From Xylographa opegraphella (taxonomy: Eukaryota), in contig JALDZX010000100.1 of assembly GCA_022813865.1 (NCBI GenBank), forward strand, positions 1-42,848: 42,848 bases of DNA. The letters run 5' to 3'. Each line of letters begins with the position of its first letter. The stretch's first letter is position 1. This document shows, piece by piece, positions 1 through 42,848 of the stretch. Both the position numbers and the translations under genes were made by a program. Below the pieces are notes generated by a model. That model was not told the DNA's origin. It made no database searches and saw only the letters and a list, made by a program, of their open reading frames with translations.

Positions 1-231
1 ACGGGTGTATCCGAGAAATCTAGCGGCGCCAAGCTTACCCTCAATGGATCGTAACAACAAGGCTCAGACAGTCAGACTTTACTATTTACAACGTGCTTGC
101 TCCTAACTTGTTAGTCAGCAAAATAAAAGCATTAACTCTCAGAGGCTTAGTGCGCCACGTTTGGTGTACTGAAACAAGCTGCACCTGCGTAGCAAATATC
201 GTGAATACTTCACATCATTAAGTATCGCATA

Positions 232-2019
232 ATGGTTCGAATTGCTGTGGAAGGCTGCGTCAGTCATCATGAAATTCAATGTATAAGAAGTACTTACATT
301 TTAACTAGGGCCACGGTACACTACATGGTATATATGCATCCATTACGAAAAGCTGCGAGGTTAATGGCTGGGACGGTGTTGACTTGCTCATCATTGGCGG
401 AGACTTTCAAGTAAGTCAAATGTTTTATATATGTAAAATATACATTAAGGTCTTCACAGGCCGTACGCAATTCTTACGACCTCAACTGCATGTCTGTACC
501 CTCAAAATTTCGCGAAATCGGCGACTTTCACGAATACTATAGTGGTCAGCGTAAGGCTTCTTATCTTACAGTATTTGTTGGAGGCAACCACGAAGCGAGT
601 AATCATCTGTTTGAGCTCTACTATGGGGGCTGGGTGGCTCCGAATATATACTATCTCGGGGCTGCTAACGTAATTCGATTCGGACCTCTTCGCATAGCAA
701 GCATATCAGGAATCTGGAAAGGTTACAACTACAATAAACCACATCACGAACGGCTTCCGTACAACCAGGACGATGTCAAGAGTATTTATCATGTCAGAGA
801 GTACGATGTGAGGAAGCTTTTGCAGGTCAGGACTCAAGTGGATATCGGTATTAGCCACGACTGGCCGCGAGGTGTAGAGTGGATGGGGAATTGGAAGGCC
901 TTGTTTGCGAAGAAGGACCTCTTCGAGGCAGATGCTCGAGCTGGCACACTTGGGAGCTCTGCCGCGAGATATCTCATAGATCATTTGCGTCCGCCATACT
1001 GGTTTGCGGCTCATCTCCACTGCAAGTTCTCTGCCTTAGTTGACCACAGGCTGGCAAAGCACCACCATGATTCGAGGTCTCTAAAGCCCGAGCTGCAGCA
1101 CGCGGCATTGTTGAAAGGAGAAAGTAATACCAACACTGTTCAGCCAAATCTTGAAAACACGCTATTACCCGGCCATATCTCCAATATAAAATTCAACGCA
1201 GATGAAATCACTCTCGACATGGAACTCGACGAGGAATCACAGTCAGCCGAGAATCGCCTCCAAAAAACTCTCAAAAGCCAAAAGCAGTCAGCCACACTCT
1301 TGCAGAACGATGGTCAGACCGTGCCAGAGGATCTCCGAGCACAACTGCCTGCTTCATTCGCACGGCCCTTGCGATCATCACCTAGCGCAACTGCTCCATC
1401 ACCAGAAGGCATTACTAACACCACCACGCGATTTCTTGCGCTCGACAAATGCCTGCCACATCGTAAGTTCCTGCAGATTCTCGAGGTCGACCCTGTTGGT
1501 GTTACTACCACTACAGAGTCATCCAAGCCATATGGTCTGGCCTACGATAAAGAATGGCTTGCCATTACTCGTGTTTTCGCAGACAATCTCGTTGTGGGCG
1601 ATTCCTCATCTTCAGTACCCCAACATAAAGGCGAAGCATACTACCAACCTTTAATCGAGCAAGAGGAGGTCTGGGTAGAGAAAACCCTCGTACAGCACGG
1701 CAAGATGGACGTCCCGCATAACTTCCAACTCACTGCTCCTACATATGATAAGAGCATCGGTATCGGAACGCAGGAACAGCCGAAGGAGTACACGAACCTG
1801 CAAACCGTACAGTTCTGCAATATGCTTGGGATACCAAACCCATTTCACTTGAGCGAACAGGACCGTGAAACCAGGATGCTGGCTGGACCTAAAGCGGAGG
1901 CACCGAGGATAGGAGGCGGCAGAGGTGGTGACAGAGGAGGCAGAGGTGGCAATCGGTGGGGAGGAAGAAGTGAACGGGGTCGAGGACGGGGAAGAGGGAG
2001 CGGAGCATGGAGACACTAG
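232..2019 (+). CDS. DBR1: RNA lariat debranching enzyme; introns 259-308 and 411-459
   Basis: Spliced N-terminus MVRIAVEGC|GHG...IGGDFQ|AVRN, then GGNHEASNHL, SHDWP, AHLH and TRFLALDKCLP metallophosphoesterase/Dbr1 motifs; C-terminal RGG tail. Confidence 0.96.
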
Positions 2020-2299
2020 GGCGATTGCTACTCATGGGCACGAAAGAAACACCTCGAGATGTAATATATGTGGGAGATAAACCGCTTCTATTCCGCATGA
2101 TCTCACTCACGGCGAGGAACGACGGCGCCATGCACGAACCAATCGGTACCTTTCACAATCTCCCTGCTTATGCATACTACATGGCTTTGATACGAAAGAA
2201 CCAAGCAATCTATGACTCACAAGGATACCCTATATCATTTGTCTGTCAACGCCTGGGGATGCCTACCGAACACTTCGGAAAACCAAAGTATTGTGGAAA

Positions 2300-3558
2300 T
2301 CAATACCAAATGCTCCGGGTTCTATGGTGCGCCAGCAGTCGGGCATCTAGCGTCTCTTGTTCTTTTACGGTATCGTAAAGAAAGAAATCTATCAAAATGG
2401 CATTTACCCGTGCTCCAGGGTCGCAGCGAAGAATCTCTTGTCGGATAAGCTCAACACACCAGATACTACAACCTCGCAGCTGCACTTCCCATGGATGGCC
2501 ACTATCTATCTGTTTGAGCTTCTCGATATGATGGTGGAGAGATGGGCTGTACTGAAGACACCCCATGGAATTAAGCATTTGTGGTATTCGATAGTCTGGA
2601 CCGTGGTGAGCGCATATTCCAGAATATAACATGAATGAGTAAAGTTACCCGCAAACATGGTGATCTTCTCTATATCGTCAAACCGTCCATAACCCTCCCC
2701 ATCAAAACACGCCCAAAGGTCGGCGACTAAGATCTGAGCTCGTTTGTAGAAACGAACTGTCTTGCCTTCGAAGCGGGTCTCATCCCGAAAACAGGGAAAC
2801 AGGTCTGCAAGGAGCTTTACTAAAGCAGCAGCGGAGTAATTTGCTTCCTTTAGACAATTGACGACACTGCAGTCAAATCTCTAAAATCCTTTAGTTATTA
2901 CTTTTTGCACACGTTGGGAATACACTGACGTTGTACAAAATGGTGCCGGCTTCGCGTAAGCAAGACATACGCTCATTCAACAGTGGCATACTCGTCGGAC
3001 TATCGGATCGGAACACGTACTGGAGCACTTCCTCTGTGCATTCACACTCGTCCTGCCAAAAGTGCGAATCGGTGATGGGTATGCCTGGTGCACCATCGAT
3101 GAGCTGTACTCGATGTATCGGGGACGTTGGTGTAATTCTATACCTTCATCCAAAGCGCGTTGCAAAGAAGCAACAAGACTCCAGTAACCAGTCCATCGCT
3201 CCCCTCTATAATCCACAGTGTAAGCAGCCTCATACGGGCCCTCTGGCCAAAAGCAGAAGTTCAACAGATCCATAGTGAATATAAAATTGGCGGTCGACGC
3301 ATCCTTGGCCTTAGGATGCAAGTCATGTTCGCACCACGTTTGCCGTGAGTAGCCCTTTGTCTGCATTGATTTCCATATCGTTGCCGCAGCTGCCTTTGTG
3401 CCGCTATAGTCGATAGCCACATCGATTGAGTTGTCGTAGATAAATTGAGCATCCTTCAGGACAGGTAGCTCGGTTGTCGAGGGACAATCCTCAGGATCGA
3501 GCCTCAATGACTTGCGAAGAAGCGTGAGCAAATCCAGATCTGGCTCATCTTCGAACAT
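2300..3558 (-). CDS. QNG1: Queuosine salvage protein / queuosine nucleoside hydrolase (DUF2419, C9orf64 family); about 3 introns
   Basis: Exons give MDLLNFCFW, WTGYWSLVASLQRALDEG, FYKRAQILVADLW, TMFA|DYRIPQML, EVQLRGCSIW and the C-terminal HHRTRSIWY typical of DUF2419. Confidence 0.92.
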
Positions 3559-4143
3559 GATAGAAGGAAATACAATAGCGAGTGTGAAATTTAAGAATAG
3601 ACGCCAATGATGCGTCAAAGCTCTCCGACTGGACGTGTTCCTCCTCTGCTTCTTGTTACAGGGCTTCGTACATTAGGTCGGATGGTTGAACAACGTGCCT
3701 CTTTATTCAGGCATCATTCATCAGGAAATCGCAAGAAGACTGCAAACAGCTTGGGGAATCTGCGCACACTGACCGAAAGTGCCAGGACACGAAATGGACC
3801 ACGAAAAGAAGGCAATGGGAAAGGAGCGGTGAAACGAAAACGATCGAGAGCAAAAAACCTGTGGCGCAGCAGGGCCGCCATGCCAAGATCTTCGTCAGGG
3901 GTTTGAGAACGTGTACCGGGCGCCGGGAGCCGATTGCCGAGGAACCTTATTCACTACTTCCTTGGCACGAAACTCTAAATGCGCTTTTGTGTTTGCTCAC
4001 CGCGTCGAAATTCACTTTCATGTCATCTCGTCCCGGTCTTTCATCTTGCATCGTTCAGCTTGAGCTCTACGGCCCACTCACCCGTTTCTTCTCAACTCGT
4101 AGGATGATTTTGCAGTGGAAGATCCTTTACGGTGTATAAAATC

Positions 4144-6469
4144 ATGGGACGCGATCAGTATCGAAAGCAATCGCTGGGGGCGCTATACGGCACAATCAAA
4201 CAGGTTGAATTCCAAAGCCTGCCCCTCTCGCACAAATAAGACTGATTTTCCGCGCAGTCCCGCGTTCTCATGATTGGAGCTGGTGGAATAGGCTGTGAAT
4301 TGCTCAAGAACCTCCTCCTCACCGGCTTCGGCGAAGTTCACATTGTCGATCTCGACACCATCGATCTCAGTAACCTCAACCGCCAATTCCTCTTCCGCCA
4401 TGAGCACATCAAGAAACCTAAAGCTTTGGTAAGCCTTCCGGCAAAGGATACTGAGCGTCCGCAGCTGAGATTACACTTTAGATTGCAAAAGAGTCGGCCG
4501 CAAAATTCAATCCGGTCGTCAAGCTCGAAGCATACCATGCCAATATTAAGGATACCCGATTTAATGTTGACTGGTTCCAAACGTTTGACCTGGTTTTTAA
4601 TGCTCTGGATAATCTTGACGCAAGGCGATATGTGAATAAGATGTGTTTGGCGGCAGATGTTCCTTTGATCGAAAGCGGAACGACTGGCTTCAATGGACAG
4701 GTCCAGATCATAAAGAAGGTTCTACGTGCTGGCCGCAATAAAAATCCTCATACTAAGACTGCCAGGGAAAATCCGAATGCTATGACTGTAATGAGAAAGA
4801 AATACCAAAGAGCTTCCCCGTGTGCACTATCCGCAGTACCCCTAGCCAACCGATTCATTGCATAGTCTGGGCAAAGAGCTATCTTTTCACGTCAGTGTAT
4901 ATTTAATAACTTGCAGGTTTGCTTCACTGACGTGTAACAGGGAAATATTTGGCACGAGCGAGGACCAGACAGAAGCACTGGACCACTCGGAAGACACGGA
5001 GAACGGTATTGTACTTCAATTGCTCGTGGGCGGCGAAACACTAACTCTAGTGAAGCTAAAGAGATAGAGAACCTTCGCCGAGAGTCGAAAATGCTTCATG
5101 ATATCCGGACTTCGATGGGTTCCCCCAACTTTGCAAAACAAGTGTTTGCCAAAGTTTTTACTGACGACATTGACCGCTTGCGGAGTATGGATGATATGTG
5201 GAAAAGTCGCAAGGCTCCAGAACCCCTCCACTATGATCTCATCGCCAAAGAAGCGGAGTCGATAGATCCCAGTGTTTCACGACGTGATCAGACACCGTGG
5301 ACTCTTGTAGAGAATTTCGTGGTTTTCTCGGATAGGTCCGTCTCAGTGTGATCGATTGGTTATTGACACTAAGAACTTCCCAGCTTACGACGGTTGAGTG
5401 ATCGGATGACTCAAGTCCGATCGTCGTCTGCAGACAAGATAGCAGCTAGTATACTCACGTTCGACAAGGATGATGAAGACACCTTGGACTTTGTCACGGC
5501 CACAGCCAATCTACGCTCGATCATCTTTGGCATTGGGACAAGGTCAAAGTTTGATATCAAGCGTCAGTAGCACTTATCCTCCGATGCCCGCCCAGTTTGC
5601 ACTGACTGCGTTTTACTAGAAATGGCTGGGAACATAATCCCTGCAATAGCTACAACGAATGCAATGACTGCTGGCCTGTGTGTTTTGCAAGCATTCAAAG
5701 TTCTGCGAGATAGTCTTGGCAAGGCAAGAATGGTAATCCAAGTGTAACATGGAATCTTGTCGGTTTCTCATATATCCATAGGTATTCCTCGAACAGTCTG
5801 CAGCACGCGTCATCAGTAGCGAATGTCTCAGGCCACCCAATCCCCACTGCAATGTGTGTGGCGTGACGCAGTCCAGGTTGGTTGTGGACGCCAATCGAGC
5901 TACCTTGAACGACCTGGTCGAGGACGTGTTGAAGCTCCAACTTGGGTACGGTGAGGAATTCAGTGTCACCAATGAAGTAGGAACTCTATACGATCCGGAG
6001 CTGGATGACAATCTTTCCAAGACGTTCAGCGAGCTTGGGATCAAAGGCGACAGTTTTCTCACCATTATCGACGACGATGACGACAATCCACGTGTGAATC
6101 TGACTTTAGCTATCGCAGAGCAGTAAGGAACCACACTGTGCCGATCAAGAGTAAGCTGCTAACAATAATAGAACCCTGCCAGAATCATCTAAGCCGATTT
6201 TAGTGCCCGGTAAGCTTGACATCGCGCGCAGACCAAGAGCCACTGGCGAGATGGTGAAAGACGGGGCTCGAACGACCAATGATACTGCCACTCCAACGAC
6301 AGGCCCACTCAATGGAGACATGAAGCGGAAGCGTTCACCAGACGAGAGCAATATTGACGAAGTCCGGACCATCAAGTACCAAAGAGTGCTTAAGAGAAAG
6401 TTCGAAGATGAGGATATCGTCCTGGTCGAAGACTCCGCCGACGGTGCAATTGTCATTGAAGACGATTGA
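4144..6469 (+). CDS. UBA2: SUMO-activating enzyme E1 subunit Uba2; about 9 introns
   Basis: [42 protein letters not shown], catalytic [35 protein letters not shown], terminal SIM-like GAIVIEDD. Confidence 0.95.
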
Positions 6470-6590
6470 ATTTCAATCCACTTGTGCCTCTACTATCTTA
6501 GATCCTTATTGCGTAGCTGTTGGACTTGGCCTTATGATCGGATTGGGTAGGACCGTGGAAACTTGAGGATGGCAGGAGCGTGCTGGAACT

Positions 6591-7512
6591 TCAGGTGGCG
6601 CTTAGACCACCATCAAGGTTTAAAACACAATTGTTGGCGTATGCATTGGTAGCGAGGAACATGGCGGCGTCGGCGATCTCATCTGGCGTTCCGAAGCGTT
6701 CCTGCGGTATTGACTGCAGGGCGGCTGAGCGAGCTTCTTTGGTCATGGCTGTGTTGTGGTTTAAGTCAGCTTTCCGTCTTACAACGTCGGGGACGTTCAG
6801 TCTACCTTCGGTCATCGACGTTTCTACATAGCCAGGGACAATGGCGTTTACTCTAATATTCGAAGGTCCAAGCTCGGCTGCAAGTGATCTCGTGAGGCCT
6901 GCAAGGGCTTAAGTCACCCACCGTCCTTGCAATGGGAGTCAAGGACTTACCAAGGACACCGGCTTTGGAAGCTGCATAGACTGTAGAGCCCCTTCCACCC
7001 TTGACCCCCAGTAACGAAGCTACGTTGATGATACATGCTGTATTGCTAGGCTTCCTACACTGCCGCATCATTGCCTTGCCAATGATTTGGCAGCCCCAGA
7101 TTGAACCCATCAGATTAGTCTGTATGACATGCTCGGCCGTCTGGCACTTTGTCGTTACCAACAGCGACGAATGGGCCACTCCTGCTGCGTTGACGAGGAT
7201 ATCAACATTACGCTATCCGACAAGTCTGATGAGAGCCTGCAGTGAGCTAAATCATTGGCTATTACTGACCATATCGTACCCTATATCCATCCAAAAACTT
7301 CGTCGCTTTACATCCCCTATTGCAATCTTCACCTCGATGGCAGTGTCTTGACTGATGGCTTCTGACGCTTGGTTCAGAGCATCGCTGCGTCCCACGAGGA
7401 TCATTCTCTCCACGCCATGCGTGGCAAACAGTCGAGCAATCGCGAGACCTATTCCCCGGGAAGCGCCGGTAACAATTACATGTTTACCGGCGAGTTTCAT
7501 CTGTTGCGCCAT
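6591..7512 (-). CDS. Short-chain dehydrogenase, 3-oxoacyl-[ACP] reductase-like (probably mitochondrial FAS, Oar1/CBR4-like); about 3 introns
   Basis: TGASRGIG, YAASKAG catalytic YxxxK, IPQERFGTPDEIADAAMFL...LNLDGG; start could be 7512 or 7500. Confidence 0.85.
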
Positions 7513-7599
7513 ATCGAGGTTCCTTACATTTGCCGGTTGAGATGGCTGCTGGTCCGTCCCGAGTTTGCACTTCCAACCCATACGAGCTAGGATTTTCCT

Positions 7600-7639
7600 A
7601 CGCGTTTGGGCGCGTTAAAGCCGTCACATGCCGACGCGT
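7600..7639. promoter_or_regulatory. Cluster of MCB-like (ACGCGT) elements in the divergent SDR/ELC1 promoter
   Basis: ACGCGT 7600-7605, GCGCGT 7610-7615 and ACGCGT 7634-7639 within a ~205 bp intergenic gap. Confidence 0.5.
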
Positions 7640-7718
7640 TTAGCTCCTGGCTGCGAGGGATCTCTTCTGACACAATGTGAGACCTTTCAAGGATATCATC
7701 GTCCTCATTACCGCGCCA

Positions 7719-8233
7719 ATGATGGCGAAAACCCTGTCTGAATATGTGACCCTTGTTTCCAACGACGGCTTCGAGTTTGTGGTTCGTAGAGACAGCGCCT
7801 ACGTGGCAGGGACGGTCAAGCGCATGCTGGATCCCGCAAGTGAGGCGCAACGGTCTCAGCTTCGAGATGTTCACCAGCTTATGTAGTGCTCTAGGTAACT
7901 TTGCGGAAGCTGTCAGTGGACGCTGTGTATTTGAGAATATCAAGTATGTGTGGAAATCGGTTTGTGTTATAGCTACCATAGCACATGAGGACCAGTAATA
8001 CGAAACCACGTACTATTCGACTGATTTGTGTTTCAAGTGGCGTGGTGCTAGAGAAGGTCTGCGAGTATCTATACTACAACGAGAAACATCGCAATGCCAA
8101 AGATGTGCCCGATATGGACATCCCACCGGAGTTGTGCTTGGAGCTATTGATGGCGGCCGATTATCTGAATGGTGAGGTGTCCTATTTGGTTTACCGTAGG
8201 TTCGCCAGCAGAGCTAATGCTATTGCAGTCTGA
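7719..8233 (+). CDS. ELC1: Elongin C; 3 introns
   Basis: YVTLVSNDGFEFVVRR...AGTVKRML, NFAEA, VLEKVCEYLYYN, IPPELCLELLMAADYL; start 7719 or 7722. Confidence 0.95.
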
Positions 8234-8588
8234 GATGATGCTATGTAGATTCTACCTGGTTCTATGGCAGGGGAGAACTGGTAGGGTTCGGTAACCCAAG
8301 CCGTTAGTCGAGGAAAGGAAGGGTTGTTACGCCGATTCCATGAGGTGCTCACGGAGATAAGGTCAATGGTGACACAGACTCGGCCATGTCGATCGTCATT
8401 TCCAGCAAGTCTTGATTGATCCGGACGCTTGTCAAAAGCTTGTACAGGTTCTGATCTGCTCGATATGCAATTGGGGGTCTGCTCTGGTATTGATTCAAGA
8501 TTGTTCGACAGTATTTCCAAGATAATTGTTTGTTGTTTACGCTCGGTTTGTCATAATGGACCTATTACAAGTCCGATTATTCGTAAGC

Positions 8589-9977
8589 TCATTTATTATC
8601 TACCCCTTTCAAGCCCACCGCCCGACCTCTTCCCTTTCCACGTCCTCTACCACCGCCCCTTTTGCCCCCACTTCCCCTCGAGACCCGTTCATACAGCTTC
8701 TCGTTCCCGAAGCCCGCATCCGAAATGCGCAGATAGCTTACAACCCCTTGATCTACGATTGCCAATATAACGTTCCTCCATCCATGCTTCAACTTGTGAT
8801 AGAGCTGCCACTCCATGGTAGGTGGAGGGGGATCATACGGGACGCTACTCAACAGATCGTCCAAGTGGTCGAGTACCGGTACGTTGTCTTCGCGTGCATT
8901 TACTACAGCAATACGGAAGTCGGGCGGCCCAGGAGCCGACTTCTTGAAGACCGGTCGAGGTTTCCAGACGTAGAACGAGCATCGAAGGTGGTGGGCGTCT
9001 TTATTCGCAACGTTCTCGCTGGTATTTGTCTTCTCCAGATTGCACTCCGTGTCCGCCAAATTGGGGTCAAGCGTATGCTGGCTATGTAATATTGGATTGT
9101 AGAATGGAATTATGTTGAGGCTGTGGTAGATGTCCTCTGTCTATGGATTAGCTTCGCCTACAAAGAATGACTAAGTATTATGGCCCACTGTAGCTTCTAT
9201 ACAGTCCTGGCCGAACGAGAGGGCCGAAGGCGACAGGTGATTCCTTTTCTTGGCTATTGAGCAGATTGTCCAGCAGATTGTACAGCCATTCGAAACCACT
9301 CTTTGTTCGAGCCGGAGGTACTACGACACTCTCGACCTCTTCAGCTCCCCAGTCCTCAGGGTACCACGCCGGACTTCGCTGTACAGCATATCCGATGCGT
9401 TTCAATCCCCCATAGACAGAGTATCTTTCTAGCGTCAAACCGAGTCTTCCTATCAGGACCGCATACGCGGATTGCAGGCTGATCGGCAAGCCGTCTTCGT
9501 CGCTCTCAGCAACCGGCCATCTCAAGTCAAGATTACCACGCTCGATCAGATATAGAGCCTCTTCTGGCAGCAGATAGAGTGTGCCATCCGCTTCGGCTTT
9601 GCCCATAGTTCGGATGTGCGGGCCCTTCGGGTGGTCTACGGCAGTACGCCCACTCTGGGGGTTGTATATCGCGACCATCTGAGATTTGGGCGTGTGTATG
9701 CGAGGGTAGGACAATGCGTCCTGCATTGCGGTTCGAGATTTGGATAACGCATCTTGCTGACTGCTCGTGCCATGTGACTCGAAATCTTTTTCTCCCCGGC
9801 GGGGCAGTGAAGGTTGCTCTGTAGTCCTGATCCCATTAGCTTGATGGCAGAATCGGCGGAACACTCTCACAGTGAGAGGTTGGTCAAAAAGCGAAAGTCC
9901 TGGGTTTCGTCCGTGAGGTCACTGTCCCCTTGATGTGGGCTGGTAAACACTAGCGTATCTTCGTCAAATTCTGCCAT
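8589..9977 (-). CDS. SEN54: tRNA-splicing endonuclease subunit Sen54; about 2 introns
   Basis: Exon 1 MAEFDED...DLTDETQDFRFL, then SLPRRGEKDFE, LLPEEALYLIERG, LERYSVYGGLKRIGY, FKKSAPGPPDFRIAVV, LKHGWRNVILAIVDQGVVSYL. Confidence 0.92.
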
Positions 9978-10028
9978 ATTCCGCTTCCACGACTTCGAGC
10001 CTTTGTCCACCTCATCCGGACACGGAGC

Positions 10029-10065
10029 AAAAAGCTATGCAGCTTCGACCGCACGATAGGCAAAA
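10029..10065 (-). terminator. Candidate Pol III terminators for tRNA-Leu (T4 at 10062-10065, T5 at 10029-10033)
   Basis: Oligo-T runs 11 and 43 nt downstream of the tRNA 3' end on the minus strand. Confidence 0.55.
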
Positions 10066-10075
10066 GCATTGGACG

Positions 10076-10176
10076 TGATGTCGGTGGGATTCGAACCCAC
10101 GCGGTTTCCCACTACGGACTTTCCAGCGTGCTGAATTGACCTAAACGTAGCGCCATAACCACTCGGCCACGACACC
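10076..10176 (-). tRNA. tRNA-Leu(UAG) with a 22-nt intron (10118-10139)
   Basis: Minus strand folds: acceptor GGTGTCG/CGACATC plus A, D arm GCCGAGTGGTTATGGC, anticodon stem CTACG/CGTAG with TT-TAG-G, intron after position 37, variable arm, T arm GTGGG-TTCGAAT-CCCAC; AT-rich TATA-like element ~30 nt upstream. Confidence 0.95.
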
Positions 10177-10404
10177 ATATAAGAAATTCAGGTTTGGTAT
10201 TGGTAAATATATTTTTTTTTGCCAAAGAAATAAAAAATTCCGAGAAGCAAGGTCTGTGATGCCATTTATCTGACTTTGAGATTCACGGGTGAAGTACAAC
10301 CACTGCCCATCAGCAACCGTATCTGCAGGCCACAGCCCAGGATCAAAGTTTCACAGTATCACCAGAGCTCTTCGAGGAAGCTGCAAATTCTGGTCCATGG
10401 CATA

Positions 10405-10974
10405 ATGGACGCGAGACTACGTTTCTTAGTCATGGCGGCTCATACATATGCAATTACTGCTCCAGCTACAACTGCTCATCTGCAAATGCATTGTAATGAG
10501 CTTTTGGTTACAACCGAGGCAAAGAAACATGCCCAGCTTATCAATAGTGGATGTCCATCTTGTGGCAGTATCCTTATTCCAGGCTCGAGTAGCCACATCA
10601 CTGTTGTCAAACCTCAAGCCAAAATGCCCGGACACGGTTCAAGCAGTTCGGCTGTGAGGAATGGCAGGAAGGAGAGACATGTCTCAAGGAGTGAACAACC
10701 ACCAAGACTACGACGGAACGAGTGCACAAGATGTGGCCGATATACGGAGATTGCTTTGCCAAAGCTTGAGCATACCAACGCCTCAATGAAGCACAAACAA
10801 ATATCGACAACAGTACCGGCCCTGAGACCTCGTGTCACGAGTTCAAATACTGCGGGCGACAAGCGACAGAGGAATCGAAAAAGGGGAGGATTGAAATCGT
10901 TACTAGCGGAAGCCAAGGAGACCACAAAACCGTCCACAAGCCTTGATCTTATGGATTTTATGAAGAGTGCATGA
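10405..10974 (+). CDS. Rpr2/Rpp21/Snm1-family zinc-binding subunit, most like RNase MRP Snm1
   Basis: MDARLRFL start, CPSCGSILIPG...CTRCG zinc motif, basic KRQRNRKRGGLKSLL and terminal LDLMDFMKS resembling Snm1 C-termini. Confidence 0.8.
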   Translation: MDARLRFLVMAAHTYAITAPATTAHLQMHCNELLVTTEAKKHAQLINSGCPSCGSILIPGSSSHITVVKPQAKMPGHGSSSSAVRNGRKERHVSRSEQPPRLRRNECTRCGRYTEIALPKLEHTNASMKHKQISTTVPALRPRVTSSNTAGDKRQRNRKRGGLKSLLAEAKETTKPSTSLDLMDFMKSA

Positions 10975-11008
10975 AGAGTGTATGAGGAGTGTATGATGAG
11001 TGCATGAT
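10960..11008 (+). repeat. 11-bp tandem repeat ATGAnGAGTGY, ~4.4 copies, spanning the stop codon of the Snm1-like gene
   Basis: atgaagagtgc/atgaagagtgt/atgaggagtgt/atgatgagtgc/atgat read directly. Confidence 0.85.
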
Positions 11009-12022
11009 AATACTTCGTTTTCTACTGGCCAATGGCTGTGGTCATTTGAGCTCTGATTCCTGAAGTCTCCAAAAACATTACATTCTGGCTTAAAGATGGG
11101 TACTGTCCGCCTAAGGGAACGCGAGAACGGCGTATGTCCGTACGTCCCCCTCGTCATAATCAATCAATCTCTGGTCCCGCTCGCTCTCCAGCTAGTGCTC
11201 AGTACTCCGCAGGCCTTCGCGCCGAGATATGGTGATTGGCACTTAATGGATTACACTTAAAGGACTATGATCATCATGGGACGCTAATCTGCTGTCGATT
11301 TGAGTGTGTTAGCTTGCCTGATATCTCTAGTCATGACAACGAAAGTTGACAGACCTTAATCTTGTTACTCAACAGAGGCAAGTATCGACAATCGGTATGG
11401 CGAATGGAATATATTACTTGCACAACAAACGTACACGACAAATGACACTGAAGTGGAAACAGCCATTGTCCGGCTATGGGACGGCTCTACAAGATAGCAA
11501 ATCACAACAAAAATTGATTGAGTGAAGTAATACTCAGTTAGGTATTGCGAATAACTACAATATTGAAATAACTGCCCGTGGTATTCGAGATGAAATGCCC
11601 CATGCAAAAGACTAAAGCAGATCCGGTTAGTCGTGCCCTAGCTGTGAGTCTCCGGAATAATACGGACCGCAGAAGTGCGTCATGCTGCATGTGGCATGTT
11701 AAGAAATTTATTTTTAAGTTTCTTCACTATGTAGTTTGCGACAATAAGGTGGTGCAAACTCCCTGCTATTGTACCCCGAGTCCTATTGACATTCAAGCTA
11801 TCTACCTTCAAAGACATTCCCAATGCTATAACTGTGTGGAGTAGTCTATCTCGGGAAACGATTTTTCCAAAAACGGCGTGTACTTCGTAATGCAGCGGGA
11901 CCATAACGATCAACAGTCGAAATTGATTTTTTCTAAATACAAGCTTCTGGTACTAGAAGTCGATTGTTCTGCCATTTGGATCTATTTCTAGGTTGCTCGT
12001 ACCTGGAACATCTGTTAGTAAA

Positions 12023-14140
12023 ATGCAGGACGACCGAGAGAGTTGTCGTCGCGAAGAGGAGGAGGAGAGAGCTGAGCAGCGCGCGAAGCTCTTCCTGCCG
12101 GTTGGAGAGAAAGTTGGTGGGTTTGTAATTAATGAAGAGGACATACAAGGCTCTCAGCTCGTCGAAGAGATTGAGAGCCTATGTATGAACTGCGAAGGAA
12201 ACGTTAGTTGAAGCGTTAGCTCGTGAGAATATGGATGTTACTGATGGTATTGCCAGGGTATCACCCGTCTACTGCTCACAAAAATACCATACTTTCGTGA
12301 GATCATACTGATGTCCTTCTTCTGCGAGCACTGTCATTTTCGGAATACCGAGGTGCAGTCTGCTGGGGAAATTCAAGAGAAGGGCGCAAAGTATACTCTG
12401 AAGATGGATTCTATGCCAGACATGGAGAGACAGATGGTCAAAAGTGATTCTGCCATATTGAAAGTAGAAGAGTTGGATCTCGAAATCCCAGCCGGACGTG
12501 GGAGGCTCACAAACGTCGAAGGTATCCTTGCTGAAATTCTAAGAGACTTGGAAGATTCGCAGAAAGGGCGCAAGCGTGAATACCCTGAATTGTACGAAAA
12601 GATCGATATGGTCGTGCAGTCGCTGCTCAAATACATGATGGGCCAACGATTCCCATACACGATATCTCTCGATGATCCAGCTGGTAATTCTTGGATAGAG
12701 CCATCACCATTGGATAGCGGTGGAAAGTATACTAGAACAGAATATTCGAGATCCCCCGAGCAGAATCAGGCTCTTGGTCTCCGGGGCGGTGAATCGGAAC
12801 CCGAGGTAAAGAATGTGGACGAGAGAATGGAACGTCTCGCAATTACCGAGGACGCTCTCGCCGCAAAATCCGATGAGGCGACTCTGGAAGATGTGAATAT
12901 TGTCGATGGCCAGGTGTATGAACTTCCTTGCCGTTGCCCTGGGTGCGGCGGAGGCGCCGCGATGAACATCACGATGGTTAAAATTCCGTACTTTAAAGAA
13001 GTAATCCTCACTGCTATTGTTTGTCCGCAATGTGGATATCGGACAAGCGATGTCAAGACAGGTGGCGAATTTCCCCAAAAAGGTCAACGTATCTGGCTAG
13101 ATGTTGAAAACGCTACAGACCTTACTCGCGATATCTTGAAGTCTGAAACTTGTTGCCTCAAGATTCCAGCATGCTCAGTCGAAGTACAGCCAGGAACGAT
13201 GGGCGGCCGCTTCACGACAGTCGAGGGGCTACTAACTCAGGTTAGGGACGACTTACGGGGAGCAATATTCGATACCGATGATGTGGACAGCTTGGGTGGA
13301 GACTCGATGCCACCAGAGCAAAAATCAGCCTGGGCTTCTTTTTTTGACAAGATCAACTCCGCTATTCGTGGGGAGATGAGATACACAATCCTAATGGAAG
13401 ATCCGCTCGCCAACAGCTATGTACAGAGTTTCACTGCTCCGGAGCCCGACCCTCAAATTCGGACAGAGGAATACACTAGGAATCAGGAGGAGGACGAAGA
13501 GCTCGGACTGACAGACATGCGCACACATTTAGATGCAGAAGGCCAATATGTCAAAGAGATCCCAGGTCGCCAGGATGCCTCTCATGCTTCAGCTTTGGTT
13601 GAGCGTTTGGACGGCTCATCAAAGATATTCGAGGGGAATACGAAGGGAGTGAAGCACACCGTCCCCTCGGTCGTCGTTCCATTCGAGAACGAAGAAGAAA
13701 ATTTGCCAAAAGACGAAGACAAGAAACATGTCGACATGATATCTATTGAAGATCCAGCCCTGGATACAACCACCGATCATCAGCGACCATTGCAGCAATC
13801 TGAAAGTAAAACGATGAATGATTTAAGCGGAACTGAAGCGTTTTCGAATCCGAATCCAGTTGCCGTCGAAGACGATCAAGCTCATACTAATCGCCACGAA
13901 GTATTGTTGAGCAAAGAAGACTCCCGAACGCATTCGGCAAAGGAAGCCGAGGCACCGCTTACCCCGGTCTTAAACCCCTTTGACAACAATGGAACTCAAT
14001 TTGGACCACAGGCGGCATCCATGCAACGTGGCGACGCGAAGACACATGCTGCCACTGTATCTCATAAACAAATATTGCCAGGTACCGAAACTGAACCAGC
14101 ACATGTGGTAGCTGCGGGGGAGCCGCTCATTATCGTATGA
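12023..14140 (+). CDS. ZPR1: Zinc finger protein Zpr1 (eEF1A chaperone); intron 12203-12256
   Basis: EIESLCMNCEGN|GITRLLLTKIPYFREIILMSFFCEHC, DDPAGNSWI, second module CPGC...IPYFKEV...CPQCGYR, GGRFTTVEGLL, EDPLANSYVQ. Confidence 0.95.
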
Positions 14141-14720
14141 AGCACTTCTGATAATGATGTGGTTGAATCCTAATTTAGTAGTCTTACTATTCAATCAGGC
14201 GGGTATACATCTCTTGACCCTCGCCCACCCCTTCAGACAGGCATATAAGACAGTGGTATGACAAGACCAGGACTCATCGTCATCAAAGTGCGACTCCTAG
14301 GAGATTTTTAATGGAATTCATGATGACACGAACGGAATGGGATTATTTGCATGGGTTTGCAACACGTTCTGTTATGCACAAAATGACATAACGTTGGGGT
14401 TAACCAGAGTGACGGCTATGATCATGATACCCTGCAATAGCCAAGGCATTGCGTACCTAGAATAGTGGCTCTGTCCAAGCAGAGATCGAAGAATATATAC
14501 CTATTTATCTGGCTAGTCTCGAAATCCAATGACTGTAAACGACTCTTGACATGCTACAATCGCTGAGTTCGCAAATTCCGCCTACAGGGTAAAGTGAAGC
14601 TTTCCCTTCCAAGGAGATTCGGTTTTGGAACTTCGCGTTTGGTGCACGATATGGCATATATCGCGGATGACCTAGATCAGGAATCGTAATGCTTAGCACT
14701 GCCCTTCGTCCTCCCAGCTT

Positions 14721-15325
14721 TCAGCCAGCCAGCGGATTCGCGTGCACAGTAACGTTCTTGATCACGATCTTCTCCTTCGGTCTGTTCTTTCCATCAATCT
14801 CTACGGCCTCTATCGCCGCTAGAACCTGCTCTCCTCCTAATACTCTGCCAAAAACGGTATTCTTCCCATCTAAATGGGAGGCAGGCGCAAAGCACACGAA
14901 GAACTGGCTGCCATTGCTCATGGGGCCTTTGTTGGCCATGCTTATAATCCCACGGGCATTGTGACGCAACGACGGGCGGATCTCATCCTCAAAGGGCTCA
15001 TGCCAGATGGACGTCGAAGTCTTAGTGGAAGAAGATGGGCGAGAGCCAGTCTGGAACATGAAGGTGGGGACGAGACGGTGAATGGGGGAAGAGTCGTAGA
15101 AAGAGGAGGCGCACAGGGCCAAGAAGTTCTGGATTTGGTCAGTCGTGTTACTCGTTCATTGGGGGAATTCTAGCGCCACCATATGCCTACCTCTGCGGTT
15201 TTGGGGACGCTTTCGCAGAAGACTTCGACTTTGAGATCACCGAGATCGGTGTGCAGCTAAGGGACGCAGGTCAGCCAGTCGTGGTCGGCAAAGTTTGTGG
15301 TTTTCGGACGTACAGTGACAGACAT
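14721..15325 (-). CDS. PPIL3: Cyclophilin PPIL3/Cyp10-type peptidyl-prolyl isomerase; 2 introns, 12-nt first exon
   Basis: MSVT|LHTDLGDLKVEVFCESVPKTAE|NFLALCAS, HNARGIISMANKGP, HLDGKNTVFGRV, terminal VTVHANPLAG. Confidence 0.9.
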
Positions 15326-15809
15326 TCTGCTCAAGCAACGATACTAGCATCTGATATTTGACTCTCAAAAGCGCATCCGGAATACATTACGAAACCCATA
15401 GCATTTACGGCGCCCCTCCATGTGAAGGCAGTGAAATCGAAATAAATTGCTGACGACTTTAAGGTTTACAGGCTCGACAGGGATTCTGGCAAGGCTGACT
15501 TTGGCCCATGCAGGCGGGGCCGCTAGTGTGTTTGGCACAAGCTTGAATGAATGAGATCTCGGAACAAGCACCACACGCAACACAAAGCACGGCAACAAAA
15601 CCCCCTCCCCACTCGGTTGCATTATTAGTTGCATCTCTGTCACGGTCCCCAGATCTTCATAGAACATACCAAGCGATTCGAGTCGAATTGAAGTTACCAT
15701 GCGCCATATGATATCCCATCTCCAGTTCCAGCTTTGATGTTTCGTCCCCCAAGACTCCATCATACGTTATTATGGGCAGGCTGAGAACGCGCTATTTGAC
15801 CCGAACAAT

Positions 15810-17070
15810 ATGATGGCGTTCGTGCGCGTTGTCAGTCAGGTTCCGAATCAGCATATGCTCGTCGGCTTCCCCGGTATAAGCGCTACACTTCCCCGGTTGG
15901 AAGGCAAGGTGGAGATCCGGCCCACGTTGGGTGTTTCGGCGCCTGTGTCGATCTCCCTGGTGACCATCTATCTTCAGCGGCGCGAGACTATTCATCCTTC
16001 GGCCGATTCGGTCACAAAGAAGCACCTTGCAGCGCCCCGCAAAGAGATTGTTGACATTGTCGGCAAGGAAATGTTATTGTTCCGATGCTCGGCAGGTAAA
16101 GAGGCGGAGAACATCTACGCGATGGATCTACCGTTCGTCCTGTTTATCCCGTATGGCAGAGAAGGCGGCGAGACGACCCGCAGGATCCCTCCAGCAAGTC
16201 TGCAATTGCCTAGTCGGACGGTGGAAACACTTTATGAGCTGGTGGTCACGGTGCAACAGGGCCAAGCAGACCAGAAGAAGTATCACTTTCCAGTTCCCAT
16301 AACGCGCTACGACACACTGTCCACCTTTGGCATGTACAACCGCCCGGAATCGGCAGAACGGATATCGGACCATCTGGTCACCCTAGGCATATCTTTACCA
16401 CGATGGTCGTATGGCCCATTAGATCCGGTCAGTGTCTACATCAAACTTTCACCAAATCCCGATTGGCTGGGTAAAGCGAGAAAGGTGACGATACAAAAAA
16501 TTACGATCGGAATCGAAGAGGAGATAATATACAATCATGAGGGAGATGAGCCACAAAGAAAGTTCAAGACGTTGGCGAAGCAGACGCAAACAGTGGGCGT
16601 CAAGATGCCCGAAGCAGGCTATTTCACGAATCTGGGACTGGTGTTCCCCACTAAGGATCTGCGGGATAATGATGGCATCTTACCGCGCGGGAAGCAGGCA
16701 TTTCCGATGTACGGTGTCAGTGGCTTTACTACAACCGGAAGCTTATACAAGATAGAATATTATTTGACTGTCAAGGTTCGTGAATTGGAACCCCCATGGA
16801 AGCGTCAGAATGACTAATCGTTCCCAGGCTCATATGACATCGGCAAAAGACATTCTACTTCGACAACCCATTGTCGTATGTCCTCTCGATCACGCCGGTT
16901 GCAAAGAAGAAATGGAAGCGATTGAGCAAGCGGCCAAAGACGCCGCGCACATCAATGCCGATGATCCTATGCTTCCCGCACCCTTAATTGTGCGGACGAA
17001 CGATCACAACGCTCTACATATCCTCGGAATGACTATGGTAGGCAAAGAAAGGAAACCTCTCATCGACTAG
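15810..17070 (+). CDS. Arrestin-like protein (possibly Art1/Rgl1-like); intron 16776-16827
   Basis: 335-codon ORF spliced in frame to a second exon; GFPGISATLPRLEGKVEIR, LPFVLFIP, PPASLQLP, GFTTTGSLYKIEYYLTVK arrestin-like strands. Subfamily recalled from memory, not verified. Confidence 0.7.
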
Positions 17071-17425
17071 GATACGGCTTAAGGATCGCGGTAATGATTG
17101 AATGACGGATGGCCGGCATATGGGGTATGGGCACAGGCGTATACACGCTGACAGCATATGCATTGCTTGGCGCACCCGGCTTGATCTTCTGGAGGCGTAC
17201 AATGGGAGGACCGGCGATATTATGAGTCTGAATGGCTGATCTGTCAGGAGGTGTAGTTTTGGTCGTCCCATCTGTTTGTATGTCTAGGGATAGATCCCAG
17301 GATATCCATGAACTAGCTCATGTCTGAAGTCCCAAACGTCGTCGGACGATGTAAGCACTTCTGCAAAGACTTTTCGTGTTGATAGAATCGTGCCGCAGAA
17401 CTGAGGCGTCACCATAGCCTCTGAG

Positions 17426-17768
17426 TCATTCAGGCCTCAGCATTTTCGGTCTCAAAGCCAGATTCGAAGTCAGGATCGCGCCCCCATGTGGCGGCAACGA
17501 TGCTGCCGTTACAACGCAACTTCGCAACTGTTGAGCATCTGATTCTATGCCCGGTCCCACGCCCATGAAGGTCCGTAAGTACTCAGCAGCCATGGCGTCC
17601 GCTTGTCTGCACTGGCTACTGGCCCTGCCCCATACGTTCTGGATATTTGTCACGTTGGCCTTGATCTAAGCGCTCGCTTAATAAGACCACCTCCATTATG
17701 GCACAGCGCTGACTAGGGGGACTCACTTTGAGGTACTCCTCTGTAGAGGCACGTGAGTTGGAGGACAT
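17426..17768 (-). CDS. Possible small orphan spliced gene (93 aa) or gene remnant; intron 17666-17726
   Basis: ATG exon MSSNSRASTEEYLK ends at a GTGAGT donor; acceptor cttAG joins in frame to ORF 17426-17665; weak branch point. Confidence 0.3.
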
Positions 17769-18578
17769 TCTGAGGGTTCGGGTCCCAGATGCTGAGTCGG
17801 GCTTATATCGGTGGGTATCTTGTAATTCAGAGGCAGAGGAGCGGAGGAATCTACTTTGTGCCTGAGAAGCGATCTTAGCGCGCGGGTTAGGGCTATCCTT
17901 GAGGCTTAAAGTGACTGCATTTAAGGCGTACAATCGCAGTCGATGCACCATCTTTCACCATTTGCTGCAGACTTAGGACATATGCAATGATTTAAAATAC
18001 ATCAATATACTCTGTGCGACCGGTCAATTCACACGCACGGTGAAGCCGAAATATCGTTATTGTGATGGTCGCCGCCGCCGCCGCCGTTGTGGTATAGTTA
18101 CACTGACTCTACCGTGGAAAAGCCTTCACACAGAGACAATAATCACTGCTGGCCCCGGAGACTAAAATGTTTTGACTTATGATGTTTTAAGTACATCACC
18201 GGCTTTGGCCGTGAGAAGTATGTAGAAGTCACGAAGGCCGGTTGAAGGTTCTTGGTCACATGAAATGTAATAGCGATATGGGAAGACTCCGTGCAGGAGT
18301 GGGGATTCTCGTGCAATATGGATGGGAGAGCAGTGGAGGGGCTTAGTCGACACGAAACTCGTGGGGCTGTTGCTGCAATGAGAGAGGAGCGAAGTGAGCT
18401 CGGTCCTGTACCGCTACATTGAACGGTGGCGCGACACACCAAGGAGTCAACTTGTAGGTTTGCATAACAGAGCTTGCACGCAACAACATCGAGGGTATCT
18501 ATGGCAATCACAGACTCTATGAACCATCAGCTCCCCCTGTCCATCCAGCTCAAAAGCCAAAGCAGGTCCGAGATAAGT

Positions 18579-21290
18579 CTAGCGGAAGCTAAACGACCCA
18601 TCTTCACCTATCCTCAAGACATTGGAGAACAAGTCTCGGAACTCTGCGATTTCATCCGCCCTCCCGAGTGGGACTTCGTTCCTCGAGGGCACAAAGCACT
18701 TCCAGATAAAATCAGCTGGACCTTTGTCTGTACAAGGCACAAAGCAGTCAGTAAGCATTGTAAAACATCTCATCGCGAAACTCAAGAGGTGTAAGAAATA
18801 ATCACCTTGAAACTCCTTGATTATTGGCTCGAACAGCATGGTTTGAAGTGACTCGATACACCCCTCTGGTAGATCGTCGGCAGTGAGAATGAAACCAAGG
18901 GCAACGTAGAATCCTGTATCGACCATGGTAGCATTGGGATCGTCCCCGCACTGTTTCTTGTGGCGCTTCCCGACTTCTCTCAAAGCGCTGTCGCAAGCGG
19001 AGAACAGGCTGTAATAATTGATCCCCGCAAGCGGTAAGTCTCCTGTGAACTCCGGCTCAATCGCACGCCGGTACTTGTACATACGTGCAGAAGTCTGGTT
19101 ATTGTGTTCAAGTGCTGGGATATTCTGCTTAACAAGCTTTTTCTCGATTCGAGCCCATCCTTTCTTCGTAAGCACTGCATCGCAGAATCCCGGCCAATTA
19201 TTGGCACAAGCGTGAGTCAATGAGATTTCCATCGCCTGAGGTCGGACTTTCCAACCTGATGTGGGATATAAGATATCAAAACTGGGCCTCGTTGGTATAG
19301 CAGCAGCCTTCCGTCCCTTATGTTGAGTATTGGTCACGCGCATTAGGGAAAGAAAGGTTTCAGCATCAGGTGTGTGCTCGAGCTTCGATCCTACAAGGCG
19401 GTTGAAGCAACTGCCAAACCCACTCGTCGGACGTGGCTGGCGGAAGACCGCCATCTCAAGATCGTTACACAATCGCTCAAGTATGGGAACTTCTTGCAGC
19501 CGTCCCGTCTGTCGAGCAGCATTGTAGCTGTGTAGTAGCACAGTGATCAGGTGCTTATTGGCCGCCATCAAGCACCCTAGCATTGCGGCATCCTGGCACA
19601 TTACCCAGTCTTCAATCCCGGCTATCCACGGATTATCGAGATAGGGTTGATCTGTAAGCGCTCTGCGATGTGACATGTTCTGTACCCTGGCCTCAAACTG
19701 TGCACTCAATGTGCGCAAATGATCTGGTGCTCCGGAATAGAGAAACCGATTCCTTGTAGACTTAATTGATCGAAGTATTTCCTTGGCGAGAGCAATGTTG
19801 GCATCCCTGCCAGTGAGTGGGGGAGAAGCATATTTACGAATAGCATGCCAGGCGTACGATGTCGAGATCCCGTACAGTATTTCCAGATCAATGACCACCT
19901 CTGTCTGTGTGGTGATCTTCTTTTGAACAGAGTTCATTGGCTTAGCGGCAGTTACGGTCTCGGGTTCGCAGTTGTCACAAATCCAGGTTCGAACACTTGG
20001 AGTGCCAGGTCTGTCAGTTCCTTGTAGTCGCCATTCGCAAATAGCTGAGAGAATCTTCATGATGCCAGCGCTGTGGCAATCTTTCTTTTCGAGAATTCTC
20101 TTGGCGTTCAGAAGCTCACTTGATGCTGTTGGTGACCTGAAAAATATACCCTGAACCTGTAGGGCTACTAACGGCACAGAAAAGCCAGCCCCACTTGCGA
20201 ACATGGTGTCCGAATTGATAAGCGTGGTGGGTTCACCGATATGCTGGTAAGCCACACCAAGCTCTTCGACGGTGCTTATGTGAAGCTGTTTGAGAGTCTC
20301 TTCTAGTCTTTGCTTTGCCAAGAACACATGGTAGCTCGTGAGACATGTAGCAAGCATTGGTAACATAATACCTTGAGCAGTGTCTCTCCAGTAGCCTTGA
20401 ATTTCTGCAAGAGCAGTATCAAGATCCTGGTGACAACATCAGCTCTGCAATCTTGTATGGCATTCCTCACATAAGTGTCTTGAATGCTTTGCGGTCTATC
20501 ACCTACCATAACAGCCAGTACCAGCTTAATTTTGTCAGCCATGCCATCATCTCGTACAACAGAAGGCTTATCTATGAGTTTATTAAAGTCAGTTCTTTCT
20601 TTCCGAAGCACCTTATCCGCAAGAGTTTCTGATTTGGCTGAGGTTGCCTCCGGTTCCCCAGCATTCAGGCCATAGAGAATCGTAAATCTGTCAGGTAGCC
20701 GCACCTCAGACGGAGTTGCGATGTGTGTCTCATTTTCCAGCGCCACAGTCGTCATATCCGATACGGCATTGGAAGCGGAAAACTTCTCGAAAATACTGCG
20801 AAGCCTTTACAGGGGATCAGTAGCATTCAATTTCGAACTCGATTCAGGGAAGCCCCTGATCAACGAGCTCGCGGTAGAAAACTCACACGAGCGTAAGGTG
20901 GTCATGACTCTTATTCCTCTTCCTTTCCCTATTGCTTCCTTTCACGAAAGTCTTATACCATAATGAGATCTCAGTCCTAGCGTTAATCACAAATACTAGA
21001 GCTTCATGAACACGTTCAGGAAAATGTCTACCCATGCCAAGAGCATTTTCGGCCAAGGACAACAGATCGGATACCTTGCACTCGTGCTCCACTTCGTGTC
21101 CTGCATCAGCTTCGTGTCCCGCATCAGCTTCGTGTCCCGCATCAGCTTCGTGTCCCACATCAGCTTCGTGTTGACTGCGTCCATTTGTTACCAACCAAGT
21201 AGCCAAGAAATTCGTCTCTTGTTTCAAGGCTCTGTACACCGTATGTAGGTTAAGTGGAAGCTTGACAGTGGCCGGCTTGCTGGATTCCAT
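18579..21290 (-). CDS. DUF6604-like uncharacterised protein; 2-3 introns
   Basis: N-terminal YRALKQETNFLATWL...LLSLA...VINARTEIS...NKSHDHL pattern; GT-AG introns near 20803-20888 and 20313-20371 link three ORFs in frame; probable in-frame 78-nt intron near 18729-18806. Confidence 0.65.
21092..21170 (-). repeat. 18-bp coding minisatellite (~4.4 copies) encoding HEAD[AV]G
   Basis: cttcgtgtccYrcatcag units at 21092, 21110, 21128 and 21146, plus a partial unit. Confidence 0.95.
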
Positions 21291-22534
21291 GTTTTACCAC
21301 GGTTGTGTAGGAAGATGGTTGAGGACAGGAAGAGATGTGAGGAGCAAAAATCCGACGGGGGGTGGCATTGACTAGAGGAAATTGTGGGCTAGATCACACT
21401 TAGACACGCAAGTGACAATCAACATAGGCCGACGCAGAAAAAACATAAGACAGAGTCCGAAAACGAATCATTTATTTGGCGGAGGTCCAACTGTTCTGCT
21501 CTGTGCAACCAGATATCTGGAGAAACCATCTGTTCACGACCGAGATTGTACACGCTGCTTGACATCAGGTAACTTGTGTCCGTTTCATCATCTATTCCAT
21601 CTCGTCTTTCAGCTATCAGCACCATGGTTTCCACGACCAGATTAACACGATCACATCGACAATATGAGCACCTGTATAACGAGAGAGTCCTGGAAGATCT
21701 ACTTCGTCCACCACCCAGCCGGATCCGAGTGGAGCGTTCTTACCATTGATGGAGACTATGAGGAGTAGCTGGTGTTCCTCCCAGAGCTCACTTGGGGCTC
21801 TCGACTTCAACTTCCACCTGGAACACATCAGACGAATGATTATTCAAGTTCTGATGTGTGACAATCTTCACGGCGAGATCATAGAGGTACGCATGTAGTC
21901 TTGATGTCGGCCAAAACCGGGACTGGGATGTAGATGCGCTAACCGGATTAGAAACGAGAGTCCGAAATGCTCCGTAGGTGCAGTCTCTATCATCACGATG
22001 CAGATGCCAAGTGTTTGGATGAACGGGCTGGGGTAACAAACACCGAGTGCAAAAGATTTCAAGATATTGAGCTGTCCTGCAAAGCCGGAATATCAGTCAC
22101 CCCTTGACAAAACCAGCTGGAGCCAGACAACGACTCTTCCCTGCTCGAAAGGCAAAAGGGCAAAACATACAACAGCTGGGATTCGCTGGTGGTCACCCGC
22201 CCAACTACTAGCCAGCCGATCTCAAGGTTATGTATGCCAGAGCGGACGGGATAGCCAGTTCTCTTGAGTCTATGGTCGTATGTGATGGAGCTCGGTTGGA
22301 AAGAAAATCATGATCCAACAACTGGGGAAGTTGAAACATGGTGACATGGGATCATGTGGTCATGGGTTCTGGTTGTGGCAATCCAATATATGCTACCAGC
22401 TGCAGAATCTTATGCTGGGATGATCAAAATCATACATATCTCGCCAGGTTGTCTAACACCTGCATTGATCTATCTGTCTATCGATGAGAGTGAGGGAAGT
22501 GGCCAATCTCATGCCAAACCTGCCCCGATCCCGT

Positions 22535-25500
22535 TCACTTGCTACACTCCTCTTTGTGTCTTTTCCAGTCAGTCCGCTGGCATTCGACGGAACAGTATCG
22601 CACGGCTTGGCATCGAGAACATTTCAACAGGCCTTTTCCACCATCGTCCGAACCGCTCTTGCCACATGATCTACAGTCTGCCTTGGTACTTGCGACCCGC
22701 CCTGCCTCATTGTTGCCTTGAAAGCTCTGCTCCACGAACGGGACCGAGAATGATGGCGATATTGCAGCCCGTACTGCGTATTTGGCAGCGAGCTCCCACC
22801 GGGGGATGCCGAGAATGTACTTTGGTGGAAGCGATCCCTCGCCACAAGAACACAGCGGGTTTTCACCATTTTCGATAGACAGAGGAATCTTGGATGTGGT
22901 AAGATACTGGCAGGAGGTGCGATGTTCCCAGTCTCTGCAACGCTCCACCCATGCAGGAAGCATCTGTTTCCACAGCCTGAGTTCGTCGTTGTTCACTTTG
23001 ATATTGCAAAACCCCATTTGCATCACCTTCCCTAGGAACGCTTCTATTTTTGCCATCAAAGAAGTATGCAGTGGTAGTACGGCGGCATCGAGCACCACAG
23101 TGTGGTTAGCAAGATCAAGCTTGAGACAGGACACAAAAACCAGTATATGTACGCCACCTTGGTCAGGATCGTTGATCCCGAACACTCGCGCTTGTTGGCC
23201 CTGCACCCCACTAAAGTGCATGAACAAGGAGAAGAGCGAATCTTTGAGATCCACCCTGGCGTCTTTCTGGGGAATCTTGCTGGATGCGATAGAGCTCTCC
23301 CTTAATTGACGCTCACGAGAGGACATCATGAGCGATGTATGAGCTGTCAACCACTCCAACTGTTTCTTCTTGGATGTATTCAATCTCGGAAGCAAATCGA
23401 GCGCTAAGTAGGGCATGTTCCAGATTATGGGGCCATTTTTGCTCGGGAACATTGGATACATGAAATGCGGGAACCCATCACCATCTCTTGGAGCGGCCAT
23501 CGGAACTTCCACTTCCACGTAAGAAGACTTTCGAGCAATCCTGGATTTGCTTCGGAATCCCAGGACTGGCACAGGAAAGATAATGTTGAGCTTTGGTCCA
23601 TTATCACCAATATCGATGCCGATAGTATCAGGTGATATCTGAGCGGTTTCAACGGTAGCTCCACTAATCAGTCTAGACTTGATGCTCCCCGAAATAATAT
23701 CGAGACGACCTGTCAGTGATTTGATTTGCCGGGTCTTGAGATCGACGTTCGCCCTAACGGAGCTGGCGATTTCATTATTGCTCGCTTGACTACCTTTTTG
23801 GCTGGAATACTCGAAATTACATACCGAGGCGTGCCCTGAAAGGTTTGGGCGAAATTTGGTTAAGTAGACATGATCCAAATCATCCAACGTTGTCTTATAG
23901 ATGTTCATCTCGATTCCGAGAGATTCTCGAAATGTGAGGACGCTCTGCGGCGTGCTCTGGATTCCTAGAGCGACTGTGGCAGTGCGCGGTTCCTGCATGA
24001 TTATGAGGCTTGGTACCAGGAAGGAAACCAGCAATGGTGAATGTCCCTTCCAGCCATGCACATCTTCTGCTATTGTTATTTGGAAGTGATCATCCTGTCG
24101 GGATTCAGAGGAGCTTATTTCTCCGAAAGCCAATTGCAAACCACCAAATATGTTCTGCCACTGCGGACCAGAAGAATTACTGGAGGACTGAAGAACACCG
24201 TGGAGGATTGGAGTCCCCAGTTTCGTCCACGGAATTCCCGTAATCTGTGCTACTTTCGCTCTTGGTACCTTAAGAGTTATGCAAATTGAAGTGGGGATGT
24301 TCGTCCAGGAACCCAAGCTATTAGACGCTTGAGAACGGGTGAAATGGTCAAACGGAAGTTCAAAAGCAGGTAATGTGTACAAATCATGGAGGTATAGTTG
24401 AAGGTATAGCTCTTGAATGTAATTGCCGCCCATTAGTAAGGTAGTATCGTGCTCAACCAACCTAATGAAACCGCTCATTGCTTTACTCCAGTCAGTAACC
24501 ACTCTACTTTTAACAAAGCAGAAAAAAGATGCCAAGCTTCCTCGGTGATAATGAAGCAAGGATTGATTACTAAACGTATGCAGGTTAACTTGTGAGAAGA
24601 CTCGTCTGAGATCTTCATTCTCGAACATGTTTAGGTATACCTGATATAGAACAGAAGCCAACTCAGCTTCATCGAAGTATATAGACTTTAGGGAATGCGA
24701 ATCTACGACACGCCGCTTCCACGTAAGTCTGCTATGCGTCTGTCCTGCGGCGACTTCTTTCTTTCCCATGACACTGTCCAATAAATGTTCCTCGACACTT
24801 GACGTAGCCGTAGAGTTTGTCCAATACTCTATTGGCAGCAGCCCGAAAATGATGGAAAGCGATTGAAAGTGGCCGCAAAGGATGTTGTCAACTAATGCTT
24901 TCAGATCTTTCTGTTTCGTCACAAGAGCTTCCGTATACAGTGTAGCCAAGATGGTGTGCTCTAGAAGTGGACCGGTGGCAACTAAAAGATTCATTGCGCC
25001 CAAATGATCTAGAAGATTCGATGTGTCGATCACATTGAATATTGTAGGAGCACTCCCCTCGGAGACGTACTCGTCACTGTCGAGAACTAGAGGTTCGAGA
25101 TGATATTGGTCACGATACCAGTCTGATTTAGATCCGTTGCCCCGGACGTTCATATGTTGTAGTGTGTGGCAAAAAGCAAGGGCGTCTCCAGCGAAGAACC
25201 GCACGGTAAGATTCAGTTCACATTTCCTGAAAGAGGTACTCCATGTCCGAAATTCAAGTCGTGCTGCGGCAACAGCTGGGGCCAGTTGAGATTTTTCGGA
25301 CAATTCGAAAGGCGAGCCTGGAGTTAACGGCGCGTATGCAATTGCGAGGTGAAAGCCGAGAAGTGGATCTGTGCCATAATGAAGAGTGAAGGCATCATCC
25401 GCCGAAACGAAAAACATAGGGTTCGGTATTTTAGATTTGGACATGATTCCATGGTCCGTGTCAGTTACGCCGTGCTTCCAGAAGTGCTGATACAACTTGG

Positions 25501-26239
25501 GCAAGTCATCTACAGCAAGAATACTGAGCGGAGCAGCCGAGCGGAAGCCGGTTAGATTCATTCCACTGCCTAGATTCGACGCCTGCATCTCTCTCGCTTT
25601 CTTTAGCCCGGTTTCACAGCGTTGATTAAAGGACCTTCTGTCATTTGCATTCCAGGTGGAGGCACCATAACTATTCCATATTTTTCTGGTCCTGAAAAGG
25701 GTTCCTTGATCACACATCTTGAGGAGTTTGCCATACTTACTGGTGTGCCACTTTTGAAAGGAAGCAGAAAGGGAGAACAGCTTCTGAGCTTGAGTCTGCA
25801 ATAGTGCGAGTGATTCATCGTCAAGCAAAAGGTGATAATAGATGTTCCAGATAGAGGTGTCTTTCGAGCCGTCTGTGTAATCCAGGATCAGAGTGAGAAG
25901 TAGAATGTTACGAGCTGACGACGCCGTTATTCTAGCATTCACAAGCAAACGAAAGTACATACCAAGTACTGCTGGCTCATGGTCGCAGCAGGTGTAGTCG
26001 ATATGGCGTGATCCTGCTCCGTTATCAATATGAACAATCTATTTCAGGATGTCTGGCTTCAACTGACTTGCGTCCTTGTCAGCGTAGGTCGTGAACAGAA
26101 TGCTCCGGACATCTCCACATCCGAGCAGCAGGACGTTTGCTTTCTGCTGAGGGGGTAGATCTTGGGTTAAGCATACGGCAGGCGTGTTACCAAGAGGGTA
26201 GAAGAATGAGATGATGTTGACAAATGTCGGATGATGCAT
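22535..26239 (-). CDS. DUF4470 + C-terminal MYND zinc-finger protein; 2 introns near the 5' end
   Basis: FFYPLGNTPAVCLT, LLLGCGDVRSILFT, TCCD.EPA.LARN, IDTSNLLDHLG, RIARKSSYVEV, and MYND CRSC...CSRC...YCSVECQRTDWKRHKEEC. Confidence 0.88.
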
Positions 26240-28858
26240 AGCTATGAGTTAGGGGGCACAAAAAGTGAGAATTTTTGGGATGAGATGAACGAGAAAACTG
26301 GTCAGACTGGCTCTATAAATTCTGCTGACAACTGTCGGCTTGATACGGCAGATACACCCTTTATGATGCAGGTGTCCCGTCACTAATGCAAAGTCATGAC
26401 AAGCCGCCGAAACAGCCTCCAGACCTTCTTGTCATTGAGCAGAATATTAGCAAAGCAAAATCTCTTCCGCAACAGGTGGGCTAGCTTCGAGACAAGACGA
26501 TTTCCGTAGAGAACCAGATGGCGGGTTCACATTGACATTGAGTCGGTTGGTGAACAATTTTATCAGAACACGAACACACAATTTATCGCAACACTGACGA
26601 CCTCTGCAAAATCGTATCTTGGCCAGGACTTAGGCTATAATGAGACGCCAGAATTTGCTGAATGAAACATGCCAAACTTTCGACGTTGGTATTGGTACTC
26701 TCGCAAGACCAAGTTGAGAAGTATCTGCGGGAAATGGCTGGAAGGGAGCCTGCGTACAGTACCTTGTTACTGCCCCACCGTGTATAAGGCAACGTTGGCT
26801 CTCGTAGGCGACGCTTCTCTGCGATTCGCTGATGGCAAAGAGCATCACTGTTTCTGCGGAATGATGAGTTTCACTGACACAAACTCTGCCTTCATCGAGA
26901 ATCTGATCCCCAATCTCCAACAGGGTTAACTTTGCTACTATTAACCATTGCGCTATCGCTTCTCACAATTTACACATATAGCTAGAGGAAGCCAGCACAA
27001 GTTGTTAGTATCGCCTTCCCTGCTCAGTGCCTCTCGAGGCATCCTTAGGTAGACCATCGCACATAATACATGTCGAGCGAAGCCATGTGAGGCCAGGCGC
27101 ATTAAATCCAGCGTCTTGCAGCCACGAACTGGCAGCTTCGAAGAAAGACTCCATTTACGATCAAATACTTGAAATATTGATAGTTGTCAGCTCATTATCG
27201 ACATCTTTAGCTGACGGAGCTGTTATGGGTTCACAAATAGCGCGATCTGCCGTACGACACGCAGTCTCCATGGATACTGCGCCGTTACTAGGAAACCCTC
27301 AACGCCCACCGAGATTAACGTAGCTGTCACCAGTAAATATCCGACGCTTCCTTGCTCAGCGATGTGGACTATGCGGGCCGGATTACGTCCCTGTAACGGC
27401 AAAGTTGACCTCGGAAGCAAATAACCCGAGGGATTGTAAATGAAAGCGTTCGAAACTGCATATTGTCCAATGGTAAGCATTCTGACGAGGACGTGTGCCA
27501 TAATGAGAGCTTGATATGTATGGATTACACAGTCTCGATTGCCATATCGATCACCTACAAGCTAGCACTCGCAAATTTCAGTGTCACCGTGCTGAAACAA
27601 GGAATTCAGGAAGGGCGTCGGTAACTCCAGACAATATGATCACCTGGATGAATAGCGATTGACCCTGTCTAACCTCAGTGTTGCCGTCCTAATCGTCTAC
27701 GTCGGCAGCACTGTAATTCGTCGTTGACCGCCGACTTCGCAGCCCAGTTGAGGAAAGATCTGTGCAGCGATCGGCCGAAGGCAAGAGACATTCGTGTATC
27801 TTGGATGGACAAGGCTCAGACGAGACGCTTCTGTAGCCGCTTTTTCAGCGCGCTGTTCTCCGCATTTGAGGAACCAAATTGAAGAATAAGAGCTTGACCC
27901 ATGGCCAACAATTGAGCCACCTCGGCACAGGAATACTCATCATTCGGTCTCTGAAACAACAGAAGTTCAGGCTGAATAGTAACTAACCTAGGACACTTGT
28001 GTCAGGTCATTCAATGTTCTTAAGGAGTCGTCGTCCATAGAAGCCATTTCCTCGTCACATGGATATAGATAGAGATGCTTCGTCATTTGCAGTCGACCCG
28101 ATGTATCTAGGTTACCGGCGGTTTTGCAGTTCTAATGTTTGTAAGGAGGAGAGGACCTTTCGGGTCTGCATGATCTTGAATGACAGGGTCGATCCTCGCG
28201 GCCGAGCCATAGGATATTCGGCAAGATAATTCGGGCTGCAGTGATTGCGTCGTACGATTAGCATGACGTGACTGACTTTCGAAGATTCCATTCTTACATT
28301 TCTTATGCAAGCTATGCCAGCTCACCATTCTCTCGAATGATGTTGCACTTCCTCTTGCAGCCTAGAGGAGCTCCACGAATGTACATTCCCGATGATGGAG
28401 TCGTAGAGAACGCTGAATACAACCTTGTGGTTGATGGAACAGCAACTTTTGCTGGCTTCGGTAGGCGTCACAATCCGATCTACTCATTCGAGTGCAGCAA
28501 GGGATAAGCGTCGAATATCCATTGGCATTGAATACCTCTTTTGGCCTTTAGGGGCAAAATTCGGATATCTGCACCCAGCTCACGCCCGAATTCATGCTCA
28601 ACAACAGTACTATCCAGGAGAGAACTGATCGACTGGATATACAAACTGCGTATGGCTATCAAGCCACATTTGCTTTTCAATTAATGTACTCGACAATGAA
28701 TACTTCCATTGGCATGCGCGTTCTCGAACTTTGGAACCAGTTGAGGTAGTCTAGGTAGAATGCCTGAACGCTAAAAACCTCGCTTCCGCTCAACTAGGTA
28801 GACTACCTAGGATACTCGAAGTTGAAGCAAGGAGCAAATCTTTGGCACATGAAATACC

Positions 28859-30028
28859 ATGAAGGCACTTCTCCTCGACGCAGAACGAAGGACTGCCAAC
28901 GTCAAAGATATCCCTGAGCAAAGACCTGCGCGGAACGAATTGCTCATTCGCGTAAATTTTGTGGCACTCAATCCTGTCGACTCGCTTTATGTATACAACC
29001 CTCTCGGCTCAACAGGACGGGTCATTGGAAGCGACTTCGGAGGTCTTATCGAGGTTATCGGAGATGCTATCCCACCAACAAGCACAATGAAAGTGGGAGA
29101 TCGGGTTGCAGGCTTCCTTCAAGGAGCATGCAGTATCAACGAACGGCCAGGAGCCTTCTCGGAATGCCTGGTATGTCCGTGGGACCTGGTCTGGAAAGTA
29201 AGAGATGAAATACAGCTTCAGGAGGCGGCTGCTGTTAGTCTTTGTGGGTTAACCGCCGCGCAAGCCTTGTTCTTTCGCATGGACATGAAAGCCCCATTTC
29301 AATGGCCAGAGACGCTGGCAATGACCGCTGCGCCGATGAAGCCTGCGCAAGAGCCACAAAATACCTTGTCAGTTTTCATCTACGGGGCGTCCACCTCTGT
29401 TGGTATGTATGCGGCTCAACTTGTTCGACGGTCTGCAGAATGCAGTGGGACAAGTATTAGACTGTTTGGTGCAGCGAGTCCAAAGCATTTCAACATGCTC
29501 AAAGCCCAACCTTACTGCTACACAGATGTTGTGGACTACCGTGACAATACCTGGCCCGCGCAAGTCATGGGCTTCACTGGTGGAACTGGAGTAGACTATG
29601 CCTACGATTGCATTTCCGAAGGACTAACGGTCTCGAATACTGGTAAGACTCTAGCTCCAAGTGGCAGGATGGCAATCGTGCGTTCGAGAGAAGCGGGTAT
29701 GTGGACTTCGCAGAATCTGACGGTAGATCCCTCTTACGGCGCCGTTTGGGAAGGGCTGGGCGAAGACGTACAATATCAAGGCATGGTTCTTCCAGCCTCT
29801 CCTATGGCGCGATCTTTTGCTGTCGCTTTTTACAAATGGCTTTCTGCCGGAGGGAAATTGGAACCAAATCCTCTCCGTCAGATGCCAGGTGGATTGGAAA
29901 GCATTGTTGACGATGGCTTAAGGCTTCTAGGCTCGGGCACAATGGGAGATCGAGATACGAAAAGTGAGAAGGATTGGATGAGAACACTGAGCGCTGAGAA
30001 AATGGTCTATAGGATTGCGTCCAAGTGA
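28859..30028 (+). CDS. Medium-chain dehydrogenase/reductase, trans-enoyl-reductase (ToxD/LovC-like) type; intronless
   Basis: VALNPVD, GSDFGG, VGDRVAGF, GAFSE, TAAQAL, FIYGASTSVGMYAAQL, VVDYRD, YDCIS, SAEKMVY. Confidence 0.88.
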   Translation: MKALLLDAERRTANVKDIPEQRPARNELLIRVNFVALNPVDSLYVYNPLGSTGRVIGSDFGGLIEVIGDAIPPTSTMKVGDRVAGFLQGACSINERPGAFSECLVCPWDLVWKVRDEIQLQEAAAVSLCGLTAAQALFFRMDMKAPFQWPETLAMTAAPMKPAQEPQNTLSVFIYGASTSVGMYAAQLVRRSAECSGTSIRLFGAASPKHFNMLKAQPYCYTDVVDYRDNTWPAQVMGFTGGTGVDYAYDCISEGLTVSNTGKTLAPSGRMAIVRSREAGMWTSQNLTVDPSYGAVWEGLGEDVQYQGMVLPASPMARSFAVAFYKWLSAGGKLEPNPLRQMPGGLESIVDDGLRLLGSGTMGDRDTKSEKDWMRTLSAEKMVYRIASK

Positions 30029-30546
30029 AACGTGAGCCTTGATCCTGCTAACATATTAAAACTAACGGCTGTCCGTGCTCGAGCGAATTTCGAGTTATAT
30101 TCGCACAAACTTTGTGAACTAGCCGTCAGGTTCTCGAGGTATCAATTTAGATAGACCGAACCGACAGGCGCAAAGTACCGCCAGGACTGAGAGACGGTCA
30201 CAACCTTCCCACCCGTGGACACGTAAATAACTGAATTGCCTGAATCCAATCACATAGCACCACTATTCCAAGGTGGTTCAAGAATTGCCAGATCCAATCC
30301 TAAATTTCAGGCAATTAACAGCCACGAAAGCCGCCTTCACAGGTCACGAACGAGGCGTAACAGAAATACGGAGTGGGATGAATGAAAAGTTATTAATGTT
30401 GTGATAGCACATTCTTTGTCAAGGGTTAATAGCTTAATGTGTTCTCAAGCTACCATAGTTCCACTCTATGCTTCACATGTTTTACAAGCACCCTTAATTC
30501 TGCAAAGTATCGCTCAAAGCACAATATGCTTTGTTGCATACCATAT

Positions 30547-31144
<598 letters not shown>

Positions 31145-32807
31145 GATGCTGGCTCAGGAATGAAAGAAGTGATGTGGAGGCCAATTGCGATGGATGAAGG
31201 GCAGGGGGATGCTCAATGGTCAACAGCTTGATGAAGTTGGCTGATTCGGAGGAAGCAGAAGAGAATTCGACGGACAAGAATGATTTAGTGCGACGCTAAT
31301 TTAGCAGGCGCTCCCAATAGGGGCATCTAACGACCAAGAGCTTCACTTTCATCACTCGTCGCGTGAGTTTTCCAGCAGTGATACCTGCCAAATTTTATCA
31401 ATGATGAACTCCCTAAAAGTATGAAACGTCGATGCAATAGTCATGCTGTGGAAGTCTATCTTGTTTTGAGCTGTCGCAGATCCCGACGCAAGTGCCATAA
31501 TATTCACGATACTGTCAAATCATGAGTTGAAAAGAAATCTTCCTTTGAATAAGTCTGTCTTTTGCACGTAAACCCCGTTGCTTTAATTTTCATGCCCCAA
31601 TTTCATTCAAAGATAATGTGTTATTCCGGTCGTTGACTTGGCATAAGACTTCACATGTCCCAGCAGCCTTGGAGAAATCCAAGGCGGAGGTTTGGAGCTT
31701 CAAGGTGTCCATCGTCCTGGCAAAAGGCTACTTGATACTTTTCCTCGTCTAGTCTAATTATTTTACTTGAGAGGGCCATAGTCAGATCGCCTCATTGTCA
31801 AACCTTCCTCGCTTGCCAACCGTTGGTAACCAGAGATGTTCAGTGGCGTTGGACCCACTCTATAGATGATTTCGTGGTCTAAGGGATTATCTTGACACTG
31901 TCGGAGCCTTTCAATCGTGGTGGGAGTGGTCAGATAGTCCTCAACCTCCTCTCAAGTAAAGATATAACTTCGCCTACGCCTTGAGCTTACGATGGCTCAC
32001 TTGACATATCGAATTTGCAACTAGGCTAACAATCTGGGTCTCTCACCCGTTACTATCGCAGGTTTTGTCCCAGAGTATCGATATCTAATCAGTGTCAAAT
32101 ACAGTATTGATACATCCGGTCTGCTTCCACAACCACAACCGCATGCCCTACTCTAGCTCATCTTATCAAGTCCCGCGCCTACATATCTAAGGTCACAAAG
32201 AAGGATGCAGCATCCGTGCGAGAGACGATTCTAGACCAACTCGCCATACATCTCCGTGTCTGCCGGAGGTTTCATGAACTCTCACGATCTGCTTTCATTC
32301 CTAACGAGATATCTAGATGTTCGTTGAGCGGAAAACTCCTGTCAGCGTCGGCGCGGATCTTATCTGTGTCTCCTTTGCAAGCGACGCCGCTGGAAGCGGG
32401 CATGTGCCAGGTGGCAGCACAGATGGACCGATCAATTAACTATGGATCATATCAATGAACACAAGATCAACTGCAACCAGACTTGGGCTCTGTGGGCATG
32501 GTAATGTGATGATGTCATAGCTTAGGTTCCCTTCAGGAAGCAACTTCGTCCCACGCCGTGAGTAGCCGATCATCCAATCATCACGCTTTCAGCTCATCGC
32601 CCCGTCTGGTGAGGGGGTCTTCCGGGGTAATAACGGCAATGGTGCATCGTAATTACTGGAGATTAGGCGGGCGTGCTGATAAATACGTGAGACTTTTGCC
32701 CTATCGGATTTGATCAAATCAAGTGCTCTCGGCGAATGATTTATCTTACTTTCTGGTTGGGCTGGGAAGCAAAAATGTAAGTTATTTGGGATCAAAAGGT
32801 TATTCGT

Positions 32808-32905
32808 TGCCCCCGACCAGGATCGAACTGGTGACCTCAGGATATCCCAGCTGAGCTGGATCATGAATATGAGACCTGCGTGATAGCCAACTACACCACG
32901 GAGGC
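32808..32905 (-). tRNA. Elongator tRNA-Met(CAU) with a 24-nt intron (32844-32867)
   Basis: Acceptor GCCTCCG/CGGGGGC plus A; anticodon arm CAGGT-CT-CAT-A...A-TCCTG with the U31:U39 mismatch of elongator Met tRNAs; T loop TTCGATC; G1 rather than initiator A1; TATA-like element ~30 nt upstream. Confidence 0.94.
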
Positions 32906-33668
32906 TGATTTATTTACCCGGCGCTTTATTAGAGTATATATTTCTTTCGGTCCACCTCACCAACCCCGCGGAAAGGCAAACTGTGCTGTTGTCACAAAGC
33001 AATAATGATAAAAACAAGAGGCGCATTTGATGATCACCCGAGAATCCTAACCTACACATGAGTAAGCAGGCGATAAGACGAAGAAAATATGGATTTAGAA
33101 AATACCCTGCTGCTCCCACCAGTCGGACGCATGTTTGCTCGGAGATGATTTGGCATGGACAGGGGACGGATATCATCGCGGACCACGAACTTCCTTCTAG
33201 AAGGACGAAAGGAATCGTGTGTGAACATGCACATCTGCCTCTAATCACGGACCTGGGCCCGACGGGCGTTTCGAGCAGCTCGTTGGGAGGGCCAGAGACT
33301 TACGCCGTTGCCAAGATTTCCGTCAAAGATCCGAAGACCAATGAATATGGATGAGAAAGAAGCAATGGTGGACCGCAGGGCAGCATCCTCACGCGAGGCT
33401 CTTATCACGCGCGTTCGTACGCACAGCTCCAGGTATACTCCCCATGCGGTATCTCCGCTCTTCTACGAAGATGGAAGGAGGTACAGCCCTCTCACGAGAT
33501 CTCGGGTGCAAGGAAATACCCGCATGCAGGGAAACCGCCGAGCACCATGTACATACAGGTCAAGTGTCTGCGTAAAGCAAATGGCTCTCTTGGTCTGCTC
33601 GTACAAGATGCGCTCGAGTCCCATCTCGAATTCCGGCTGCGTTTCATTTCGCTCAGTCCTTTGTCACA

Positions 33669-35761
33669 ATGTATCCTGTCCTTCGTGTTGTCGTCCCTAT
33701 TGCCGCAGCCTTGTTCTCCACTACTTATGGAAATCCTACAAATCTGCTTCGTCCGCCCCCGCTTAGGGCGGAGGTGATCGCTCCCCAGTTGTTTTCGAAT
33801 GGCAGTATTCCAGTCACAGGCTCTGCCTTCTTCGAGCAGCTTCTCGATCATGATCATCCTGAATTGGGCACCTTCTCCCAGAAGTATTGGTATAATTCCC
33901 AATACTGGGCTGGTCCTGGTTCGCCGGTACGGACTTGATTCCAGGTGCGGGTATTGCGGACCACTCACTGATCATGATTCGTCTCCTGTTTAGGTCGTTC
34001 TTTTCACACCGGGGGAGGTCGCTGCCGCAGGATATACAGGATACTTGACAAATCGGACCATTACGGGCCTCTATGCCGAGGCCATTGAGGGGGCAGTTGT
34101 CCTGCTTGAACGTGAGCTATTCATGCTTCGACATTTCCCAGCTACGTATCTGGCCTGACGATAAGATACAGATCGCTATTGGGGAGACTCGTCTCCGTAT
34201 CAGAAGCTCACCACCAAGAATTTGCAGTATCTGACATTGAAGAACTCCATTTCCGATCTAACGCACTTTGCCTCAACTATTCAACTCCCTTTCGACCTTA
34301 AGAATACGAGTCAGGCCGCGAAAGCAGTGAGTCTGCCTGCGTGTCCGTGCTGCAACCATAGCTTATCTGTACCACGCAGCCCTGGGTTCTCTCCGGGGGT
34401 TCATACAGTGGTGCGTTATCCGCCTGGACAGAGTCGACCGCTCCGGGAACTTTCTGGGCCTATCATGCATCCAGTGCACCTGTCGAAGCCATCTACGATT
34501 ACGTAGGCTGAATCGTCTGCCACTATAACACCCCAGTTCTAACATGGCTATAGTGGCAATATTTCTACCCTATCCAGCAAGGAATGGCTCAAAACTGCAG
34601 CAGCGATGTCTCCCTCGTAATCGACCACGTTGATAAGGTTCTCAACAACGGCAGCAAATCGCAAATCCATGAGCTGAAGACGATGTTTGGGTTGCAGCAG
34701 CTGGAGCATAATGACGACTTTGCATCGTAGGTCCTACAAGCTCAGCCTCGCGCATAGATGCTGATCCAAGTCTCTACAGCGCACTTCAGAACGGTCCCTG
34801 GTTATGGCAAGAGAACTCCTTCACCACCGGCTACTCCGGTTTCTTCCAGTTCTGCGACTTCGTTGAGGTGAGCCTCGTTCCCCTGCCACACCGATGACAT
34901 CCGCAAACTAATCCATCCCAGGGCGTCGCCAACGAAAGCAACCCAGTCGATCCCGGCCCCGCCGGTGTAGGCCTCACCAAGGCACTCGCCGGCTACGCCA
35001 GGTGGATGAATACGACCCTCCTCCCCGGCTGTTAATTTCCTCTCCCCCATATCCTCCCACCCCAGCTAACGATTACCAGACTGCGCCAACTACGGCTACT
35101 GGACCTCGGAAACGGATGTCTCCTGCTTCGACACCTACAACGCCACGAGCCCCCTATTCACCGATCTCTCCGTCGGCAACACCATCGACCGACAATGGCA
35201 GTGGTTCCTGTGCAACGAGCCTTTCGCGTACTGGCAAGAGTTCGTCACCTTCCCCACCCCCCAACTCCACACCCCCATCTCACACTACCAAAACACCCCC
35301 TCTCTCACACCGCTAACCACCCACCCCCCCCTCTCCACAGCGGCGCCCCCTCCTCCCGCCCCAGCATCGTCTCCCGCCACGTGACAGCCGTGTACTGGCA
35401 GCGGCAGTGCGCGCTCTTCTTCCCGCCCGAAGGCAACACCACCTACGGCGCGGCGGCGGGCGCCACGGTCGCGGCCGTCAACGCCTACACGCACGGCTGG
35501 GACATCGCCAACACGACGCGGCTGATCTGGACGAACGGGCAGTACGACCCGTGGCGCACGTCGGGCGTGTCGTCGCCCTTCCGGCCGGGGGGGCCGCTGC
35601 CCAGCTCGGCCGCCGCGCCGCTGCAGATCATCCCCGGCGGCTTCCACTGCTCAGACCTGATCGCGTCCAACGGGCTCGCGAACGTGGGCGTGCAGACGGT
35701 GATTGAAAACGAGGTCGCGCAGGTGAAGCGGTGGGTGGCGGAATTTCACGCTTATAGATAG
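33669..35761 (+). CDS. Secreted serine peptidase, family S28; about 8 introns
   Basis: Signal-like N-terminus, FFEQLLDHDHPELGTFSQKYW, LEHRYWG, GGSYSG nucleophile, RQWQWFLCNEPFAYWQ, NGQYDPWR, GGFHCSD. Confidence 0.92.
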
Positions 35762-35861
35762 ATAGCTCGTTTTGAGGAGGAGGGCGATTATATACATAGA
35801 CTGGAAAGGGATGTTGATTTATAATGCGAATGAGAGAGAGTGTATATGGAGCCCCGGCTGC

Positions 35862-36997
35862 TTATATCGCCTGCCGCCCCGTGATGCGCATGAACTGCGC
35901 CTCCGTGTCCTGCCACAACTTGTCGACCAGCCCCTCGTGCCGGAGCCTGGCCAGCAGCTCCTCGACCTTCGGCCCCGTGCTCTCGCCGTGCTCGTCGATC
36001 GAGTACACCCCGCTGCCACTCTGGCCGTCCACTCCCCGTGCGACGCCCACCCCTTCAGGTAGCGGCACGCCTTCGGTCTGCTCTCCACCTGTCCCGGCAG
36101 GATACTTTGCGCTCGTGGCGAGGAAGACATGCCGGGCGCCACACTCCTCGGACGGCATATGCAGGTTCACAAAGGCGCCGACAATCTTCGACAGGAAGGT
36201 CATAGCGGTGACGATCTTCGGCTCGCCGCCGCGGACCAGGTTTGTCTTGATGGAGCCGGGGAAGTTGTGGATGAATGAGACCTCGGGGGCTTTGGCTGCG
36301 AGGGCCTCGAGCGTCAGGGTGACCTGGGAAGCGCCTTGGCCGCGCTGGGCGAGCAAGTTGGTCATGTGCCAGCCTTGCAGATCGGAGCTGTCGACGGGGC
36401 CTTCTTTGCCGGCGCAGAGGACGCTGACGACGCGGCGGAGGGAGGGGGCTCGTTGGAGAAGCGGAAGCAGATTGACGATGAAGCGCGTACGTGAGTATGT
36501 GATGAGGGCGGCACTATAGTGGAGGTCTTCGGCGGTCCCTGCGAAGGGTGGAGATTAGCTGGGTGTGGTATGACTTTTGGAGGGCTGTGTTTCTATGGGG
36601 AGAGAGGGGAGAGATGGTTCAATGGATGTAAATGGGCAAGCTTACTGGTACCAATTTTGAGCGTGCCGGTCGTGAGGAAGAGCAGGTTGATGGCTGTCTC
36701 TTTGCTCTTGATGTCGCGGCAGACGGCGTCCACGTTGCTGAGCAGGCTGGTGTCTGCTTTGATGAACGTGTATTGGCCATCGGCATTCAGCGCTTTACAT
36801 TCAGCGGCAATACGACTACCGGCTTCTTGCGAGCGGCCGACGAGGTAGACGCGGGGCTGGCGGGCATATTTGGCGAACTGCAAGAGAGTGTACTCGCCAA
36901 TGCCGCTGGTGGCGCCAACGAAGACGGCAACAAGGGCCGCAGGGAGAGAAGAGGCAATGGAGGAATTGGAGGCACGGATAGCGGTGAGGGCGACCAT
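35862..36997 (-). CDS. Short-chain dehydrogenase/reductase (atypical fungal type); intron 36539-36645
   Basis: VAVFVGATSGIGEYT, VYLVGRS, INLLFLTTG, YSRTRFIVNLLPLL, VSFIHNFPGSIKT, EECGARHVFLATSAKYP. Confidence 0.88.
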
Positions 36998-38931
36998 CGT
37001 GTCGTACGAAAAAAGCTGCTTAGGGAAGTAACGGTCTGGTGTGCTGAAGGTTCGAGATGTAGGGTCTCGTAGTCTCAATGGAAAGAAGGTTGGAGCATTG
37101 GGATGAACATGAAGCGGATGGGCTCTGCATCTTTATACCACTGACTCGAGGAAGCCAGAGCGTTGGCTCATGCATGGAGAGCATCGGGCAGCCGTTGACG
37201 TATGGCTTCGTAGGCCGACGACAGCTCCCAGCTGGCTGATTTGATCGCACTTCGTGAAGTCAGGATACCGAAGGTACGCTAACCCTAGCCGCCTTGCCGC
37301 TTTCAGATTGTTGCCAAGCCCTACTAACCCGCTCTCGCAACTTCAACCGCCCGCTTAGGGCTGAAACAATCTAACTGGCTCGATTGGGTAGACTTTTGGC
37401 CGTCACTCAGAAGCATCAGCATCCCACCTATTCTTATCGTTCTTCGGCCATTGTACTCCCGGCATCGCGGGCCGTAGCTAGATAGGTAGCTTCACTACAA
37501 GAAGCAAAGCAGTGTACTTCCGTGTAGCGAAGCTCGGTTATGTGGCATGTCATGGTCATAAGGGGCTACCGAGCCTCAGTAGCACTCGTGTGAGTCGTTG
37601 GCGCAAGAAAACCCCCCACAACAGCTCGATCGCCTTGGCCATGTCGTGGCAAGCTATGACTCTTTGTTCTATTTTCTATTTGAAGTCCATTGCCTAAAAC
37701 CGGCAACAACACTTTCACCAGCTGTCTACATCAACGTCTCCCTAGCCGGAGATCCGAAGGTAACCCATTCAAAAAGACCTCTCGATCAGCTGTCTATACA
37801 GGCCAAGATCCCCAGTTTGACTCTGCTGTATGGACCTCATGAATCAATTCTAGGGTACGATATCTGACCGTTGCAATCGATCTGATTGTTTCGGCGAAGC
37901 GGGTTCCGACATATATGATGTCCTCCTATGTGAAGATATCCCACCAGGCTGGTAATTTTGGAACGCCCATAGCTTGCTTTCAAGCCTTCAAGCTTTTGTT
38001 TCAGGCGTACTCGACCAATAGTGCAAACTGTGGCGTGGCCTATTCCGAGTACCATGCCATGTGAGTACACGTGCGTATTCTCCTCAACCGTTACTGCGGC
38101 CTGCGGCACAATCTGTTGAAAAGGTTCAAATTGCCAGGAAGCTGGTACCATTGAGGTTCCTGAGAACCGTGTTGGGACAACCTTCGAGACGTCCCTGTGG
38201 TACTCTCAAACAAAAGCTGTGCTGGTACGGTCACAATTGGCAACAGCAGTCGACGCCTAACTCGACATTATTGCCACTTGACTTGTTATCCTCCTCCGTC
38301 AGAAGTTGCCATGAAACGTAACAGAGGTAGACTCGGCCATCCTGCTACAGTTGATTCCGAAATTGTCCGTCGTGCTAAAACCCAAGATAAAACATGCGGA
38401 TACTAGCTTCCTCATCGACGGTGAAATGATTGTGGTTAAGATCAACCAGGTTACTACACGAACCATTTGCCGGTTACACCTACTGAAGGCAGCACGAAGC
38501 GACAGTCGCCGGTTCTTGCGCAAGGCCTCGAGTAAGTTGAGGAAGTCCCTGATTGACATATGAATTGGTTCTCCCGCAAAAGATGATTGTGTTCTTTCCA
38601 AGGAGTCTTTCGTGCGCGCACACTAACGAGTGCCAATGGCTCAGGAGTCATGGGCTCGGTGAAACATCGGCTCGCTTTTCTCAGAACGTACTGTGTTCGC
38701 GCTTTTTTTGATGAACATATATTACCATGTCTGGATTGTATCAGTAGACACGCGTACCAAAAAAAATCAAGAATAAGCCGTGACATGACGTAACATTCCA
38801 CTAAATGCATCGGCTTTCACGTCTCTTGCCTTCATAATGTGGGTTCTTCGGTGGCACAAAGCGGTGTGCTCGCTCAAAGCTGGCAGTGGTCTGTGGTTTC
38901 ATCGCAGGAACGTCCAATAGCGCGGAGGTTG

Positions 38932-40830
38932 CTACGTAACCAGTGCGCTGTCTAGTCCAAGTCCGAAGTAATGAAAAAGAATAGGGTTGCCCTCAACAGC
39001 CAGCCAAGCAATACCTATACCACAGATAAGCCAAAGGGTCAAGGATGGCTCTCCATATCACTGACCAGAATATACTATCATCTTTGTAATGACTTCCACG
39101 TCATATCGTACCCTGGGTTTAACAAGCTTTGAGAATATCTCTTTCTCCTCCCTTTTATCTTTCCGGCGCAGTTGGCTTATAGTTCTTGCAAGTTCATTGC
39201 TCGTCACGGTATTGTCAAACGGGGCCGATGGCGTGAATACAGATTTATCACTCCAATTCTGAGATCCTGAGGCGTCGGGAATAGCTGTTTTTTGCGCGGA
39301 GAAGATAGCTGTTGATTTCCCGGTGGGTTGACTGGAAGCCTTAGTATGCTTGAAATAATCTTTCGTGCTCTCATCTTCCTTGACATCGGAGTTCCAGCTT
39401 ATACTCTTGCCACCTATAACAGATATACTTTCCCGACGTTTTCTATCTCGCAAAGCAAGCGCTTCGTAGGCATCCGCTTCCGACTGAGGGCCAATAGAGA
39501 TGGACCGGCTTCTGCGAGGATGTCGTATGGAGGAAAATATATTTGGGAATTCGGAGACAGAAGGCATAATACTGTCTGTCTTGAGATGACTTGGGACGTT
39601 ATCATACTCGCTGATGACTATAATCAGCAAACTTTCCTTACTCAAGTCAAAGGGTAGGTTCTTACGATGCCTGCTTGAAAAACCTCCGCGGGAGACTTAA
39701 TCCTAGTCGTTCCACGATGCGAAAAATAGGTGGAAGCACCTTCAGCAGTATCATTTTCATGACACTACGCCAAGCAACAATGCAAAGGACACCCACGCAG
39801 ATTCTGATAATGGTCTTGGGCCATCCCAGGACTTCTAGGTCAAACGGAACAGTGGCAGGTACGGGGAAGTCCCACGACAGAGGGCTTTGTGCGTAGTGCC
39901 AATTTCCAATCTCAATACCACATAGCACACCAGCAAATGCTACACTGTCATCGAAGCATGGACAATCATCCGCAGGTTCGGGATGAATTCGGACAAGAAC
40001 ACAGATAATGAGTATTACAATTGAAAGCGCCTTAAAGGAGCCTTCGTGTATGAAGCTGTCGAACTTGTTGACGTATAGACACTCAACTAAAGAAAGAGCA
40101 GCCCCAAGGACGCTTCCCACAAAAACGTCAAAGAGTCCATGCATACCACAATAAACTCTCCCAATAATGATGGAGGTGGCATAGGTGTATGAAAGTATCT
40201 CTAATAGGATTTTGGTCGTCGGAGACACCGTGGAGGAAGGATTGTTGAGACTGAAAAGAGCATAAACAGCAACTGAAACAGCGTTTGTCGAATGGGTTGA
40301 TGGGAAGCCGTACTCCAGTGCTGCAGAGCCGGACATGGTGATACGTTGTAACGGCGGAGAAAGTGGACGTGGAAGACATAACAAGTCCTTCATAAACCCA
40401 GTGAGAAAAACACCAGATGCCAATATATGCACCATCCTGATGGTCCATTAGCGCTGGTTAATAGACAGGTGGGTGATATGTTACCCTCTACCTAGGCTGG
40501 TATATCCACACCAAAATAATATAGGTAAGACAACCATGAAGAAGTTGTGAGTTCCCAGATTGGCTGTGACCGCAAAGTATGTATCGAGGATTGGCGTTCT
40601 TATCGAAGATTGAAAGAATGCAAGATGAGGAGTTTCCCAGCGCACCAAAGGGATAAGCCATTGTCGTGGTAAATATCGCCAAAATGGTAGCCTAGTCTTA
40701 TCTGATGACAATGTAAGCATTCTGAAGCTCAACGCGTCACTTTGGACTCACAATGGCCCAGGCTTCTTAAACCTGCGTCTGGCGTCTCCATTTCCTGTGG
40801 TGCTCGAAACGAGCTGCGCGTGAACAGCAT
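38932..40830 (-). CDS. LCB3: Sphingoid-base phosphate phosphatase (Lcb3/Ysr3-like, PAP2 family); about 4 introns
   Basis: DAGLRSLGHY, TANLGTHNFF, KDLLCLPRP, EYGFPSTH, GRVYCGMHG, HPEPADDCPCFDDSVAF, PRVRYDVEVITK; start 40830 or 40791. Confidence 0.9.
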
Positions 40831-41009
40831 ACAAGAGCCATCAGGTTGAGGCACACGCTACTTCATAGCAAAATTTTCAGAATTATCGGTGGACAGATTC
40901 ACAGCGGAAGTATACCAGGCAACATATGGAGTATGGGTTGAGATGCAGGCTCGAAGACGTTTTCCCGGAATCGGGACTTGGTAAAGTTGGCGGCGTCTTC
41001 AGCCTTATA

Positions 41010-42848
41010 TAGAGGTTCCGTCGGGTCCGTGCACGGCTCGGGGGTATGCACACCCCCCCCCCTTCTTTTACCACTTCATGTTTGCAAGCATTGCGCAACA
41101 ACCACCTATTCAATTAAGTTCATGGAAATATATTTATAGAGATCAATGCGAAAATAATGCGCGCTTTAGATTAGGAATCAAATCGCCTTGAAGACGTCAA
41201 TTGCCTCCCGTATCGTGATGACNTGATTTCGGACCCCTCCATTTCCTGACCTCGATTTCCTGCATTTCCTTCCTCTTTGCGTTGCTTTGACCTTGCACAG
41301 CTCTTCTGAAGGTGTTTACTGACCTTTTGAATATCCAATTCGAGTTGCCTGTCCACTGCACGTGCTTCCAAAGCTTCCTTCCGAAGGCGTATTTGTTCAT
41401 CCCGCTCCACCCTTCTTTGAAGCGCAGCATTTTCCCGCGCTGCTTTCCGCTGGGCAATCAACAACTGCTTCTTTTCTTTCGCTTGCTTCTTGCGTTGCTT
41501 TTCATCCATCTTTTGAAGCTCCTCGGCGTGTTTGGCGTCTTGTATTTGCTGGCGACGTGCTCTGGCTTCCACAATTTTCGTAGGACTGAAAAAATGAGCT
41601 TTAACTTCATGATCTGATCCAGTCAGATCAAATAAAGGCTTTCCTCTTATTCTTTTACCCTTCTCGATGAAAACTGTGTGTTGTAGATCCGCCACCTTCG
41701 CTTCTAAGATCGTATTGCGTGCCTGTAGATGATCGACCGTGTTAATAAGTTTCCTCGCTTCCTGAGTTACTGCCTTGCCAATTGCGCTCTGTACAAGACC
41801 CCTAACCTTCCTCCAATCAGGATTAGATATTGCTGAAGACCCCGTAGTGCTTGATGAGGGTCTTTCATTCGGTCTAACCTGATCAAGCACTCGATCAGGG
41901 TTGAAAGGTTGTAATCCTGTTTTTTCCCACCCACTTAATACGTTCTTTTCCACAAATGCACGCTGATAGGCCGGCCAGAAGAGTTCGAAAAAGGCTCTTT
42001 TGGTAATTGTCGATAAGCCCGCAGTCCTGGCGATCCAATTGGTCAATTCCTGGCTGTAGTAGTTGGCCAATGGACTGAATAGGCTCACGTCCAGGGGTTG
42101 AAGTCGGTGAGTTGAATGCGGCGGATAGACCGCAACGAGGACCTTATTTGCATCACACCACTCTAGGAACTTCCAATTAACGTGACTATTATGTCCGTCC
42201 ACGAAAAGAAGCCGCCAATCGCGTGCAAGACGGGCTTTTGGCTTCGAATACCTATCGAACACCCCAGTAAGCCATTCGTAGCCTAAATTCTCGTTGGTCC
42301 AACCAGTTTCTGACGAAGCGAAAAAGCAACATTGCTCTTTAGGATCAAATCTATCAAGCCACGTATCCTGAATGTTACCGGATTGAGCTTGATAAATAAT
42401 AGCCGGTGGTAAAGCAGTCCCATCCATACAGCACGTAGCCATTAGGGTTATCCATTCCCTATTACCAGATTGGCCAGCACCTTTCAAACGACCTTTCCGA
42501 AGCTCGCTTACTTTACAAATCCTTCGAGTCTTTGGTAAAACCCCAATTAGGAAGCCCTTTTCGTCCATGTTATAGACGTTTTCAGGCAGGAACTCGTATT
42601 TGACCATTTTTTCCTTAATCTAGATGTAATTAGCCTGATTCCTTAGCTTAATAGGGTTACTTACGAGCCTGAAATATTCTGTATAATCATATAAGTTATC
42701 TGCTCGCTTGCGGTTTAGGTCAAACCCTGATAGGAAGCAAGATGACAGTTCCCCGTGGGTCGATTTGATAAAGCGATTGACCCAACCATTTCCAGGACTT
42801 TTGCCACTGATATCAAAAGCAAATCTACGCACCATGCGTGGTGTAGGG
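41010..42848 (-). mobile_element. pogo/Fot1-family (Tc1-mariner) DNA transposon, truncated by the window end
   Basis: DDE transposase ORF; candidate terminus after TA at 41010-41011 with internal subrepeats TCGGGTCCGTGCAC / TCGGGGGTATGCAC and a C-run. Boundary inferred; the other TIR is not in the window. Confidence 0.85.
41171..42848 (-). CDS. pogo/Fot1 DDE_1 transposase (5' end outside the window); intron 42620-42664
   Basis: HTH-CENPB-like PGNGWVNRFIK; catalytic NMDEKGF, LFVDGHNSH, PPHSTHRLQPLDVSLF; intron gtaagt...gctaat...ctag. Confidence 0.93.

Follow-up and report, generated by a model that had tools for sequence, protein, structure and literature searches.

In the lichen fungus Xylographa opegraphella, an intact intron-containing tRNA-Leu(UAG) gene lies just upstream of SEN54, which encodes the structural subunit of TSEN, the endonuclease of tRNA splicing, and the same isoacceptor adjoins SEN54 in distant fungi. 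We consider it most probable, at roughly 60%, that this tRNA is an autonomous Pol III gene held beside SEN54 by ancient linkage, and that its pre-tRNA lies outside the productive SEN54 mRNA. The initial annotation of this DNA had favoured a feedback loop in which the leader of some SEN54 mRNAs would include the pre-tRNA, and cleavage by TSEN, or by RNase P or RNase Z, would uncap the message and lower SEN54. On the evidence set out below that attractive but weakly founded model is very improbable, and we remove it for the Xylographa window, the 42,848-nt stretch of DNA analysed here, which is a whole contig. What replaces it is a testable proposition, namely that one intron-containing tRNA gene has stayed beside SEN54 across fungal classes.

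An intact tRNA-Leu(UAG) gene precedes SEN54

The two genes share a strand and are arranged head-to-tail, with the 3' end of the tRNA ~98-99 nt from the SEN54 ATG (Table 1). Rfam RF00005 matches the tRNA at 10076-10176 (-) with 50.3 bits against a gathering cutoff of 29 (E=5.4e-08), with a 25-against-3 insertion in the alignment at the intron site, and ARAGORN in intron mode reports tRNA-Leu(tag) at c[10075,10176], i(38,22), placing a 22-nt intron after position 37. ARAGORN in default mode found 0 tRNAs in the window, an artefact, because that mode disallows introns. The gene scores 100.3 bits with our custom model R1, its acceptor (7/7), anticodon (5/5) and T (5/5) stems are paired, and its discriminator base is A. 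Judged against the A-box and B-box consensus, the internal promoter regions are intact: positions 8-19 read TGGCCGAGTGGT and look standard, as does the T-loop within the T-arm (GTGGG TTCGAAT CCCAC). The gene is thus confirmed as a normal one, and the initial description of it, including the canonical intron, the strand and a spacing of 99 nt before the ATG at 9977, is borne out.

Three sets of DNA contigs were compared with this region. In one set, probably the source of this DNA, a single contig spans the stretch, and no second contig lies on the tRNA. Another set contains a SEN54-like contig without the tRNA piece and tRNA-like pieces on three other contigs, in partial coverage whose uncovered parts are uninformative. 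Exact 21-nt patterns from the tRNA had no match in genome_contigs or viral_contigs.

The gene downstream of the tRNA is confirmed as SEN54/TSEN54, as had been annotated. Its second exon contains the Sen54 N-terminal domain (Pfam PF12928, E=1.7e-25, 89.3 bits, cutoff 24), and the three-exon model is 100% identical to a 430-aa public protein named sen54 (P0005) from X. opegraphella. We found 694 relatives at E<=0.001, and PF12928 is present in all 120 among the matches listed.

On the other side of the tRNA, in the 427-nt intergenic region that holds it, a divergently oriented gene is predicted to belong to the Rpr2/Rpp21/Snm1 family; PF04032 supports the assignment at family level and leaves the Rpr2 and Snm1 subtypes undifferentiated. 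PF04032 is present in 4/4 aligned homologs, with an invariant zinc-ribbon CxxC...CxxC. A comparison with PDB gave a weak profile match to yeast SNM1 (chain 6w6v_K, E=1.3) alongside unrelated zinc ribbons, and among its Atlas neighbours is a Rmp24-like entry. Across 80 SEN54 loci, an Snm1-like neighbour was found only at L061 and L078, both times downstream of SEN54, so it is no conserved partner of the tRNA.

Table 1. Features of the SEN54 5' region in the Xylographa window.
Feature	Position	Strand	Details
SEN54	8589..9977	(-)	exons 9977-9871, 9826-9189, 9136-8589 (stop included); introns 44 and 52 nt; 430 aa
Upstream ORF, 39 codons	9950..10069	(-)	ATG 10069, in-frame second ATG 10015; stop TAG 9952-9950
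Backup terminator-like run, T5	10029..10033	(-)	+43 from tRNA; 52 nt before SEN54 ATG
First Pol III terminator-like run, T4	10062..10065	(-)	11 nt past tRNA 3' end
tRNA-Leu(UAG)	10076..10176	(-)	5' exon 10176-10140, intron 10139-10118, 3' exon 10117-10076
TATA-like element, A9 + TATATTTA	10203..10220	(-)	inside AT-rich stretch to 10240; -28 to -45 from tRNA 5' end
Predicted Rpr2/Rpp21/Snm1-family gene (RNase P/MRP subunit)	10405..10974	(+)	189 aa; Pfam PF04032, E=3.2e-10

Terminators, upstream element and the SEN54 leader

The proximity of a tRNA in sense orientation upstream of SEN54 is a point in favour of a pre-tRNA within the SEN54 leader, and the initial annotation bolstered it by describing the Pol III terminators as short and by hinting that an AT-rich tract upstream of the tRNA (10205-10240) might act as the SEN54 promoter. 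The positions given for both T-runs and for the tract hold; the readings placed on them do not. According to Rfam, the window contains two tRNAs and one 5S gene, and a T4 followed by a backup T4 or T5 run stands behind all three (T4 at +11 and T5 at +33 for tRNA-Met; T4 at +7 and again at +52 for 5S), so the terminators of tRNA-Leu are not unusually weak. The window's tRNA-Met is likewise preceded by a TATA-like element, and so are most of the related tRNA-Leu genes examined. Because the AT-rich tract matches these in position, it probably belongs to the tRNA gene as a TATA-like element of its own, which possibly also serves the divergent gene.

The leader itself presents a further obstacle. 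The out-of-frame ATG noted initially at 10015 is real, and it is joined by a second one in the same frame, further upstream; together they open a 39-codon ORF that is out of frame with SEN54, overlaps its ATG and ends inside the coding start. A long leader would therefore be poorly translated. An RNA made by Pol III read-through would fare no better, since it is uncapped and could not encode Sen54.

That yeast TSEN can cleave some mRNAs, as the initial annotation stated, is upheld by descriptions of decay of the CBP1 type (PMC10485636, in extract). The same extract describes all known TSEN mRNA targets as encoding mitochondrial proteins, and the stem 'autoregulat' is found nowhere in the review, which speaks against a TSEN-controlled SEN54 message.

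The tRNA-SEN54 pair recurs across fungal classes

The initial annotation allowed that tRNA genes are common enough for chance adjacency, and pointed to the regions upstream of SEN54 orthologs as the place to look. We compared 49 fungal lineages from metagenomes in which the sequence extends 350 nt or more beyond SEN54 on its upstream side. ARAGORN and model R1 together place a tRNA-Leu(UAG) upstream of SEN54 in 13 of the 49, as an intact gene in nine and as a remnant in four. These 13 comprise all 12 Leotiomycete lineages, eight with an intact gene (two of these with extra insertions) and four with a remnant, and L047, a lichen-associated lineage. The distance of the element upstream of SEN54 is generally 180-470 nt, one lineage having it at 1.47 kb, and the intron is present in 10/10 intact copies. 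One tRNA, in L026, was called as Lys by ARAGORN, a reading that we rejected because Rfam, R1 and a check of the stems all gave Leu(UAG). The L047 tRNA was called by ARAGORN, scores 104.6 bits with R1 and has all stems paired, although it is absent from the Rfam list at gathering.

The pair was found in none of the remaining lineages: seven other Lecanoromycetes, 23 Dothideomycetes, five Eurotiomycetes and L072/73. The seven Lecanoromycete lineages contain no tRNA at all in 129,831 bases. On a tree of SEN54, the pair-bearers other than L047 and the window form one clade with 100% local support, and L047 groups near the Lecanoromycetes.

Orientation varies among these loci and bears on the leader model. 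The element is antisense to SEN54, head-to-head, in 12 of the 13 lineages, and inclusion of the tRNA in the leader hence cannot be the conserved feature. One Leotiomycete lineage (L046/L049) lends that model some support, in that a tRNA-like element, degenerate and holding a GT..AG insertion, is sense-upstream of SEN54 there as well; in L049, however, a TATA-like stretch sits between this element and the ATG.

Simple chance is not a satisfactory account of the adjacency, since the same isoacceptor adjoins SEN54 in distant fungi. Only two other tRNA genes occur in 507,745 bases of related loci, which sets the chance of finding any tRNA within a few hundred nucleotides of a named gene at ~0.1-0.2%, and far lower for this anticodon family. 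The case for coincidence is better made for Xylographa in particular, where the tRNA may have arrived beside SEN54 independently of the Leotiomycete and L047 arrangement and would carry no meaning. The window is rich in Pol III genes, the other Lecanoromycete loci lack tRNAs altogether, and the window tRNA differs from the others in its orientation, its acceptor stem (GGTGTCG, as opposed to GGGAGTC and similar), its anticodon stem and its upstream neighbour. Set against the low background, and against L047, which also has the pair despite its position near the Lecanoromycetes, a meaningless coincidence in Xylographa seems quite improbable to us.

The surroundings also appear to be old. Three neighbours from the window recur near SEN54 in loci that belong to several classes, a short-chain dehydrogenase gene downstream and genes for a cyclophilin and an arrestin-like protein upstream, which indicates that the whole neighbourhood is ancient; by this comparison of gene order, SEN54 is part of an old block of genes that filamentous ascomycetes of different classes have conserved.

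Linkage and possible coupling

In the view that we favour, the tRNA gene is a typical Pol III unit complete in itself, with a TATA-like element, internal A and B boxes, an intron at position 37/38 and T-run terminators, and its product would be a pre-tRNA-Leu(UAG) that is later spliced by TSEN. It would occupy the 5' side of SEN54 through old linkage by common descent; in Xylographa it is head-to-tail with SEN54, the Snm1/Rpr2-family gene presumably having been brought to its other side. Productive SEN54 mRNAs most likely start within the last ~35 nt before the ATG, past the tRNA, its terminators and both upstream ATGs, and with a start downstream of the tRNA the pre-tRNA would be no part of the productive mRNA. 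Feedback at the level of RNA would then not arise, and any coupling between the tRNA and SEN54 would act at the level of DNA. A spacer of 100-300 nt is a small target for rearrangement breakpoints, which counts in favour of neutral linkage. Because the pair is missing from the other Lecanoromycete, Dothideomycete, Eurotiomycete and L072/73 lineages, common descent needs several losses, and the differing orientation and stems of the window tRNA leave room for its independent arrival in Xylographa. Independent arrival, if it took place, would turn the recurrent association of one isoacceptor with SEN54 into an argument for selection over neutral linkage.

Coupling at the DNA level, the second option raised in the initial annotation, would have the tRNA gene, bound by TFIIIC and TFIIIB, serve as a nucleosome-free boundary, gate or activator within the SEN54 control region, such that SEN54 output would follow Pol III activity whatever the orientation of the tRNA. 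Retention of the linkage in either orientation is easier to accommodate here than under the leader model, and in seven lineages only 180-305 nt separate the tRNA 5' end from the SEN54 ATG. In yeast, a Pol II gene close to a tRNA gene can be silenced or insulated by it. Retention of one isoacceptor, with its intron in every intact copy, also suits such a role, and tRNA gene families are described, in the extract available, as proliferating like mobile elements (PMC4981973), which suggests turnover as the usual fate of tRNA loci. Yet the tRNA is a remnant or vestige in 4 of the 12 Leotiomycete lineages and absent in 36 of the 49, and SEN54 is intact in all of them, so SEN54 does not need the tRNA. 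The conserved gene block offers a neutral alternative. We think such coupling unlikely. Selection of the linkage for regulation, taken by itself, we regard as doubtful; were it so, the pair would offer a rare example in which one control region is common to a Pol III gene and a Pol II gene from a single pathway.

Insertions with spliceosome-type signals in related tRNA genes

Several of the SEN54-linked Leotiomycete tRNA genes hold insertions with a GT, a branch site and an AG, and these may matter more than the linkage. Six distinct insertions, with exon anchors chosen by eye, were examined at L022, L027-29, L030, L046/49 and L070, where they lie in the D-loop and the variable arm. They were compared with the general spliceosomal intron consensus. 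The GT is present in five of the insertions, a branch-like CTRAY motif 12-13 nt from the end in five, and the AG in all six; four contain all three signals, a combination seen in 0.0115% of 200,000 random segments of matched length. The interrupted copies are missed by both ARAGORN and Rfam. Removal of the insertion in silico yielded an ARAGORN call of tRNA-Leu(tag), i(38,24), for L022 and L070, which had given none before removal, and no tRNA-Leu(tag) call for L027, L030 or L046. A bulge-helix-bulge reading of the L022 insertion was rejected, as its fold shows none at the junctions. Our literature search found no report of spliceosome-type introns in tRNA genes.

Judging from their sequences, it is an even call whether these insertions are genuine spliceosomal introns and the tRNA genes that hold them functional. 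If they are, the precedent set by U6 would apply to tRNAs too, the failure of standard finders to detect such tRNA genes would be explained, and the polymerase that makes these tRNAs would become a question. The combined reading, in which the pair is a selected unit, the supply of a TSEN subunit being coupled to an intron-bearing TSEN substrate through a single short control region, and the Leotiomycete copies also contain true spliceosomal introns, is distinctly unlikely. Were it true, maturation of the linked Leotiomycete tRNA would depend on the spliceosome as well as on TSEN, and its transcript would come either from Pol III, with splicing like that of U6, or from Pol II, out of a promoter region shared with SEN54.

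Comparison with known systems

In budding yeast, tRNA-gene-mediated silencing and tDNA barriers are position effects of tRNA genes on neighbouring Pol II genes. The arrangement described here resembles these in that a Pol III tRNA gene stands 100-300 nt from a Pol II promoter, with a possible orientation-independent effect on chromatin. The yeast effects are generic to tRNA genes, whereas here one tRNA species stands beside one gene across fungal classes and the effect on SEN54 is hypothetical.

For the proposed SEN54 leader, the nearest known system is TSEN-initiated mRNA decay in Saccharomyces cerevisiae, of which CBP1 is an example: TSEN cuts the mRNA and the fragments are degraded, and CBP1 is no longer cleaved when TSEN is mislocalised by a Sen54 deletion (PMC10485636, extract). 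The decay is recognized by TSEN-dependent cleavage products and by mRNA at the mitochondrial surface, and the targets lack an obvious pre-tRNA-like structure (PMC10485636). Unlike the proposed leader, none of the targets that the extract describes is the mRNA of a TSEN subunit and none contains a real pre-tRNA (PMC10485636).

The introns of fungal U6 snRNA genes are the nearest precedent for the tRNA insertions, U6 being a small structured Pol III RNA (PMC5855946, extract). According to this source, some fungal U6 genes contain up to four mRNA-type introns with a canonical 5' splice site, branch site and 3' splice site; these are otherwise unconserved and partly lineage-specific, and the one in Schizosaccharomyces pombe is removed by the spliceosome (PMC5855946). 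U6 lies within the spliceosome's active site, which explains its gain of introns by reverse splicing (PMC5855946), and a tRNA does not. Splicing of the U6 intron is established in S. pombe, whereas the Leotiomycete insertions are known from metagenome contigs.

In the red alga Cyanidioschyzon merolae, bulge-helix-bulge motifs are the sites at which the tRNA endonuclease cuts the ectopic introns of tRNA genes. The Leotiomycete insertions are unlike these in carrying a GT, a CTRAY branch-like motif and an AG, and the fold of the L022 insertion is without such a motif. The likeness lies in their placement, since the C. merolae introns, described in partial accounts as ectopic and multiple, likewise interrupt nuclear tRNA genes outside position 37/38, the D-arm included (PMC3728597, PMC9602550).

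Finally, the tRNA-Sec of Trypanosoma brucei is reported, in the extract available, to be transcribed by Pol II (PMC2943599). That case differs from ours in the organism, in the tRNA and in having no spliceosomal intron (PMC2943599), but it provides a precedent for a nuclear tRNA made by Pol II, and hence for one route by which spliceosomal introns in tRNA genes might be serviced.

A recurrent tRNA-Leu(UAG)/SEN54 pair

The pairing of tRNA-Leu(UAG) with SEN54 is real and old. Its best explanation, to which we assign a probability of roughly 0.6, is that the tRNA would be an autonomous Pol III gene kept by ancient linkage within a conserved block of genes and, in Xylographa, presumably turned onto the SEN54 strand. 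As the initial annotation had described, Rfam and ARAGORN with introns allowed agree on a tRNA-Leu(UAG) gene that carries a 22-nt intron after position 37 (10139-10118) and lies in the same sense as SEN54, whose ATG is found 99 nt past the tRNA 3' end (spacer, 98 nt). ARAGORN in its default run returned no tRNA in the window because introns are then disallowed. Every stem is paired, with A as discriminator and A-box and T-loop regions of ordinary appearance. The T4 and T5 runs, the ATG at 10015 and the AT-rich tract are likewise all present; within the tract, an A9-TATATTTA element lies 28-45 nt 5' of the tRNA gene.

The window spans an entire contig of the lichen fungus Xylographa opegraphella (42,848 nt). 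The SEN54 gene model matches PF12928 in exon 2 (E=1.7e-25) and is 100% identical to the public X. opegraphella protein named sen54. The tRNA gene occupies a divergent, 427-nt intergenic region flanked by two RNA-processing genes. Diverging from the side opposite SEN54 is an Rpr2/Rpp21/Snm1-family gene, absent from the initial annotation, with weak indications that it is Snm1, the form found in RNase MRP. A homolog of this gene is found 2-3 kb downstream of SEN54 in two loci from other fungi (L061, L078).

Features of the window and of SEN54 loci (L numbers) from fungal metagenome contigs
Feature	Sequence	Position	Strand	Basis or remark
Short-chain dehydrogenase	window	6850-8200	minus	Pfam
SEN54, three exons	window	9977-9871, 9826-9189, 9136-8589	minus	gene model
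T5 run	window	10033-10029	minus	window sequence
T4 run	window	10065-10062	minus	window sequence
tRNA-Leu(UAG)	window	10076-10176	minus	Rfam, 50.3 bits (gathering score 29)
Rpr2/Rpp21/Snm1-family RNase P/MRP subunit	window	10405-10974	plus	PF04032, E=3.2e-10
ZPR1	window	12245-14140	plus	Pfam
Cyclophilin	window	14724-15155	minus	Pfam
Arrestin-like gene	window	15738-16817	plus	Pfam
5S rRNA, dispersed	window	22164-22283	minus	T4 and backup T-run downstream
tRNA-Met(CAT), 24-nt intron	window	32808-32905	minus	second intron-containing tRNA in window
tRNA with insertion	L022	3657-3812	minus	after position 13, D-loop
Insertion-bearing copy	L027 (same in L028, L029)	~3690-3810	minus	after position 13, D-loop
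Element with 32-nt GT..TACTAAC..AG insertion	L046 = L049	113-239 = 1468-1594	plus	after position 12, D-loop
tRNA with two insertions	L070	3603-3809	minus	after GGTTAAGG of D-arm; variable arm
Insertion-bearing copy	L030	~250-370	minus	after GGTTAAGG of D-arm
Vestige, ~13 nt	L035 (likewise L036)	~320-340	minus	like tRNA 5' end, CGGAGTTTGCCGG

Transcription signals around the tRNA gene

It had been proposed that some SEN54 transcripts may carry the pre-tRNA in their leader, where cleavage by TSEN (or RNase P/Z) would give negative autoregulation, and the short Pol III terminators had been taken as a hint of read-through. The same layout occurs at the tRNA-Met gene (T4 at +11, T5 at +33) and the 5S gene (T4 at +7 and at +52), such that a T4 and a backup T-run follow all three Pol III genes of the window; this is therefore the norm here and not a sign of leaky termination. 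The AT-rich tract, previously noted as promoter-like, is most simply the upstream element of tRNA-Leu itself, as its distance is similar to that of TATA-like elements found 5' of the window tRNA-Met and most related tRNA-Leu genes. According to the available part of PMC11547032, S. pombe and some plants have known consensus elements upstream of their tRNA genes. The caveat that upstream ATGs argue against a long leader was reinforced, as the spacer contains two, at 10069 and 10015, in one common frame; they open a 39-codon uORF whose stop lies within the SEN54 coding start, and a tRNA-containing leader would thus give poor SEN54 translation. With support from neither sequence evidence nor comparison with relatives, the leader feedback loop is very improbable.

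SEN54 loci in other fungi

We aligned 28 Sen54 proteins and used the alignment to collect SEN54 loci from metagenome contigs, keeping the best 80 of 312 confirmed matches, a sample biased to closer relatives. All 80 were scanned for tRNA genes using ARAGORN in intron mode, an nhmmer profile and a covariance model trained on nine copies of tRNA-Leu(UAG), while an Rfam scan covered 38 of them. Dereplication at 97% protein identity and a FastTree phylogeny of Sen54 gave 58 lineages, of which we counted the 49 with at least 350 nt upstream of SEN54, assigning clade and state labels ourselves from the scans and tree.

The suggested check for a tRNA upstream of SEN54 orthologs gave the same isoacceptor or a remnant in 13 of 49 lineages; the element is antisense to SEN54 in 12 of these 13. 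Twelve are Leotiomycete lineages (six intact tRNA-Leu(UAG) genes, two intact but for extra insertions, two degenerate remnants, one vestige and one degenerate tRNA-like element), and an intact gene is present in L047, a single lichen-metagenome lineage near Lecanoromycetes. No tRNA was identified upstream of SEN54 in seven other Lecanoromycete, 23 Dothideomycete and five Eurotiomycete lineages or in the L072/73 lineage, and Rfam returned no tRNA match in 129,831 bases of the other Lecanoromycete loci. The 5' end of the antisense element points toward the SEN54 ATG at 180-305 nt in seven lineages; L060 and L026 have longer distances, of ~455 nt and 1.47 kb, respectively.

Only the degenerate type-II tRNA-like element of L046/L049, ~340 nt upstream of SEN54, has the head-to-tail orientation of the window. 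TGA occupies the anticodon position of this element, its T-loop reads TGCAAAT, and its acceptor stem, GGTGACG, is closer to the window's GGTGTCG than are those of other Leotiomycete copies. The vestige in L035 and L036 occupies the expected SEN54-upstream site, and close relatives retain the tRNA gene. Leotiomycete tRNA-SEN54 spacers (L022, L025, L037, L052, L060, L066, L070; also L027, L035) contain the motif CGAGGCTG/CAAGGCTG, or its complement CAGCCTCG/CAGCCTTG, once or twice each, and TGACTC/GAGTCA occurs upstream in six of 11 loci checked; exact forms of either motif type are absent from the window spacer.

Origin of the linkage

ARAGORN identified only two unrelated tRNA genes in 507,745 bases of loci, so the recurrence of one anticodon family is far beyond chance, which speaks against the earlier caveat of chance adjacency. 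The window copy differs from related copies in orientation and stem sequences, a difference that counts against pure neutrality and would be compatible with a separate, second arrival. The same is suggested by the available part of PMC4981973, in which tRNA gene families proliferate like mobile elements, implying that turnover of tRNA loci is usual. We consider an independent chance arrival at SEN54 quite doubtful.

We compared the first 22 kb of the window with the SEN54 loci by tblastx, naming neighbours by Pfam. A short-chain dehydrogenase just downstream of SEN54, and a cyclophilin and an arrestin-like gene upstream, recur in Lecanoromycete, Leotiomycete, Dothideomycete and Eurotiomycete loci; judged by this gene order, SEN54 belongs to an old syntenic block. 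Within it, inheritance can keep a tRNA gene within a few hundred nucleotides of SEN54, since the spacer offers breakpoints only a small target. Three public Sen54 models (P0100, 1068 aa; P0115, 732 aa; P0118, 726 aa) are fused to the downstream neighbour, the fused part of two Aspergillus models having dehydrogenase domains; such models probably arose from merged gene calls, not from true fusion.

The initial annotation had also offered that Pol III occupancy could gate the SEN54 promoter. Such coupling at the DNA level is rather unlikely but a fair alternative. The window feature is an instance of a known arrangement, in which a Pol II control region harbours a tRNA gene. The many tRNA-less lineages, and those in which SEN54 is intact next to a decayed copy, show that SEN54 can do without the tRNA.

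Intron-like insertions in Leotiomycete tRNA genes

The SEN54-linked tRNA or remnant of five Leotiomycete lineages contains extra insertions of 32-54 nt. Five of six distinct insertions start with GT (GTAAGT, GTATGT, GTAAGC, GTAATT, GTAAAA), five have a CTRAY branch-like motif (ACTAAC, ACTAAT or TCTAAC) 12-13 nt from the end, and AG is the 3' terminus of all six; with exon anchors placed by eye, the three signals occur together in four of six, vs 0.0115% of 200,000 length-matched random segments. Neither ARAGORN nor Rfam calls the unmodified L022 and L070 genes, and in-silico removal of the insertions yields in both a canonical tRNA-Leu(UAG) whose standard intron is 24 nt long, the stems being fully paired with lineage-specific compensatory pairs. 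A T10 run is retained 3' of the L022 gene. We also considered a bulge-helix-bulge reading of the L022 insertion and rejected it, as the predicted fold lacks such a motif at the junctions.

By these signals the insertions look like spliceosomal introns and are candidates for splicing. They may also occur beyond the SEN54-linked copy, the comparison covering only SEN54-linked tRNA genes of these fungi. A literature search of limited coverage returned no report of spliceosomal-type introns in tRNA genes, or of SEN54-tRNA linkage; if confirmed, the insertions would be an unreported variant, and are the part most worth pursuing. Their nearest precedent is found in fungal U6 genes, which, according to the available part of PMC5855946, contain up to four spliceosomal introns per gene with canonical signals, the S. 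pombe U6 intron being removed by the spliceosome.
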